Shown: positions 1-64,000, numbered from the stretch's first letter. The stretch: DNA of 64,000 bases from Gaiellaceae bacterium (GCA_033857955.1 JAWVCW010000015.1:59514-123513); one strand, 5' to 3'. Program-made: numbers and translations. Notes: generated from the letters alone by a model not told the origin.

Positions 1-245
1 GCGGCAGCGAGCAGATCGACCTCACGCGCACCGAGTTCGCGCTGCTCGAGCTGTTCCTGCTCAACCCGCGACAGGTGCTGACAAGGTCGGTGATCTTCGA
101 GCGCGTCTGGGGCTACGACTTCGGCTTCGGGTCGAACTCGCTCGACGTCTACATCGGCTATCTCCGGCGGAAGACGGAGGAGGGCGGCAAGCCGCGGCTG
201 ATCCAGACGATCCGCGGCGTCGGCTACGCCCTGCGCGAGCCATGA
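1..245 (+). CDS. OmpR/PhoB-family response regulator, C-terminal winged-helix part (5' end lies outside the window)
   Basis: Reading from nt 3 gives [80 protein letters not shown], with TGA at 243-245. A histidine kinase follows. Confidence 0.85.
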
Positions 246-273
246 GCGTCGCGAGCCTTCGGCCCGCTCCCGT

Positions 274-295
274 GGGGGAACTTCCAAGTTCCCCC
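274..295. promoter_or_regulatory. Perfect palindrome GGGGGAACTT-CC-AAGTTCCCCC in the gap between regulator and kinase
   Basis: The 10-nt arms are exact reverse complements, read directly from the sequence. Confidence 0.55.
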
Positions 296-305
296 CCACC
301 CCCGG

Positions 306-338
306 AAGCTCATAGGCCGAAAGTCGGCCTATGAGCTT
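306..338 (+). promoter_or_regulatory. Perfect 15-bp hairpin (loop AAG) that encloses the kinase start codon
   Basis: AAGCTCATAGGCCGA (306-320) pairs exactly with TCGGCCTATGAGCTT (324-338). The ATG at 331-333 lies in the 3' arm. Confidence 0.6.
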
Positions 339-1674
339 TCGCACGCGACTGACGCTGGCTGCGGCGGCTGCAGTCGCCGTGGCGGTCGTCGGCGCCTCCG
401 CGACGACCTACGCGATCGTCCGGAACGAGTTGCGCGACGATGTGGACGCGACGCTCCAGTCGCGGGCACGCGAGCTCCCCGCACATATCGAGGTGGTCGA
501 GGGGCCGGGTGGCGAGCAATTCGTCGGGCTGCCCCCTGAGCGCTTCGGTGGCGTTGCTGTCTTCACCCAAGCCGTGCGCCAGGACGGCACCGTGATAACT
601 CCCCCGCGCACAGCCGGAAAGCTCCCGGTGTCCAAGCGTGCTCTCGAGGCCGCAGGCGGCAAGATCGACAAGCCGTTCTACGAGGACGCACACGTCGAGG
701 GGATACACGTCCGCGTGCTCACGATCCCGGCCGGCGGGGGCTATGCGATCCAGGTGGCCCGCTCGCTCGAGGAGGTGGACAGGACCCTCGGGCCGATCAA
801 GCGCTGGCTGATCGCCATTGCTCTCGTCGGGATCGCCATTGCGGCAGGGCTGGGGCTTCTCGTCGCGCGGGCGGTGCTCGCACCGGTGCGAAGACTCACC
901 CGAGCTGCCGAGGACGTTTCGGAGACAGGCGATCTCTCACAACGGATCGACGCGGGCGGCAAGGACGAGCTCTCGCGGCTCGCCTCCACGTTCAACACGA
1001 TGCTCGAGGCGCTCGAGGGCTCGGCCCGCGCGCAGCGGCAGCTCGTCTCTGACGCCTCGCACGAGCTGCGGACGCCGCTGACGAGCCTGCGCACCAACAT
1101 CGAGGTGCTTGCGCGCGACCAGGCGCTGCCGCCGGGCGACCGCGAGCAGCTCCTGCGCGACGTCACCGAGCAGCTCACCGAGATGACTGCCCTGATCGCT
1201 GAGCTCGTCGAGCTGGCGCGCGGCGATCTCACGCCGACCGACCCCGAGGACGTGCGGCTCGATCTCATCGCGGCCGACGCGATCGAGCGAACGCGGCGGA
1301 ACCGGCCGGGCGTCTCGTTCAAGCCCGAGCTTGACGAGTCGCTGATCCGAGGCGTCCCGGCGACGATCGAGCGTGCCGTCTCGAACCTGCTCGACAACGC
1401 GGCGAAGTGGAGTCCGCCCGACGGCGAGATCGAGGTGACGGTGCGCGACGGCGAGGTCACGGTGCGCGACCACGGGCCGGGGATCGACGAGGAGGATCTC
1501 CCCTTCGTCTTCGACCGCTTCTACCGCGCTCCCGCCGCCCGCGGCAGGCCAGGCTCGGGCCTGGGGCTCGCGATCGTCCGCCAGGTGGCAGAGGCGCACG
1601 GCGGGACTGTCACGGCCGAGCCGGCCTCGGGCGGCGGCACGCTGATGCGGCTGAGGCTCCTGACCAAGTCTTAG
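331..1674 (+). CDS. Sensor histidine kinase (TM, HAMP, HisKA, HATPase_c), MprB/MtrB-like
   Basis: N-terminal TM segment, a second TM followed by a HAMP-like stretch, H-box SHELRTPLTSLRTNIEVL, N-box LLDNAAKW and G-boxes DHGPGI and GSGLGLAIV. Confidence 0.93.
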   Translation: MSFRTRLTLAAAAAVAVAVVGASATTYAIVRNELRDDVDATLQSRARELPAHIEVVEGPGGEQFVGLPPERFGGVAVFTQAVRQDGTVITPPRTAGKLPVSKRALEAAGGKIDKPFYEDAHVEGIHVRVLTIPAGGGYAIQVARSLEEVDRTLGPIKRWLIAIALVGIAIAAGLGLLVARAVLAPVRRLTRAAEDVSETGDLSQRIDAGGKDELSRLASTFNTMLEALEGSARAQRQLVSDASHELRTPLTSLRTNIEVLARDQALPPGDREQLLRDVTEQLTEMTALIAELVELARGDLTPTDPEDVRLDLIAADAIERTRRNRPGVSFKPELDESLIRGVPATIERAVSNLLDNAAKWSPPDGEIEVTVRDGEVTVRDHGPGIDEEDLPFVFDRFYRAPAARGRPGSGLGLAIVRQVAEAHGGTVTAEPASGGGTLMRLRLLTKS

Positions 1675-1759
1675 GAACTTCTTCGGAAGCGCTCAGGAAG
1701 CTCTTAGGTCGCGCTGTTCCACTGGGAAGCGTCAATTCCACTCCCGAAGGAGCAGTGAG

Positions 1760-2416
1760 ATGCAGAACACGAAGTTCAAGCTCGCAAGCGCCACCGCTGT
1801 CGTGGCAGGTCTCGTCGGCGGCGGCGCCGCAGTCGCCGCCGACCGGCTCTCGCCGAAGCAGGAGAGCGACGCAATCGTCGCGGACGCGGCGAAGCAGCTC
1901 GGCGTCGACGCCTCGAAGCTCGACGCAGCGCTGAAGAAGGCGCTCGACAACCGCGTCGACGCTGCCGTGGCGGCCGGGCAGATCACCAAGGCCCAGGGCG
2001 ACCAGATGAAGGCGCGCATCGCCGCCGGCGACGTGCCGCTCGTCGGCGGCGGGCCGGGTCGCGGCGTCCACGGCGGGGGCGGCCACCGCTTCGCCGACCT
2101 CGGTGCCGCGGCGAGCTACCTCGGCGTCACGGAAGCTGCGCTGCAGACGAGCCTCAGCGACGGCTCCACCCTTGCCGAGGTCGCGCAGGCGAAAGGCAAG
2201 TCCGTCGACGGGCTGAAGGCCGCGCTGCTCACGGCGGCGAAAGCCGACCTCGCGCAGGCCGTGAAGGACGGGCGGCTGACCGCCGCACAGGAGACGGAGA
2301 TGCTCGCGAGCCTTCCCGCCCGGATCACCGACCTCGTCAACGGCGACCTCGGCCCGCGCGGTCACGACGGCCGCTCGAACGGCTTCGAAGGCGCACCCCA
2401 GGCCGGGGACGCCTAA
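1760..2416 (+). CDS. Secreted or membrane-anchored protein with internal helical repeats (paralog A of 3639-4319)
   Basis: RBS GAAGGAG lies upstream. N-terminal hydrophobic segment. AADRLSPKQESDAIVADAAKQLGVDASKLDAALKKALDNRVDAAVAAGQITKAQGDQMKARI aligns with the downstream paralog. Confidence 0.75.
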   Translation: MQNTKFKLASATAVVAGLVGGGAAVAADRLSPKQESDAIVADAAKQLGVDASKLDAALKKALDNRVDAAVAAGQITKAQGDQMKARIAAGDVPLVGGGPGRGVHGGGGHRFADLGAAASYLGVTEAALQTSLSDGSTLAEVAQAKGKSVDGLKAALLTAAKADLAQAVKDGRLTAAQETEMLASLPARITDLVNGDLGPRGHDGRSNGFEGAPQAGDA

Positions 2417-2428
2417 CGACCCCCTACT

Positions 2429-2458
2429 GCCCCGGCTCGCCTTCCCCCGGGCCGGGGC
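2429..2458 (+). terminator. GC-rich hairpin followed by a T-rich tract
   Basis: GCCCCGGC ... GCCGGGGC, followed by GGTCAATGTTCTCTTTT. Confidence 0.5.
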
Positions 2459-2488
2459 GGTCAATGTTCTCTTTTGGAAAGGAACGTC

Positions 2489-3571
2489 ATGCGTAAGCTC
2501 CTCAAGAATCCCAGGACGATGCTCGCCACCGCGATGACGAGCGCGGCGCTGATCGGAGCCGCCGGCGTCGCGGCCGTCTACACCGCATTCGGCTCCGACA
2601 CCACCCCCGTCGTACAGCAGGTCACGGTCGGCAGCGGTGCTCAGGCGACCGCAAGCTCGACGAGCTCTGTCGCCTCGATCTACAGCCGCACGTACAAGTC
2701 GGTGGTCGAGGTCACGGTCTCCGCAGCGGCCAACGGGTCGCAGTTCGGCGGCGGTGGAACTCAGCAGGCACAGGGCTCCGGCTTCGTCTACGACGACCAG
2801 GGCCACGTGATCACGAACCAGCATGTCGTCGACGGCGCCCAGTCGGTCAAGGTGACGCTCTGGAACGGCAAGAGCTACGACGCACGGGTCGTCGGCACCG
2901 ACCCATCGACCGACGTCGCCGTGCTGAAGGTCGATGCGCCGGCGTCGGCCCTCCAGCCGCTCGCGTTCGCCGACTCCTCCTCGCTCGTCGTTGGTGACGG
3001 CCTCGTCGCCATCGGCAGCCCGTTCGGGCTCGAGGAAACGGTCACGACCGGCATCGTGAGCGCGCTCCACCGGGAGATCACCGCCCCGAACGGCTTCGCG
3101 ATCCCCGACGCCATCCAGACCGACGCCGCCATCAACCACGGCAACTCCGGTGGCCCGCTGCTCGACATGAGTGGGCACGTCGTCGGTGTCACCTCGCAGA
3201 TCGAGAGCGAGTCGGGCGGGAACGACGGCGTCGGCTTCGCCGTCTCCTCGGACACGGTCAAGCGAATCGCGAACGCGCTGATCTCGAACGGGTCGGTCGA
3301 CCACGCCTACCTCGGCGTTGCGACGGAGACCTCCACGAGCCCGGCCGGCGCCCTGATCAAGACCGTCCGCGCGGGAACACCGGCCGCGGCGGCGAAGCTC
3401 GTCGCGAAGGATGTCGTGACCGCAGTCGACGGCGAGAAGGTCAGCTCCTCGGACAAGCTGCGCGAGCTCATCGACGCTCACCAGCCGGGCGATTCGGTAG
3501 CGCTGACCGTCTTGCGGAACGGCAGCACGACCTCGCTCAAGGTGGTGCTCGGAACCCGCCCGAACGCCTGA
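2489..3571 (+). CDS. htrA: HtrA/DegP-family trypsin-like serine protease with a C-terminal PDZ domain (PepD-like)
   Basis: Catalytic triad context: TNQHVV, STDVAVLKV, GNSGGPLLD. N-terminal TM anchor. ATG 2489 follows GGAAAGG; the track ORF begins at an upstream TTG (2474). Confidence 0.93.
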   Translation: MRKLLKNPRTMLATAMTSAALIGAAGVAAVYTAFGSDTTPVVQQVTVGSGAQATASSTSSVASIYSRTYKSVVEVTVSAAANGSQFGGGGTQQAQGSGFVYDDQGHVITNQHVVDGAQSVKVTLWNGKSYDARVVGTDPSTDVAVLKVDAPASALQPLAFADSSSLVVGDGLVAIGSPFGLEETVTTGIVSALHREITAPNGFAIPDAIQTDAAINHGNSGGPLLDMSGHVVGVTSQIESESGGNDGVGFAVSSDTVKRIANALISNGSVDHAYLGVATETSTSPAGALIKTVRAGTPAAAAKLVAKDVVTAVDGEKVSSSDKLRELIDAHQPGDSVALTVLRNGSTTSLKVVLGTRPNA

Positions 3572-3638
3572 CGCTCTTAGGTCTCTCTTAGGTGAGCTTG
3601 CTGAAATGCGGTCCAGACACCCGTCGAAGGAGCACACC

Positions 3639-4319
3639 ATGAAGAAGAGGTCGAAGATCGCAGCCGGCGCCGGCGCCGCTCTCGCGGTGGTCGGCGCCGG
3701 CGCGGCCGTGGCAGCCGACCGGCTGACGCCGAAAGCGGAGAGCCAGGCGGTCGTCAACGACGCGGCGAAGCAACTCGGCGTCGACCCCGCCAAGCTGAGC
3801 GACGCGCTCGAGCAGGCGCTGAAGAACCGGATCGACGCCGCAGTAGAGGACGGACGGCTGACCAAGGAGCAGGGCGAGGCGATGAAGAACCGCATCTCCT
3901 CGGCGGCGTTCCCGCTCTTCATCGGCCCCGGCTTCGACCGTGCGAGCAGGCCGCATCGCGGGTTCGGTCACCACTGGGGCCGCGACCTCGACGCCGCCGC
4001 GGCCTACCTCGGCCTGAGCGAATCGGAGCTCGATGCGGCGCTGGACGGCGGCAAGTCGCTAGCGCAGATCGCCAAGGACAAGGGCAAGCCGGCCGACAAG
4101 CTCGTCGACGCCCTCGTCACGGCCGCGACGAAGCGGCTCGACCAGGCGGTCACGGACGGCCGTCTGACGAAGACGGAGCGCGACAAGATCGTGGCGGGCC
4201 TGAGGGAGCAGACGACGGCGATCGTGAACGGCACGGCGCCGCCGGATGGCTTCCGCTTCCGTGAGCATCGCGGCGGTGACGGCTTCTTCCCGGGCGGCCC
4301 TCGCCGCGACGACGGCTAG
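3639..4319 (+). CDS. Secreted or membrane-anchored helical-repeat protein (paralog B of 1760-2416)
   Basis: RBS GAAGGAG precedes ATG 3639 (MKKRSKIAAGAG...). AADRLTPKAESQAVVNDAAKQLGVDPAKLSDALEQALKNRIDAAVEDGRLTKEQGEAMKNRI. Confidence 0.75.
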   Translation: MKKRSKIAAGAGAALAVVGAGAAVAADRLTPKAESQAVVNDAAKQLGVDPAKLSDALEQALKNRIDAAVEDGRLTKEQGEAMKNRISSAAFPLFIGPGFDRASRPHRGFGHHWGRDLDAAAAYLGLSESELDAALDGGKSLAQIAKDKGKPADKLVDALVTAATKRLDQAVTDGRLTKTERDKIVAGLREQTTAIVNGTAPPDGFRFREHRGGDGFFPGGPRRDDG

Positions 4320-6520
4320 GAGGGCGTGACGCGGTAGGCGTCGAAGACGCCCTCGAGGTTCCGCAGGACGTTCAGGAGGGCGCGCAGCTCCTTCAGGTCA
4401 CCGACCTCGGCGGTGTACCAGTTGCGCGCCATCCCGTCCTCCACGAGGCCACCGTACGAGACGATGTTGGCGCCGTGCTCGGCGAAGCTGCGGGCGACGT
4501 CCTCGAGCAGGCGCGCCCGGTCGAACGAGTCGACGGCGATCTGGACCCGGAAGCTGCTGGTCGTCGCGCCGGCATCCCATTCGACCGGCGTGAACCGCTC
4601 GGGGTTCCGCATCAGCGCCTTCGCGTTCGGGCAGTCCTCGCGGTGGATCGTGATTCCGCGGCCGAGCGAGATGTAGCCGAGAATCGGGTCGCCCGGCACC
4701 GGCGTGCAGCACTTCGCGAGCCGGACGAGCACGTCGTCAAGCCCCTGCACCCTGATCCCAAGACTGTCGCCGGCGACGGTCGAGCGCGCCCTCGGCGGCT
4801 TCAGCGGGACAAGTGCCTCCTCGGCGACCTCGTCGGTCTTCAGCCGCTGCAGCACCTTGTTGACGATCTGGCCCGACTGCAGCTTGCCGGCACCGAGCGC
4901 GATGTAGAAATCCTCCGCCTTGCGGAAGCCGGTCTCGCGGATCACCTGCGCCAGCACCGCCGAGCCCTGGAGCTTCCGGTAGGGCAGGCTCTGCGCCTTC
5001 AGCGCGTTGTCGAGGATCTCGCGGCCCTTGGCCTCCGTCTCGCCCCGCGTCTCGCGCTGGAACCACTGCCGGATCTTGTTGCGGGCACGTGAGGACGCGG
5101 CGAGGCTCATCCAGTCGCGCGACGGCCCGCGGCCCGACTTCGACGTCAGGATCTCGACGAAATCGCCGTTCTTGAGCCGGTAGTGGAGCGGCACGATCCG
5201 GCCGTTGATCTTGGCGCCGACCGTCTTGTGCCCGACATCGGTGTGCACGGCATACGCGAAGTCGATCGGCGTCGCGCCCTGCGGCAGCGTCTTCACCTCG
5301 CCCTTCGGCGTGAAGACGTACACCTCGTCGTCGAAGAGGTCGGTGCGGAACGTCTTCATGAACTCGCGCGGATCGGCCTCGTTCTCCTGCCAGTCCATCA
5401 GCGACTTCACCCAGACAAGCCAGTCGTCGTCGGCCGTCCCCTTGCCGCGCTTGTACAGCCAGTGGGCGGCGATCCCGTACTCGGCCTCCTCGTGCATCTG
5501 GCGCGTCCGCACTTGGATCTCGAGCGGCGTGCCCTCGGGCCCGATCACGGTCGTGTGGAGCGAGCGATAGCGGTTGAACTTCGGCATCGCGATGAAGTCC
5601 TTGAACCGCCCGGGCATCGGCTTCCAGAGCGAATGGATCAGGCCGAGCGCGCCGTAGCAGTCGCGCGTTCCCTCGTCGCCGGCGCGCTCGACGGTCACGC
5701 GCATCGCGGTCAGGTCGTAGATCTCGTTGAACTCGCGGCCCTTCTTGGCCATCTTGTCGTAGATCGAGTAGAAGTGCTTCGCGCGACCCGCGATCTCGGC
5801 CGGAATGTCGACCTTCGCCAGCTCGACGCCGAGGACCTCGCCCGCCTTCTCGACCGCAGCCTCTCGGTCGGCACGGCGGTCGGCGACCATCGCCTTGATC
5901 TCCGCGTACTTGCGCGGATGCAGGATCTCGAACGAGCGGTCCTCGAGCTCCCACTTCATCGCGTGGATTCCGAGCCGGTGCGCGAGCGGCGCGTAGACCT
6001 CGAGCGTCTCCTTCGCCTTGCGCACCTGGGCCTGCTTTCCCTGGTACTCGATCGTGCGCATGTTGTGGAGCCGGTCGGCGAGCTTGATCAGGATCACGCG
6101 CACGTCCTGCGCCATCGCCACGATCATCTTGCGGTAGTTCTCCGCGTCGGACTGCTCGCGGGTCTGGAAGCTCGTCCGGGTCAGCTTGGTGACACCCTCG
6201 ACGAGCTGGGCGATCTCGTCGCCGAACTCGGCGCGTAGCTCGTCCGGCTCGATCTCGGTGTCCTCGACGACGTCGTGCAGCAGCGCGGCCGCGAGGGATG
6301 GATCGTCGAGATGGAGCTCGGCGCAGATCTTCGCGACCGCCCAGGGGTGGTGCACGAACGGCTCGCCGGAGCTTCGCGCCTGGCCTTCGTGCGCCGTGGC
6401 TGCAAAGCGAAACGCCCGGGCGAGGAGTTCCTTGTCGACGCCCGGGTTGTACTCCTCGACCGCCGCAATCAACTCGTCGACCAGGTCCTGGTGATGACGT
6501 TCGACGTCGACTACCGCCAT
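4316..6520 (-). CDS. relA: Bifunctional (p)ppGpp synthetase/hydrolase of the RelA/SpoT family
   Basis: HD domain (HEGQ...HHPWAV...LHDVVEDT), synthetase domain (RFKDFIAMPKFNRYRSLHTTV), TGS domain (VYVFTPKGEVKTLPQGATPIDFAYAVH) and a C-terminal ACT-like region. ATG 6520 is preferred over the upstream TTG at 6580. Confidence 0.95.
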   Translation of the reverse strand: MAVVDVERHHQDLVDELIAAVEEYNPGVDKELLARAFRFAATAHEGQARSSGEPFVHHPWAVAKICAELHLDDPSLAAALLHDVVEDTEIEPDELRAEFGDEIAQLVEGVTKLTRTSFQTREQSDAENYRKMIVAMAQDVRVILIKLADRLHNMRTIEYQGKQAQVRKAKETLEVYAPLAHRLGIHAMKWELEDRSFEILHPRKYAEIKAMVADRRADREAAVEKAGEVLGVELAKVDIPAEIAGRAKHFYSIYDKMAKKGREFNEIYDLTAMRVTVERAGDEGTRDCYGALGLIHSLWKPMPGRFKDFIAMPKFNRYRSLHTTVIGPEGTPLEIQVRTRQMHEEAEYGIAAHWLYKRGKGTADDDWLVWVKSLMDWQENEADPREFMKTFRTDLFDDEVYVFTPKGEVKTLPQGATPIDFAYAVHTDVGHKTVGAKINGRIVPLHYRLKNGDFVEILTSKSGRGPSRDWMSLAASSRARNKIRQWFQRETRGETEAKGREILDNALKAQSLPYRKLQGSAVLAQVIRETGFRKAEDFYIALGAGKLQSGQIVNKVLQRLKTDEVAEEALVPLKPPRARSTVAGDSLGIRVQGLDDVLVRLAKCCTPVPGDPILGYISLGRGITIHREDCPNAKALMRNPERFTPVEWDAGATTSSFRVQIAVDSFDRARLLEDVARSFAEHGANIVSYGGLVEDGMARNWYTAEVGDLKELRALLNVLRNLEGVFDAYRVTPS

Positions 6521-6721
6521 CAACCCAGTGTACTCGCCGTGTCTAAGGGCGAATCTCCCCCGGAGGAGTACGCGTTGCAAGAGAGAACGATGCCGTCCGT
6601 GACGTTCTCAGACCGCCGCCGCGATCGCAAAGCGCGCAAGCTCGCGCGCCTGCTCCTGTCGCTGGACGAGTCTGCCCGCGCGGCGCGCCGCGAGGCGCCG
6701 AGGAAGTCTCTGCGAGCGTCG

Positions 6722-8611
6722 CTAGGCGGCGCGCGGTAGCGCGTCGTCGCGCTCGACGCCGGCCAGCAGCGCCCTGAACGCGTCCGACTCGTAGAGCTGC
6801 CTTCGCGCACCCTCGGCGAGCTCGAGCTCCAGGAAGATCACCCGCGCGTCCGCCGTCCAGGCGTCCTCTCCCGCCTTCCAGAGCGCAGCGAGGCTCCCGC
6901 GCAGCTCCTCGTACCCTTCTGGTGCGTCGAAGAGCCGCCGGATCACGAGCTGTGGCGCGACCGTGCCGTTCCACCGGTTCTCCTTCAGTCGGCACGCGAG
7001 GTCGTAGCGCACGGGCCGGCGCATCCGGTCGAGCTGGGCACCGAGGCCGAACGCGATCGCTGAGCCGGCATCCAGGCCACCCTGTCGCACGCGGAACCGG
7101 AGGTGCTTGCCCTCCCCCACCACACCCGGCTGCACGGCCTCGCAGGCGGGCACGAGCAACGTCACGTCTGGGTTGCCGAGCCCGAACGGGGCGAGCCGCT
7201 CGAGCTCCGTCGCGAGACCGAGCGTGAGCGCCGAGCCGGGGACGATCGCGTCGATCCGCGTCACCTGCGCGAGGTCCGTCTCGACGAGATTCGCATCGGC
7301 GTGGGCGGCGAACGCTTCGAAGAAGGCTTCGAGCTTCTCCGGCTGGATCGCGAGCCCGGCGGCAGCCTTGTGGCCGCCGAAGCGATGCAGGTGCTCGGAG
7401 CAGGCCGAGAGCGCGCCGTGAAGGTCGAACGCGGGCAGCGAGCGTCCCGATCCCTTCCATACAGAGTCCGTACCGGCGATCAGGACGACCGGCCGGTTGA
7501 AGCGCTCGACGAGGCGCGACGCCACGATCCCGATCACGCCCTCGTGCCAGTCCTCGCCCCAGATCACGTAACCGCGCCGGCGCTGCTTCGACTCGGGCCA
7601 TGACCCGACCTCGGCGATCGCCGCTCGCAGGATCCGGTTCTCGACCGCCTGCCGGTCCTGGTTCAGGAGCTCGAGCTCGCCGGCGAGCCGCTTTGCCTCC
7701 TCGACGTCGGTCGTGAGCAGCAGCTCCAGAGCGGCGTCGGGGCGCCCCAGGCGGCCGGCGGCGTTGATCCGCGGGGCGAGCCGGAAGCCGACGGCGGAGG
7801 CGTCGACGGCCGCGGGGTCGACTCTGGCGTTCCGCATCAGCGCCTGGAGGCCCGGACGCTGGGTCCGGGCGAGCGCGCGCAGCCCGGCGATCGCGAGCGA
7901 GCGGTTCTCGTCGAGCAGCGGGACGACGTCGGCGATCGTCGCGAGCGCAACGAGGTCGAGGTACGGCGCGACGTCGACGCCCAGCGCCTGCGCGAGCTTG
8001 CAGACGACACCGGTGCCGCAGAGCTCCGGGAATGGATAGTCCGAGGGCCGGGTCGCGACGACGGGACAGTCGGGCAGCGTGGTACTGCCGTCTGAACTTC
8101 GTGTGGGCCGGTGGTGGTCGGTGACGATCACGTCGAGCCCACGTGCCTTCGCGGCCGCGACCTCTTCGACCGCCGTGATCCCGCAATCGACGGTCACGAG
8201 CAGGCTGCAGCCCTCGTCGGCGAGCCGCGAGATCGTGTCGCCAGAGACGCCGTAGCCCTCCTCGAAGCGGCTCGGCAGATGCCAGTCGACCTCGGCGCCG
8301 AGCTTGCGGAGCGTCAGAACCGCGAGCGCCGTGGCACAGATGCCGTCGACGTCGTAGTCGCCGTGGACGCAGATCCGCTTCCCGTCGGCGATCGCCCTGC
8401 GGATGCGATCGACCGCTGCCGCCATGTCTCCGAGCAGGAACGGGTCGTGCGGCGCGATCTCACCGGTGACGAACGCCCGCGCCTGCCGGACGTCGCGATA
8501 CCCGCGCCGGACGAGAATCGATGCGGTGATCTCACCGACCTCGAGCGCATCGGCCAGCACCTTGACGTCGGCATAGTCGCACGGGTCGATCTTCCAGGAG
8601 CCGTCTTGCAT
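6722..8611 (-). CDS. recJ: Single-stranded-DNA-specific exonuclease RecJ
   Basis: DHH motifs HGDYDVDGICATA, VTVDCG and VTDHH, plus a DHHA1 region (GGHKAAAG). Confidence 0.93.
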   Translation of the reverse strand: MQDGSWKIDPCDYADVKVLADALEVGEITASILVRRGYRDVRQARAFVTGEIAPHDPFLLGDMAAAVDRIRRAIADGKRICVHGDYDVDGICATALAVLTLRKLGAEVDWHLPSRFEEGYGVSGDTISRLADEGCSLLVTVDCGITAVEEVAAAKARGLDVIVTDHHRPTRSSDGSTTLPDCPVVATRPSDYPFPELCGTGVVCKLAQALGVDVAPYLDLVALATIADVVPLLDENRSLAIAGLRALARTQRPGLQALMRNARVDPAAVDASAVGFRLAPRINAAGRLGRPDAALELLLTTDVEEAKRLAGELELLNQDRQAVENRILRAAIAEVGSWPESKQRRRGYVIWGEDWHEGVIGIVASRLVERFNRPVVLIAGTDSVWKGSGRSLPAFDLHGALSACSEHLHRFGGHKAAAGLAIQPEKLEAFFEAFAAHADANLVETDLAQVTRIDAIVPGSALTLGLATELERLAPFGLGNPDVTLLVPACEAVQPGVVGEGKHLRFRVRQGGLDAGSAIAFGLGAQLDRMRRPVRYDLACRLKENRWNGTVAPQLVIRRLFDAPEGYEELRGSLAALWKAGEDAWTADARVIFLELELAEGARRQLYESDAFRALLAGVERDDALPRAA

Positions 8612-8677
8612 GGGTAATCGACGGTACGGGGACGGTCGGACGGCACCCGCGACGCCCCCGGCCCGTTCGGACCTGTC

Positions 8678-8802
8678 CGGGGTCAGACCCCGTCGTGTCC
8701 GGAACGGTCGATGCCCGCCCGCCGAAAGCGCTGCTCAGACGCGAGTCGAGGTGTGCGTCTGCGGCGGAAGCGGACATGTCGGGGGTCTGACCCCGGACAT
8801 GT
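8678..8802. repeat. Pair of GC palindromes sharing the core GGGGTC-N-GACCCC, upstream of recJ
   Basis: CGGGGTC-A-GACCCCG at 8678-8692. ACATGTCGGGGGTC-T-GACCCCGGACATGT at 8774-8802 has 14-nt arms with one mismatch. Both have GGAC(C/A)TGTC on the 5' side; the second repeats GGACATGT on its 3' side. Confidence 0.5.
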
Positions 8803-8822
8803 TCCGAAACGACGGCGTCGGG

Positions 8823-9029
8823 TTAGGGCTCGGTGTGGCCGCGGGCGCGCAGAGAATCGCGGATGACCTTGATCCAGAGAAGGATCACGCCAGCGAGCAG
8901 GCCGAGCGCCGCAACCGCGATCGGCGTGAAGAACGCCATCTCGGAGAGCGAGTATTTGGTCACCCACGTGCCGACGAACCAGACGACCAGGACGACGGCG
9001 ATCATCGGAATCACGAGCCGCCTGTCCAC
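8823..9029 (-). CDS. Small membrane protein with two TM segments (hypothetical)
   Basis: MDRRLVIPMIAVVLVVWFVGTW...IAVAALGLLAGVILLWI contains two hydrophobic helices. Confidence 0.55.
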   Translation of the reverse strand: MDRRLVIPMIAVVLVVWFVGTWVTKYSLSEMAFFTPIAVAALGLLAGVILLWIKVIRDSLRARGHTEP

Positions 9030-9054
9030 GGAGCGGAGGGTACCCTTTGAGCCG

Positions 9055-9510
9055 ATGAACGAGGCGAACTATGCGTCCGGCGACGAGTACGTCGTGGAGT
9101 TCCTCGGCTACCGCTTCGGCTTCAACGCCGACGACTTCGAGGAGCGGATCACCGCCGCTGCGGTCCGACTCGGGCTGATCGGGTCCAACGACCTCGACGA
9201 CGACGAGACCGCGGACCTCGTCGAGCTCGCGGCCGACGGCCGAATCGCCGAGCCGCGCAGCCTCCTCGGCCGCTACCTCGTCCGACACTGGGAGCGCGTC
9301 GGCCTACTCGACGGCGAGTCGCTCGTCTACTGGCTTCGCAAGCTCGTTTTCCGCGGCGCCTGGCTCGACCATCGCGTCAAGGAAGGCCTGTTGGAGGTCA
9401 CCTGGGACGAGAACAGCGGCGACTTCGGCTATGCGGAGCCTCGCGGCGGCCGCGCGCTGCTCGAGCTGGCGCCGGTGCCCTCCTGGCACGAGCTGCAGTT
9501 CAGGCGATAG
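9055..9510 (+). CDS. Hypothetical protein
   Basis: Balanced, protein-like composition from MNEANYASGDEYVVEFLGYRF... with high GC3. The track ORF (8833) has an implausible N-terminal extension that overlaps the neighbouring gene. Confidence 0.55.
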   Translation: MNEANYASGDEYVVEFLGYRFGFNADDFEERITAAAVRLGLIGSNDLDDDETADLVELAADGRIAEPRSLLGRYLVRHWERVGLLDGESLVYWLRKLVFRGAWLDHRVKEGLLEVTWDENSGDFGYAEPRGGRALLELAPVPSWHELQFRR

Positions 9511-10003
9511 GGCACCCAAATCGGTCGGAGAACCAGTGCTCGCCGCGGCCGTCGGGCTTCCAGCCGGCCGCAATCAGCTGCTCGACGAGTGCCGCATGGC
9601 TTCGGAGTGCCGCGTCGGTCTGCTCCGGAGCTGCGTGGCCGCGGGCGCGGAAGGACGTAGCGGAGTACGACGCCCCGAGCGGCGATTGCGATGTGACGTA
9701 GAACTGCCAGGTGAGGTAGCCCCGCCACACGGCGATCTCGCACACCTGGAGCGGGTCGGAGTGGACCTGGGTTCTCTCGAGCTCGTCCGCGACTCGGGCT
9801 TGGGCCAAGAGATCGTCAATGAGCGTCGATTCCGGCCGCCGTTCGGTGAGGGGCTCGGGCAGGTCAAGAACCGCAACAACGTCAACGTGCTCGTCCGTGG
9901 CGCCCGCAAGCGGGCGTTCCAAGGTGCGCCGGAGTCGGTCGCCGGCGCGGACGCCGCCGGCCGCGGCGGCGCCATACAGGACGAGGAGCCAGGGGCGGCG
10001 CAT
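9500..10003 (-). CDS. Hypothetical protein
   Basis: ATG 10003 (MRRPWLLVLYGAAAAG...). The C-terminal half has protein-like composition (QVCEIAVWRGYLTWQFYVTS...). Confidence 0.5.
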   Translation of the reverse strand: MRRPWLLVLYGAAAAGGVRAGDRLRRTLERPLAGATDEHVDVVAVLDLPEPLTERRPESTLIDDLLAQARVADELERTQVHSDPLQVCEIAVWRGYLTWQFYVTSQSPLGASYSATSFRARGHAAPEQTDAALRSHAALVEQLIAAGWKPDGRGEHWFSDRFGCPIA

Positions 10004-10076
10004 CAGCGGATCGTGGACACCGCGCTTGATACTACGTTCGCGGCTGCCTTCCAACCGCGGTACGCTCGCGGTCGGC

Positions 10077-10787
10077 TTGAGGTCGTCTCCGCTCCTCCGA
10101 TGCGGCGCGCTGATCTGCTTCATCGGCGTGCTCCTGGCGCTCGACACGCAGGCGAACGTGCACGCCCAGCTGCTGCTCGGCCTCGCGGCGTGGATCGCGC
10201 TCGTGCTCGCCCTTCGCTGGGTGCGACCGCTCCTGCGCGCGCAGGCCCTCGTGGTGGTCGTCGTCGCGACGTGCGCCGAGGTCGTCGGCTCGCTCATCTG
10301 GGGCGTCTACAGCTACCGGCTCGACAACCTGCCGACGTTCGTTCCGCCCTGTCACGGGCTCGTCTACCTCGCGGGAGCGTCGCTCGCGGTCTGGGCGGCG
10401 TCGAGAAGAGAGCTACTCGTCAGGTTCGCGCTCGTGGCCGTGCTCGCCTGGGGAGTTGCGGGCGTGACGGTCCTGCCGCGAACCGACGTCGGCGGCGCGA
10501 TCGGTGCAGGGATCCTCGCGATCTACCTCGTGCGGGGCCGTGCGCCCGAGGTCTACGCCGGCGTCTTCCTCGTCGTCGCGTGGCTCGAGCTCTATGGAAC
10601 AGCGATCGGAACCTGGGAGTGGGCGGCCATGATTCCCGGAACCGGCGTGCCGCAGGGGAACCCGCCCAGCGGAGTCGCGTCCGGCTACGTCTGGTTCGAC
10701 ATCGTCGCGCTCGCGCTCGCTCCGCGGCTGCTCAGGCTGGCAGGGAGAATCCGATCGGGCTCTCAGGCTCTGCCCGACTCAGCGTAA
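10077..10787 (+). CDS. Polytopic membrane protein (hypothetical)
   Basis: About six hydrophobic helices (LICFIGVLLAL..., LLLGLAAWIALVLAL..., ALVVVVVATCAEVVGSLIW...). The start is uncertain; TTG 10077 is proposed. Confidence 0.55.
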   Translation: MRSSPLLRCGALICFIGVLLALDTQANVHAQLLLGLAAWIALVLALRWVRPLLRAQALVVVVVATCAEVVGSLIWGVYSYRLDNLPTFVPPCHGLVYLAGASLAVWAASRRELLVRFALVAVLAWGVAGVTVLPRTDVGGAIGAGILAIYLVRGRAPEVYAGVFLVVAWLELYGTAIGTWEWAAMIPGTGVPQGNPPSGVASGYVWFDIVALALAPRLLRLAGRIRSGSQALPDSA

Positions 10788-11043
10788 GCCGGCGGATCGC
10801 GCCGACGGGAACGATCAGCTCTTGCGGCTCGCCGTCCTCCGGGTGCGGTACCAGGGTGAGAAAGCCGTAGCCGGGCTCCGCGGAGATCGACGAGAGCCGC
10901 AGCACGGCGCCGTAGGAAAGCTCGACCTCGACCTGCGCCTGCTCGAGCTTCTGTTCGGCCGCGAACGACTCGATCCGCCGGTGGATCCGCGCGACGAGCT
11001 CGTCGAGCGAGGCGGCCGTCCCCGGAATCCAGAGGTCAGGCAT
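10732..11043 (-). CDS. Hypothetical small protein
   Basis: 103-aa ORF with balanced composition (MPDLWIPGTAASLDELVARIHRRIESFAAEQKLEQAQVEVELSYGAVLRL...). Confidence 0.5.
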   Translation of the reverse strand: MPDLWIPGTAASLDELVARIHRRIESFAAEQKLEQAQVEVELSYGAVLRLSSISAEPGYGFLTLVPHPEDGEPQELIVPVGAIRRLTLSRAEPESPIGFSLPA

Positions 11044-11053
11044 CGGCCGGACT

Positions 11054-11200
11054 CTACGGGAGGCCCAGCTCGACGGGCAGCGGCCTCGCGTGGACGACGA
11101 CGAGGGTGGTCGTCGGTCGCGTGAGCGCGACGTAGAGCTCGCGCAGTCCCTGGTCGCGCGCCGCGATGAGGGCCGGCTAGACGACGATCACGTGGTACGC
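11054..11200 (-). pseudogene. Remnant of the C-terminus of an SF1 (UvrD/PcrA-like) helicase or related ATPase, interrupted by an in-frame TAG
   Basis: The minus strand reads YHVIVV*PALIAARDQGLRELYVALTRPTTTLVVVHARPLPVELGLP*. LYVALTR...L resembles helicase motif VI. No upstream body remains, because the fragment abuts the palindromic element at 11221. Confidence 0.4.
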
Positions 11201-11220
11201 AGGCCGTCAAGCGACCAGGA

Positions 11221-11311
11221 CTTTGTGTTTCAGAAACACAAGCGGGGTCCGGCCCGCGCAACCATGCGGTGAGCGAGGAGCTTGTGTTTCAGAAACACAA
11301 GCTCCTCGCTC
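11221..11311 (+). repeat. Paired-palindrome element, copy 1 (CTTGTGTTTC-A-GAAACACAAG, twice)
   Basis: The first palindrome is at 11221-11242 and has one extra T. The second extends to a 41-nt perfect palindrome at 11271-11311 (GAGCGAGGAGCTTGTGTTTC-A-GAAACACAAGCTCCTCGCTC). The same architecture occurs at 22603-22692. Confidence 0.8.
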
Positions 11312-11342
11312 CCGGGAGCGAAGCGACCCTTCAGGGGTCTTG

Positions 11343-11380
11343 GCGCGATCGGAATCCGCTCCCGCGGATTCCGATCGCGC
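11343..11380 (-). terminator. Perfect 17-bp hairpin 4 nt downstream of the ruvB stop codon
   Basis: GCGCGATCGGAATCCGC-TCCC-GCGGATTCCGATCGCGC. A degenerate copy lies inside the 3' end of ruvB (11399-11438). Confidence 0.6.
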
Positions 11381-11384
11381 GCAG

Positions 11385-12428
11385 CTAGAGCTGGTCTTGC
11401 GCGAACGGAATCCGCTCCTGCGGATCCCGTTCCTGCGCCGGAAGAGCAGCACCGACGTGTGCGCGGCCGAGCTTCGTGATCACCCGGCCGCGCGGGGTGC
11501 GCTGGAGAAAGCCGAGCTGGAGCAGGTACGGCTCGTACACGTCCTCGATCGTGTCGGTCTCCTCGCCGAGCGTGACTGCGAGCGTCGACAGGCCGACCGG
11601 GCCGCCTTCGAACTTGAACGCAATCGCGCGTAGGAGCTCGCGATCGGTGCCCTCGAGCCCCTCGCCGTCGATCTCCATCAGCGTCAGCGCCTCACGCGCG
11701 ATCTCATTCGTGATCGCGCCCTGATGGCGCACCTCGGCGACGTCGCGGACACGACGGAGGATCCGGTTCGCGATTCGCGGCGTCCCGCGCGACCGGAGCG
11801 CGATCTCGGTCGCCGCGTCGTCCTCGATCGCGACCCCCAGGATGCCGGCGGACCGGCGCACGATCAGCGTCAGCTGCTCGGGCTCGTAGTAACCGAGCCG
11901 GAAGGTGAGGCCGAAGCGGTCGCGCAGCGGCGTCGTCAGCAGGCCGGTGCGGGTGGTCGCGCCGACGAGCGTGAACGCGGGCAGATCGAGCGTCAGCGTC
12001 CTGGCAGCCGGACCCTGGCCGACGATGATGTCGAGCCGAAAGTCCTCGAGAGCCGGATAGAGGATCTCCTCGATCGAGCGGTTGATGCGGTGGATCTCGT
12101 CGACGAAGAGGACGTCGCGCAGCTCGAGGCTGGTGAGGATGGCGGCCATGTCCCCCTTCCGCTCGAGCGCCGGCCCGGCGATCGTACGGATCCCGACGCC
12201 GAGCTCCTCGCGGATGATCTGCGCCAGCGTGGTCTTGCCGAGCCCGGGCGGGCCGACGAGCAGGACGTGGTCGAGGGCCTCGCCGCGGGCCTTCGCGGCC
12301 GCAAGCGCGATCGCGAGCTGCTCTTTGACGCCCTCCTGGCCGACGAACTCGTCCAGCCGACGCGGGCGGAGCGAGCGCTCGAGCTCCTCCTCGTCGGGGC
12401 TCAGAACCTCCGCGGCCACGGCACTCAC
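11385..12428 (-). CDS. ruvB: Holliday junction branch migration helicase RuvB
   Basis: Walker A motif [11 protein letters not shown], Walker B motif VLFVDEIH and sensor motifs. The ORF overlaps the ruvA stop codon. Confidence 0.97.
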
Positions 12429-13009
12429 GCCGCCTGCCTCAGGGCCAGCCGCACGCGCTCCTCGGCCGGGAGGTCGGGGTCGACGGCGGCGAGCGCCTGC
12501 TCGGCCTCGAGCACGGAGTAGCCGAGCTCGACGAGGGCGTCGCGGGCGGTCATGTGGGTAGACGAGCCGGCGGCGCTCGAGATCTGGACCGGATCCTCGG
12601 CGCCGAGCTTCTCCTTCAGCTCCAGCACGATCCGCTCGGCGGTCTTCTTGCCGACGCCGGGGATGGCCTGGAAGCGAGCGGTGTCCTGGAGCACGATCGC
12701 CCGGCGAAGATCGGCGGCGGGCGAACCGGAGACGATCGCGAGCGCAACCTTCGGTCCGATCCCCGCCACGGTGAGCAGATGGACGAAGAGCTGCCGCTCG
12801 GCCGCGTCGGCGAATCCGTAGAGCTGAAGCGCGTCCTCCCGCACGTGGAGGTAGGTCTCCACGACGGCCTCGCTGTCCCTCTCGCCGGCGCGTTCGGCCG
12901 CCCGCACAGCCCCCGGGGTCGCGGCGAGCAGGTAACCGACGCCGTTCACGTCGAGCACGAAGCCGTCGGGCGTCCGCCCGGCGAGGACTCCCCGCAGCCG
13001 CGAGATCAT
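12425..13009 (-). CDS. ruvA: Holliday junction DNA-binding protein RuvA
   Basis: MISRLRGVL..., HhH motifs ([31 protein letters not shown]), and its position between ruvC and ruvB. Confidence 0.95.
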
Positions 13010-13021
13010 GCTCTGCTCACC

Positions 13022-13510
13022 TCAGCCTGCGATCCGCAGGAGCGGCGGCGCGAGCGCGTGGCAGATCGCGACCGCCAGGGCGTCGGCAGCGTGATTCGGG
13101 GTCGGGTTCGCCTCCATCGCGAGGATGGCGCGCACCATGCGCTGCACCTGGGCCTTCTCCGCTCGGCCGTAGCCGCAGACCGCCTGCTTCACGCGCGCGG
13201 GAGGGTACTCAGCGCACTCGACGCCGACCACCGCGGCGGCGACGAGCACTGCCCCGCGCGCCTGCCCGACGGAGAGTGCGGTGCGGGCATCTGCTCCGAC
13301 GAACGACTCTTCCAGCGCGACGGCGTCCGGCTCGTGCGCCGCAATGAGCTCCTGCACCCGCTCGAAGATCGTCTTGAGGCGGAGCTCCGGGCGCTGCCGC
13401 GCGGGTGTTTGCCACCACCCGTGGTCGATTGCCCTGATACGGCCTCCGCTTTCTTGGACGATCCCGTACCCGCATGCAGCCGTCCCTGGATCGATGCCGA
13501 GAACCTTCAC
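13022..13510 (-). CDS. ruvC: Crossover junction endodeoxyribonuclease RuvC
   Basis: MKVLGIDPGTAACGYGIV..., with the RNase H-like catalytic D/E pattern. Confidence 0.95.
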   Translation of the reverse strand: MKVLGIDPGTAACGYGIVQESGGRIRAIDHGWWQTPARQRPELRLKTIFERVQELIAAHEPDAVALEESFVGADARTALSVGQARGAVLVAAAVVGVECAEYPPARVKQAVCGYGRAEKAQVQRMVRAILAMEANPTPNHAADALAVAICHALAPPLLRIAG

Positions 13511-13590
13511 GAGGAGAGGTTAGGCGGGCGACCGGACGTTCCTGCCGGCGGGTTCGCCATCTCACCGGCAGGGGAAGAACGGAGACCGGA

Positions 13591-14208
13591 ATGGATCCGG
13601 CAGGGGTCGTAGTCGCCGACGGAACCGAGCATCCGCTCAGGCATGCGCTTTCGATCGGGCGCGACGCCGGCAACGACATCGTGCTTGCGAAGACGACCGT
13701 CAGCAGGCAGCACGCGGTCCTCGCCTTCGTCGAGGGCCGCTGGCTGATCGAGGACCGCGGCAGCGCGAACGGGACGTTCGTGAACGGCGAGCGGGTGCCG
13801 TTCGGATCCGCTCACCCGCTCCGTCACGGCGACCGGATCGGGATCGGTGCGGCGAGCCTCGTCTTCTCCTGGCCGGCCGAGGGCGACGATCCCGAACGCA
13901 CGGACGAGCACGAGGCGCTGCCGCCCGGCGCTGCGCTGCTGTCCCCGTTCCAGCTCCAGGTCGTTCGGGCGCTCTGCGGGGCCTGGGTGAGCGGCGAGAC
14001 GGTCGACGCCCTGCCGTCGAACGAGCAGATCGCCACCACGCTCGGCACGCCCGCCGCCGCCGGATCGGTCAAGGCGGCTCCGGCGGGTCTACCTGAAGGC
14101 AGGGCTCACACACCTCCCAGCGCACGCCAAGCGCCGCGCGCTCTGCCGCGTCGCGCGGGCTCACGGCTGGCTCTGAGAGGACGGACGGTCACCCCGGTGA
14201 CCTCCTGA
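13591..14208 (+). CDS. FHA-domain protein. The C-terminal HTH-like region appears frameshifted near 14079-14081, and the alternative frame ends at 14176.
   Basis: FHA core: LSIGRDAGNDIVLAKTTVSRQHAVLAFVEGRWLIEDRGSANGTFVNGERV. After ...SNEQIATTLGTPAAAGSVKAA the annotated frame becomes P/R/A-rich junk, while the +1 frame reads RRVYLKAGLTHLPAHAKRRALCRVARAHGWL*. Confidence 0.7.
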   Translation: MDPAGVVVADGTEHPLRHALSIGRDAGNDIVLAKTTVSRQHAVLAFVEGRWLIEDRGSANGTFVNGERVPFGSAHPLRHGDRIGIGAASLVFSWPAEGDDPERTDEHEALPPGAALLSPFQLQVVRALCGAWVSGETVDALPSNEQIATTLGTPAAAGSVKAAPAGLPEGRAHTPPSARQAPRALPRRAGSRLALRGRTVTPVTS

Positions 14209-14253
14209 GCCACCTCCCGTTTCCTGTCGTACGAATCGGGAACTGACGACGCC

Positions 14254-14433
14254 ATGAACGTTCGAAAGCTGATTCAGGAACGGATCGGGCGCTCGAGCGG
14301 CGGGGTCAAGGTCGAGAGCGACGTGAATGCCGTCGTCGCGGCGAACGTCGGCGAGCGAGGTGCGGTGACGCACGTTTCGTCGACGCAGCGCTCGACCGAG
14401 AGCTCCGCGCGAGAGCGCGACGACGCGCGCTGA
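14254..14433 (+). CDS. 59-aa small protein, a divergent first member of the peptide cluster (not in the ORF track)
   Basis: ATG 14254 to TGA 14431-14433: MNVRKLIQERIGRSSGGVKVESDVNAVVAANVGERGAVTHVSSTQRSTESSARERDDAR. It shares the NA(V/A)VAANV motif with the downstream peptides. Confidence 0.4.
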   Translation: MNVRKLIQERIGRSSGGVKVESDVNAVVAANVGERGAVTHVSSTQRSTESSARERDDAR

Positions 14434-14502
14434 AGCACGCGTAACCGCTGCACGCGTTTGTGCGTTGCAACTCGGAATGCGCAAGCGAGGCAAGGGGGTC
14501 AC

Positions 14503-14697
14503 ATGACCGAGGACAGAGAGCTCACGAGAGAGGAGCTCGAGCAGCAGAAGGGCAAGAACCTGCCGGCTCGCGAGGTGATGTCGACGGTTTCGGCGAACCC
14601 GGGGCTGATCGCCATTCCCGAGGACCCGACGACGATCGAAGACATTCGGCTGCCTGAGGACAACCCGGTCGAGCCGGACCGCGGGCCCATGCCATAA
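14503..14697 (+). CDS. Small protein with the shared leader-like N-terminus but a Pro/Asp/Glu-rich C-terminus
   Basis: RBS AAGGGGG precedes ATG 14503: MTEDRELTREELEQQKGKNLPAREVMSTVSANPGLIAIPEDPTTIEDIRLPEDNPVEPDRGPMP. Confidence 0.6.
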   Translation: MTEDRELTREELEQQKGKNLPAREVMSTVSANPGLIAIPEDPTTIEDIRLPEDNPVEPDRGPMP

Positions 14698-14721
14698 CAC
14701 GCACGAGAGGAGGAGTACGGA

Positions 14722-14922
14722 ATGTCTGAACATCGCAAGCTGACGCGCGAGGAGCTCGACCAGCTCGCCGGCGAGGCGCTGCCCGAGCGGGCCGCCATGT
14801 CGCTCGTCAACGCCAACATCGCGATCCCGGTCAATGCGGCGGTCGCGGCCAACGTCCTGTCGGACGGGGCGGTCGCCTACGCGAACGCCGCCCAGAACAC
14901 GCCCATCGACCAGAGCCAGTAG
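14722..14922 (+). CDS. Leader-bearing Asn/Ala-rich small protein, paralog 1 (66 aa)
   Basis: RBS GAGGAGGAG. MSEHRKLTREELDQLAGEALPERAAMSLVNANIAIPVNAAVAANVLSDGAVAYANAAQNTPIDQSQ. Confidence 0.8.
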   Translation: MSEHRKLTREELDQLAGEALPERAAMSLVNANIAIPVNAAVAANVLSDGAVAYANAAQNTPIDQSQ

Positions 14923-14944
14923 GCCCATCGACCAGAGCCAGTAG
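14901..14944 (+). repeat. Perfect 22-bp tandem duplication covering the 3' end and stop codon of paralog 1
   Basis: GCCCATCGACCAGAGCCAGTAG occurs twice back to back (14901-14922 and 14923-14944). Confidence 0.9.
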
Positions 14945-14952
14945 GAGGACAC

Positions 14953-15153
14953 ATGAGCGAGTACCGCAAGCTGAGCGTCGAGGAGCTGAACGAGATCGCC
15001 GGCGAGGCGCTGCCGGAGCGGGCCGCGATGTCGCTGATCAACGCGAACGTCGCCGCGCCGATCAACGCCGCCGTCGCCCTGAACGCCCTCAGCGACAACT
15101 CGACTGCGTACGCGAACGCGACGCAGACCGCCGACATCGACCAGTCGAACTAG
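14953..15153 (+). CDS. Leader-bearing Asn/Ala-rich small protein, paralog 2 (66 aa)
   Basis: RBS AGGAGG. MSEYRKLSVEELNEIAGEALPERAAMSLINANVAAPINAAVALNALSDNSTAYANATQTADIDQSN. Confidence 0.8.
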   Translation: MSEYRKLSVEELNEIAGEALPERAAMSLINANVAAPINAAVALNALSDNSTAYANATQTADIDQSN

Positions 15154-15155
15154 CG

Positions 15156-15356
15156 ATGAGCGAGCACAGGAAGCTCACGCGCGAGGAGCTCGACGAGCTC
15201 GCCGGCGAGCCGCTGCCCGAGCGGGCCGCGATGTCGCTGATCAACGCGAACGTCGCCGCCCCGGTCAACCTGGCCGCCGCGCTGAACGTCGCGAGCGACA
15301 ACTCGATCGCGTACGCGAACGCGACGCAGCACGCCGACATCGACCAGTCCAACTAA
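15156..15356 (+). CDS. Leader-bearing Asn/Ala-rich small protein, paralog 3 (66 aa)
   Basis: The ATG lies 2 nt after the preceding stop codon. MSEHRKLTREELDELAGEPLPERAAMSLINANVAAPVNLAAALNVASDNSIAYANATQHADIDQSN. Confidence 0.8.
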   Translation: MSEHRKLTREELDELAGEPLPERAAMSLINANVAAPVNLAAALNVASDNSIAYANATQHADIDQSN

Positions 15357-15377
15357 AGAAAGAAGGGGTCCACACAC

Positions 15378-15581
15378 ATGTCCGACGAGTACCGCAAGCT
15401 CAGCCGCGAGGAGCTCGACGAGCTGGCCGGCGAGGCGCTCCCGGAGCGCGCCGCGATGTCGCTCATCAACGCGAACCTCGCAGCGCCGGTGAACGCCGCC
15501 GTCGCCGCCAACGTCCTGTCCGACAATTCCGTCGCGTACGCCAACGCGACGCAGGACGTGGACATCGACCAGAGCAACTAG
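15378..15581 (+). CDS. Leader-bearing Asn/Ala-rich small protein, paralog 4 (67 aa)
   Basis: RBS GAAGGGG. MSDEYRKLSREELDELAGEALPERAAMSLINANLAAPVNAAVAANVLSDNSVAYANATQDVDIDQSN. Confidence 0.8.
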   Translation: MSDEYRKLSREELDELAGEALPERAAMSLINANLAAPVNAAVAANVLSDNSVAYANATQDVDIDQSN

Positions 15582-15593
15582 GTCACGCAGCCA

Positions 15594-15619
15594 GAGGGGC
15601 GGCCCAGCGGCCGCCCCTC
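15594..15619 (+). terminator. Perfect 11-bp GC hairpin 12 nt after the last peptide gene (candidate attenuator or partial terminator)
   Basis: GAGGGGCGGCC-CAGC-GGCCGCCCCTC. There is no T tract, and the only nearby ATG (15620) follows immediately. Confidence 0.55.
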
Positions 15620-15789
15620 ATGCGTCTCCGGAGCCGACCATCACCGCCACCGAAGAACCCACCCAGATCCAGAAGGCAGCCGCCGACGGCGGGCCGCCGC
15701 AGCTCTCCGAGGGGATCGAGCTCGTCGGCGAGTACCAGGAGTCGGGTTACGAGGAGTCGCCCTACATCGCGCGCCTCGCAGACGGCCAG

Positions 15790-17394
15790 ATGGTGCAGCT
15801 GCCGCAGATGCTCTACGCGCTCGCCGAGCAGATCGACGGCCGCCGCGGCTACCCGGAGATCGCGCAGGCGCTCTCCGAGCAGATCCAGCGCGACGTCGGC
15901 GCCGAGGACGTCGAGTACCTCGTCGACGAGAAGCTTCGACCGCTCGGAGTCGTCGCGAGCCCGGACGGCACCACCCCGCAGCAGGAGAAGCTCGACCCCC
16001 TGCTCGCGCTCAAGTTCCGCGCGGCGCTCGTGCCGAAGTCCGTCACGCACTCGCTCACGACGATCTTCTACCCCCTCTTCCACCCGATCTCGGTCGTGCT
16101 CGTGCTCGGCGCGCTCGTCGCCGTCGACGTCTGGTTCTTCGGGTTCCACGGCGTCGCCCAGCCGCTGCGCGCGCTCGCGTACAACCCCGTGCTGCTGATG
16201 ATGGTGCTCGGGCTCGTCGTGCTCGCCACCGCGCTGCACGAGATCGGGCACGCGACGGCCACGCGGTACGGCGGCGCTGAGCCGGGCGTGATGGGCGCCG
16301 GCATCTACATCGTCTGGCCCGCCTTCTACACGGACGTCACGGACGCCTACCGCCTCGACCGCAAGGGACGCCTCCGCGTCGACCTCGGCGGGATTTACTT
16401 CAACGTCGTCTTCATCCTGCTCGTCGTCGGGGCGTACGCCGTCACCGGTTTCGAGCCGTTGCTCGTGCTGATCCTCGTTCAGCACATGCAGATCCTGCAG
16501 CAGTTGCTGCCGTTCCTCCGCCTAGACGGCTACTACATCCTGAGCGACCTCACCGGCGTGCCGGACATGTTCGCCCGGATCAAGCCGACGCTGAAGAGCG
16601 CGATTCCCGGCAAGGACACCGAGGACGCGGTCGAGGAGCTGAAACCGTGGGTCCGGCGCGTCACGCTCGCGTGGGTGCTCTTCCTGATCCCGGTGCTGCT
16701 GCTCGTCTTCGGGATGATGCTCTTCAACTCGCCGCGCATGATCGCGACGGCCTGGGACTCGCTCGGCCTGCAGTGGGACAGGATCCAGGAGGGCGGCGCG
16801 CTGAACGTGCTCTCGGGCGTGGTTCAGTCGCTGGCGCTCGCGCTGCCGCTCGCCGGCCTCACCTACACCACGAGCCGGGTGGTCGGAAAGATGGGCATGG
16901 GCGCCTGGGGCTGGTCCGAGGGGTCGGCGCTGCGGCGCACGCTCGTCGTCGCCTCCTCGGCAGCCATGGCTCTCGTCGCTGCGTACGTCCTGTACCCGAA
17001 CGGCGAGTACAAGCCGATCCAGGCAGACGAGCGCGGCACCCTCCAGGGCGGCGTCGCTCAGCTCTCCGCCGTTCGTACCGGCCGGCCCGCGCTCACCGAG
17101 AGGCGCGAGCAGGATCTCGGCGGCGCACCGACCGTCCGCTCCGGCGGCGTACCTCGCCCGGACATCAACGGCTCGACGAAGCAGGCGCCCTCACCGGCGT
17201 CGCCCGCGTCAACGGCGCCCGCCGCGACAACCGGTTCCACCTCCACGTCTACTTCGACCGAGCCGGTGCAGACGACTTCGACACCGGCCGCAACCGAGTC
17301 GACACCCACCGACACCACCTCCACCGTGCCGGCTGAGACGACGACGACGGTGCCTGCCGAGACAACAACAACTCCGACCACCACGACGCCATGA
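15790..17394 (+). CDS. Membrane-embedded M50 (site-2-protease-like) zinc metalloprotease with a Thr/Pro-rich C-terminal tail. The true start is probably near 15620.
   Basis: HExxH motif (ALHEIGHATATRYGG) in a TM helix, a second M50 motif LLPFLRLDGYYILSD, and at least six TM segments. The same frame is open and shows coding-like GC3 from about 15622 (ASPEPTITATEEPTQIQKAAADGGPPQLSEGIELVGEYQESGYEESPYIARLADGQ) but has no in-frame ATG, GTG or TTG. Confidence 0.8.
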   Translation: MVQLPQMLYALAEQIDGRRGYPEIAQALSEQIQRDVGAEDVEYLVDEKLRPLGVVASPDGTTPQQEKLDPLLALKFRAALVPKSVTHSLTTIFYPLFHPISVVLVLGALVAVDVWFFGFHGVAQPLRALAYNPVLLMMVLGLVVLATALHEIGHATATRYGGAEPGVMGAGIYIVWPAFYTDVTDAYRLDRKGRLRVDLGGIYFNVVFILLVVGAYAVTGFEPLLVLILVQHMQILQQLLPFLRLDGYYILSDLTGVPDMFARIKPTLKSAIPGKDTEDAVEELKPWVRRVTLAWVLFLIPVLLLVFGMMLFNSPRMIATAWDSLGLQWDRIQEGGALNVLSGVVQSLALALPLAGLTYTTSRVVGKMGMGAWGWSEGSALRRTLVVASSAAMALVAAYVLYPNGEYKPIQADERGTLQGGVAQLSAVRTGRPALTERREQDLGGAPTVRSGGVPRPDINGSTKQAPSPASPASTAPAATTGSTSTSTSTEPVQTTSTPAATESTPTDTTSTVPAETTTTVPAETTTTPTTTTP

Positions 17395-18161
17395 TCAAGC
17401 GCCTGCACCTCCTGCTCGCGCTCGTGCTGGCCCTCGCGCTCGGTGGGCCGGGCATAGCGCGGGCCGACGACATCGGCAGCCCCCGCAAGGACGACAACAT
17501 CGTCCAGGCGATCAACACGAAGAGCGGCTCGTCGCTCTTCAAGTTCGCGTTCTCACTGCGCAAGGTCACCGGCAAGGTCGTCGACAACACGAACGCCGCG
17601 ATCGCCTATTCGAGCTGCGAGAACTGCCGCACCACTGCGATCGCCATCCAGATCGTACTCGTCGTCGGCTCGCCCGACACGGTCACGCCGACGAATGCGG
17701 CGATCGCGATCAACGAGAACTGCACGCTCTGCCAGAGCTTCGCGACCGCCTTCCAGTTCGTGATCGGCGTCAAGGACGAGTCGGTGGAGCTGACGAGGGA
17801 AGGGAAGCGCGAGCTGCGACAGATCCTGCGCGAGTTCCGGGCGCTGAAGCACCACAACCTGACGCTCGAGGAGTTCCACGCGCGAACGACAGCGCTCGGC
17901 GACCGCATCCGGCAGGTGCTGAAGACGCAGCTCGTCTCACGCCGAGACCACCGCGACGACGAGGAAGACGTCCGCGACGAGCAGGATCAGGAGCAGCGAC
18001 CCGCACCTCCGACCGACCCGGCGGCCACGACGTCGACCGACGAGCCGACGACCACCGAGCCGGCGACGACCGAACCGGCGACGACGGCATCGACGACGAC
18101 TGAGACCACGCCCCCGCCGACGACGACCGAGACCACTCCGACGACGACCACCACGCCGTGA
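17391..18161 (+). CDS. Secreted protein with two NAAIA...CxxC...A.A.Q repeats, a helical charged region and a Thr/Pro-rich tail
   Basis: ATGA overlap with the upstream gene. Signal peptide MIKRLHLLLALVLALALGGPGIARA. Repeats NTNAAIAYSSCENCRTTAIAIQIV and PTNAAIAINENCTLCQSFATAFQFV. Confidence 0.75.
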   Translation: MIKRLHLLLALVLALALGGPGIARADDIGSPRKDDNIVQAINTKSGSSLFKFAFSLRKVTGKVVDNTNAAIAYSSCENCRTTAIAIQIVLVVGSPDTVTPTNAAIAINENCTLCQSFATAFQFVIGVKDESVELTREGKRELRQILREFRALKHHNLTLEEFHARTTALGDRIRQVLKTQLVSRRDHRDDEEDVRDEQDQEQRPAPPTDPAATTSTDEPTTTEPATTEPATTASTTTETTPPPTTTETTPTTTTTP

Positions 18162-18931
18162 CGCGGCTGCTGATCGGACTCGCTGCCGTGGCCGCGCTCT
18201 CGGGCTGCGGCGCCGGCGCGGGCGGCCCCGCGGGCCCCGCGCTGCGCGAGACGGCGACGAAGCTGGAGACGATCAAGACCGGGGTCCTCACGCTGAAGGT
18301 GAACATGGATCCCAAGGACGGCGATGCGTTCGGCTACGAGATCCACGGGCCGATCAAGCTCGCAGGCGAGGGAGAGGTGCCGCTCGCGGACGTCGAGTAC
18401 ACGCAGCGCGCCAACGGCCAGGAGGACACCGTGCGCCTCGTCCTCGACGAGAACGGCGGCTGGGTTGAGCGCGGCGGCGAGCGGACGCAGCTGACGCGGT
18501 CGCAGCTCGACGAGTTGCGCTCCGCCGGCTCGGTGCTCGGCCAGGGTGGACTCGAGAGCCTGGACTTCGAGGCGTGGATCGCGGATCCGAAGCGGTCCGA
18601 CGGTCCCGGCGACACGGACAAGGTCTCCGGCAAGCTCGACGTCGTCGCGGCGATGAACGGCCTCGCAGGTCTGTCAGGGGTGCTCGGAAGCGACCCCGTT
18701 CGGCTCGACAAGTCGAACGGGAAGCAGGTCGAGGATGCGGTGAAGGACTCGAGCTTCGAGCTCCTCACCGGCAAGGACGACCGGCTGCTCCGCAAGCTCG
18801 CGCTGATGTTCGAGTTCGACGCCGACGTACCCGATGAGCTCCGCGACGAGCTCGGCAAGGACGCCGTCGGAGCGAGGTTCGAATTCGACCTCGCCCTCGA
18901 CGACGTCAATCAGCCGGTCGCGATCGGCTGA
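18158..18931 (+). CDS. Lipoprotein (hypothetical)
   Basis: GTGA overlap with the upstream gene. Lipobox in LAAVAALSGCGAG. Confidence 0.75.
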   Translation: MTRLLIGLAAVAALSGCGAGAGGPAGPALRETATKLETIKTGVLTLKVNMDPKDGDAFGYEIHGPIKLAGEGEVPLADVEYTQRANGQEDTVRLVLDENGGWVERGGERTQLTRSQLDELRSAGSVLGQGGLESLDFEAWIADPKRSDGPGDTDKVSGKLDVVAAMNGLAGLSGVLGSDPVRLDKSNGKQVEDAVKDSSFELLTGKDDRLLRKLALMFEFDADVPDELRDELGKDAVGARFEFDLALDDVNQPVAIG

Positions 18932-18946
18932 CCGCGACGACACGCG

Positions 18947-20224
18947 TTACTGCATGTCGTCGTCGATCAGCGCGGACGTGCCCCGAGCGAGATCGGCTCC
19001 GATTTGCGAGAAGATCGTCTTCAACTCGCCGGCCGACGGCTTGTTGTAGAACCCGCCCGGCGACGCAATCTGCTGGATCGCCGAGTACGCGGTGATCCCC
19101 GTTTCCGTAGTCCCGGTGTACGACGTGCAGACGTTCGCACCGCCGTTGACCGCGTTCAAGTCGTAGCCGATCGAGTAGATCACTGTCCCCTTCGCCTTGA
19201 TCGCAGCCGCCGAGGTGACGCCCTGGTGGCAGGGCTTCGTCCGGTACGGCGAGCTGGTCGGGTAGAGGGTCGGGCCGGTGTTGGCGGCGCCGTCCGAGAG
19301 GAAGATGATCACGTTCTTCACAGTCGGGCGGCCGTTCGTCTCGAGCTGCTTCTGCGCCGCCTCGAGCGCGTCAGCGTACGCGGTGCGGCCACTGCCCTTC
19401 TGGCAGTTGATCGTCGAAACGAGCGTCGATGACGTCTGGAGGACGCGGCCCTGCGAGTAGTCGCTCGAGAGCGGGACGATGTTGTAGGCAGCCGAGGGCA
19501 CGCTGTACGTAGCCTCGTTCGGGGTCGCGCAGCGGGCGACCGACCCGGTGCCGGTTGCAGGCGGCAGCACGGTCAGACCCACCCACTGGGTCGTCGGCTC
19601 GAGATACTGGAGGAAGGTCTTCATGCCTTCGCGGGCGTTGTTCAAGTCGGTACACGCCGGATCGGATGCGCCCGAGGAGGTCTGGCACATCGAGCCCGTC
19701 CGGTCGAGCACCATCACGATGTCGAGCGGCGCGACGCCGCATGGCGAGCAGGCCGTCGAACGCGCGGTGATCTTGAACGTGTTGATGCCGAGCAGACCGG
19801 CGAAGAAGGTCTTCGTCGGAGCCTGCTCCATCACGACGACGGCGTTCATGGGATCGCACCCCGGAATCGAGGCGATGCACTTCGTCGTGATGGTCGTCGT
19901 GACGCCGTTGAGGTCGGCCTGCTGGTTCTTGCTGCCCACCGAGGAGCTGTACTGGCCGGCCACTGCCTTGGCCTTGGTTGCGTCGGGCAACTCCTGGGCG
20001 CCGGCAAGTGCGGCGGCGTCAGCAGACGCCTGAAGCGTGCGGTGCGCGTAGTACGCGTAGCCGACGTCGACGACGAGCGCTGCAAAGCCAAGCAGCACGA
20101 TCAACATCAGAACCACGAGCACGATGACCTGACCGCGCTCTTCCTGCGGTCGGACTGTGTGCGTTCGTGCAAGCTTGTGCGAAACCACGTCCAGAACCTC
20201 CCCTAAGACGGCGCGTCCGCACAA
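18947..20224 (-). CDS. TadG-like pilus-associated protein with an N-terminal TM/Tad-like segment and a vWA domain
   Basis: RGQVIVLVVLMLIVLLGFAALVVDVGYAYYAHRTLQASADAAALAGA resembles the TadE/G N-terminus. vWA MIDAS motif in VMVLDRTGSM, then IIFLSDGAAN. The exact start is uncertain. Confidence 0.75.
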   Translation of the reverse strand: MCGRAVLGEVLDVVSHKLARTHTVRPQEERGQVIVLVVLMLIVLLGFAALVVDVGYAYYAHRTLQASADAAALAGAQELPDATKAKAVAGQYSSSVGSKNQQADLNGVTTTITTKCIASIPGCDPMNAVVVMEQAPTKTFFAGLLGINTFKITARSTACSPCGVAPLDIVMVLDRTGSMCQTSSGASDPACTDLNNAREGMKTFLQYLEPTTQWVGLTVLPPATGTGSVARCATPNEATYSVPSAAYNIVPLSSDYSQGRVLQTSSTLVSTINCQKGSGRTAYADALEAAQKQLETNGRPTVKNVIIFLSDGAANTGPTLYPTSSPYRTKPCHQGVTSAAAIKAKGTVIYSIGYDLNAVNGGANVCTSYTGTTETGITAYSAIQQIASPGGFYNKPSAGELKTIFSQIGADLARGTSALIDDDMQ

Positions 20225-20320
20225 CGCCTGTTGTTTTCCAGCTGCCCTGAGTCAACGCATCGGCCGCTCGGCAGCGAACCTTGCTCGCTCGAAAGAGGGA
20301 TTTGCAGGCGTCTAGGGCGT

Positions 20321-21076
20321 TTAGGCGGAAACGGCCTCGAGGATCAGGTCGGAGATGTCGAAGTTCGCAGACACGTCCTGGACGTCGTCGTTGTCCTCCA
20401 GCTCCTCGATCAGGCGGATCAGCTTCTTCGCCGCCGCTTCCTCGGCCACCTCGACGGTCGTCTTCGGGATCATCGTCAGCTCGGCCGACTGGACCTCGAT
20501 GCCGGCAGCCTCGATCGCCGCGCGCACGGTAGCGAGGCTTTCCGGCGCGGACGAGACCTGGAAGACGGTCCCGTCGAGCTCGACGTCGTCCGCCCCACCT
20601 TCGGCCGCGGCCAGCGTCAGCTCGTCCTCGTCCACGGATTCGGCGTCGACGAGCACGACCCCGCGGCGCTCGAAGAGCCAGGCGACCGCGCCCGTTGTGC
20701 CGAGGTTCCCGCCGTGCTTCGCGAAGGTGTGCCGGACGTCGGAGGCGGTGCGGTTGCGGTTGTCGGTCAGCGCCTCGACGAGCACAGCGACGCCGTCCGG
20801 GCCATAGCCCTCGTAGACGATCGTCTCGAAGGCGGCGGCATCTGCATCGATGCCCGCGCCGCGTGCGATCGCGCGCTCGATCGTGTCCTTGGGCATCGAG
20901 TAGGACTTGGCCTTCTCGACCGCGTTCTGGAGCGCGAGGTTGGCCGCCGGATCCGGTCCCCCCTCCTTCGCGGCGACGATGATCGCCTTCGAGAGCTTCG
21001 TGAAGAGCTTGCCGCGCTTCGCGTCGGCGGCGCCCTTCTTGTGCTTGATCGTGGACCACTTGCTATGCCCTGACAC
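20321..21076 (-). CDS. yebC: YebC/PmpR-family DNA-binding transcriptional regulator
   Basis: [32 protein letters not shown]..., full length at 251 aa. Confidence 0.95.
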
Positions 21077-21617
21077 TTCGCTCCTCTCTGATCAGCTCCA
21101 GGAATCTTTCATGCACGCGCGTGTCGGCCGTCAGCTCAGGGTGGAACGACGCGACGAGGAAGCGTCCCTCGCGTAGCAGCACCGGCACGCCGTCGTGGCT
21201 CGCGAGCACTTCGACATCGGGCCCGGCGTCGGCCACGCGCGGAGCACGGATGAAGACCCCGCGGAGCGGCTCGGTCTCGCCCTCCAGCTCCAGGTCGGCC
21301 TCGAAGCTCGCGAGCTGGCGGCCGTAGCTGTTCCGCTCGACCTCCACATCGACGAGCCCGAGATGCGCTCGGTCGAGCAGGATCATCCCGGCGCAGGTGC
21401 CGAGCACCGGAGCGGAGAAGCTCCGGATCGCGTCCTCCAGGCCGTAGAGCCGCATCAGGCGCATGATCGCCGTCGACTCGCCGCCTGGAATCACGAGCCC
21501 GTCGAGGCCGTCGAGCTGCTCGGGCAGGCGAACCTCGACGACCTCGGCGCCGAGCGCCCGCAGCATCGCTCCGTGCTCGCGGAAGTTCCCCTGCACAGCG
21601 AGGACGCCAATCGTCAT
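21063..21617 (-). CDS. pdxT: Pyridoxal 5'-phosphate synthase, glutaminase subunit PdxT
   Basis: [15 protein letters not shown]...[10 protein letters not shown]...GTCAGMILL, with the class I amidotransferase Cys. Confidence 0.93.
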
Positions 21618-21633
21618 GCCCTGAATTGTAGGT

Positions 21634-22545
21634 TCAGGCTTCGGTGTCGCCGTGCAGGCGTGCGAATCGCTCGCCCACGAGCCCGAGCGCCAGGATCAGG
21701 AGGCCCGCGAAGACGTAGTAGAGGGCGATCTGCCAGGGGTCGATGCCGCCCTGGGGATTGCCGATCTCGAACGGGACGAAGACGCCGACGAAGGCCAGCC
21801 CGTCCTGGATGAAGTGCGTCGTCGTCGCGAGGATTCCGACCGCACCGAGCACGGCGTAGCTCGAGCGACCGAACGCGTACGCACCCGCGACGTACGCCAC
21901 AGAGAGCAGGCCGATGAGGATCCAGTCGGCGGTGCCGTCGACGAGCGCGAGCACGCCGCCTCCGAACGCCAAGCTGCCGACGAAGTGGAGCCAGAAGCCG
22001 TACGGCTTGCGGCCCGAGCGGTCGACGGCGTGACCCGCAGCGACGAGGATCAGCCCGGCGACGATCGACATGATCTTCTCCGCACCCGGGTCGATGAGGG
22101 CCAACCAGAAGACGACCGCGATCGGGAGCACGAGGAGCGGCGCCCGGAAACGGCTGAGCGCCGCGAACGCGGCCACGATCGTCAGCAGCTCGAGCACCAG
22201 TGTCCCCGGCTGCCAGTCGTTGCCGGCGATGTCGTTGTCGAGGATCCCGATCAGGGATTCCAGCGCGCCCACGAAGAAGGCGAAGAAGACGACGGCGAGC
22301 GTGGCGAGAACTCCCGCGGCGACCGGGCGGCCGGCCTGCTGGAGGGCAAGGGCGAGCGCGACTGCGACCGCCGTGGCGAGCGCGCTGAAGCCGACGAGCG
22401 CCGCGTTGCCGTGATCCTGGCCCAGGACACCGAGCAGCGACGTGGTCGCGAAGAGCGCCACGAACCCGCCGATGTAAACGAGCGCGCTGCCGCTCGACCA
22501 GCGCGGCCGCAGCGCGTCGGCGGGCAGCAGGCGCTCGAGCGTCAC
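21634..22545 (-). CDS. Polytopic membrane protein inserted between pdxS and pdxT (hypothetical)
   Basis: About nine hydrophobic helices. GTG 22545 is proposed as the start, because the longer track ORF reads through the palindromic repeat (VFQKHK). Confidence 0.65.
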
Positions 22546-22602
22546 GTCACAAGCGTGACGAGCGAGTCGGACGGCAGCAGCGCGAGGGACGAAGATCCGA
22601 GG

Positions 22603-22692
22603 CTTGTGTTTCTGAAACACAAGCTCCTCCCGCCCACGTAACCATGCGGGTTCTCGCCAGCGCAACAGGCCTTGTGTTTCTGAAACACAAAG
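22603..22692 (-). repeat. Paired-palindrome element, copy 2 (CTTGTGTTTC-T-GAAACACAAG, twice), inverted relative to copy 1
   Basis: Palindromes at 22603-22623 and 22671-22692. The reverse complement reproduces copy 1 features: CTTTGTG with the extra T on the outer palindrome, and GAGGAG preceding the inner one. Confidence 0.8.
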
Positions 22693-22720
22693 TCTCCCGG
22701 ACGGCCGTCAGCGGTCGGGA

Positions 22721-22972
22721 CCCGCCCGGTCAGGCTGCGGCGCCGCCGGGGTTCTTGAGGCGCGCGAGGGCGGCGGAGGCCGGCTCCGCCGACCCGGGAA
22801 GCCGCCCGGTCAGGCTGCGGCGGCGCCGGGTTCCTGACGCGTGGCTGAGCGTGCGCGGCCGGAGGGGATAGTGCGTGAGCACAGACCCGGAGAGCCGCGT
22901 GCGCTCAGGCGCGCGAGGGCGGCGGAGGCCGGCTCCGCCGGCCCGGGAGCCGCCCGGTCAGGGACTCGGCGG
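22721..22972. repeat. GC-rich direct repeats with stem-loops, downstream of pdxS
   Basis: GCCCGGTCAGGCTGCGGCG at about 22724 and 22804, with a partial copy at 22952. AGGCGCGCGAGGGCGGCGGAGGCCGGCTCCGCCG(A/G)CCCGGGA at 22758 and 22907, containing the hairpin GGCGGAG-GCCGG-CTCCGCC. Confidence 0.7.
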
Positions 22973-22974
22973 GG

Positions 22975-23889
22975 TTACCAGCCGCGGGTTTCGAGCAGCT
23001 CGCTCGGCTCGAGCGAAGCCGTGGAGATGCCGACCATCGGCTCGCCGAGGCCCGCAGAGACACGGGCCAGGATCTCGGCGTCGCGGAAGTGCGTCGTCGC
23101 CTCGACGATCGCCTTCGCGCGCAACGCCGGATCGCCGGACTTGAAGATGCCCGAGCCGACGAAGACGCCGTCGGCGCCGAGCTGCATGCAGAGAGCAGCG
23201 TCGGCCGGTGTGGCGATCCCGCCGGCGGTGAAGGTGACCACGGGCAGGCGGCCGTTTTCGGCGACCCACTTGACGAGCTCGTATGGGGCGCGCAGCTCCT
23301 TCGCCTCGGCGTAGAGCTCCTCCTCACGGAGCACGCCCAGCCGGCGGATGCCGCCGAAGACGGCGCGCATGTGCGTGACCGCGTTGACGACGTCGCCGGT
23401 GCCTGCCTCGCCCTTCGTCCGAATCATCGCCGCGCCCTCTGCGATCCGGCGGAGCGCTTCGCCCAGGTTCGTCGCGCCGCAGACGAAGGGGATCTCGAAC
23501 TGCCACTTGTCCACGTGGTGGGCGACGTCGGCCGGGGTCAGCACCTCCGACTCGTCGATGTAGTCGATCTCGAGCGCCTGCAGAATCTGTGCCTCGACGA
23601 AGTGGCCGATCCGGCACTTCGCCATCACGGGGATCGTCACCGCCTCCTGGATCTCCTGGACCATCGCCGGGTCCGACATGCGTGCGACACCGCCGTCACG
23701 CCGAATGTCGGCCGGAACGCGCTCGAGGGCCATCACCGCGACCGCGCCGGAATCCTCGGCGATCTTCGCCTGCTCAGCGTTGACGACGTCCATGATCACG
23801 CCGCCCTTGAGCATTTCGGCGAGCCCGCTCTTGACGCGCATCGTCCCGGTCTCGGTCACGCCGAGAGTGTAGCCGCCCCCGCAAACCAC
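22975..23889 (-). CDS. pdxS: Pyridoxal 5'-phosphate synthase, lyase subunit PdxS
   Basis: [56 protein letters not shown]. Alternative starts are GTG 23859 and ATG 23841. Confidence 0.95.
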
Positions 23890-24068
23890 ATTCGCATCCC
23901 AAGCGCGGATGTGCGATGACTACGCATACCGAACGCGACTCCTCTCCCCCTCCAGACGGAGCGGCCGCCTCGGCGGCTGGGCCGTCTGGCCCAGAAAGGA
24001 GCGTTCGGTAGAGGGGTCTGCTCTTGACGAGTAGACCCCTCGCTTTTGGCGCGCGAAGACCCCTGAAG

Positions 24069-24089
24069 GGCACGGACGGAGTCCGTGCC
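24069..24089 (-). terminator. 9-bp hairpin downstream of the tad-operon coiled-coil gene
   Basis: GGCACGGAC-GGA-GTCCGTGCC. More hairpins follow at 24011-24041 and about 23951-23990. Confidence 0.4.
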
Positions 24090-24112
24090 GCCGCCCTCGA
24101 TTCGTGATGGAG

Positions 24113-25576
24113 CTACTCGCCGGCGGCGACTGGATGGCCGAGTTGCTTCTCCCACCAGTCCGATTCGCGGTCTTCCATCTGGATCTGCAGCTCGCCGACG
24201 TAGTTCGCGAGATCGCTCTCCCGCTTTCCCAGCCGGAGCTCGAGCTCGGCGACGACCTTCTCACGCTGCTCGAGCTTGACCTCGCGGACCTCCGAGTCGG
24301 CTTCCGCGCGGGCCCAGCGGATCTCGATCTCGGCCTCGCGGTCGTCCATCTCGCGCGTGCGGTCCGACAGCGACGCCTCCGTCTGGCTGAGGCGCTTCTC
24401 CCGTCGCTCGACGCGGGCGCGCTGCGATTCGAGCAATGTCTCGGAGCTCGTGATCTCCGCCTCGCGCGCGGCCAGCTCCAGGCGGAGGTCGTCGAGCCGC
24501 TTTGCCTCGGCCTCCCGGTGCGCCAGCGTCAGCTCGTCGGCCTCCTCGCGGCGCAGCTGCGACTCGCGCCGGTTCAGCTCGGCTTCGCGCGCGGCAAGCT
24601 CGCTCTCCTTCGCAGAGACCTCGGCGCGCTTGGCGCTCATAGCAGCGACGACCTCGCCGGTGCCGTTGCGCTCCTCGGCAAGCCGTTCGAGATCGGCGGT
24701 CAGCCGATCGGCCTTCGCCTTGAGCTCGGCCTCGCGTGCCTCGAGGTGCTCCTCGCGCGCCGTCACCGTGGCGCGCGCCTTGACCAGCTCGCGATCGCGC
24801 TCCGCAACTCCCTTGTCGCGGTCCCCGACCTCGGACTCCTGCTCGCGGAGAAGCCCCTCGCGCGTGGCGAGAACCGCTTCGCGGGCCTCGACCCGCGCAA
24901 GGACTTCTGCTTCCTTTCCTTCGATCTCGGTCAGCGTCCGCTCGAGCGCACGCTCCCGCTGCGCGAGGGCCGCCTCTTGCTTGGCGAGCTCGGTCGAGGA
25001 CTCCGTCCGATCGCGGTCGGCGGTCTGGAGCTCGCGGAACTTGGTCGAGATCTGCTGCTCGCGCGCGGCTGTTCGCGCCTCGGCCGCGAGCAGCTCGGAC
25101 TTCAGGTCAGCGAGTCGCTGCTGCTCTGCCCCTGCCGCTTCGGCTCGTTTCGCCAGCTCTTCCTCGCGCTCCTCGAGGGCCGACTGCTGTGCCGCGATCT
25201 TCGCGGCGCGTGTATCGACCTCCGACGAGCGCAGAGACAGGCTCTGTGCATCCGCGAAGCCCTCCTCGAGCCGCGTCTGCAGGTCCGCGAGGTCGTCGCG
25301 GGCCTCGCGCTCGCGCGCGATTGCCTGGGCAAGCTCCGCCCGGACTGCATCCAGCTCGCGGTCCAGCCCGTCGAAGTCTTCGACGGGGGCTGCGACGGCG
25401 ATAGGTGCCTCCGGAGCCCGAGCGGGCGGCTCGGCGGGCGCCACGACGGGCCGCTTCGATGCGTCCGGGTGCTGCTCGGCCTGCGCCTCTTCCTCGTCGC
25501 GTCGCCGCTCGAGCTGCCTGCGGAGACCGGTGCCGAAGCCCTGCTCGGTCTCCTGGTCGTGGTCGCGCGCAGCCAT
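24113..25576 (-). CDS. Long coiled-coil protein rich in Glu/Ala/Arg, translationally coupled to tadC
   Basis: 487 aa with about 400 aa of heptad-like sequence (REAEL..., AREAEL...). Its ATG overlaps the tadC TGA (TGATG). Confidence 0.75.
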   Translation of the reverse strand: MAARDHDQETEQGFGTGLRRQLERRRDEEEAQAEQHPDASKRPVVAPAEPPARAPEAPIAVAAPVEDFDGLDRELDAVRAELAQAIAREREARDDLADLQTRLEEGFADAQSLSLRSSEVDTRAAKIAAQQSALEEREEELAKRAEAAGAEQQRLADLKSELLAAEARTAAREQQISTKFRELQTADRDRTESSTELAKQEAALAQRERALERTLTEIEGKEAEVLARVEAREAVLATREGLLREQESEVGDRDKGVAERDRELVKARATVTAREEHLEAREAELKAKADRLTADLERLAEERNGTGEVVAAMSAKRAEVSAKESELAAREAELNRRESQLRREEADELTLAHREAEAKRLDDLRLELAAREAEITSSETLLESQRARVERREKRLSQTEASLSDRTREMDDREAEIEIRWARAEADSEVREVKLEQREKVVAELELRLGKRESDLANYVGELQIQMEDRESDWWEKQLGHPVAAGE

Positions 25577-26493
25577 CAGAAGTCGAAGACGGTCATCAGG
25601 TTGAGCATCGCGGGCCCGAGGATGACGATGAACATCGCCGGGAAGATGAAGATCACGGTCGGGAAGAGCATCTTGATCGGCGACTTCATCGCCTTCTCCT
25701 CCGCAGCAGCCTGACGCTTGAGGCGGGACTCGGCCGCCTGGACGCGGAGGAGGCGACCAAGGGAGATGCCGAGCTGGTCTGCCTGGATGATCGCCCGCGT
25801 GAAGCTCGAGATCTCGGGCGTGTTCGCGCGGTCGGAGAACTTCTTGAGCGCGTCGTGACGCGACTCGCCGATGCGCATCTCACCGAGCGTGTGCGAGAAC
25901 TCCTCGGCGAGCGCTCCGTCCATGTGCTCCGTCAGCTTGGCGACCGCCCCGTCGAAGGCGAGACCGGCCTCCACGGAAACCGCGAGCAGATCGAGCGCGT
26001 CCGGCAACTGGGCCCGCATCTCGTCCCTGCGCGAGCGAGCGCGGCGCGAGACGATGAAGCCCGGAATGATGAAACCGATCGCGGCGAGGCCCAGCCCGAG
26101 CAGGAAGCCGATCGTCGCACCGACGAAGGCGATGCCGAGCGTGAAGCCGATGACGCCGCCCCCGATCGCTCCGGCGCCCTTCGCGGCGAGGAACGTCGTC
26201 GGAGTGACGGTCCTGCCCATGCCGGCTGCCATCAGCCGGAACGAGATGCTCTCGAGCGTCACGCGCGGGTTGAGCCGAAGCGCGAAGCTCGCGAGCGACG
26301 CCGTGGCCGGAGCGAGCACCCGCTGGCGGAAGTGGAGGCGTTCGAGGCCGGCCCCGGCCACACGCACTCGGCCGTAGGTGGCGGCCCGCCGGACCGCGTT
26401 GTGGCGCTCGCGGCTCGGTGACGTGACGACCTCGCTGACGAGATAGGCGGCAACGGCGAGAAGTACTGCGGCGAAGATGAGCACCAACGGCAT
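25576..26493 (-). CDS. tadC: Tad pilus inner-membrane platform protein TadC (T2SS F family)
   Basis: LPDALDLLAVSVEAGLAFDGAV...IIQADQLGISLGRLLRVQA, with TM segments at both ends. Confidence 0.88.
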   Translation of the reverse strand: MPLVLIFAAVLLAVAAYLVSEVVTSPSRERHNAVRRAATYGRVRVAGAGLERLHFRQRVLAPATASLASFALRLNPRVTLESISFRLMAAGMGRTVTPTTFLAAKGAGAIGGGVIGFTLGIAFVGATIGFLLGLGLAAIGFIIPGFIVSRRARSRRDEMRAQLPDALDLLAVSVEAGLAFDGAVAKLTEHMDGALAEEFSHTLGEMRIGESRHDALKKFSDRANTPEISSFTRAIIQADQLGISLGRLLRVQAAESRLKRQAAAEEKAMKSPIKMLFPTVIFIFPAMFIVILGPAMLNLMTVFDF

Positions 26494-26499
26494 CTCTGA

Positions 26500-28350
26500 T
26501 CAGCCCCTGAAGTTGACGATTTTGCGGAGCATGAGCGAGCCCATTCCGATCATCACGGCGCCGAGGACGAGCAGCTTCTGCCCCGTCCCCGTGTGGTAGA
26601 GCGGGCTCATGTAGTCCCCGTTGAGCAGCGTGATCGTCGCCGCCATGAAGAACGGCACGCCGACGAGGACGTAGGCCGACGCACGCCCCATCGCCGTCAA
26701 CGCTTTGATCTTGCGCGAGAACTGCTGCCGGTTCCGGACAGCGTCGGCGACCATGTCGAAGATGCCGGCGAGGCTGCCGCCGACCTGCCGCTGGATCGTT
26801 ACCGCGGTGACGACGAACGAGAGATTGGCTGACCCGACGCGCTCGGCCATGTCGGCCAATGCATCGTCCATCGGACGACCAAGCCGGGTCTCGGTCAGGA
26901 CGCGGTTGAACTCCTTGCTCGCGGGCGGCTGCCCCTCGTCGACGACCGCCTGGATTCCCGACCGGAAGCTGTGCCCGGCCTTCAGGGACGCGGCGAGCGT
27001 GATCAGGAGATCCGGCAGCTGGTCGTCGAGGGCGCTCAGTCGCCGGCGCGCCTTGTGCCAGACGATGCCGACGGGGATCATTGCGCCGCCGAGCAGCGCG
27101 ATGAACGCGAGGAACGAGCCCGCTCCCGCGACGAAGAAGAGCAAGGCGAGAACGACGCCCGAGCCGAGGCACGCGTAGACGAGCTCGACCGTACGCAGCG
27201 GCACGTCGGCTCGTTCGAGCAGCTTGTGCAGCCTGTGCCAGACGCTCAGGTGGCCGAACGCCCGCTCGGTCGCGCGCAGCAGCGTCGAGGCGGTCGCGAA
27301 ACGCTCCTGCACCGACTCGCGCTTGCGCTTTCGCTGCGGCTCGCCGATGTGCGGCGCGAGCCGCCGGCGCAGCCCGGTTCCGACCGGCGCTTTGAAGAGG
27401 AAGAACGCGCCGAGGAGGATGCAGGCGCCGACGAGCGTGGCGACGAGCATCGGGCCCACAGCGAACACGGGGGACGGCAGGGACGCGTCCGAGGCGGCAG
27501 CGTCGTCGGCGGTACCCGGCGCCAAGCCCTTTGCGTGCGCTCCTGGAACAGCGACCTCGAAGGCGTCGCCGGGGCGGGCGGTCGTGAAGTACGTCAGCTG
27601 CCAAGTCCGACGAAGTTCCTGCGCGAGCGCCGTGTAGATCGAGTGGAGCGCGGCCGTCCCGGCAGCGCCGGTGTAGCGGCCGCCGGTCTCGGCGGCGAGG
27701 AGCTTCAGCGGTGCCGGCTTGAAGCTCGGGCTCTCGATTCCGATCGGATAGACCGTGACCCGTGCCTCACGCGCGGCGGCGATCGCGTCGTCGAGGCTTG
27801 CCTTGCTGGAGACTTCCTGCCCATCCGTGAGGAGCACGAGCACGCGCGCCTGAGTCACGTCGGAGGCGAGCAGACGCGACGCCAGGACGACGGCGTCGTA
27901 GAGCGCCGTGCCAGGCACCTTGTCCACCTCGAGCGTGCGCAAGGCCGAGTCGGCATCGGACGCCGCCGATGAGAACCCGGTCAGCTGGAAGGCCTGCTTC
28001 CCGACCGCGACCACCGCGATCCGGTCGCCTGCCGGCTTCGAGCGGACGAATGCGCGCGCGGCCGCGGTCGCATCCCGCATCGCCTGGCCGTGCATCGACT
28101 GCGAGCGGTCGAAGACCATCGCGACGCTCTTCTGCCGGCCGAGGTTCTTTGCTGCAAACCCGATCACCGGCTGTCCGTTCTCTTTCAGCCTGGGCGCCTT
28201 GGAGGCGGGCTGAGGCGTGACGATGGTGACGCGGACGGACGGATACGCGCTCGTGTCGACGGCCGTGATCCGCGCTCCCCCGGCAGCGCCGGCGACTCCG
28301 GGTACGAGAATGGCTGCAAGAGCGACCGCACTGAGAAGCTTCCGTCTCAC
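26500..28350 (-). CDS. tadB: Fusion of a secreted vWA domain with a TadB-like platform domain (T2SS F family)
   Basis: Signal peptide [22 protein letters not shown]. vWA MIDAS motif VAMVFDRSQSM, then VLLTDGQEVS. C-terminal half: LPDLLITLAASLKAGHSFRSGIQ...VTAVTIQRQVGGSLAGIF. Confidence 0.85.
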   Translation of the reverse strand: MRRKLLSAVALAAILVPGVAGAAGGARITAVDTSAYPSVRVTIVTPQPASKAPRLKENGQPVIGFAAKNLGRQKSVAMVFDRSQSMHGQAMRDATAAARAFVRSKPAGDRIAVVAVGKQAFQLTGFSSAASDADSALRTLEVDKVPGTALYDAVVLASRLLASDVTQARVLVLLTDGQEVSSKASLDDAIAAAREARVTVYPIGIESPSFKPAPLKLLAAETGGRYTGAAGTAALHSIYTALAQELRRTWQLTYFTTARPGDAFEVAVPGAHAKGLAPGTADDAAASDASLPSPVFAVGPMLVATLVGACILLGAFFLFKAPVGTGLRRRLAPHIGEPQRKRKRESVQERFATASTLLRATERAFGHLSVWHRLHKLLERADVPLRTVELVYACLGSGVVLALLFFVAGAGSFLAFIALLGGAMIPVGIVWHKARRRLSALDDQLPDLLITLAASLKAGHSFRSGIQAVVDEGQPPASKEFNRVLTETRLGRPMDDALADMAERVGSANLSFVVTAVTIQRQVGGSLAGIFDMVADAVRNRQQFSRKIKALTAMGRASAYVLVGVPFFMAATITLLNGDYMSPLYHTGTGQKLLVLGAVMIGMGSLMLRKIVNFRG

Positions 28351-29813
28351 TGCACGCCTCCGTACGGCCCGGCGGAGAACGCCGCGCGCTCGCCGCCCGG
28401 AACATCGGGGCGGAAGAAGGTCGGAGGCAGCAGAACGCCGTTCGCGGCCATCTTCTCGAGGAAGTGCGGCTTCAGGCCGGTGCAGGCGAGAGGCGCAAGC
28501 AAGCGCGACCCGCGGATCGCTCCGGGGTGACCCTCCTCCGGCGGCTTCGCCACGAACAGGTCCTGCAGGGTGATCACGTCCGACTCCATGCGCAGGACCT
28601 CGGTGATGTGCGTGACGCGGCGGGAGCCGTCGACGAGGCGCGAGATCTGAACGAGGACGTCGAACGCGCTCGAGATCTGCTCGCGGATCGCGCGGTGCGG
28701 GAGCTCCACTCCACCGGTCATCACGAGCGTCTCGAGGCGCGAGAGCGCGTCGCGCGGGGTGTTCGCGTGGATCGTCGTGAGTGAGCCTTCGTGGCCGGTG
28801 TTCATGGCCTGGAGCATGTCCAGCGTCTCCGCGCCGCGGACCTCGCCGACGATGATCCGGTCGGGGCGCATCCGCAGAGCGTTGCGGACGAGCTCGCGGA
28901 TGCGGACTTCGCCCTTGCCCTCGATGTTCGACGGACGGGACTCGAGCGTGATCACGTGCTCCTGCTGGAGCTGGAGCTCGGCGGCGTCCTCGATCGTCAC
29001 GATGCGCTCGTCATCCGGGACGAACGCCGACATCGCGTTCAGCATCGTCGTCTTGCCGGAGCCGGTACCGCCGGAGATGAGGACGTTCAGCTTCCCTTTT
29101 ACGCAGGCGGCGAGGAACTGCGCGGCCTGCGGGGTCAGCGAGTTGAAGTTGATCAGGTCGTCCATCGTGTACGGATCGCGCGAGAACTTCCGGATCGTCA
29201 ACGTCGGTCCCTTGAGCGAGAGTGGCGGGATGATCGCGTTGACACGGCTGCCGTCGGGGAGACGGGCGTCGACCATCGGCGACGCCTCGTCGATGCGCCG
29301 GCCGACCTGAGAGACGATCTTGTCGATGATCCGGAGCAGGTGCGCGTTGTCCACGAATGAGACATCCGTGCGCTCGAGCCGGCCCCCACGCTCGACGAAG
29401 ATCAGGTCGTGCCTGTTGACCATCACTTCGCTCACCGAGTCGTCGCGGAGCAGCTCTTCGAGCGGCCCGTACCCGAGCACATCGTCCGTGATCTCCCGCT
29501 GGATGCGCCGCCGCTCCTCGCGGGTCAGCGGCGTCCGGTCGAGGGCGAGCTGCTCTGCGACCGCGTGCAACACGCGCTCGGAGAGGTCCTCGGCGGTCTC
29601 GCGCTTGAACAGCTCCGGACCGAGCTTCGCGATCACGGCGTGATGAACGCCGCTCTTGAGCTCGGCGTACGGATCCCCAGCGCGGGGCGTCGCCGCCGGC
29701 GCCTTCGGCGCGGCGGGGGTGGTAACGGGGCCGGCGAGCGCAACCGGACGCTCTGCGATTACGTTCGCGGCCCCGTTCTCGTTCTGCTTCGAGAGTCTGT
29801 CGTGAAGACCCAT
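28347..29813 (-). CDS. cpaF: Tad pilus secretion ATPase CpaF/TadA
   Basis: Walker A motif [15 protein letters not shown], Walker B motif [11 protein letters not shown], then [13 protein letters not shown] and [16 protein letters not shown] 29813 ([10 protein letters not shown]...). Confidence 0.93.
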
Positions 29814-29815
29814 TG

Positions 29816-30988
29816 CTATGCCCTTGCCAGCGCGGCGAACTTGCGCTTCTTCTTCGGCTGCTCCTGAACGAGCAGGGCCTTGGCGACCTGGCGGATCGCA
29901 CGGGCGAAGTCGCAGCCCGTATCGGCGATCGCGGGAGGCGCGCCCCGGTTGACGCCGAGCGGGACAGCCCGGTCCGAAGGAACCTCGAAGTTGATCTTGA
30001 CGTCGAGTGCACCCTCGACCTCGCTCTTCTTCATCCCGACCTTCGAGTTGGCGCGGTTCAAAAGGAACCGGATCCGCGACGCGGGGAAGGAGAGCAGGTC
30101 GAGCGTCTGCAACGACAGGCGGACGTTCTTCAGGGTCGGCACGTCGAGCCCACACACCATCAGCAGCTCATCGGTGCGGTCGAGCGTCGCCAGCATCGGC
30201 CCGTGGAAGAACGGGGAGGTGTCGACGACGATCACGTCGTACGACTCCCGCGCCACCTCGAGCAGCCGGGCCAGCTTCGACTCGGTCACGAGCTCCGCGT
30301 CCTCGGGGCGAAGCGGCGCGGGCAGAATGTCGAGCCCGCACGTGTGCTTCGTGATGTACCCCGCGAGCTTCTCGGAGTCCAGCTCACCAGGGGCCACGAC
30401 GAGGTCGTAGATCGTCTTGTCCGGCTCGAGCCCGAGCATGATCGCGGCGTCGCCGAACTGCAGGTCGAGATCGAGCAGGAGCGTCCGGCGGCCCTCGTGC
30501 TTCGCAAACGAGGCTGCGAGGTTCGTGGCCGTGACGGTCTTGCCCGTCCCACCCTTCGGCGAGAACACGGTGATGATCCGGCCCTGGCGGGCGTGCCCGC
30601 CTTCCGCGGCGAGCCGCCGGCCGGCGTGACCGGCCTTGCGGAGCGCGAACACGACGTTCTCGGTCAGCTGCGGCAGGAGGAGGACATCTGCGACGCCCTC
30701 GGCGTCCAGCGCCTCTTCGAGCAGCGCCGAGGCCTCGCCCGACGCGAGGATCACGATCGGCGAGCGCGTGTGCTCGCGAATCGCTGCAACCTCGTCCGCC
30801 GGGAAGCTGGCCGACCTCGTGGCGTGCACGACGACCTGGAGATGCCCACCGGCGAGGGCGGCTTCCGCCTCGGCGATGTGCTCGCTCCAGCCGACGAAGT
30901 CGAGCTCGGGATGCGCGGCCAGCCCTTCGCGCAGGCGGTCGAGCCCCTCGCACGAACCTGTGACGTAGATGCGGGTGATCTCGCTCAT
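29816..30988 (-). CDS. CpaE/TadZ-like protein: receiver-like N-domain plus a ParA/MinD-type ATPase
   Basis: Deviant Walker A motif VFSPKGGTGKTVTATNLA. ATG 30988 (MSEITRIYVTGS...). Confidence 0.85.
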   Translation of the reverse strand: MSEITRIYVTGSCEGLDRLREGLAAHPELDFVGWSEHIAEAEAALAGGHLQVVVHATRSASFPADEVAAIREHTRSPIVILASGEASALLEEALDAEGVADVLLLPQLTENVVFALRKAGHAGRRLAAEGGHARQGRIITVFSPKGGTGKTVTATNLAASFAKHEGRRTLLLDLDLQFGDAAIMLGLEPDKTIYDLVVAPGELDSEKLAGYITKHTCGLDILPAPLRPEDAELVTESKLARLLEVARESYDVIVVDTSPFFHGPMLATLDRTDELLMVCGLDVPTLKNVRLSLQTLDLLSFPASRIRFLLNRANSKVGMKKSEVEGALDVKINFEVPSDRAVPLGVNRGAPPAIADTGCDFARAIRQVAKALLVQEQPKKKRKFAALARA

Positions 30989-31770
30989 TGGGATCCCTCC
31001 ACGGGGGCCTTGCCGACCCGGGCGTCCTCGAGCTGCTTCGCTTTGACACCCTCGGTCAGCAGGGAGTGGGCACTCTCGACGTTCTCCGGGCTGTCCGCGG
31101 CGTCGATGCCGGGGCGCAGCGCCAGGTGCCAGTCGGCGTTCACCTTGGTCCATTCCAGCTTCTGAATCTGGAGGTCGGTGACCGCGACGATCGCCGAATA
31201 CGGGCTCACTCCCGCGGACGTGACCTTTTCCGCGGTGCCGTTGGCGTCGGGCGCCTTCAAGACCAGGATGTTGCGCAGGACGACCTTGCTGTAATGCGTC
31301 TGGGTCCCTTCGGGATACGTCCACGAAGCGACGACGTCGACGCGGTCGCCGGTCTTGAGCGTGCCGACGAGCAGCTGATCCGAGTCGCCCGGGAGGGCGA
31401 TTCCACGCTGCACACCCGTCAGCTGGGCGAGGATGCCCTGCTCGGAAGGCGTTGCGAAGCGGCGCGTCGACACCTGCTCGCCGGCATAGATCGGCTCGGT
31501 GGCGACGAGGGTGGCGAGCTGTGCCGGATTCGAGATCGCACCCGGGACGACACCCCGACGCACGACCTCGCTCTTGGTCATCATTCCCCTGCTGGCGACG
31601 TCCGCGCCGGAAAGGCCGGCCGGGATGTCAACCTTGGCGACGAAGACTTGGACATTCGTCTCGTCCTTGCGGACGTTACGCTGATAGTTCGTCACGTAGA
31701 AACTCGTCAGCAAAGCAGCGACGAGCGCCAACGCGATTGCGATCGTAATATTTCTGAGGCGATACGTCAT
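30985..31770 (-). CDS. cpaB: Flp pilus assembly protein CpaB/RcpC-like
   Basis: ATG 31770, N-terminal TM segment (ITIAIALALVAALLTSFYV), SAF-like region, and its position between tadE and cpaE. Confidence 0.8.
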   Translation of the reverse strand: MTYRLRNITIAIALALVAALLTSFYVTNYQRNVRKDETNVQVFVAKVDIPAGLSGADVASRGMMTKSEVVRRGVVPGAISNPAQLATLVATEPIYAGEQVSTRRFATPSEQGILAQLTGVQRGIALPGDSDQLLVGTLKTGDRVDVVASWTYPEGTQTHYSKVVLRNILVLKAPDANGTAEKVTSAGVSPYSAIVAVTDLQIQKLEWTKVNADWHLALRPGIDAADSPENVESAHSLLTEGVKAKQLEDARVGKAPVEGSQ

Positions 31771-31820
31771 GAGCGTCTTCCTTCTGTTGCTAACGAGATT
31801 ACGGTCGAAAAATTGGCGGG

Positions 31821-32219
31821 CTATTCCACACGCTCTACGGTCTTGCTGTGCAACTTCCCTGAAGCCACAACGACACCGAGGACGCTCACGTCGTACGGAT
31901 AGGTTGCGTCGACGGTGATGTCTGCACCGGGTGCCCACGCGGTCGCGGTGACGGTGACGATGAGGTCAGCCGGCTTGAGACCGTCGGCGGAGCTGCGTGT
32001 GGCCGCCTCTGCAAGCGCGGCGGGATTGGCCGCCTGCCGGCTGACGGCACCCTTCCGGGCGCCGACGCGGGTGGCGTCGGTGAGCGTGATGTAGTTGTTG
32101 TAGAGGAGCCCGAACTGGATAATGCTGAACAGCACCACACAGAGGATTGGCAGCACGAGAGCGAACTCGACCATTGTCTGGCCGCGGTCGCCACGAATGT
32201 CGGCTCTCCTGGTGGTCAT
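31821..32219 (-). CDS. tadE: TadE-like pseudopilin
   Basis: MTTRRADIRGDRGQTMVEFALVLPILCVVLFSIIQFGLLY. Confidence 0.8.
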   Translation of the reverse strand: MTTRRADIRGDRGQTMVEFALVLPILCVVLFSIIQFGLLYNNYITLTDATRVGARKGAVSRQAANPAALAEAATRSSADGLKPADLIVTVTATAWAPGADITVDATYPYDVSVLGVVVASGKLHSKTVERVE

Positions 32220-32290
32220 GCTGGGCGCGAGCTCCTTGCTGAGTGAGACGGCGCCCCCGACGCTTGCCGGGGACGCCGTCTTGATGGCAC

Positions 32291-32464
32291 TCAAGACACG
32301 CTCTTGATCATGTCGACGGCGTCGTTGATAGACGCCGCGACAGCATCCGAGAAGAGCGTAAAGGTGGCGATGACGCCGAGAATGAGCACGCTGAGGACGA
32401 AGGCGTATTCCGCCATCGTCTGACCCGATTCCACGGTCAGCGAGATCCTCTTTCTCAACAGCAT
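32291..32464 (-). CDS. flp: Flp-family pilin, 57 aa (not in the ORF track)
   Basis: RBS AAGGAGGA lies 4 nt before ATG 32464. MLLRKRISLTVESGQTMAEYAFVLSVLILGVIATFTLFSDAVAASINDAVDMIKSVS carries the G-x4-EY Flp motif. Confidence 0.8.
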   Translation of the reverse strand: MLLRKRISLTVESGQTMAEYAFVLSVLILGVIATFTLFSDAVAASINDAVDMIKSVS

Positions 32465-32486
32465 CGATCCTCCTTTATGTTGGTAC

Positions 32487-32681
32487 CTACAGCTTGGCGG
32501 TGACCTTGTTCAGTGCACCGGTGATCCCGGTGGACAGAAGGGTCAGAGCGGCGACGACGATGACGGCGATCACGGCGAGAACGACGCCGTACTCGGCCAT
32601 CGTCTGGCCCCCCTCACTCTTGCGCAGCTCGTCCATGGCATTCATGGCACGGCACTGGGCGGCGACGAAGAACTTCAACAT
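32487..32681 (-). CDS. flp: Flp-family pilin, 64 aa
   Basis: RBS GGAGGTG. ...RKSEGGQTMAEYGVVLAVIAVIVVAALTLLSTGI. Confidence 0.85.
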   Translation of the reverse strand: MLKFFVAAQCRAMNAMDELRKSEGGQTMAEYGVVLAVIAVIVVAALTLLSTGITGALNKVTAKL

Positions 32682-33055
32682 GAAAATTCACCTCCTTCAA
32701 GGAGAGAGCGGATGAAAGCCGAGCACGATGTGGATGCCCGGAAGGTGTTGAAATGTGTGGAGCAATTCGCGAAGCGGTGCTGCACGTGAGAAACCTTTCT
32801 CTCATCGGCGAGCCGCTATCGCCAGACTGATTGTGGTGCCCTTGCGGTGAGAACATCGTTCAGCGGTCGGGATCTATGAAGCCCCATCTGGGTGACTTCT
32901 TGCGCCAACTTTTCGAAGTTCCCCCATAAGAGTGAGAAGGGCTAAAGGTGCTGCCGATAAGAGGGGTTCACGGAACCGTTGGCGGCGCGGTCTGAAATCT
33001 TGGCGCCGGACGGGGTATGGCCCGGCGCCCGAATTACGGAGGAGCTGGGTCGCAA

Positions 33056-34537
33056 ATGCCAAGACGGAACCGAAACTCTCTAAGGATGCTCTTGCCGTTC
33101 GGCCTCCTGGCCGTCGCGGTGCTCGCCTTCATCCGCCGCAACGGCGACGACTGGGAGTACGAGACGGCCGACGAGCAGAAAGCGGCAGCGGCCGCCCCGC
33201 TCGGGACGAACCCCCGCCGCACGCCGACAGCGCGCCTCGCGCTCGTGGCCACGTTCACGTCACTCTTCTTCGCAGGCGCCGCGTTCACCGCCGGCGCCGG
33301 CGATCAGCTGTCGAAGATGCTCCCCGCGGAAGACGTCGCGGCGATGCAGGAGCCCGCCCCGGCCGATGAGGCTGCCGCGACGCCTCCGGCGGTCGTCGAG
33401 GTGGCACCCACCGCAACCGAAGCCGCACCGACCAGTGAGCCGGCGGCAGCCGAAGCAGCACCCGCGGCCGAGGCCGCACCGACCGGTGAGCCGGCGGCAG
33501 CCGAAGCGGCAGCCGCGGCCGAGGCCGCACTCGAGTCCGACGTTGCGCTCGCAGCGGAGGCCGTTCTAGCAGCCGAGCCAAGCACGGCCGCCGCCTCGGC
33601 ACCGCTCGCCCTCAAGCACGCGAGCTCGCACACCGGCCCGTCAGCCGTCACGGCACCGAAGGCACAGGCTCCGACGCCTGCGCCCGCAAAGGTCAAGGCT
33701 CCGGCCACGAGGAAGTGGGTTCTGAAGCGGGCCGACGCTGCACCCGCACCTGCGCCCGAGGTCGAGCACGAGCTCGGATACGGCGAGCCGACGGTCTGGC
33801 TCAACCGCGCCCTACCCGATCCGACGCCGCCGTCGGCGCGGCTGACGCGTCACTTCGCGCACCAGCTGGTGTCCGTTTCACGGCAGCACGGCGCGGACTG
33901 GGCCACGGTGCTCGGCATCTTGCGGGCACAGGGCGAGCGGGGATCCGTTCCCGCCTCGGCCGCGGAGCTGAACACGATCGCGGCGCAGATCGCCAATCAG
34001 GAGGCATGGCGTGGAGCGCTCGCTCTCTCCGGCCGCACCGATTTCGCCGACAGCGCCACCGCGCTGGCGGATCTCTATCGCGCAGTCGGGATCGAGGCGC
34101 TGGTGACGGGCTTCGAGGCCGCAAAGAAGCGGCTCGCGAAGCGCGTGCTTGCCGCGGAGAACGTGTGGATATACGACGGCGGCCGCGAGGACATCGCCGC
34201 CGGCCGGATCGACGTCCGGATCCTCGTCGTGATCGCGTACCTGAAGGAGCGCCACGGAGAGGTCACCGTGTCGAGCCTCTTCTCCGGCCACCGCAAGTTC
34301 GCGCGGCCCGGCGTCGTCTCGGCGCACACGTTCGGCCACGCGGTCGACATCGCCGCCGTCGGCGAGATCTCGATCGCAGGGCACCAGCAGCCCGGCGGCA
34401 TCACAGAGGCGGCGGTCCGTTCGTTGCTGCTGCTCCCGAGCGAGTTGCAGCCGCGACAGGTGATCTCGCTGCTTGGCCTGGGCGGTCCGTCGTTCCCCAT
34501 GCGCGATCACGGAGACCACATTCACGTTGGCTTCTGA
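33056..34537 (+). CDS. Membrane-anchored or secreted protein with an Ala/Pro/Glu-rich repeat region and a C-terminal LAS-type (VanY/M15-like) metallopeptidase motif set
   Basis: RBS GGAGGAG precedes ATG 33056. TM segment LLPFGLLAVAVLAF. A 51-bp tandem repeat at 33422-33523 encodes AAPT(S/G)EPAAAEAA.AAE. C-terminus: SAHTFGHAVDI ... DHGDHIHVGF (SxHxxGxAxD and HxH). Confidence 0.7.
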   Translation: MPRRNRNSLRMLLPFGLLAVAVLAFIRRNGDDWEYETADEQKAAAAAPLGTNPRRTPTARLALVATFTSLFFAGAAFTAGAGDQLSKMLPAEDVAAMQEPAPADEAAATPPAVVEVAPTATEAAPTSEPAAAEAAPAAEAAPTGEPAAAEAAAAAEAALESDVALAAEAVLAAEPSTAAASAPLALKHASSHTGPSAVTAPKAQAPTPAPAKVKAPATRKWVLKRADAAPAPAPEVEHELGYGEPTVWLNRALPDPTPPSARLTRHFAHQLVSVSRQHGADWATVLGILRAQGERGSVPASAAELNTIAAQIANQEAWRGALALSGRTDFADSATALADLYRAVGIEALVTGFEAAKKRLAKRVLAAENVWIYDGGREDIAAGRIDVRILVVIAYLKERHGEVTVSSLFSGHRKFARPGVVSAHTFGHAVDIAAVGEISIAGHQQPGGITEAAVRSLLLLPSELQPRQVISLLGLGGPSFPMRDHGDHIHVGF

Positions 34538-34877
34538 GGTCGTCACTCTGACCCGCGAGGACGGGCGCGTCGTCTGCGAGCAGTTGCTCGTGGCGGCGCG
34601 CCCGCTTCAGCGCATGCGCGGCCTGCTCGGCCGACGCAGCCTCCCCGCGGACGAGGGCATCCTGCTCCGCCCTGCAGGCTCGGTCCACATGTTCTTCATG
34701 CGGTTCGCGATCGACGCGATCTTCCTCGACCGCGACCTCGTCGTGATCGGCATCGCGCACGACCTGCGCCCCTGGCGCACCGCCGGCCGCCGCGGAGCGA
34801 AGGCGGTCGTCGAGCTGGCGAGCGGTGAGTGTGCGCGCCGCGGCATCAAGGCCGGCGACGCGCTGACGCTCTCCTAG
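34473..34877 (+). CDS. DUF192-family protein
   Basis: RMRGLLGRRSLPADEGILLRPAGSVHMFFMRFAIDAIFLDRDLVVIGI...AKAVVELASGE. The start is uncertain; TTG 34527 would give an 11-nt overlap with the upstream gene. Confidence 0.7.
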   Translation: MAWAVRRSPCAITETTFTLASEVVTLTREDGRVVCEQLLVAARPLQRMRGLLGRRSLPADEGILLRPAGSVHMFFMRFAIDAIFLDRDLVVIGIAHDLRPWRTAGRRGAKAVVELASGECARRGIKAGDALTLS

Positions 34878-34893
34878 ATCCTTTCGAGCCTTC

Positions 34894-35172
34894 CTAGATG
34901 CCCATTGCGGTCTGGACGTGCCGCAGCATCCAGATCGAACAGAGCAGCGCGTAGGTCAGCGCCGGCAGTACGACCACGACGACCGCGACAACTGCCATCA
35001 CCGGAGATTCCTGCACGCCCGGCATGAGGCGGAGCAGCGCGAACGCGAGGCCCGTGTGGAGCAGCGTCTTTCCGACGTGCTCCGGTGCGATCTTCGGCAA
35101 CCGGGCATGAATCCAGAGCGCGAGAACTCCCGCGCCGGCAGCCAATACGAAAACGAACGCGCTATTCGACAT
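34894..35172 (-). CDS. Small membrane protein (three TM segments)
   Basis: MSNSAFVFVLAAGAGVLALWI...LLHTGLAFALLRLM...MAVVAVVVVVLPALTYALLCSIW. Confidence 0.55.
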   Translation of the reverse strand: MSNSAFVFVLAAGAGVLALWIHARLPKIAPEHVGKTLLHTGLAFALLRLMPGVQESPVMAVVAVVVVVLPALTYALLCSIWMLRHVQTAMGI

Positions 35173-35741
35173 ATCCCCTCTTTCTCGAATGCCGCAGTGA
35201 GTGAGAACAGCGGGGCCACCACAGAAGCCCCGCCCCGTTCTCGTCTAAACCCTCGAGTCCACCGCAGGAGGCCCGAGAAGCTTGTGTGTTTCGCTGAGCA
35301 CACCATGCACCACGGAGGCCGCTTGACCTATCACCCAGGCGGTGGTTCACCGCACTTGTTGACGAGTGAAGCGGCGGGATCGGCGCAGGGTGTCGTATGG
35401 GCCGGCCTGGATTCAGCACGCCTGCAAATCGGCGTATTTGTCTCGGCGAGTGAGCACGGAGTGGCACCATGCGAGCACTAGCGGCTGAAATCGCCGTGCT
35501 CATCGGCCTTGTTCACGTCGGCGGGCGCCATCCCTATTGCCCGCTCTGCGTCCGCCGCGAGTTCGCCCCGGACGCGCCGGCTCGTCTACGGGGAGAGTGA
35601 CCGGGCCGGATCGCCAGCCGCGTGAGCATCGGGTCGCTCAACCGAGCGATTCGTCTCGAGGACGGATGTATGCGGCTAAGGCCGTCTGTCTTGCGGAGAA
35701 CTACGCATGAGGAAAGCGCGGCGAGTGTCGACGATGACGGT

Positions 35742-35966
35742 ATGAATCATGCCCCCGTCCCCGCGCTCACCTTCCCGTTTCCCGAGTTCCGGCAAAACGA
35801 CGTCGTGTGTTTAGTCGGCCTTCATCGCAATGTTTTACCCGGTGCTTGCGGTCGCATCGTCGGCAGGTTCGCGCGCGATGTTGACCCGACCTACGTCGTC
35901 AGTTTCGAGGACCAGGTCTGCAACGACGTTCGCGCAGACGAGCTCGTCCCTGCGAACGCCATCTAG
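35742..35966 (+). CDS. Hypothetical small protein in a lower-GC stretch
   Basis: ATG 35742: MNHAPVPALTFPFPEFRQNDVVCLVGLHRNVLPGACGRIVGRFARDVDPTYVVSFEDQVCNDVRADELVPANAI. Confidence 0.4.
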   Translation: MNHAPVPALTFPFPEFRQNDVVCLVGLHRNVLPGACGRIVGRFARDVDPTYVVSFEDQVCNDVRADELVPANAI

Positions 35967-36043
35967 CTCGAAAACTCTCATCCTTCGGCAACCCAACGCG
36001 GCGACGATCAATTAGCGTCGCACAATGTGAAAGGGCATCCTCA

Positions 36044-36841
36044 ATGACGAAATCCATAACCGTTCTGGCAGCGCTGTGTCTGGTGCTCACGTTGAGCACC
36101 GGAGCGTTCGCAGCCAGAGGGCTACTAACCGGCGCCGAGATCAAGAACGGCTCCCTGACTGGTGTCGACATCCAGCAGCAGTCGCTTGGCGCGGACCTGT
36201 TCATGACATCGGCGAAGAAATCCCTGCGCGGACCCCGCGGATCGGAAGGCGCCCAAGGACCTGCCGGACTCGTCGGCAGCGGCGCCGCAGGCGCGAAGGG
36301 CGCGAACGGTACGAACGGCCTCGCGGGCATTAACGGCCTCGCCGGCGCGAACGGCACCAACGGTACCGCGGGCACCCCCGGCACCAACGGCCTCGCCGGC
36401 ACCAACGGCGTCGACGGCGCCGCGGGCACCAACGGCCTCACCGGCACCCCTGGCACCCCCGGCACCAACGGCACCAACGGCACCAACGGCACCGTCACGC
36501 CGCTTTCCGCCACCACGGGAACAACAGTCCTCCCACCCACCGGTCCGCCGATCGTCGTCATCACCCTGGCTGTTCCGACGGCAGGCAAATATGTGGTGCT
36601 GGCGAAGACGCAGCTGTACCAAAGCGGTGCTGGCGACGCCATCGATTGCGCGCTGAAGGCGAACAGCATCTCGATCGACCAAGTGGCGATGAAGACGTTG
36701 CCAGCACTCGCCGAGGTGCCGGTGTCACTGCAGGCCGTCACCACGGTCACGGCGAACTCTCAATTCAGCGTCGAGTGCGACATGCGGACCGCAGACGGCA
36801 CGGCCAGCTTCAACAGCCTCATCGCGATCCCGACCAGCTAG
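36044..36841 (+). CDS. Secreted collagen-like (Gly-X-Y repeat) protein with a C-terminal globular domain
   Basis: Signal peptide MTKSITVLAALCLVLTLSTGAFA. About 29 G-X-Y triplets, rich in GTN, GTP and GLA (about 36230-36500). The non-repetitive C-terminus ends ...FNSLIAIPTS. Confidence 0.85.
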   Translation: MTKSITVLAALCLVLTLSTGAFAARGLLTGAEIKNGSLTGVDIQQQSLGADLFMTSAKKSLRGPRGSEGAQGPAGLVGSGAAGAKGANGTNGLAGINGLAGANGTNGTAGTPGTNGLAGTNGVDGAAGTNGLTGTPGTPGTNGTNGTNGTVTPLSATTGTTVLPPTGPPIVVITLAVPTAGKYVVLAKTQLYQSGAGDAIDCALKANSISIDQVAMKTLPALAEVPVSLQAVTTVTANSQFSVECDMRTADGTASFNSLIAIPTS

Positions 36842-36859
36842 GCGACGCTCGCAGCAAAT

Positions 36860-36911
36860 CGTCCCGCATCCTCTAGTTTCCTCCGTTGCGGCTCAGAGAG
36901 GATGCGGGACG
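36860..36911 (+). terminator. 15-bp hairpin downstream of the collagen-like gene
   Basis: CGTCCCGCATCCTCT ... AGAGGATGCGGGACG with a 22-nt loop. Confidence 0.5.
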
Positions 36912-37068
36912 TCGGCCCCTTGTGCTCGAACTGCGGGTTCGTTCGACTGCACGACGCTGACACGCTCGGGCTCGCCGATCGCTGACCGCCGGGGCTACCA
37001 ACGAGGCGATTCCGAGTGAGCACCGAGTGAACACCGTTTGAGCAGACGCGGCATCCCTGCCATAGCTG

Positions 37069-37108
37069 ACCCGCTTGCCTAAGCCGAAAAGCCACTAGGC
37101 AAGCGGGT
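37069..37108 (-). terminator. 12-bp hairpin immediately 3' of tRNA-Met
   Basis: ACCCGCTTGCCT ... AGGCAAGCGGGT. Confidence 0.5.
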
Positions 37109-37113
37109 CCGTT

Positions 37114-37186
37114 TGGGCCCGCCTGGATTCGAACCAGGGCGCGACGGATTATGAGTCCGCTGCTCTAACCGCTGAGCTACGGGCCC
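37114..37186 (-). tRNA. tRNA-Met (anticodon CAT), elongator-type, with no encoded CCA
   Basis: The reverse complement GGGCCCGTAGCTCAGCGGTTAGAGCAGCGGACTCATAATCCGTCGCGCCCTGGTTCGAATCCAGGCGGGCCCA folds as a cloverleaf. Acceptor stem GGGCCCG/CGGGCCC, anticodon loop CTCATAA, T-loop TTCGAAT. The G1-C72 pair argues against an initiator. tRNA-Ile2 with a lysidine-modified CAT anticodon cannot be excluded. Confidence 0.9.
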
Positions 37187-37260
37187 CACGCAGGTTCGAG
37201 CGTACAGCGGCGACCGGTTCTCAAACGGCGTTCGCCCGACGACTGTCACAATGACGCGCG

Positions 37261-37713
37261 ATGAAGGCCTACCAGCAGGAGACCCAGCTCCGGACCGCCG
37301 GAGGGCTCTCTGTGAAGGACATCACCGTCGAAGTTCAAGAGGCCGTCGCCGCGAGCGGGATCAAGAACGGCATCTGCTCCGTCTACTCGCCGCACACCAC
37401 CTGCTCGGTCCGCGTGAACGAGTTCGAGACCGGCTTCCTCGAGGACTTCGCGCTCTTGCTCAAGAAGCTCGTGCCGAGCGACAACTACTACGCGCACGAC
37501 GACTGGGATCGCCGCACCGAGAACGTCTGCCCGGAGGACATGGACTTCGGCAACGGGCACTCGCACTGCATGTCGATGCTGCTCGGCCCCGCCGGCGAGT
37601 CGATCCCGGTCCGCGACGGCGAGCTCTGCCTCGGCACCTGGCAGCGCGTGCTCTTCCTCGAGCTCGACCGCGAGCGCGACCGGCGCTGGCTCGTGCAAGT
37701 TGTCGGCGTCTGA
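37261..37713 (+). CDS. YjbQ/UPF0047-family protein (secondary thiamine-phosphate synthase-like)
   Basis: ITVEVQEAVAASGIKNGICSVYSPHTTCSVRVNE...GHSHCMSMLLGPAGESIPVRDGELCLGTWQRVLFLELD. Confidence 0.85.
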   Translation: MKAYQQETQLRTAGGLSVKDITVEVQEAVAASGIKNGICSVYSPHTTCSVRVNEFETGFLEDFALLLKKLVPSDNYYAHDDWDRRTENVCPEDMDFGNGHSHCMSMLLGPAGESIPVRDGELCLGTWQRVLFLELDRERDRRWLVQVVGV

Positions 37714-37715
37714 CG

Positions 37716-37790
37716 CCAAGTAACAGTCTGTTACTTGGCCCGACCGCGCGCTGCCGCCACTACCCGCGGCCTAGTAACAGTCTGTTACTA
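37716..37790. repeat. Pair of AT-cored perfect palindromes sharing AGTAACAG-T-CTGTTACT, between convergent genes
   Basis: CCAAGTAACAG-T-CTGTTACTTGG at 37716-37738 and TAGTAACAG-T-CTGTTACTA at 37772-37790. Centres are 54 bp apart. Confidence 0.75.
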
Positions 37791-37797
37791 CTAGCCC

Positions 37798-38565
37798 TCA
37801 TTCGGGCGTGACGTAGGCGGCGGTCAGGCCGCCGTCGACGAGGAACGTCGAGGCGTTCACATAGGAGGACTCGTCGCTCGCGAGGAAGAGCGCCGCGTTC
37901 ACGATCTCGCGCGGCTTCGCGAGCCGCCCCGTCGGCCAGTGGAGACGCCTTCGCTCGAGCGCGTCGGGGTTGTCGCCGAAGATGTTGAGCAAGAGCGGCG
38001 TTTCGACCGGCCCGGGGCACAGCGCGTTCACGCGCACGCCCTGGCGAGCGAACTGGACGCCGAGCTCGCGGCTCATCGACAGCACCGCGCCCTTGGAGGC
38101 GCTGTAGGAGATCTGGGAGGTCGCGGCACCGAGGATCGCGACGAAGCTCGCGACGTTGATCACCGACCCCCCGCCCCGCGCCAGCAGGTACGGGATCCCG
38201 TGCTTGCAGCAGAGGAAGACGCCTCGCGTGTTGACCGCCTGGACGCGGTCCCATGCCTCGACCGAGGTGTCCAGCACGGACGCATCGTCGTCGGGCGAGA
38301 TGCCCGCGTTGTTGTAGAGGACGTCGATCCCGCCGAATCGCTCGGCCGTCTCGGCGCACATCCGACGTACGTCCTCCTCCTCCGCCACGTTCACCTTCAC
38401 CGCGAACGCCTCGCCGGAACAGAGGCCGACCGTCTCCTCTGCCGCCTCGACGTTCATGTCCGCGGCGCAGACCTTCGCACCCTCCTGGGTAAAGAGAATC
38501 GCCGCCTCGCGGCCCATCCCGCCGCCGGCGCCCGTGATCACGCAGACCTTGCCTTCGAGCCGCAT
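37798..38565 (-). CDS. Short-chain dehydrogenase/reductase (SDR)
   Basis: TGAGGGMG cofactor motif, NNAG, and the S...YSASK catalytic motif. Confidence 0.9.
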   Translation of the reverse strand: MRLEGKVCVITGAGGGMGREAAILFTQEGAKVCAADMNVEAAEETVGLCSGEAFAVKVNVAEEEDVRRMCAETAERFGGIDVLYNNAGISPDDDASVLDTSVEAWDRVQAVNTRGVFLCCKHGIPYLLARGGGSVINVASFVAILGAATSQISYSASKGAVLSMSRELGVQFARQGVRVNALCPGPVETPLLLNIFGDNPDALERRRLHWPTGRLAKPREIVNAALFLASDESSYVNASTFLVDGGLTAAYVTPE

Positions 38566-39915
38566 CTAGACCTCCGTCGACAGGAACACGTTCTTGACCT
38601 CCGAGTAACCCTCGAGCGCGTGCATCCCGAGTTCCCGGCCGAACCCCGACTGCTTCATCCCACCGAACGGCGTCGCGACGCGGACCGAGCTGTTCGAGTT
38701 GACGCTGAGGACGCCCGCCTCGACCGCGCGCGCGACGCGCAGCGCTCGTGCGCCCTCTCGCGTCCAGATCGACCCGGAGAGCCCGTACGGCGTGTCGTTC
38801 GCGATCCGGATCGCCTCCGCCTCGTCGGCGAACGGGATCACCGCCGCAACGGGCCCGAAAACCTCGTCGCGGGCGATCCGGTCGTCGTTCGTCGCCTCGA
38901 CGAGCGTGCACGGGAACCAGAAGCCGGCACCGTCCGGCGCATCGCCGCGAAAGAGCGGCTCGCCCTCGACGAACGAGGAGACCGTCTCGCGGTGCGCCGC
39001 CGAGATCAGGGGGCCCATCTCGGTCGCGTCATCTTCGGGATCGCCCACCTTGACGCCGCGCGTCGCCTCGATCAGCAGCTCGACGAAACGGTCGTACGCG
39101 CTCTGCTCGACGAGGATCCGCGAGCGCGCGCAGCAGTCCTGGCCCGCGTTGTCGAAGACCGCGTACGGAGCGGCCGCCGCGGCCCGCTCGAGATCGGCGT
39201 CGGCGAAGACCACGTTCGCGGACTTGCCGCCGAGCTCGAGCGTCACGCGCTTGATCGTCGCAGCGGCTCCTTGCATCACGGTCCGCCCCACCTCGGTCGA
39301 GCCCGTGAAGCCGATCTTGGCCACGTCCGGGTGCTCGACCAGGCGGCTGCCGACGACCGAACCCTTCCCGACGAGCACGTTGACGACGCCTTCCGGGATG
39401 CCGGCTTCGAGCACGAGCTCGGAGAGCCGCAGCGCGGACATCGGCGTCAGCTCCGCCGGCTTCAGCACGACCGTGTTGCCACAGGCGAGCGCCGGGCCGA
39501 GCTTCCACGAGGAGATGTTGAGCGGGAAGTTCCAAGGCACGATCAGGCCGACGACGCCGAGGGGCTCACGGAACGTGACGTCGACACCGCCCCCGACCGG
39601 GATCGTCTCCCCGTAGTGCTTGTCGACCGCACCGGCGTAGAAGTGGAAGACCTGCGCGACCATGCCGATCTCGGCGCGCGCGCCTGCGATCGGCTTGCCG
39701 ACGTTGCGCGACTCGATCCGCGCCAGCTCCTCCCCGTGCTCCTCGACGAGCGTTGCCAGGCGCCGGAGCAGACGTGCCCGGTCATTGGGCGCGGCGGCCT
39801 TCCAGGCAGGGAAGGCCGCCTTGGCGCGCGCCACCGCGGCGTCGGTCTCCTCGACGCCTGCCTGCTCGAGCTCCGCGATCGGCTCCTCGGTCGCAGGATT
39901 GAGGACGGTCAGCAC
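38566..39915 (-). CDS. NAD(P)-dependent aldehyde dehydrogenase (PuuC-like by context)
   Basis: FTGSTEVGR, ELGGKSANVVF and the catalytic Cys in GQDCCARSRILV. GTG 39915 is proposed (VLTVLNPATEEP...). The longer track ORF overlaps the upstream gene. Confidence 0.9.
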   Translation of the reverse strand: MLTVLNPATEEPIAELEQAGVEETDAAVARAKAAFPAWKAAAPNDRARLLRRLATLVEEHGEELARIESRNVGKPIAGARAEIGMVAQVFHFYAGAVDKHYGETIPVGGGVDVTFREPLGVVGLIVPWNFPLNISSWKLGPALACGNTVVLKPAELTPMSALRLSELVLEAGIPEGVVNVLVGKGSVVGSRLVEHPDVAKIGFTGSTEVGRTVMQGAAATIKRVTLELGGKSANVVFADADLERAAAAAPYAVFDNAGQDCCARSRILVEQSAYDRFVELLIEATRGVKVGDPEDDATEMGPLISAAHRETVSSFVEGEPLFRGDAPDGAGFWFPCTLVEATNDDRIARDEVFGPVAAVIPFADEAEAIRIANDTPYGLSGSIWTREGARALRVARAVEAGVLSVNSNSSVRVATPFGGMKQSGFGRELGMHALEGYSEVKNVFLSTEV

Positions 39916-39928
39916 CGGCAGCCCTGCA

Positions 39929-40645
39929 CTAGCCGCGCGCCGCGCGATAGGCGCGCGCCTCGTCGACGAGCGCCCGGACGAGCGCTGCGTCCTGCCCCTC
40001 CTCCGGATGCCAGAGCACGCCGACCGCGAACCGCTTCGAAGGATCCTCGAGCGCCTCGAGCGTCCCGTCCTCGGCCCACGCGGTCTCGACAAGCCCTTCT
40101 CCGATCGTCCCGAAGCCCTGGTGATGGTGCGACTTGACAGGTGCTCGGTCACCCAGGATGGCGCCGAGCCGACTGCCCTCCTTCAATTCGACCCCGTGGT
40201 CGGCGAAGACTCCGGGGGTGTGCTTGTGCTTCTCGTCGCCGACGACGTCGGGCAGGTGCTGGACGAGATCGCCGCCGCGGGCGACGTTCAGGACTTGCGA
40301 GCCACGGCAGATCGCGAGCACCGGCATGTTTCGCTCGAGCGCCGCTGTCAACAGCGCGAGCTCGCCTCGATCCCTCTGCGGCCGCGTGCCGATCGTCTCG
40401 GGGTGTGCGTCCTGGCCGTACGCGCCCGGGTCGATGTCGGAGCCGCCGGAGAAGAGGACTCCGTCGAGGACGTCGAGTGTCTCGTCGATCCCTTCTTCGC
40501 TCGGAGGCACGAGCAGTGGCCGGCCGCCCGCCTCCTCGACCTGACGAACGTACGCGAGCGGGATCACCGCTGCGGGCACGTCCCAGACGCCCCAGCGCAC
40601 ACTCGGCTCCTCGTAGGCGGTGATCCCGATCACAGGCTTAGCCAC
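39929..40645 (-). CDS. Gamma-glutamyl-GABA hydrolase-like class I glutamine amidotransferase (peptidase C26, PuuD-like)
   Basis: VLFSGGSDIDPGAYG ... PVLAICRGSQVLNVARGG ... HHQG. Confidence 0.85.
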   Translation of the reverse strand: MAKPVIGITAYEEPSVRWGVWDVPAAVIPLAYVRQVEEAGGRPLLVPPSEEGIDETLDVLDGVLFSGGSDIDPGAYGQDAHPETIGTRPQRDRGELALLTAALERNMPVLAICRGSQVLNVARGGDLVQHLPDVVGDEKHKHTPGVFADHGVELKEGSRLGAILGDRAPVKSHHHQGFGTIGEGLVETAWAEDGTLEALEDPSKRFAVGVLWHPEEGQDAALVRALVDEARAYRAARG

Positions 40646-41972
40646 GTTCGAAGAACCTCTCGCGCTCGTAGCAGGTGACCGCGCGGTCGAAAAGCTCCTG
40701 CTCGGTGCGCGCGTAGTTGAGGTAGTGGTCGATCACCTCGTCGCCGAACGCTACGCGCGCCATCGAGCCACCTTCGAGCGCGGCGACAGCCTCGCGCAGC
40801 GAGTGCGGAAAGCGGTCGGCGTCCGACTCGTACGCGTTGCCCTCGAGCGCCGGCGGCAGCGCGAGCCCCTGCTCGATCCCGTTCAGGCCGGCCGCAATGA
40901 TCGCGGCGAACGCGAGATACGGGTTGGCATCGGCGCCGGGGATCCGCGTCTCCGTCCGCAGCGCCGGCCCGTGGCCGACGATCCGGAAGCCGCACGTCCG
41001 GTTGTCGCGTCCCCAGGCAAGCGTCGTCGGCGCCCACGAGCCGGCCGCGTACCGCTTGTACGAGTTGACGTTCGGCGCCAGGAAGATCGCGAGCTCCTTC
41101 AAGTTGGCGATCTGCCCTGCCAGCCACCCGTTGAACTCCGCCGTCTCGCCGTCGAACGCACTTTCCTTCCCGCGCCAGAGCGAGGAGTGGATGTGGCACG
41201 AGCTGCCGATCCAGCTGTGATCGGGCTTTGCCATGAACGTGATCGAGCAGCCGTTCAGGTGGGCGATCTCCTTCGCGCCGTTCTTGTAGATCACGTGGTT
41301 GTCCGCCATCGCGACGGCGTCGGCATACCGGAAGTTGATCTCGTGCTGCCCCGGCCACGCCTCGCCCTTCGAGGTCTCCACCTTGATTCCGGCGCCCTGC
41401 ATCCCGTTCCGGATCTGGCGGATGAACGGCTCGTCGTAGGTCGCGGCCAGGATGTGGTAGTCGAGGATGTACGGCACCGACGGGGTCAGGTCGCGGTAGT
41501 GCTGTCGGTTCGCTTGCTCGTACGTCTCCTTGAGCAAGTAGAACTCGAGCTCCGAGCCGATCATCGGCGTGAAGCCGAGCGCCTCCGCCCGGTCGACCTG
41601 GGCGCGCAGCACCTGCCGGGGCGAGGGAGCCACAGGCGAGCCGTCGTGCCAACCAACATCGCACAGGACGAGCGCCGTCGCCTCGAGCCACGGGATCCGC
41701 CGCAGCGTCGCCAGATCGGGCGTCATCCCGAAGTCGCCGTAGCCACGCTCCCAGCTCGCGAGCGCGTAGCCGGGAACGGGGTCCATCTCCATCTCGAGCG
41801 CGAGGAGGTAGTTGCAGCCCTCGATCGGATGACCGGCGCCGACCTCGTCGACGAAGAACTCACCCTGCAGGCGCTTGCCCATCAGCCGTCCCTGCATGTC
41901 GGTGAAGGCGACGACGACGGTGTCGATCGCGCCCGACTCCACATCCGCCCGCAACTCGTCGAAGCTGAGCAC
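40638..41972 (-). CDS. Glutamine synthetase-family enzyme (gamma-glutamyl-polyamine synthetase-like, GlnA3/PuuA-type by context)
   Basis: GS beta-grasp and catalytic-domain motifs (GSELEFYL, GSSCHIHSSLW, NPYLAFAAIIAAG). GTG 41972 follows AGGA. The track ORF carries a long spurious N-terminal extension. Confidence 0.88.
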   Translation of the reverse strand: MLSFDELRADVESGAIDTVVVAFTDMQGRLMGKRLQGEFFVDEVGAGHPIEGCNYLLALEMEMDPVPGYALASWERGYGDFGMTPDLATLRRIPWLEATALVLCDVGWHDGSPVAPSPRQVLRAQVDRAEALGFTPMIGSELEFYLLKETYEQANRQHYRDLTPSVPYILDYHILAATYDEPFIRQIRNGMQGAGIKVETSKGEAWPGQHEINFRYADAVAMADNHVIYKNGAKEIAHLNGCSITFMAKPDHSWIGSSCHIHSSLWRGKESAFDGETAEFNGWLAGQIANLKELAIFLAPNVNSYKRYAAGSWAPTTLAWGRDNRTCGFRIVGHGPALRTETRIPGADANPYLAFAAIIAAGLNGIEQGLALPPALEGNAYESDADRFPHSLREAVAALEGGSMARVAFGDEVIDHYLNYARTEQELFDRAVTCYERERFFERG

Positions 41973-42080
41973 GAAGGCGATCCTACTGTTCGAAGCCCCT
42001 TGTGCCGTCCGACACGTTGACAACGATCCAGGCAGACGCGCGTAATAGCGCGGACACGTCACCAACTGGTAGGAGGGCGG

Positions 42081-43673
42081 ATGGAAACGGCACCACCCGC
42101 AGACCCGCGACACGACAGCGACGAGCAGATGCTGCACAAGCTCGGCTACGCGCAGGAGCTCTTTCGGGCGATGGGCGGGTTCCAGAACTTCGCGATCTCG
42201 TTCACGATCATCTCGATCCTCGCCGGGTGCCTGACCTCGTACTACATCGCCTTCCAGTGGGGCGGTCCGGTGGCGGTCACTTGGGGCTGGCTGCTCGTCG
42301 GCGGCTTCTGCATCATCGTCTCGCTGGCGATGGGCGAGATCGCCTCGACGTACCCGACCGCCGGCGGTCTCTACTACTGGGCCTCGAGGCTCGGGAGCCC
42401 CGCCTGGGGCTGGTTCACCGGCTGGTTCAACCTCATCGGGCAGATCGCGGTGACCGCCGCCATCGGCTACGGGCTCGCGATCTTCGCCACGTCCTTGCTG
42501 GACCTGCTCTTCAACTACCCGAACACCTCGAAGTGGATCTTCGTCACCTACACGGTGGTGATGGCGATCGCCATCCTGCTCAACCTCTTCGCGGTCTCGA
42601 TCACGGCCGCCCTGAACACGATCTCGGCCTGGTGGCACATGGCCGGCGTCGCGTTCATCGTGCTCGTGCTGCTCGTCGTCCCGGACACGCACCAGTCCTT
42701 CGGCTACGTCTTCGGCGAGACCATCAACAACTCCGGGTTCAGCGGCGCAGGCTTCGGCGACTTCATGTTCCTCTACGTGTTCGGAATCGGCCTGCTGATG
42801 GCCCAGTACACGATCACGGGCTTCGACGCCTCGGCGCACATGGCCGAGGAGACACGGCAGGCGTCGCGGACGGCGGCGACCGGAATGGTGATGTCCGTCG
42901 TCGTCTCGGTCATCTTCGGCTTCTTCCTCCTACTCGCCGTGACGTTTGCGATCCCGGACACGCAGGGCGTGATCGACGCCGGCGGCTACGCGGTCACCTA
43001 CATCTGGACGACGGCGCTCGGCGCGACCTGGGCGAAGATCCTGCTCACGATCGTCGTGCTCGCGCAGATGTTCTGCCTCACTGCGTCGGTCACCTCGGCC
43101 TCGCGGATGATGTACGCGTTCTCGCGGGACCGTGCGGTCCCGGGCCACCAGCTGTGGCGTCGCATTTCGTCGCAGCGGGTGCCGCTCTACGCAGTCCTGG
43201 CTATCGGCATCCTCTCCTGGCTGCTGATGGTCCCGACTCTGAAAAACGCGGTGGTCGGCTATCTCGTCGGAACGTCGATCGCCGTGATCGGGCTCTACAT
43301 CGCGTTCGCGATCCCCGTGTACCTGCGCTGGCGTGCCGGCGACCGCTTCGAGCGGGGTGCCTGGCACCTCGGCGAGAAGTACAAGTGGATCGACCTGCTC
43401 GCGATCGGCTGGATCGCACTGATCTGCATCTTGTTCATGCTCCCGATCGCCCCGGCGGGCGTGCCGTGGGACGACGCGTTCGACTGGAACGTCGTCAACT
43501 ACGCACCGCTCACCGTCGGAGGCGCGTTCCTCCTCTTCGGCGGCTGGTACGTGCTGTCTGCGAAGAAGTGGTTCAAGGGGCCCGTCCGCCAGGGCACCGA
43601 GGAGGAGCTCGAGCGGATCGAGGCCGGCTTCGCTGCGGGTGGCCACGCCCCGCAGCCGGACCCGGCCGCCTGA
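42081..43673 (+). CDS. APC-superfamily amino acid or polyamine permease
   Basis: 530 aa with about 12-13 TM segments. GEIASTYPTAGGLYYW is the APC signature region. It is divergent from the gamma-glutamylation genes. Confidence 0.9.
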   Translation: METAPPADPRHDSDEQMLHKLGYAQELFRAMGGFQNFAISFTIISILAGCLTSYYIAFQWGGPVAVTWGWLLVGGFCIIVSLAMGEIASTYPTAGGLYYWASRLGSPAWGWFTGWFNLIGQIAVTAAIGYGLAIFATSLLDLLFNYPNTSKWIFVTYTVVMAIAILLNLFAVSITAALNTISAWWHMAGVAFIVLVLLVVPDTHQSFGYVFGETINNSGFSGAGFGDFMFLYVFGIGLLMAQYTITGFDASAHMAEETRQASRTAATGMVMSVVVSVIFGFFLLLAVTFAIPDTQGVIDAGGYAVTYIWTTALGATWAKILLTIVVLAQMFCLTASVTSASRMMYAFSRDRAVPGHQLWRRISSQRVPLYAVLAIGILSWLLMVPTLKNAVVGYLVGTSIAVIGLYIAFAIPVYLRWRAGDRFERGAWHLGEKYKWIDLLAIGWIALICILFMLPIAPAGVPWDDAFDWNVVNYAPLTVGGAFLLFGGWYVLSAKKWFKGPVRQGTEEELERIEAGFAAGGHAPQPDPAA

Positions 43674-43697
43674 GCAGCGAGCGGCCGTTGCGGAACC

Positions 43698-43726
43698 GAG
43701 AGGGGCGCCCGAAGGGCGCCCCTCTC
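43698..43726. terminator. Perfect 13-bp hairpin between convergent transporter genes
   Basis: GAGAGGGGCGCCC-GAA-GGGCGCCCCTCTC. Confidence 0.6.
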
Positions 43727-44987
43727 ACATCACGGACACCGGCTCCGGTGCCGCGGGTCGAGCCGACCTGATCAGCAGGACTGCGGCCGCCGCGACGAGC
43801 GCGAGCACGCCCGCGGCGAGGAAGGCGGCGGTGTATTCGCCGGTATGGGTGCGGATCAACCCGGCGCCCCAGGCAGCGGTCGCAGCGCCCAGCTGGTGCG
43901 CGGCGAAGATCCAGGCGAAGACGACGCCTGACTGCCGCCCGAAGTGGGCTGTGGTCAGCGCCGAGGTCGGCGGCACCGTCGCGACCCAGTCCAGCCCGTA
44001 GACGACAACGAAGGCGAACATCGCTGCGTGCGCCGAGTCGAAGACGATCGGGAGCGCCAACAGCGACAGCCCGCGAAGGGCGTAGTAGGCCAGCAGGAGC
44101 TTGCGGGGGTCGTACCGGTCAGTCAGCCATCCGGACGCTGTCGTTCCGACCACGTCGAAGACGCCGATCAACGCCAGCAGGCCGGCTGCGGTCACCTGGG
44201 TGATCCCGTGGTCGTGCGCAGCCGGAATCAGATGTGTGGAGACGAGCCCGTTCGTCGTGGCGCCGCAGACGAAGAAGGTCCCCGCGAGCAGCCAGAAGGT
44301 TGTCGAGCGCATCGCCATGGAGAGGGCGTCGAGCGCCGCGCCGAACGCGGGCGCGGCTGTAACGGGCGGCGGCTGCCAGCCCTCCTCCGCCCCGTATGGC
44401 GCTAGCCCGATGTCCTCCGGGCGGTCGCGCATGAACCGGAGCACGACCGGGAGGACGAGCAGCATCGCGACGACGGCAACCGCGAAGGCGGCCCACCGCC
44501 AGTCGAAGCCGGCGAGCCAGGCGAGCGCCGGCAGGAAGACGAGCTGTCCGGACGCGTAGCTCGCCGTCATCAGTCCGGTGACGAGACCTCGCCTGGCGAC
44601 GAACCAGCGGTTCGCGATGATCGCCGCCAGCGGGACAGAGACGGCGCCGGTCGCGAGGCCGTTGACGAGCCCCCAGAGCAGGAAGAGCTGCCACGTCTCG
44701 GTCATGCGGATCGTCAGCAGCGCCGACACGGCAATCGTGGCGAGCGAGACCCCGACGACGCGCCGAACGCCCGCGCGTTCCACCAGCGCCGCCGCGAACG
44801 GCGCGCTCAGGCCGAAGCAGAGCAGGTTCAGCGAGACAGCTAAGCCGATCGTCTCGTGACTCCAACCGAACTCCTGGTGCAGCGGGATCAGGAGCACGCC
44901 CGTCGTCGAGCGGAATCCCGATGCCATCACGAGCGACAGGAACGCGACCCCGGCGACGACCCAGGCGTAGTGGACACGGGCAGTCAC
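43725..44987 (-). CDS. MFS transporter
   Basis: 420 aa with 12 predicted TM helices and typical MFS loop motifs. Confidence 0.88.
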   Translation of the reverse strand: MTARVHYAWVVAGVAFLSLVMASGFRSTTGVLLIPLHQEFGWSHETIGLAVSLNLLCFGLSAPFAAALVERAGVRRVVGVSLATIAVSALLTIRMTETWQLFLLWGLVNGLATGAVSVPLAAIIANRWFVARRGLVTGLMTASYASGQLVFLPALAWLAGFDWRWAAFAVAVVAMLLVLPVVLRFMRDRPEDIGLAPYGAEEGWQPPPVTAAPAFGAALDALSMAMRSTTFWLLAGTFFVCGATTNGLVSTHLIPAAHDHGITQVTAAGLLALIGVFDVVGTTASGWLTDRYDPRKLLLAYYALRGLSLLALPIVFDSAHAAMFAFVVVYGLDWVATVPPTSALTTAHFGRQSGVVFAWIFAAHQLGAATAAWGAGLIRTHTGEYTAAFLAAGVLALVAAAAVLLIRSARPAAPEPVSVM

Positions 44988-45024
44988 GATGGTGACAACG
45001 TCCCCACTGTGGCCCGGCTTCCCA

Positions 45025-45786
45025 TCAACCGACCCAGGCCCCTCCGTTCTGGTCGATCGCCTGGCCTGTAACGCCCCGGGCGTCGTCGGACAGGAGCCAC
45101 GCGACCGTTCCGGCGATGTCCTGCGGCTGGGACATGCGGCCGAGCGGCACCTGCTGCATCGCCTCCCGGTAGGCGTCGTCGCGCGTGCCGCCCGTCGCGG
45201 CAGCCATTCCCTCGAGCCCCTCCCACGCCATGTCGGTGTCCACCCAGCCGGGGCAGATCGCGTTCACCTGGATGTTCTCGCCGGCCAGCTCGGCAGCGAA
45301 GGAGCGGACGAGCCCGAGGAGGCCGGCCTTCGACGCCGAGTACCCGGTGTAGCCCGGAACGGCGATCCGGGCGAGGATCGACGCGATCACGACGAGGTGG
45401 CGAGTGTCGGGCCCGGGAGCGAGATGGCGAAGAGCGGCGCGCGCCGAGTAGTACGTGCCCGAGAGGTTCGTCGCCACGAGATCGTCGAAGCGGTCGCCGG
45501 GGCCGTCGGCGTTCGCGCCGCCGAGCCCGCTGTTGGCGACAAGCGCATGGATCGGACCGCGCTCGGCCGCGGCCGTGGCGAAGACGGCGTCGACCTGGTC
45601 GCGGTCGCGGACGTCGCACGCGGCTGCACCCGCCCCGATCGCAGCGGCCACCTCGCGCAGCCGCTCGAGATCGCGCGCGAGGATCGTCAGTGTCGCGCCC
45701 TCGGCCGCGAGGCGTTCCGCGATCGCCTTCCCGATCCCCTTGCCGCCGCCGGTGACGACGACGTGCTTGCCCGCGAGTCTCTGCAT
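45025..45786 (-). CDS. Short-chain dehydrogenase/reductase (FabG-like)
   Basis: ATG 45786: MQRLAGKHVVVTGGGKGIGKAIA..., then NSG and YSASKAG. Confidence 0.9.
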   Translation of the reverse strand: MQRLAGKHVVVTGGGKGIGKAIAERLAAEGATLTILARDLERLREVAAAIGAGAAACDVRDRDQVDAVFATAAAERGPIHALVANSGLGGANADGPGDRFDDLVATNLSGTYYSARAALRHLAPGPDTRHLVVIASILARIAVPGYTGYSASKAGLLGLVRSFAAELAGENIQVNAICPGWVDTDMAWEGLEGMAAATGGTRDDAYREAMQQVPLGRMSQPQDIAGTVAWLLSDDARGVTGQAIDQNGGAWVG

Positions 45787-45961
45787 CAGTCCCCTTTGTC
45801 GCTCTTTGCGTGAACTTTCGCCCAGGTTCGCTCTTGCGGCCCGGTGTGTCCGAGCATAGATTCCTGGTTCGCCGCGGCCCGTTCCTTCGGTCACCCCGCC
45901 CGGCCACCTCTCCTAGTACGTCTTGCACGATCGACAAACCAACCCGTTGATTAAAGAAAAA

Positions 45962-45976
45962 GTCGCAATTTGCGAC
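45962..45976. promoter_or_regulatory. Operator-like palindrome GTCGCAA-T-TTGCGAC, centred 27 bp upstream of the -35 hexamer (second copy at 46310-46322)
   Basis: Perfect 7-nt arms in copy 1 and 5 of 6 in copy 2 (TCGCAA-T-TTGCGG). Spacing to the promoter is identical in both. Confidence 0.45.
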
Positions 45977-45995
45977 CACGGTCCTCGGAGCTCCC

Positions 45996-46024
45996 TTGAC
46001 GCTCGCGCGGCCCGGCCCTAGGTT
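45996..46024 (+). promoter_or_regulatory. Sigma-70-like promoter candidate: TTGACG, 17 nt, TAGGTT
   Basis: The hexamers are similar and the 17-nt spacing is the same in both copies, while the spacer sequence diverges. An AT-rich stretch lies upstream. Confidence 0.45.
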
Positions 46025-46030
46025 CCCCCT

Positions 46031-46193
46031 TGCAGCGAGCACGGAGCGAGATTAGGTCGAGGCTCCACCGGAGGACGAGTAGGCGGAAGCCGAAACGTCA
46101 GTCGGAGGAGCGGACGAAATCGCCACCGACTCGCTGAATTTTTTGTGGCGCAGTCGGAAACCGGATCTGCGGCAGCAGATCCGGTTTCGCGCC
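46031..46193 (+). ncRNA. Candidate structured RNA, copy 1 (unclassified; riboswitch-like or sRNA)
   Basis: Closing stem CAGCGAG/CTCGCTG. Inner stem GCTCCACCG/CGGAGGAGC. Conserved GTAGGCGGAAGCCGAAA (GGC-GGAA-GCC hairpin). 3' hairpin GGCGC..GAAACCGGATCTGC-GGCA-GCAGATCCGGTTTC-GCGCC. Confidence 0.5.
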
Positions 46194-46342
46194 AAGATCC
46201 CTGAAGCTGCTTGGGTCGGGTTCGGGGCTCACTCATCTCTCTCGCTCGCTGGGATCAGTGACCGACGTTAAGGCGTCGATCGCAAATCTATGCCTTCTTA
46301 AGGAAAAGATCGCAATTTGCGGACTTCGCGTTTTTGGAGCCC

Positions 46343-46371
46343 TTGCGCACTGTCTTGATCGGCCCTAGATT
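46343..46371 (+). promoter_or_regulatory. Sigma-70-like promoter candidate: TTGCGC, 17 nt, TAGATT
   Basis: Equivalent position in module 2. Confidence 0.45.
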
Positions 46372-46377
46372 CGTCCT

Positions 46378-46539
46378 TGCAGCGAGCACGGGACGCGAGT
46401 AGGTCGAGTCCACACCGGTAGGCCGTAGGCGGAAGCCGAAAGTCCGTCGGTGTGGCGGACGAAAGCGCACCCGGCTCGCTGAATTTCTTTGTGGCGCAAT
46501 CGGAAACCGGATCTGCGGAAGCAGATCCGGTTTCGCGCC
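46378..46539 (+). ncRNA. Candidate structured RNA, copy 2, 79 nt upstream of the MFS transporter ATG
   Basis: Same architecture as copy 1. The inner stem becomes CCACACCG/CGGTGTGG, which is a compensatory change relative to copy 1. Confidence 0.5.
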
Positions 46540-46617
46540 AAGATCCCTGAAGCTGCTTGGGTTGGATTCGGGGCTCGCTCATCCTTTCTGGCTTGGCTCA
46601 GCCGGTAACGTCGGGCC

Positions 46618-47769
46618 ATGCGTCGCCTTCTCATGCTCGTGTGCGTGATCGTGTTTGTTGACGCGATGTTGTTTGGCGCGCTCGCGCCGCTCGTGCCCGG
46701 CTACGCCGAGGTGTTCGGGCTCTCGACGACAGGCGCCGGGTTGCTCGTGGGCTCGTTCGGCGCCGGCGCTGTGCTCGGCGCGATCCCCGGTGGCCTGGCC
46801 GCGGCGAGATTCGGCCCGAAGCCCGCCGTCGTCGCAGGACTCGTCCTGCTCGCCTTCGCCAGCTTCGCCTTCGCCGCCGCTGACGGGGCGTGGGCACTCG
46901 GGCTCGCTCGGCTCGTCCAGGGAGTCTCGAGCACGATCACCTGGGCCGGCGCGTTTGCCTGGTTGACCGTCGCCACACCGCGGGAACGTCGTGGCGAGGT
47001 GATCGGCACGGCGTTCGCCGCGGCTGTGTTCGGCGCCATCCTCGGCCCGATGTTCGGCGCCATCGCCGACGCCGTCAGCGTCCGCGTCTTCTTCGCGGCT
47101 GTCGGCCTCGTCGCGGCGGCACTCGCCGCGGCGGCCGCTACCCGTCCGGGCTCGCCTGCAGAGAGGCACGCGCCCGGCGCGGCCAGACGAGCCTTCGCCG
47201 ACCGCAGCTTCCTCGGCGGACTCTGGCTGAACACCCTCCCCGCTCTCCTCTTCGGGATGCTCGTCGTCCTCGTCCCGCTCCAGCTCGACGAAGGAGGCTT
47301 CACGCCATTCGCCGTCGGCACCGTCTTCCTCCTCGCCGGGCTCCTCGAGACCGTCGTCAACCCACTCCTCGGCCGTTTCTCCGACCGACGCGGCCGCCTG
47401 CTCCCGATCCGGGCCGCGCTCGCCGGCTCGATCGCCGTCGCGCTCGCGTTCGCGGTCGCACGCGACCCGTACGCGATCGCGTTCCTGGCCGTGCTCGCGG
47501 CGCTCTCGTTCGGGGCCTTCTACACACCGGGGATCGCGCTCGTCTCAGACCGCACGGAGGCGGCCGGTCTCTCGCAGGCACTCGGCTTCGGGATCATGAA
47601 CACGGCGTGGGCGCTCGGGAACATGAGCGGCCCGCCGCTGTCGGGCGTGGTCGCGGACGCAGCCGGGGAGGGAGTCCCCTACGTGCTCGCCGCCATCCTT
47701 TGCGCGCTCACGCTCGCTGCGACGTTGCGGCTGAGCTCGCGAGCGGGAACCGCTCGAGCACCCACCTAG
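46618..47769 (+). CDS. MFS transporter
   Basis: 383 aa with about 12 TM helices. Confidence 0.88.
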   Translation: MRRLLMLVCVIVFVDAMLFGALAPLVPGYAEVFGLSTTGAGLLVGSFGAGAVLGAIPGGLAAARFGPKPAVVAGLVLLAFASFAFAAADGAWALGLARLVQGVSSTITWAGAFAWLTVATPRERRGEVIGTAFAAAVFGAILGPMFGAIADAVSVRVFFAAVGLVAAALAAAAATRPGSPAERHAPGAARRAFADRSFLGGLWLNTLPALLFGMLVVLVPLQLDEGGFTPFAVGTVFLLAGLLETVVNPLLGRFSDRRGRLLPIRAALAGSIAVALAFAVARDPYAIAFLAVLAALSFGAFYTPGIALVSDRTEAAGLSQALGFGIMNTAWALGNMSGPPLSGVVADAAGEGVPYVLAAILCALTLAATLRLSSRAGTARAPT

Positions 47770-48223
47770 CGTCGAGCCGGCGCTTCGAGTAGTGCTCGCC
47801 GTTGACGAGCGCGTGGTCACCCGTCTGCGGATCCATCGGCAGTCGCGCCTCGGCCGGATACCAGCGGTTGTGCCGCTCGATCAGGTCGTTCACCTCGCTG
47901 AACTCCCAGCGCTCGGCAAGCACGCGCCAGGCTGACGGATCGCCGGCCTGTAGCTCGTACTCCGCCGCGAGGGCCCGCTCGTGCTCGGCCGTGAACGCCG
48001 CGATCTCGCGCAGCCGGACCATGTACGGCGGCGGCCCGCCAAGCGAGGCGAGGTAGCTGCTCGCATCGGGGCGGAAGTGGCGCAGCCGCAGCCCGATCGG
48101 CTTGCCCGCCAGCGGGCTGTCCCGCATGTCTGCCTCGAGCCCCTGGAGATTCCGCCGATCGCGCGGGGTTTCGGGCAGCACCACTCCCTGACGCATGATC
48201 CGGTCGCGCTCGCGCCGCTCCAC
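47708..48223 (-). CDS. Hypothetical protein
   Basis: 171-aa ORF with balanced composition. Its 3' end overlaps the convergent MFS gene by 62 nt. Confidence 0.5.
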   Translation of the reverse strand: MERRERDRIMRQGVVLPETPRDRRNLQGLEADMRDSPLAGKPIGLRLRHFRPDASSYLASLGGPPPYMVRLREIAAFTAEHERALAAEYELQAGDPSAWRVLAERWEFSEVNDLIERHNRWYPAEARLPMDPQTGDHALVNGEHYSKRRLDARWVLERFPLASSAATSQRA

Positions 48224-48232
48224 ACGGCCAGC

Positions 48233-48427
48233 CTAGCGCCCGAGCAGGCGGCTCAGGAAAGACGGGCGCGGCTGGTGCTCCGGCTGCGATTCCGCCGGCG
48301 GCTCTTGCTCCGGTGCCTCGTAGAGCGCCCGCACGTTCTCGGTCGACCGCTGCCGGGCCTGCTCGGCCCGCTCGCGGTCTCCCCGCAGGGCAGCACGCAT
48401 GTCGTGGATCTGGCTCTCTTCCTTCAC
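48233..48427 (-). CDS. Hypothetical small charged protein
   Basis: 64 aa. It overlaps the stop codon of the upstream ORF (48424). Confidence 0.4.
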   Translation of the reverse strand: MKEESQIHDMRAALRGDRERAEQARQRSTENVRALYEAPEQEPPAESQPEHQPRPSFLSRLLGR

Positions 48428-48876
48428 CGGTCGAAGGTTCGATCCGCCTTCGGCGGTTCCTGCCTTTCGAGGTACGCACAGCGGCGTCTGTCGCCCGGCA
48501 GCGGCGAGGGCCCCAGCCTGACCGCGATGAAGTCATCTCCATCGATCTCGACGAGATCTGCTTGCGCGGGTGGCGCTCCCTCCCGCTCCAGCAGCCGATA
48601 GCCGTCCACGGAGGCGACGAGGAGCAGATGGCCGTCGACGGACGGCCCAGGGTTCGGGACAGGGGTCGAGACAGGGTTCCGGACCGGGTTCGGTGCAGGA
48701 TTGGGCGCCAGCACCGCGTGCTGGGCGGGCTGTGGAGCCGGCCCGGGAGCCGGACTGACCGCCACCTCGTCGAGCAGCACGACGACGCGCTCGATCAACT
48801 CCGCGAGCCGCTCGAGCGAGGGCAGGAGGACAGGCGGCGGCGGACGCCGCTGGCGAAACGATCGCCGAAACCACAT
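48424..48876 (-). CDS. Hypothetical protein with a PNP-rich linker
   Basis: 150 aa. Contains LAPNPAPNPVRNPVSTPVPNP between two structured-looking halves. Confidence 0.4.
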   Translation of the reverse strand: MWFRRSFRQRRPPPPVLLPSLERLAELIERVVVLLDEVAVSPAPGPAPQPAQHAVLAPNPAPNPVRNPVSTPVPNPGPSVDGHLLLVASVDGYRLLEREGAPPAQADLVEIDGDDFIAVRLGPSPLPGDRRRCAYLERQEPPKADRTFDR

Positions 48877-48913
48877 GCGGGCGGGTTCGCCCCGCTTTCG
48901 CTTCTCCCTGCGC

Positions 48914-49825
48914 CTACGGCGTCAGGTCGCCGTCGACGTACTCGATCGAGACGACCTCGGAGGTAGCCGCGTAGGCCTCGTCGCCGTCGGATGTCTCCCG
49001 CTCGACACCGGCGCCGTGCTTCAACGCCGTCTCGTCCACCGGGTACAGAAGCCCGGGCTTCCCGCGCCCACCCACTGCGATGACGACGAGTGGCTCGGAC
49101 CCGGCCGCGACGATCACGTGCTTCGTCCAGGGCGGGCAGTGGACGAAGTCCCAGGCCTGCAGCGGCCTCTCCTCGCCTTCGACGATCAGGATCCCCTCAC
49201 CGGCAAGGACGAGGAAGTTCTCCTGCGCCTCCTCGCCGTGGTACATGCACGCCGGCTGGCCCGGCTGCATGACGCCGATGTTGATGCCGATCTCCCGGAA
49301 CCGCGCCTCATCCTTGCCCTCCCAGCGGGTGTAGCGGCCGAACTCGGCGCTCTCCCGCCAGACGGCCTCCTTCGTGTTCAGGACGTACCACCCCTCGCCC
49401 TCGGGCAGGAGGCCGTGGTCGGTCTTCGTCAGTTGCGCCTCCTTCACCTCTCCGGCTGCCCGTGCAGCCTCTACCAGTTTCGCGGGCGCGACCTCCGCGT
49501 ACGCGTCCTCGGCAATCCCTGCGAGCTCGTCCCAGTCGAGCCCGCGGTCGAGCCGGACTCCCAACCAGCCGCGGTGCCCGACGTAGGGTGGCCGGAAGAA
49601 GCGTTCGGGATCTGCGGCCACGAGCACTCCCTGGTTCCCCTCCGCTGCGGCACACCAGATCGCGAAACGGCCGTCGCCGTGGTGATTCGTCAAGACCATC
49701 AGGAACGCGCGCCTGTCGCGGACGAAGAACGTCGGCGCGCCGTGGCTCACGCGCTCGTTCGTCTCGGGCAGCGCGAGGCAGATCTCGCGGATCTTGTCCA
49801 GTACGCCTTCCTCGCTGGCCTTCAC
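48914..49825 (-). CDS. Fusion of a YjbR/MmcQ-like domain with a cupin domain
   Basis: N-terminus LDKIREICLALPETNERVSHGAPTFFVRDRRAF...GWLGVRLD. The C-terminal cupin has GINIGVMQPGQPACMYHGEEAQENFLVLAGEG. Confidence 0.7.
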   Translation of the reverse strand: MKASEEGVLDKIREICLALPETNERVSHGAPTFFVRDRRAFLMVLTNHHGDGRFAIWCAAAEGNQGVLVAADPERFFRPPYVGHRGWLGVRLDRGLDWDELAGIAEDAYAEVAPAKLVEAARAAGEVKEAQLTKTDHGLLPEGEGWYVLNTKEAVWRESAEFGRYTRWEGKDEARFREIGINIGVMQPGQPACMYHGEEAQENFLVLAGEGILIVEGEERPLQAWDFVHCPPWTKHVIVAAGSEPLVVIAVGGRGKPGLLYPVDETALKHGAGVERETSDGDEAYAATSEVVSIEYVDGDLTP

Positions 49826-50693
49826 CCTTCGATCCTTGCATACGATCGCGCAGGTGGACGAGCCCCGCCGCCACCTCGTCTACAGCGTCACCAAGACATT
49901 CCTCGGCGTCCTCTGCCTGCGCCTCGGCCTCGAGCTCGATGCCCCGGCCGGTCACGGGGCCACGCTGCGGCAGCTTCTGAACCACACCGCCGGGATCCCG
50001 GATTACGGGCCCAGCCGGCTGCCGGAGTACGCCGCCGCAGTACGCAACTCGCCTTCCGAGCCGTGGGGGGACGATGAGCTGCTCGAGCGAGCGCTGGCGC
50101 AAGGGCGCGACTTCGAGCCGGGCGCAGGGTGGGCGTACTCGAACACCGGCTACCTGCTCGTTCGCAGACTCGTCGACGAGGTCGCGAAGGGCGGCTTCGC
50201 CGGCGCACTCGAGCGGGAGATCCTCGAGCCCCTCGGGCTGACGCACACGACGCTCGCGCTCGAGCTCGACGATCTCGACGGTCTCGTGCCGGCCTCGAGC
50301 GCGGAGATCGGGACCGAAGCGCGTGACGTGCGCGGCGTCTACCACCCGCGGTGGGTCGGCCACCGCACGCTGGCCTCGACCGAGACCGATATGCGCCGCT
50401 TCTGGACAGCGCTCGCCGCGGGCGAGCTCGTCGACCTCGCGGTGCTCACGGAGTCGGTCGAGATCGGCTACGACGCTCCCGGCTTCGTTCGGCCGAGCTA
50501 CGGCCTAGGAGTGATGACCGACCCCGGCCGCACGGACGGCTTCCTGATCGGTCACGGCGGCGGCGGGCCGGGCTACGCGGCCGCAACGTTCGCCGTCGTA
50601 CGTGAGACGGGCGGCCCGCTCGTCGCGATCGTGTTGAGCGCGGACGAGCGGGCCGATGTCCAGGCGAAAGCCCTCTGCCTGCTAGCCGGCTAG
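49794..50693 (+). CDS. Serine hydrolase of the beta-lactamase/transpeptidase-like family
   Basis: SxxK motif in YSVTKTF, then YSNTGY. The N-terminus is short and overlaps the divergent gene, so the start is uncertain. Confidence 0.7.
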   Translation: MSSTPSSLAFTLRSLHTIAQVDEPRRHLVYSVTKTFLGVLCLRLGLELDAPAGHGATLRQLLNHTAGIPDYGPSRLPEYAAAVRNSPSEPWGDDELLERALAQGRDFEPGAGWAYSNTGYLLVRRLVDEVAKGGFAGALEREILEPLGLTHTTLALELDDLDGLVPASSAEIGTEARDVRGVYHPRWVGHRTLASTETDMRRFWTALAAGELVDLAVLTESVEIGYDAPGFVRPSYGLGVMTDPGRTDGFLIGHGGGGPGYAAATFAVVRETGGPLVAIVLSADERADVQAKALCLLAG

Positions 50694-51667
50694 CGGGAGA
50701 ACGTCTTGCGGGCGGGTGCACTCGTCAGGCCCGACGTGTCGCGTGCCTGGAGAGTCACCGTGTAGCGGCCTTTGCCCTTGAAGCGCGCCGCGGGTACCCA
50801 GTTACGGGTGTAGGCGCCACACGGATTCGGTGCGATCCGCGTGGTGAAGCGCCGCGTGAAGGACGCCTTGCCGGGACGCGAGTCCGTGGCCAGGATCGTC
50901 AGGTTCTTCGGCGCGTCGTCGCAGATCCGGAACCGTGCGTAGACCCGGGCGCCGACGAATCGGACCGAGACGATCGTCAGCGTGGGACGCTTGTTCGTGA
51001 TCGGCGTCGTGGGTTCGACGATCGGTGTGAGCCCCGACAGGGCAGAGCCGGCGCCACCGGCGTTCTTTGCGGTCACTTCGACGCGCAGCCGGAAGCCCAG
51101 GTCGAGCAGACGGACGCCGTAGGTCTTCGCGGTCGAGCCGGAGATCGCGGCACAGCCCGTGCCGTCGGCATCGCACCGCTGCCACTGATACGCGAACGAC
51201 GTCGGAGTGTTGGTCCAGGTCCCGTCTTCCGCGGTGAGGGTCTCACCCACCCGGGCGTCGCCGGTGATCGACGGACGCGCGGTGTTCACGGGAGCCGTGC
51301 CCGGCGTGACGACCGCCGTCGGCCCCGACCGGGCCGACGCGGATCCATCGGCGTTCACGGCGAGGACACGAACGCGCAGGGTGTGGGTGGCATCGGCTGC
51401 CTTCAGGAGGTAGGTCTTCTCCACGGCGCCCGCGATGTTGCCGCAGGACGCGCCCGCTCCGTCACAGCGCTGCCACTGGTACTGGAACGAGGTGGGGCTG
51501 TTGGTCCAGGTGCCGTTTTGAGCGGTCAGCGTCTCGCCGACCTTCGGGGTGCCGGTGATGGTCGGCAAGGCGGTGTTGGCCGGCGGTGCCGCCGTCGCCG
51601 TTGCCGCCCAGACGAAGACGGCGCCCGCCGTCACCGCCAGGGACGTGATGATGCGCCTCGTGCTCAC
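50690..51667 (-). CDS. Secreted protein with two repeats of about 92 aa carrying the TGTWTN.PTSF.YQWQRC motif
   Basis: RBS AAAGGAA precedes GTG 51667. Signal peptide ITSLAVTAGAVFVWAATATA. Repeats P.ITG...VGETLTA..GTWTN.PTSF.YQWQRCD..G..C..I.G...KTY. Confidence 0.75.
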   Translation of the reverse strand: MSTRRIITSLAVTAGAVFVWAATATAAPPANTALPTITGTPKVGETLTAQNGTWTNSPTSFQYQWQRCDGAGASCGNIAGAVEKTYLLKAADATHTLRVRVLAVNADGSASARSGPTAVVTPGTAPVNTARPSITGDARVGETLTAEDGTWTNTPTSFAYQWQRCDADGTGCAAISGSTAKTYGVRLLDLGFRLRVEVTAKNAGGAGSALSGLTPIVEPTTPITNKRPTLTIVSVRFVGARVYARFRICDDAPKNLTILATDSRPGKASFTRRFTTRIAPNPCGAYTRNWVPAARFKGKGRYTVTLQARDTSGLTSAPARKTFSR

Positions 51668-51827
51668 AAGATTCCTTTCGTGGATTACCAGTTGAAAACG
51701 ATAAATACGGGCGCCTGGGTGCGGCCCCGCTGTGAAGAAACCGTAAGCATTCCCGGGGCGCCGCTTTTGAAATCCATGCGGCCGGGATAGCAGTAGAAAG
51801 ACGTAAACGACTTTGAGGGGGAACACG

Positions 51828-52733
51828 ATGCGCCGTCTCGTCCTGCTGCTCGCAACTCTGGCCTGCCTGGCGGTCCCGGCAGCGCTCGCGAAAGGCTCGT
51901 TTCCGGAGACGATCGCGCTCCCGAACGGGTTCCAGCCCGAGGGGATCGCCGTCGGCAGGGGCGACAGCTTCTACGTCGGCTCCATTCCGACCGGCGCGGT
52001 CTACGCCGGCAGCCTCCGCACGGGGAGAGGCAGCGTCCTCGTTCCCGGCGCGTCGGGGCACGCGGCGACCGGGCTCAAGTACGACCGCGGGCGACTGTGG
52101 GTCTCGGGCGCGTCGACCGGCAAAGCGTTCGTCTACAGCGCCGGAAGCGGCGCGCCGCTGACGCAGCTCCAGCTCGCGACGGGTGCGGGTGCGACGTTCA
52201 TCAACGACGTGATCGTGACGGGGCAGGCGGCGTACTTCACCGACTCGAACCGGCCCGTGATCTACAAGGTGGCGAGGTCGTGGAAGGGATCGCCGGGAGC
52301 TGTGACCGCGATCCCGCTCACCGGCGACTACCAGCACGTGGCCGGGTTCAACTTGAACGGAATCGACGCCACCCCGAGCGGGAAGACGCTGCTCGCCGTG
52401 CAGAGCGCGACGGGAAAGCTCTTCACGATCGATCCGAAGACCGGCTCGACGAAGCTCGTCGACCTCGGCGGCGCAACGCTTCCGAACGGCGACGGGATCC
52501 TCCTGCACGGCCGCACGCTGTACGTCGTGCAGAACACGTTGAACAAGATCGCCGTCGTGAGCCTGAATCGCAGCCTCACGCGCGGCGTCGTCACCCGAAC
52601 GATCACCGACTCCGACTTCGACGTGCCGACGACGATCGCCAGCTTCGGGAAATGGCTCTACGTCGTCAACGCCCGCTTCGGCACCGCGAGTGGCCCGGAC
52701 GCGACGTACGACGTGGTTCAGGTGCGGCGCTAG
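51828..52733 (+). CDS. Secreted beta-propeller protein (SMP-30/gluconolactonase/LRE-like)
   Basis: RBS GAGGGGG. Signal peptide MRRLVLLLATLACLAVPAALA. PEGIAVGRGDSFYVGS and repeated blade-like segments. Confidence 0.7.
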   Translation: MRRLVLLLATLACLAVPAALAKGSFPETIALPNGFQPEGIAVGRGDSFYVGSIPTGAVYAGSLRTGRGSVLVPGASGHAATGLKYDRGRLWVSGASTGKAFVYSAGSGAPLTQLQLATGAGATFINDVIVTGQAAYFTDSNRPVIYKVARSWKGSPGAVTAIPLTGDYQHVAGFNLNGIDATPSGKTLLAVQSATGKLFTIDPKTGSTKLVDLGGATLPNGDGILLHGRTLYVVQNTLNKIAVVSLNRSLTRGVVTRTITDSDFDVPTTIASFGKWLYVVNARFGTASGPDATYDVVQVRR

Positions 52734-54664
52734 GAAGGAGCGCTTTCGAGCAGCCGTTCGAAGCGACCGGTGAGCAGCAGCGCTCCGGCCACGCTCAAGT
52801 GGTCGATGTCGCGGTACGTCCAGGTGCGGTCACGCACGCCCGCACATTGGGTCGCTCCGCAGAGGTCGTCATCGAGGTCGAGAACGGATGCGTTCGCCGC
52901 GACCCCGGCGGCCGCGCGTTCGGCCGCGATCGCAAGACCGCGCTCACGGTCTGCATCGGCCCGCGCGATGCGGCCGGTGCACGACACGAGCAGCATGGAG
53001 AGCGCCGAGCATCCCTGCGGCGCGACTCCGAGCCTCGGGATCGGTTGGACGAGTGCGACGTGAGCGCCCGCCGCGTTGAAACGCAGGAGGACGGCTTCGG
53101 TCCCGAGGCGCCACGTTCGTGCGTTCGCGACGCTGCCGTGGACGTAGTGGTCGGAGCGGAAGGCCATCACGACGACGGTCGGGCGCAGCCGTGTCACCGT
53201 CTCGAGCGCGGCGCCGGCAAAGCGGGCGCACGCGGCAGAGTCGCCCTCCGCGCCGGTCAGCGAGACGGCGAGGAGCGGACAGGCGTTCAGCGTCAGCACA
53301 TACGCGTCGTAGCGGGCGAAGCGCGCCGCGCGGAGCACGGGCTCCGTCAGCTGGCCGGCCTGCGAGTCGCCGACGAGGACGACGCTGCCACGCGGGTGCT
53401 CCGCCGGCCAACTGCAGCTCGCGGCCCGCGTCGCGTTTACCGGCGCGGGGCCGTTGCAGCCGCGGAGGGTGTCCTCGTGCAGCGCGCGTGCCGCCTCCCA
53501 GGATCGGACGGGCGAGCTTCGCTGCAGCGCGTGGTTGACACCGAGAAGCGCGGCAGACGCAACGACCGGGACGGCGACGCACCCCGCCGCGAGCCGAAGC
53601 ACCGACCGACCGCGGAAGCGCTCGCCGAGGCGGATCGGGCTCTCGACAAACCGGTACGAGAGCCAGGCGGGGGCGAGCGAGACGGCCGCCGCCGACACGA
53701 GCACGCCGCTCGAGTGGGGCCAGAGCGCTCCTGCGAAGACGATCAGCGGCCAGTGCCAGAGATACCAGCTGTAGGAGACGTTGCCGAGCCAGACTGCGGG
53801 CCTCGCCTCGAGCACCCGTGCGGCGGGCCCGCGCGAGGCGAGCATCACCGCGCACGCGCCGCCGACGGCGAGCAGGACGTCGCGCGGGTCTCCTGAGGTC
53901 TCGCGGACGGCAAGCCCGGTGAACGCGATCATCGCGAGCCCGGCCAGGCCGACGGCGGCCGCCGCGCGCGGGGGCACGCGCGCGGCCCAGGGCGCGGCGA
54001 GCGCGAGGCAGGCTCCGAGGCCGAATTCCCAGGCGCGGGTCGGCGCGCCATAGAAGCCGAACGGCGTTCCCGCGAGGCGGACCGCAAGTGCGAAGGAGGC
54101 GATCGAGCCGGCGCCGACGAGCGCAAGCCCGGCCAGGCGCTGAGCCGCCTCCCCACGCCGCCGCGCGATCCTCCAGCCGAGGAGCAGGACGAGCGGGAAG
54201 GCGAGGTAGAACTGCTCCTCGACTGCGAGCGTCCATGTGTGCAGGAGCGGATTCAGGGTCGCAGCGACGTCGAAGTAGCCGGTCGGGAGCTGCAGCAAGT
54301 ACCCGTTCGCGGCGAAGAGCGACGCGGCGACGCCGGTGAAGGCTCCCGTCCGCTGCGCCGAGAGCGGGCTCGCGAGCATGCCGACGAACGCAACGACTGT
54401 CAGCATCAGCGCGAGCGCGGGCAGCAGCCGGCGGATCCGTCGCGCGTAGAAGCCGCGGAGGCCGATCGTGCGCGTGCCGGTCAGCTCGCGCAGGAGCGTC
54501 CCCGTGATGACGAACCCGGAGATCGCGAAGAAGACGTCGACGCCGGTGAAGCCGCCGGGCACGGGCAGGCCCGCGTGGTAGGCGACGACCAGCAGCACGG
54601 CGACCGCGCGCAGGCCCTGCACGTCCGCGCGCCGGTGACTCTCTCGTCTAGTGCCGAGTCTCAC
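52730..54664 (-). CDS. Acyltransferase-3 family (OafA-like) membrane O-acyltransferase with a C-terminal SGNH-like domain
   Basis: DVQGLRAVAVLLVVAYHAG...GVDVFFAISGFVIT, about 10 TM segments, and a soluble C-terminus (VVLVGDSQAG). GTG 54664 is preferred because it leaves a divergent intergenic region. Confidence 0.85.
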   Translation of the reverse strand: MRLGTRRESHRRADVQGLRAVAVLLVVAYHAGLPVPGGFTGVDVFFAISGFVITGTLLRELTGTRTIGLRGFYARRIRRLLPALALMLTVVAFVGMLASPLSAQRTGAFTGVAASLFAANGYLLQLPTGYFDVAATLNPLLHTWTLAVEEQFYLAFPLVLLLGWRIARRRGEAAQRLAGLALVGAGSIASFALAVRLAGTPFGFYGAPTRAWEFGLGACLALAAPWAARVPPRAAAAVGLAGLAMIAFTGLAVRETSGDPRDVLLAVGGACAVMLASRGPAARVLEARPAVWLGNVSYSWYLWHWPLIVFAGALWPHSSGVLVSAAAVSLAPAWLSYRFVESPIRLGERFRGRSVLRLAAGCVAVPVVASAALLGVNHALQRSSPVRSWEAARALHEDTLRGCNGPAPVNATRAASCSWPAEHPRGSVVLVGDSQAGQLTEPVLRAARFARYDAYVLTLNACPLLAVSLTGAEGDSAACARFAGAALETVTRLRPTVVVMAFRSDHYVHGSVANARTWRLGTEAVLLRFNAAGAHVALVQPIPRLGVAPQGCSALSMLLVSCTGRIARADADRERGLAIAAERAAAGVAANASVLDLDDDLCGATQCAGVRDRTWTYRDIDHLSVAGALLLTGRFERLLESAPS

Positions 54665-54793
54665 GAGACGGTTTTCGGCCGATTCGGGCCCGCGCTGGAG
54701 GACCGCCGCCGATCCCTCGCGCGAGGGATGCCCGCGGCCGCCCACCGCGCCGACGCCACAGGTACCTACGTCCTGCGGCTGAGGGGTCACCGC

Positions 54794-55450
54794 ATGCGCT
54801 CGTCGAAGACGCCAATCCGCACCGTTGCCTGTGTCGTCGGACTCGGCCTGATGTTCGTGCAGGCCGCATTCGCCGCCGAAACGCAGCCGATCAGGTTCAA
54901 CGCCGCGGATCAGACGGCGGCGAAGGCCGTGATGCTGAAGGCCGCCGACCTTGGAGCGGGCTGGAAGGGCGGCGCCACGAAGCCCGACCTGACGCCGGAC
55001 GACGCATGCGCGATGAAGCGCTCCGATCTCGTCCTGACGGGCGCGGCCAGGTCGGAGTTCACCGCGCCGGGCGCAATGGTCAGCTCCGAGTCGAACGTCC
55101 TTCAGTCACCCGGGATGGTGGCCACCGAGTGGCGGCGCAGCACCGGGAACGCCGCCTACATGGCTTGCATCCGCAAGGAGTATCTGACGGCGGATGAGCC
55201 GAACGTGAAGGTGATCTCGTTCAAGCCTGCCGCGTTTCCAAAGCTGACGCAGTACAGCGTCCGCTACCGGATGATCGCCGACTTCGGCAAGCCGGGGAGC
55301 TCGACGCGCCTCGTCGTCGACATGATCCTGCTCGGCCAGGGCCGAACGGAGGTCATGCTGACGGTCTGGGCACCGTACGCCGACCGGGCAACGACGGACC
55401 GCGCTGAGCGCCGACTGGCCCAGATCGTCGTCGGCCGCATCAGAGCCTGA
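54794..55450 (+). CDS. Secreted hypothetical protein
   Basis: ATG 54794: MRSSKTPIRTVACVVGLGLMFVQAAFAAE..., a signal peptide. Confidence 0.6.
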   Translation: MRSSKTPIRTVACVVGLGLMFVQAAFAAETQPIRFNAADQTAAKAVMLKAADLGAGWKGGATKPDLTPDDACAMKRSDLVLTGAARSEFTAPGAMVSSESNVLQSPGMVATEWRRSTGNAAYMACIRKEYLTADEPNVKVISFKPAAFPKLTQYSVRYRMIADFGKPGSSTRLVVDMILLGQGRTEVMLTVWAPYADRATTDRAERRLAQIVVGRIRA

Positions 55451-55457
55451 GCCGGCG

Positions 55458-56120
55458 TCAGCCCTCCTCGAGGACTTCGAAGCGCATGAACGCGTAGACG
55501 ACCAGGTAGCTGAGCGTCAGGAAGCCCGACAGCAGCACCGTCATCCCGATCGCACGTGGGTCGACCAGCACCCCGCCGAGGTCGGAGAGGATGCGCGGGT
55601 TCGCGATCACGTCCCAGCTGTTCCAGCGAAGGACGCGGCCGAGGTAGATGCCGAAGCTCGAGAGGCCGAGCGCCGCGACGGCTGCCGCCCACGCCACGCG
55701 TGGCCCCGTATGTTGCCGCAGCACGGACTGGACGAGGTAGAGCGAGAGGAAGCCAAGCAGCATCCCGGTCCACGCCGGCGCCGCGATCACGACCACGTCC
55801 ACCCAGAGGGGCACGGCCGGGCTCGGGAAGAGATGCTTGAAGTCGGTGAGGATGTACGGCGCGTTCGGCAGGAAGAGCAGCCAGAGGGCGCCGAGCGGGA
55901 CGAGCGAGCGCGGCCGGGCCCCCGCGCGGTGCCGGTCGTAGATGACGATCGAAAGCCCGAACGGGATCCACGCCAGGAAGAGGTTCCAGATCAGCCAGCC
56001 GAAGATCGGCTCGCGCGAATAGAAGTAGCGCGTCGCGACGAGGGCGACGGAGAAGAGCGAGAGGAGCGCCAGCGCGGCGTAGATCGCCCGCCTGCGCGTG
56101 CTCAGAGGGGCAGCGACCAT
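55458..56120 (-). CDS. Polytopic membrane protein (possibly DUF1361-like)
   Basis: Six hydrophobic helices, with WNLFLAWIPF. Confidence 0.6.
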   Translation of the reverse strand: MVAAPLSTRRRAIYAALALLSLFSVALVATRYFYSREPIFGWLIWNLFLAWIPFGLSIVIYDRHRAGARPRSLVPLGALWLLFLPNAPYILTDFKHLFPSPAVPLWVDVVVIAAPAWTGMLLGFLSLYLVQSVLRQHTGPRVAWAAAVAALGLSSFGIYLGRVLRWNSWDVIANPRILSDLGGVLVDPRAIGMTVLLSGFLTLSYLVVYAFMRFEVLEEG

Positions 56121-56262
56121 CGTTTCGAGTGTAGCGGCCGAGCCCAGAGACTCACCTTTCGGGGGATAGCAACGCCTCGCGCATTCTGCGAGGATCGAAG
56201 GGTCAGTCGGCGGTGCGGCACGTCCTTACTTCAGGGGCCGTGCATCGTGCGTTCGAGAGATC

Positions 56263-56742
56263 TTGGTCGACATGCTCTATGAGTCCGGCGACCACGTCGC
56301 GGCTGTACGACGCCGGGAAGAGGAAACCTGGGCCGGCATCGGCGAAGACTGGCTGGACTCGCTGCGCGACGACGAGCCGCTGGACATCGGCCGCCCGCTC
56401 GCCGCCGGACAGCGCGTCCGTGTGTTCGGAGGCTACGACACCAACCCAGCGTGGCTGAAGGACGATCCGGACGGATACGAGGGCATCGTCGCCGATTTCA
56501 TCCCCGGCAGGAACGAGCTTCCGGCCGCGGTGATCGAGCTCGACGTGCCGCTCTTTGCCGGCGGAATCGAGGGCGGCATCGTCGTCCTGGAGCAGGCCTG
56601 GGAAGGCATCCCCTGGGGCCAGACCTCACCGCGAGTCCATGTCGAGCTGTGCGACTTCAAGCCCGAGCACAAGCGCTGGCAGGATCGCCGCCGGGGGGCG
56701 TGGATCGAGTCGCACGCGACCTTCGAGGTCGTCCAGGGCTGA
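56263..56742 (+). CDS. Hypothetical cytoplasmic protein
   Basis: 159 aa with balanced composition. Confidence 0.5.
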   Translation: MVDMLYESGDHVAAVRRREEETWAGIGEDWLDSLRDDEPLDIGRPLAAGQRVRVFGGYDTNPAWLKDDPDGYEGIVADFIPGRNELPAAVIELDVPLFAGGIEGGIVVLEQAWEGIPWGQTSPRVHVELCDFKPEHKRWQDRRRGAWIESHATFEVVQG

Positions 56743-56750
56743 CTCGCGGG

Positions 56751-57125
56751 CTACCGGATGCCGGTGTCGAGGAAGAAGTCGACTTTGGCAAGGCGTCCGC
56801 TGGGAACGCGGACGGCGCGTGGGCGCAACCCTGAGCCGAGCCGGCGTGGCGAGACGGTGACCACGTACGACCCGGGACGCAGTCGCACCGTGTACGCGCC
56901 GGCACGATCCGTCTTGACGCGGGCCTTGAGGACGCCGCTACGGCTGAACTCGAGTACGACGCCCACGGCAGGTCCTTCGCATGGCTTTCCGACCTGGCAC
57001 ACGGGTGTCGTCGGGCCGCGCTTCACGATCCCGTGCAGACCCGAAACGGGACTCTGCTGACCGGCTGCCCCGGCCAACGCGGGCGCGAACGCGAATGCGG
57101 CGCAGATGACCGCCAGGTTGCGCAT
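56751..57125 (-). CDS. Small secreted protein with a carboxypeptidase-regulatory-like beta-sandwich signature
   Basis: ATG 57125: MRNLAVICAAFAFAPALAGA... followed by DRAGAYTVRLRPGSYVVTV. Confidence 0.6.
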   Translation of the reverse strand: MRNLAVICAAFAFAPALAGAAGQQSPVSGLHGIVKRGPTTPVCQVGKPCEGPAVGVVLEFSRSGVLKARVKTDRAGAYTVRLRPGSYVVTVSPRRLGSGLRPRAVRVPSGRLAKVDFFLDTGIR

Positions 57126-57147
57126 CTCCGGAAGACTGTAGCCGCGA

Positions 57148-57852
57148 TCAGCCGACGCGGGCCCGACAGTGACGGAACGGCTCACCCCGGACTTCGGGCC
57201 ATCGCTTTCCCGCCTTGGGGCCGACCTCGACCTGGAATCGCTCTTCCCGAACGAGGCCGAAACGAGCCCCCGCTGCCCGATAGAAGGAGCGAGTGACATC
57301 CCAGCGCCCATCGCCCTCGTCCGCGATCCGACTCTGCGTCGCGACGATCGTTCCAGGCTGCCGAGCGCAGTCCACGCCGGCCGGAAACTCATCGTAGAAA
57401 GGGAAGAGCTCGGGCACGGGGACGCTCTCGAGCCGCATTCGCAGCAGCGTGCCACGGCTCAGCATGAAGACCGCTCCCGGCCGGTAGACAGCCGCCGGGG
57501 CAAGCGTGAGCACCGGCTCCAGACCGGGTCGCCCGTCGATCTCGGCGAGAAGAAGGAGCTGTGGGTCGGTGCCCGGCCAGGGAAGGGGCGGCACCGTCGC
57601 CACGGCGGTCCTGCCACCACTGATCTGCACAAGCAGCAGGTGGCGGCATCGCGCCGGTCGCGTCCCGTCCACGCGGAGCGTTACCCGATCACCCGTGCCG
57701 TCCGCGTCGACGTCGCCGACGAGCGTCTTCCCTTTGCTCCGATACGTGGCCGGCGCACCCTTGCATGTGGCCGCTTCCGGATCCTCGGCGTCGGCGTGCC
57801 GGCAGCCAGGAACCGCGATTGCGAGGAGCCCGCCGAGGATCAGCCATTTCAC
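57148..57852 (-). CDS. Lipoprotein (hypothetical)
   Basis: GTG 57852: (M)KWLILGGLLAIAVPGC, which contains a lipobox. ATG 57894 is an alternative start. Confidence 0.55.
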   Translation of the reverse strand: MKWLILGGLLAIAVPGCRHADAEDPEAATCKGAPATYRSKGKTLVGDVDADGTGDRVTLRVDGTRPARCRHLLLVQISGGRTAVATVPPLPWPGTDPQLLLLAEIDGRPGLEPVLTLAPAAVYRPGAVFMLSRGTLLRMRLESVPVPELFPFYDEFPAGVDCARQPGTIVATQSRIADEGDGRWDVTRSFYRAAGARFGLVREERFQVEVGPKAGKRWPEVRGEPFRHCRARVG

Positions 57853-57892
57853 GAGCACTGCGTCGCACCTTCTCGAGTCTTCGACGCCGGAC

Positions 57893-58804
57893 ATGCAGAA
57901 TGCCACGAACGTGGACCTGACTGGACAGCCGCGCGTGCACGTAGCGGGTCCGGTGCCGACCCGCGTCATGGCGGCCCTCGAACAGGACTTCGATCTCGTG
58001 CCTGTTCCGGCCGGCGCCGAGGGGATCCTCTCCCTGATCACGACCATCGTCGACGACGCGTATCTGGAGCGAGCCGGCCCGCAGCTGGAGGTGGTCGCAA
58101 ACTACGGCGTCGGCGTCAACAACATCGACCTCGAGGCGGCACGGCGCCGTGGCATCGTGATCGCCAACACCCCGGACGTGCTGACGAAGACGACCGCGGA
58201 GCTCGCCATCGCCGTCACTCTCGCTCTCCTCCGCCGGGTCGTCGAGGGAGACCGGTACATCAGAGCTCGCTCGGCCTGGTCGTTCTCGCTCGAATTCATG
58301 CTCGGAGAAGGACTCGACGGCAAGACGGTCGGCATCGTCGGAGCCGGCCGGATCGGCCGGGAGACGGCGCGCCTCGCGGAGGCGTTCGGCGCGCAGGCAC
58401 TCTTCGCCGGCCGAGACGATCCGCTGGAGGAGCTGCTGGCGAGCGCCGACGTTGTCAGCCTCCACTGCCCGCTTACCCCGCACACTCGACACCTGATCGA
58501 CGAGCAGGCCCTGGCGACGATGAAGAGCTCGGCAGTGCTGGTCAATACCGCGCGGGGACCGATCGTGGACGAGCGCGCCCTTGTCGACGCCCTCTCGCGA
58601 AAGGTCATCGCAGGAGCCGCGCTCGACGTCTTCGAATTCGAGCCGGACATCAGCGAAGAGCTGCTGTCGATGGAACAGGTCGTGCTCACACCGCATATGG
58701 GCAGCGGCACGCGGGAGACGCGAGAGGCGATGGGATTGCTTGCAGTCGACGCGCTCCGCAGCGTGCTGATCCTCGACCGGACGCCGGCGAACGTCGTCCC
58801 CTGA
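57893..58804 (+). CDS. D-isomer-specific 2-hydroxyacid dehydrogenase (glyoxylate/hydroxypyruvate reductase-like)
   Basis: NAD-binding motif GIVGAGRIGRETA, and the catalytic R...E...H pattern (NTARG, TPHMGS). Confidence 0.88.
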   Translation: MQNATNVDLTGQPRVHVAGPVPTRVMAALEQDFDLVPVPAGAEGILSLITTIVDDAYLERAGPQLEVVANYGVGVNNIDLEAARRRGIVIANTPDVLTKTTAELAIAVTLALLRRVVEGDRYIRARSAWSFSLEFMLGEGLDGKTVGIVGAGRIGRETARLAEAFGAQALFAGRDDPLEELLASADVVSLHCPLTPHTRHLIDEQALATMKSSAVLVNTARGPIVDERALVDALSRKVIAGAALDVFEFEPDISEELLSMEQVVLTPHMGSGTRETREAMGLLAVDALRSVLILDRTPANVVP

Positions 58805-58816
58805 TTGCGGGGACGG

Positions 58817-59710
58817 ATGTCGACCAGCGGAGTGCGGATCTGCTCACTGTTGCCGAGCGCGACGGAGATCATCGCTCAGCTCGGGCTGATCGAGTCGCTC
58901 GTCGGCGTCTCCGAGGAATGCCGCTGGCCGCCCGAAGTCGTCGGCAAGCCCGTTGTCACTGCCGCCAGGATCGATCCATCGACGTTGACGAGCCTCCAGA
59001 TCGACCAAGCCGTGCGTGACTCTGTCAGAGACGGCCGTTCGCTGTACACCGTCGACGCCGACCAGATCGACGCGCTTTCCCCCGATCTGATCGTGACCCA
59101 GGACCTCTGTGCGGTCTGTGCCGTTTCGAGCAGTCAGCTGACGACGGCCTCCACGGTCGCGGCCGAAGTGCTCTCGCTCGATCCGCGAACCCTCGCCGGC
59201 GTCGCCGAGTCGGTCCGGACGCTCGCCACCATGCTCGGTGCCGCCGACCGCGGCGACCAGATCGTGTCGCAGATGTGGGAAATGATCGAAGCGGCCGCCG
59301 AGTCGGTGCGGGGCTTGCCGCGCCGGCGCGTGTTCTTCGCCGAGTGGATCGAGCCGCCGTTCTGCGCCGGGCACTGGCTGCCGGAGATGATCGAGCTCGC
59401 CGGCGGCACCGATGTCCTCGGCCGCCCCGGCCAGCCCTCCTACGCGACGACGTGGGACACGGTGCTCGCGCACGAGCCGGAGCTCGTGGTGATCGCCCCA
59501 TGCGGGTTCGACGCCGACGCAGCGGCCGAGCGCGCCGCCGAGCTTCGCCTGCCCTGCCCTGCCGTCGCGGTGGACGCCGACGGCTATTACTCGCGGCCCG
59601 CGCCCCGACTCGGCGACGGTGTCCGCCAGCTCGCCCACCTCTTCCACCCGGAGGCGGCGACAGACCCCGGACTGCCCGCGATCGCGCTGCCTTCCGCGAC
59701 AGTGCCCTAG
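58817..59710 (+). CDS. BtuF/FhuD-like periplasmic-binding-fold protein without an obvious signal peptide
   Basis: VRICSLLPSATEIIAQLGL...VGVSEEC...LSPDLIVTQDLCAVC. Confidence 0.65.
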   Translation: MSTSGVRICSLLPSATEIIAQLGLIESLVGVSEECRWPPEVVGKPVVTAARIDPSTLTSLQIDQAVRDSVRDGRSLYTVDADQIDALSPDLIVTQDLCAVCAVSSSQLTTASTVAAEVLSLDPRTLAGVAESVRTLATMLGAADRGDQIVSQMWEMIEAAAESVRGLPRRRVFFAEWIEPPFCAGHWLPEMIELAGGTDVLGRPGQPSYATTWDTVLAHEPELVVIAPCGFDADAAAERAAELRLPCPAVAVDADGYYSRPAPRLGDGVRQLAHLFHPEAATDPGLPAIALPSATVP

Positions 59711-59753
59711 CCCGGCTACTCTGCACGCGTTCCAGAGGTCAAGGGGGTTCGGC

Positions 59754-62153
59754 GTGTTGCGGAGGTTGCGCTCGCTCGCGGGTGGCATCGTCGCCACCGG
59801 AATGATCGTCGCGTCGCTGAGTCCCACAGGTTCAGCCGCAGTTGGCACGCCGCACGACGGCTCGGCAGCCTCGACGCCGGTTCCGTCACTGACACCGGCG
59901 GCCACGCAGCGGCTCTGGAGCGAGCTCGTGCAGCGGCGAGACGTCCACGCGCTGCGAACGGCCGACTGCCGGCCGCTCCGCGCCATCTTCTATGCGCCGA
60001 CGGACTGGCTTCGCCTCACCACGAAGCTCGCAGCGACCCCGTCCTCCTGTGCGCAGTACTACATCTCCGTGCCACCGCTCGCGGGCGACAAGACGCAGCT
60101 GCGGTCCGGTGAAGCGTCCCGAATTCGCGCGCTCGGACCGACCTTCAACGCGCTGGCCGAGATCAACGTCACAGGCTGGACATCCTGGGTCGCGGCCACG
60201 GGCAACTCCTGGTACGCGGCCGGGGTCGAGGCCCGGCGCCGCATGGCCGCTGCCGGCTACGACGTCGGCGCGGGCGACACGTGGGCGCTGAACGAGCTCT
60301 CATCCGCGGTCCGCCAGGGCGTCGGAGTGGCGCGCGCAAACATGCGCGCCTTTCTCAACGGCCTCTATGACGGAGACGGGGTGCTCCCACCCTCCGTGCG
60401 CGGCGTGGTATTCGTCGCTGGGATCGGACAGGCGGCGAGCGATCTCTCGGTCTACCAGGCCCGATTGCAGGAGTGGTTCGAGGACGCGGGCTTCTGGAGC
60501 GACGTCAGCCGCTATGCCAGCGACTTCTCACAGGAGGTCTACGGCGACCTCCGCACCTATGCGGTTACGGGCACGACCCGAGAAGCGCGGCGCGACTCGC
60601 TCAACGAGTACCTGCAGCACCAAGCCTCGCTCGCCGACGTCGCGCCCGGATCGGGCGACGCGGCACGAGCGTTCCTCGCCGCCACGTACAGCCCGCTCGC
60701 CAACGCCGCCTGGCAGTACGACGCCTCGTTCGGCTGGACGAACATCCCGGTCGATCTGATGCAGGACTACGTCTCGGCGCAGACGTACGCGATGCGCGCC
60801 GCGGGGAACGGCCGCTTCGGCTTCGCCTGGTCGCCACGGAACCTCGCCGGCATGCCGGTTGGAGACTTCGCCGCGCAGACCGATGCGCTGCTCGTGCGAC
60901 TCGCTGCGGCGATCGCCGACTCGGGCGACGTTCCGGAGGCCGCCTGCGGCTCGACCTGGTGCAACCGCACGCTCGACGGCGCCGCGGCCACGACCGCCTG
61001 GCGCACCTTCGCCGCCTGGAAGCCATCGGTGCTCGCGTTCACGTCGCCGCCGCAGACCCTGTCCCCGGGCGTGGCGTCGGCGCCGCTGACAGTCGAGCTG
61101 CGTACGAGCAGCGGGACGGCATACACCGCCGGGCTCCCCGTGACCGTGGAGCTGTCGTCGTCTTCGCCGACGGGCGAGCTCTCGAACGCGAGCAGCGGGC
61201 CCTGGACGCCGGCGCTCTCGACGCCGATCGCCTCGGGCCAGAGCGTGACGAGCTTCTACTTCCGCGACGCCGGCAGCGGCTCACCGACGATCGTGGCAGC
61301 GGCGGCAGGCAAGACGGCGGCCACGCAGGCGGTCACAGTCGCGGCCCCGTCCGCGGACTCCACGCCGCCCGCACTCCCGCCCTCCTCCGGCGGCTCGCCC
61401 GGCTCCGGGCCCGACCTCCTCGTCGAAGCGAGCGCCGCGCCGCCCGCACCCGCCGTCGGCACAACGATCACGTACACGATCAGCGTCAGAAACCTCGGCG
61501 CCCCCGCGTCACGCGCGTTCGTCGCAGTCCAGCTCCCCTCGCAGGTCGCCTACACCGCGAGCCAGACCGACCGCGGGCCGGGCTGCGCCGGCACGACCAC
61601 ACTCACCTGCGACCTGGACTTTCTGGCCGGCGAGCTCGTCGGCACGGTGCGGGTGCAGGCCGTCGTCCGCGAGCCCGGCACGCTGACGCTGACAGCGACC
61701 TCGTCGGCCCAGCCTCGTGACCTCCAGCCGGCGAACGACAGCGCGACGGTCGTCACGGCCGTCGCTCCGCCCGCCCCGCTTCGACCACCGGCGGTCGCCG
61801 CTCCGATGCTGCGTCTCGTCGGCACAACGCCGGCGGGAGTCGTCCGTCGCGGGACAACCGCCTCCGTGTCGATCCGCTTCTGGGTCAGCGACGCAGCCCG
61901 GCTCCAGGCGCGCCTGACGCCGCTTCGTTCGACCCGTGCCGTCCCGCTGCTCGCGGGAACCTCGTTTGCGGGAAGCCGCTCGTCCAAGACCAGAACGGTC
62001 GTCGCGACCACAGTCTCGGGCCACGGTGCATACCTCTTGCGGGCGCGGGTCGGGGCCGCCCGGCTGCTCCGGGGGCGCTCGTACCTCGTGCGGCTCACGG
62101 CCGTCTACGCGGGTGGCCGGCAGCGAACGCTGACAATCCGCGTCCGGGTCTGA
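59754..62153 (+). CDS. Large secreted protein with a C-terminal DUF11-type repeat domain
   Basis: RBS AAGGGGG precedes GTG 59754. Signal-like N-terminus. DUF11-like LVEASAAPPAPAVGTTITYTISVRNLGAPASRAFVAVQLP...ANDSATVV. Confidence 0.75.
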   Translation: MLRRLRSLAGGIVATGMIVASLSPTGSAAVGTPHDGSAASTPVPSLTPAATQRLWSELVQRRDVHALRTADCRPLRAIFYAPTDWLRLTTKLAATPSSCAQYYISVPPLAGDKTQLRSGEASRIRALGPTFNALAEINVTGWTSWVAATGNSWYAAGVEARRRMAAAGYDVGAGDTWALNELSSAVRQGVGVARANMRAFLNGLYDGDGVLPPSVRGVVFVAGIGQAASDLSVYQARLQEWFEDAGFWSDVSRYASDFSQEVYGDLRTYAVTGTTREARRDSLNEYLQHQASLADVAPGSGDAARAFLAATYSPLANAAWQYDASFGWTNIPVDLMQDYVSAQTYAMRAAGNGRFGFAWSPRNLAGMPVGDFAAQTDALLVRLAAAIADSGDVPEAACGSTWCNRTLDGAAATTAWRTFAAWKPSVLAFTSPPQTLSPGVASAPLTVELRTSSGTAYTAGLPVTVELSSSSPTGELSNASSGPWTPALSTPIASGQSVTSFYFRDAGSGSPTIVAAAAGKTAATQAVTVAAPSADSTPPALPPSSGGSPGSGPDLLVEASAAPPAPAVGTTITYTISVRNLGAPASRAFVAVQLPSQVAYTASQTDRGPGCAGTTTLTCDLDFLAGELVGTVRVQAVVREPGTLTLTATSSAQPRDLQPANDSATVVTAVAPPAPLRPPAVAAPMLRLVGTTPAGVVRRGTTASVSIRFWVSDAARLQARLTPLRSTRAVPLLAGTSFAGSRSSKTRTVVATTVSGHGAYLLRARVGAARLLRGRSYLVRLTAVYAGGRQRTLTIRVRV

Positions 62154-62329
62154 CGCTAGAGGATCGACCAGAGAGCGAGGGTGAGCACCGCTCTCAGAAG
62201 GGCGGCGGCACACGTCGCCTGAAACGCTCGGTCGGCTGTCCTCGCCCGCGTCGCCGACAGCCCTCGCCGAGCGCTCAGCCGAGCGCCGACCCCGAGCACG
62301 AACAAGCCGTTTGCGCGGCCGCTTCGAAC

Positions 62330-63388
62330 TCAGGGGTTCGTGGCAGCCGTGGTGCCCGCCGTGGCGGGCGCGGGGCTCGCAGGTTCGGTGGTCGTGGTCT
62401 TCGGTGGTGAAGCCGCCGGTGCCGGAACCGGGCGGGGAATGACCCATGAGATGGGCAGCCAGAGTTCGACCACAGAGCACGGAGTGCTGCGTTCCGTGAC
62501 GACATGGAAGACCGCCGAGTCGACAGCTTTGGGAACCGCGTTCGTCGGAGGCTGACCCACGTCCAAGAGGATCGCGTTCAACTGGCCGAGCTCACACTCT
62601 TTCCCAAGCAGCGGTGAGAGCTCTGCGCGGTGTTCGGTGGGGACGACCACGAGAACGCTGCTCGGCGTCTTGGGCAGAAACTCACCCGTGACGACTTTCT
62701 GGCGATCTCGCTCTTCCTGCGCAACCCTGTCCTCCCGCTTGATCAAGTCGGCGTTCGTGGCCAGAGCGAACGTCGCGGCCCCCAAAGCCGCGAGCAGCGC
62801 GCCGACGAAGAGGAACACCGTGGCCCAGGTGCTCACCATCCGCGCCCGTTCCGCTCGCGCAGTTGGCAGCAGGGTGACGTCCCGGGCCTCGAGCAGCCGA
62901 GTCCGTTCGTCCGCAGTCGTCTCAGCTAGCGGTCGCCGAAGCTTGGCGAGCTTGTTGAGGCGCTTTTGGAGCGACTCGAGATCGGGTTGACCTCCTAGCA
63001 AGTACGGGTTTCCGTCGATCAGCTTTCGGATGCGAGATGCGAAGTATCCGTCACTCAGGAGGTAGTTCAGCGTGACGCGGCCGGACCGTGCCTGCCAGAT
63101 GACCGAACCAACGAGGATGCCGACACCGACCACGAAGGCGACAAGGCCGACGTACGCCAGGAAGAGGTACGTGCCGTCTAGCTCTCCCTTGCCAAGTCGA
63201 TCGAGTGTCAGCTTGGTGACTGCAGCGGAACCCACAGCCGCGACTGCGCCAACGGCCCACTTTCCTGCTGCTCCGACCCGCGCGATGTACGAGTCCGGGG
63301 ATTGACCGGTGTCTTCCGGGGCCGGGTTCGGTGCCGGCCCGCCCGGCGGCGCTTCCCCAGTTCCCCCAGCAGCTCCCGGGTCGGTCAC
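62330..63388 (-). CDS. Membrane protein (hypothetical, three TM segments)
   Basis: 352 aa. TM segments (WAVGAVAAVGSAAV, LFLAYVGLVAFVVGVGILVGSVIW, ATVFLFVGALLAALGAATFAL) with a Pro/Thr-rich tail. Confidence 0.6.
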   Translation of the reverse strand: MTDPGAAGGTGEAPPGGPAPNPAPEDTGQSPDSYIARVGAAGKWAVGAVAAVGSAAVTKLTLDRLGKGELDGTYLFLAYVGLVAFVVGVGILVGSVIWQARSGRVTLNYLLSDGYFASRIRKLIDGNPYLLGGQPDLESLQKRLNKLAKLRRPLAETTADERTRLLEARDVTLLPTARAERARMVSTWATVFLFVGALLAALGAATFALATNADLIKREDRVAQEERDRQKVVTGEFLPKTPSSVLVVVPTEHRAELSPLLGKECELGQLNAILLDVGQPPTNAVPKAVDSAVFHVVTERSTPCSVVELWLPISWVIPRPVPAPAASPPKTTTTEPASPAPATAGTTAATNP

Positions 63389-63430
63389 GACGATCCCGCA
63401 CTCTGACGCCGCCTGGCCAACGTGCTCACC

Positions 63431-63688
63431 TCACAACCGAAGCTCGGGCCGTACCGGATCTTCCTTCTTCTTCTCCTTCTTCTTCGTCCTCTCTGGCCCG
63501 ACCGGCGGTTCTGTCGTCGATCCGGGGGCGATCACAACGTAGAGGTCGTAGGTCCCGAATCGCACGAGCCACGGCTTTGCGCGCGGCACGACGGTGACGC
63601 GGGACGGCTCACCGTCCTTCGGACTCAGCACGAAATCTGGCTCGGGCACGGCGCCTTCCCTCTGACTCGATCGATCGCGAAGCCGCAC
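63431..63688 (-). CDS. Hypothetical small protein with a Lys/Glu-rich tail
   Basis: ...FVLSPKDGEPSRVTVVPRAKPWLVRFGTYDLYVVIAPGS...KKKEKKKE. The start is uncertain (GTG 63649 or 63631). Confidence 0.35.
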   Translation of the reverse strand: MRLRDRSSQREGAVPEPDFVLSPKDGEPSRVTVVPRAKPWLVRFGTYDLYVVIAPGSTTEPPVGPERTKKKEKKKEDPVRPELRL

Positions 63689-64000
63689 AACGGCGGCGCC
63701 AACGTCTCACAGGCGGGGCCATGAGTCAATCGGCTCGAGACTACCGAGCCGGAGGCCGCGCAATCGACCCGCGCCGCAGCTGTGAAGATACGGGTGTGGA
63801 CGGGCAGCGACTTCACCTGGCAGACATCGAAGGGGCGGCTGGGCGTAGCGGCGCCGGCGTCGACTGGCGTGCCGTCGTGCTCGTTGAAGGGATCAGCGAC
63901 CGGTGCGCGCTCGAAGCGCTCGCTGAGCGCCGCGGTCGGAATCTCGACGCCGAGGGCGTCTCCGTCGTGCCGATCGGGGGCGCGCAGGCCATCGGAAGGC
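63625..64000 (-). CDS. Partial ORF (5' end outside the window) encoding a Cys-containing hypothetical protein
   Basis: The frame is open from the window edge to TGA (63625-63627) and shows high GC3: ...ERFERAPVADPFNEHDGTPVDAG...FDVCQVKSLPVHTRIF... Confidence 0.35.
   Translation of the reverse strand, partial: PSDGLRAPDRHDGDALGVEIPTAALSERFERAPVADPFNEHDGTPVDAGAATPSRPFDVCQVKSLPVHTRIFTAAARVDCAASGSVVSSRLTHGPACETLAPPLCGFAIDRVRGKAPCPSQISC

Follow-up and report, generated by a model that had tools for sequence, protein, structure and literature searches.

The duplicated intergenic region

The window, by which we mean the whole stretch of 64,000 nucleotides that was analysed, has a G+C content of 68.7%. 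It contains an SDR gene on the minus strand (45025-45789; Pfam adh_short_C2, E=1e-54) and an MFS transporter gene on the plus strand (46618-47769; Pfam MFS_1, E=6e-49), and the 828 bp between them (45790-46617) carry a tandem duplication. The initial annotation had given this gap as 830 bp and had described two homologous modules in it, 346-347 bp apart. Pairwise alignment of 45930-46276 with 46277-46622 yields a period of 345-347 bp and a mean column identity of 87%, in good agreement with that description. The window has exactly two occurrences of the 17-mer GTAGGCGGAAGCCGAAA, where 0.16 would be expected.

Both modules are built in the same order. An A-rich tract is followed by a palindrome, by promoter-like hexamers with a 17-nt spacer and, about 6-7 nt further on, by a segment closed by CAGCGAG/CTCGCTG. 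The SDR gene is divergent from the first RNA copy described below, and the MFS gene is a neighbour which lies outside the RNA unit. Homologs of the MFS protein, labelled Gaiellaceae, Actinomycetota, were used as the entry point to related loci; a look-up of the exact MFS protein sequence of the window found no record.

Structured RNA cores and their covariation

The CAGCGAG/CTCGCTG pair was originally thought to close an RNA of about 160 nt. It does close a unit, but this core measures only 106-108 nt and is directly followed by a U-tract. Core 1 (46031-46138, plus strand, 108 nt) represents paralog type A and is found by the covariance model described below with 114.3 bits (E=8e-23). It is predicted to fold into a long irregular hairpin with a GGAA tip and with GUA/GAAA and UAGGUCGAG/GGACGAAA loops (minimum free energy -50.5 kcal/mol, z=-5.1). 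Core 2 (46378-46483, plus strand, 106 nt) belongs to paralog type B and scores 126.6 bits (E=1e-25), with a minimum free energy of -56.4 kcal/mol and z=-4.7.

Homologs were collected with an initial pattern scan, for which one genome per species was used. The 43 loci obtained all stem from metagenome-assembled genomes assigned to Gaiellaceae, Gaiellales, Thermoleophilia or "Actinomycetes". Alignment of 45 distinct cores gives a single irregular hairpin of 31 pairs, whose largest internal loop is 6x4 nt. The covariance model built from this alignment has 81 strong matches of at least 76 bits, and the only two of them in the window, 46031-46138 and 46378-46483, are its two cores. When a scan of at least 120 soil-metagenome contigs is added to the Gaiellales genome bins, the core model has at least 176 matches in at least 124 loci.

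The predicted pairs are kept in both sets of homologs. For the genome loci (53 distinct sequences) 98.7% of the cells are paired, compared to 25-38% with slid partners, and changes on both sides are seen at 13 of the 31 pairs. The soil-metagenome loci are independent and comprise 95 distinct sequences among the matches listed; here the values are 94.9% and 27-38%, and both-side changes are found, again among the matches listed, at 25 of the 31 pairs. The predicted core fold is strongly supported by this covariation in the homologs, which shows its structure to be under selection. Selection on RNA structure had already been proposed from compensatory differences in the inner stem of the two copies; these differences are real and turn out to be part of a much larger pattern.

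Thermodynamically, the plus and the minus strand fold about equally well. The RNA is nevertheless assigned to the plus strand, since G-U is frequent at several pairs (in the genome set in 41 of 53 sequences at one of them) and would be an A-C mismatch on the minus strand. The earlier proposal of a promoter followed by a structured RNA in each module is in line with these pairs and with the conservation described here, and holds for the plus strand.

The loops are invariant in UAGGNCGAR, which faces GGACGAAAG, and in N-GUA/GAAA, which flanks a stem of 3-4 bp ending in a GNRA tip, a constancy that is partly built in because the scan patterns demanded most of the invariant loop residues; those model matches which escaped the patterns show variation. 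The third helix is nearly invariant in sequence across Gaiellaceae in type A and covaries in type B. Among the variants of the family are cores with apical insertions (L097, L108), cores of 52% G+C inside genomes of 68% G+C (L064, L079, L094), and diverged second or third paralogs with a UUCG tip (L058, L072, L117). Both copies are present in all of the four syntenic contigs (L001-L004), and among these orthologs the core of about 110 nt is almost invariant, whereas the promoter spacers and the other flanks diverge.

Upstream elements

The A-rich tract of copy 1, TTAAAGAAAAA (45951-45961, plus strand), lies upstream of the promoter and is possibly UP-element-like. Across 76 distinct upstream sequences of the family a AAGGAAAA-type tract is kept at the equivalent position. 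It is followed by the palindrome GTCGCAATTTGCGAC (GTCGCAA-T-TTGCGAC, 45962-45976), whose centre lies about 64 nt upstream of the predicted transcript start. In copy 2 the A-rich tract and the palindrome, TCGCAATTTGCG, are recognised at 46298-46309 and 46310-46321, respectively, from the sequence, the alignment and the upstream conservation. AT-rich stretches with a TCGCAA-T-TTGCG palindrome had been reported for both modules, and the positions read here bear this out. Nearly every copy of the family (76 distinct upstream sequences) has a CGCAA-N-TTGCG core at a constant distance from the -35 hexamer. The palindrome is a candidate transcription-factor operator, and the RNA is probably regulated through it. 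ClgR, PurR and CRP-type sites were compared with it and rejected as its identity, as the spacing fits none of them.

The putative promoter of copy 1 consists of the -35 hexamer TTGACG (45996-46001) and the -10 hexamer TAGGTT (46019-46024), that of copy 2 of TTGCGC (46343-46348) and TAGATT (46366-46371); both are on the plus strand with a spacer of 17 nt. In the 76 distinct upstream sequences the elements follow each other in a fixed order: a GCAA box at about -95, the A-rich tract, the CGCAA-N-TTGCG palindrome at about -64, CTTGnn, 17-18 variable nt, TAnnnT, about 6 nt, and the UGC which opens the first stem. TTGnnn and TAnnnT thus stand 17/18 nt apart at a fixed distance from the first stem with a variable spacer between them, and the same order is present at the internal (second and third) copies of tandems. 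Hexamers that stay in place in the orthologs while the spacer changes are the signature of a real plus-strand promoter, and they support a promoter of its own for each putative RNA gene. In this respect the hexamers, the 17-nt spacing and the spacer divergence noticed at first between the two modules extend to the whole family. A generic sigma-70 scan called neither promoter, because TAGGTT and TAGATT match TATAAT at only three of six positions.

Predicted 3' ends and a dispersed repeat

A U6 tract (46139-46144, plus strand) follows core 1 two nt after the closing stem and is the predicted point of intrinsic termination. Behind core 2 a U-rich tract, UUUCUUU, is found at 46484-46490 (plus strand), in line with the flanks of the family. 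Of 171 distinct downstream flanks among the matches listed, 120 show a U-rich tract immediately behind the core, and a hairpin with a T-run after it is found in a further 27, which makes 147 of 171 with either feature. Divergent lineages carry canonical textbook terminators after the core. These flanks support a terminator belonging to the RNA itself, and together with the varying orientation and context described below they point to independence from the neighbouring genes. Counting against the explanation preferred below, the U-tract of the window is set 2 nt off the stem and is interrupted in copy 2, and the hairpin that follows has no U tail.

This hairpin, described as having 19 bp with bulges, had been regarded as the end of the RNA, which does not agree with its distribution. 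Together with a box it forms a dispersed intergenic repeat of the lineage that is separate from the RNA. Repeat copy 1 (46146-46237, plus strand) comprises a hairpin of 6+14 bp (46146-46194), the box GCGCCAAGATCCCTGAAG (46189-46206) and a tail, and is 94% identical to 46485-46583. Repeat copy 2 (46492-46583, plus strand) was identified by its alignment with copy 1 and by box matches, with the hairpin at 46492-46540 and the box at 46535-46552. At 94%, the identity of hairpin and box between the copies is above that of the cores. The 18-nt box also adjoins hairpins at 11329-11346 (minus strand) and 24051-24068 (plus strand), where no RNA core is nearby; its four exact copies in the window compare with 0.34 expected even if three mismatches are allowed. 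Among the matches listed, only 50 of 171 cores are followed by the box, about 57-59 nt downstream. After copy 1 of L003 and L004 the long perfect hairpin is missing, so it is not part of the conserved core. In the window the repeat hairpin may act as a back-up terminator, which would catch read-through behind the U-tract.

Genomic context

Copy number varies from one to three per locus among the matches listed. In these matches the starts of same-strand tandem copies are separated by 219-493 bp, and one pair is found on opposite strands. The arrangement of SDR gene, RNAs and MFS gene recurs in about 38 loci, and an RNA before an MFS gene is seen only in Gaiellaceae (both among the matches listed). 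In the SDR/MFS loci listed the paralogs are ordered A-B in 18 cases and B-A in nine. Since both orders occur, the paralog which adjoins the MFS gene is not fixed.

In most of the other loci among the matches listed the RNA lies between a gene for a two-helix membrane protein of 78 amino acids and a full-length sigA-like sigma-70 gene, whose product has regions 1.1 to 4. The neighbourhood also includes a further sigma gene, one for a phosphoribosyltransferase and two that are uncharacterised. The 78-aa gene is located downstream on the same strand in 29 of the listed loci, at a distance of 40-110 nt from the RNA, and upstream on the opposite strand in 12. Where the RNA points at the sigma gene, the conserved ACTTGACATAAC promoter region of that gene lies between the RNA and the start. 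Further neighbours are genes for a CBS/pyridine-nucleotide oxidoreductase, a HAD hydrolase and an EamA transporter. In L006 and L052 the RNA is convergent with the next gene at a distance of 4-14 nt, and it is also convergent in L013. The core model has no matches in viral contigs, and a phage or mobile origin was rejected on these grounds.

The MFS gene itself is preceded by TAACGT (46606-46611, plus strand), a -10-like box 6 nt before the ATG that is conserved in the syntenic sequences. In all 27 distinct syntenic sequences GGTAACGT is present 6-10 nt before the ATG or GTG, while the sequence further upstream diverges. No Shine-Dalgarno sequence is visible before the MFS gene in the window. 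We infer from this that GGTAACGT fits the -10 box (TANNNT) of a leaderless MFS mRNA.

Relation to known RNA families

A search of the whole window against Rfam 15 at the gathering score returned tRNA only. At E<=10 the region 45800-46700 gave two chance matches of 12-15 bits, which compare with cut-offs of 40-80, and the RNA of five homologous loci gave no match. The initial annotation could not match the RNA to a known riboswitch consensus either, which fits with these results. No description of the RNA was found in the literature on non-coding RNA of Gaiellales or Thermoleophilia. Together with the number of matches and the covariation reported above, this makes it well supported that this RNA, which we call rod RNA due to its shape, represents a new structured RNA family that is widespread in Gaiellales; it is probably a stand-alone bacterial sRNA.

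The adjacency to sigma genes had raised the idea of a 6S or Ms1 RNA, which was rejected because size and shape are unfit. HAD hydrolases stand beside the RNA in two loci only (L059, L066) and match PF00702/PF13419; presumably they are not of the HAD-IB type known from the Ms1 synteny. SRP RNA and Y RNA were considered from the shape and rejected as well: no model matches, and no Ro/TROVE gene is nearby. The Rfam models for 6S and for SRP RNA (Bacteria_small_SRP) had no match in the region and in the homologous loci even at E<=10.

Proposed function of the rod RNA

The explanation which we consider likely is that the two modules are paralogous genes for autonomous, trans-acting structured sRNAs. 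A housekeeping-type promoter of its own (TTGnnn-17-TAnnnT) would drive plus-strand transcription of each copy, with predicted starts at about 46031-46033 for copy 1 and about 46378-46380 for copy 2, and a factor binding the CGCAA-T-TTGCG palindrome near -64 would probably control this transcription. The transcript is expected to fold at once into an irregular rod of 106-108 nt made up of five short helices, internal loops that are purine-rich and invariant, and a GNRA tetraloop. Its GC-rich base followed by GAA-U6 would end the RNA at about 112-115 nt. For the MFS gene, a leaderless mRNA would arise from the -10 box in front of it.

This explanation starts from the observed duplication, the covarying fold and its strand, the conserved promoter elements and U-tracts, the variable context and the lack of an Rfam match; the transcript ends, the regulation through the palindrome, the binding of a protein and the action in trans are inferred. 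We are less sure of the protein-binding part than of the autonomous sRNA as such. The helices covary freely while the loops are invariant, which makes the loops most likely the recognition surface of a conserved protein or ribonucleoprotein partner; protein binding is probable, and the RNA would then act in trans.

Some features would also suit a cis-acting leader or riboswitch, that is, a rod that senses a ligand or protein and whose closing stem and U-tract form a conditional terminator. Read-through into the gene behind it, MFS here and the 78-aa gene elsewhere, would be gated by such a leader, with a sharper response where copies are in tandem. Riboswitches in tandem are well established. 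The U-tract abuts the closing stem, the loops are as highly conserved as those of an aptamer, and among the matches listed the RNA precedes an MFS gene on the same strand in about 38 loci and the 78-aa gene in 29, so that read-through into these genes is possible. However, we regard a leader as unlikely. A conserved promoter is present at every copy, those inside tandems included, and the MFS gene has its own -10-like box without a Shine-Dalgarno sequence. With the same neighbours, the unit has the reverse orientation in 12 of 41 of the listed loci, and in L006, L013 and L052 it is convergent with the next gene. The genes downstream (MFS, small membrane protein, sigma factor, HAD hydrolase, EamA transporter) are functionally unrelated and the paralog next to the MFS gene changes, while a riboswitch is expected at a consistent 5' UTR location before functionally related genes. 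A non-systematic look at the flanks saw no alternative antiterminator pairing. Of the two options of the initial annotation, the pair of sRNA genes is therefore supported by the variable context, the paralog order and the -10 box of the MFS gene, which at the same time disfavour tandem riboswitch-like leaders of that gene. For annotation, the long gap before the MFS gene would best be described as two independent RNA genes with copies of a dispersed repeat and not as a transporter leader.

Base-pairing sRNAs that act in trans, like the tandem paralogs PrrF1/PrrF2 and OmrA/OmrB, would share the autonomous tandem genes with operator-like palindromes next to the promoter; regulated tandem sRNA pairs are known to show a similar arrangement. 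Conserved segments of the rod RNA would then pair with target mRNAs, and the near-invariance of its third helix is a hint that type A may have a role depending on sequence. On the other hand, nearly all of the RNA is tied up in a stable rod (-50 to -56 kcal/mol), and this near-complete pairing makes a base-pairing role less likely. The conserved unpaired residues form short purine-rich loops and no long accessible seed, complementarity to a target was not identified, and, to our knowledge, Hfq is generally absent from Actinobacteria. We hold this possibility to be improbable.

The trans-acting sRNA that we prefer could also be given a more specific function. Rod RNA might serve Gaiellales as a housekeeping ribonucleoprotein RNA specific to this lineage, and more precisely as a small regulator which binds RNA polymerase or SigA. 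This is a speculative idea with a small chance of being right, and the adjacency to sigA-like genes in many loci is the only lead to an association with RNA polymerase. CoRP was reported as a lineage-specific polymerase-binding RNA in Actinobacteria (PMC11077062), and together with the recurring position beside sigA it is the reason for keeping a polymerase- or sigma-binding role in consideration.

A feature of the DNA or of the minus strand (a duplicated regulatory region, a repeat, or a minus-strand RNA ending at the palindrome and a T-run) is very improbable: on its side are the equal folding of both strands, a weak terminator-like score on the minus strand for the palindrome followed by TTTTTCTTT, and the truly dispersed 3' hairpin and box, but the common G-U pairs would become A-C, promoter hexamers and U-tracts mark the plus strand, and the core occurs once per locus or in tandem, not dispersed, and without viral matches. 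The minus-strand RNA in particular was rejected on the G-U covariation and the plus-strand signals. The minus-strand open reading frames 46018-46236 and 46298-46582 were rejected as protein-coding, since the copies are separated by single-base indels and vary in step with base pairing.

Gaiellales are abundant soil actinobacteria which are almost entirely uncultured, and we know of no work on their RNA biology. A conserved, apparently regulated promoter and a recurrent position beside sigA make rod RNA a concrete candidate for an RNA with a regulatory or ribonucleoprotein role throughout the lineage.

Comparison with known systems

The organisation of the locus resembles that of tandem sRNA paralogs such as PrrF1/PrrF2 of Pseudomonas, OmrA/OmrB of E. 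coli and AbcR1/AbcR2 of Rhizobiales. They share two to three head-to-tail copies, a promoter, an operator-like site and a terminator for each copy, and paralogs kept over long evolutionary distances. In contrast, rod RNA has no sequence or Rfam relationship to PrrF, Omr or AbcR. These sRNAs act through accessible seeds, often together with Hfq, whereas rod RNA is almost fully paired with short purine loops.

With tandem and orphan riboswitches rod RNA has in common the conserved loops, the covarying stems, the U-tract after the closing stem and the frequent gene for a membrane protein or transporter downstream. It differs from them by the promoter of each copy, by the varying orientation and downstream gene, and by the convergent cases.

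A more local resemblance, seen at the level of sequence, exists to the sarcin-ricin/loop E motif. The apical N-G-U-A/G-A-A-A with its 3-4 bp stem and GNRA loop corresponds to what we take to be the bulged-G signature of this motif, and the alignments of rod RNA show no variation at the G, U, A and G, A, A residues. The lower loop GAGUAG/GAAA is different, however, as the position of the would-be bulged G may hold G, U or C, and the diverged paralogs in triple tandems lack the motif and have a UUCG tip instead.

In overall shape the closest parallels are 6S, Ms1, CoRP and 4.5S SRP RNA. Like these, rod RNA is a long irregular hairpin formed from the 5' and 3' ends with conserved internal loops in covarying helices, and it is lineage-wide with a strong promoter of its own. 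It shares the GNRA tip with 4.5S RNA, but a tandem of diverged paralogs is atypical for SRP RNA. RNAs below about 150-160 nt are considered too short for 6S or Ms1 (PMC9130861). Rod RNA, with 106-108 nt and a largest loop of 6x4 nt, has no central bubble and lies outside the range of about 160-300 nt with a large bubble that characterizes those RNAs. If it did bind RNA polymerase or SigA, this would explain its position beside sigA in most lineages, the strong regulated promoter and the invariant loops, and rod RNA would be a functional analogue of 6S, Ms1 and CoRP on a different and much shorter scaffold.

Divergent forms of the RNA

Among the related loci from Gaiellales genome bins and soil metagenomes, three carry a variant of the RNA with a G+C content of 52%, which lies on contigs of 68-69% G+C (L064 2805-2916, minus strand; L079 12316-12426, plus strand; L094 2388-2499, minus strand). 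In L079 and L094 this variant is divergent from a gene encoding a CBS and pyridine-nucleotide-disulphide oxidoreductase domain protein, and a canonical terminator is found 3' of it in L064 and L094. Three other loci contain the RNA as a triple tandem (L058 4206-4774, L072 3102-3684 and L117 1155-1724). Those of L058 and L072 are located between an SDR and an MFS gene, as are the two copies of the window, while L117 is too short to tell. In all three loci the second and third copies have diverged strongly; these paralogs score 38-58 bits, have a UUCG tip and are devoid of the GUA/GAAA loop. Each diverged copy nevertheless retains its own palindrome and its own promoter.

Neighbouring gene and flanking sequences

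The gene most often found directly next to the RNA encodes a conserved protein of 78 aa, which is predicted to have two membrane helices and gave no Pfam match. It is encoded, for example, in L005 (4926-5117, minus strand), L008 (5122-5352, plus strand), L046 (996-1232, minus strand) and L014 (175-411, plus strand), as well as in about 40 more loci. A TAGGAT box is positioned 6-8 nt upstream of its start codon, and could function either as a -10 box, the mRNA then being leaderless, or as a Shine-Dalgarno sequence.

In the lineages in which the RNA lies between this gene and a sigA-like sigma gene, a direct repeat, TGTGGAAA-TGTGGAAAA, was observed about 80-95 nt upstream of the RNA promoter (L008 4540-4620; also L013, L016, L029, L046 and others). 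It is present before second tandem RNA copies too, and we take it to resemble the reverse of a DnaA-box-like motif. On the other side, many RNA copies show UGGUCC directly 3' of the U-tract (GAAUUUUUUUGGUCC; L007, L017, L025, L136, L148, L111, L052 and others). This hexamer shares its GGUC with the invariant UAGGUCGAG loop, and competition of the hexamer for GGAC is conceivable.

Further elements of the window

Directly upstream of the SDR gene is a third promoter-like element, which may serve either strand: it reads TTGCGG, 17 nt, TAGATT on the plus strand (45834-45862) and is overlapped on the minus strand by a TATGCT -10-like box (45853-45858). The block GAGCATAGATTCCTGGTTCGCCGC at this element is kept in five of five orthologous gaps, including that of L003, which lacks the SDR gene. 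A search with the RNA model revealed no third RNA core at this element.

The only Rfam match at gathering score in the whole window is a tRNA gene (37114-37186, minus strand; 71 bits). Within the region 10306-12425 (about 2.1 kb) no ORF displays the strong G+C bias at third positions that is seen in the genes around it. Several long perfect hairpins are found there, two of them of the same type as the hairpin of a dispersed intergenic repeat, in which the box GCGCSAAGAYCCCTGAAG lies 3' of a long GC-rich hairpin. Four exact copies of this box occur in the 64-kb window, versus 0.34 expected; two of them follow the RNA cores (46189-46206 and 46535-46552, both plus strand) and two are unrelated to cores (11329-11346, minus strand; 24051-24068, plus strand). 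The hairpin and box together may represent a REP-like or terminator-type element of the Gaiellaceae.
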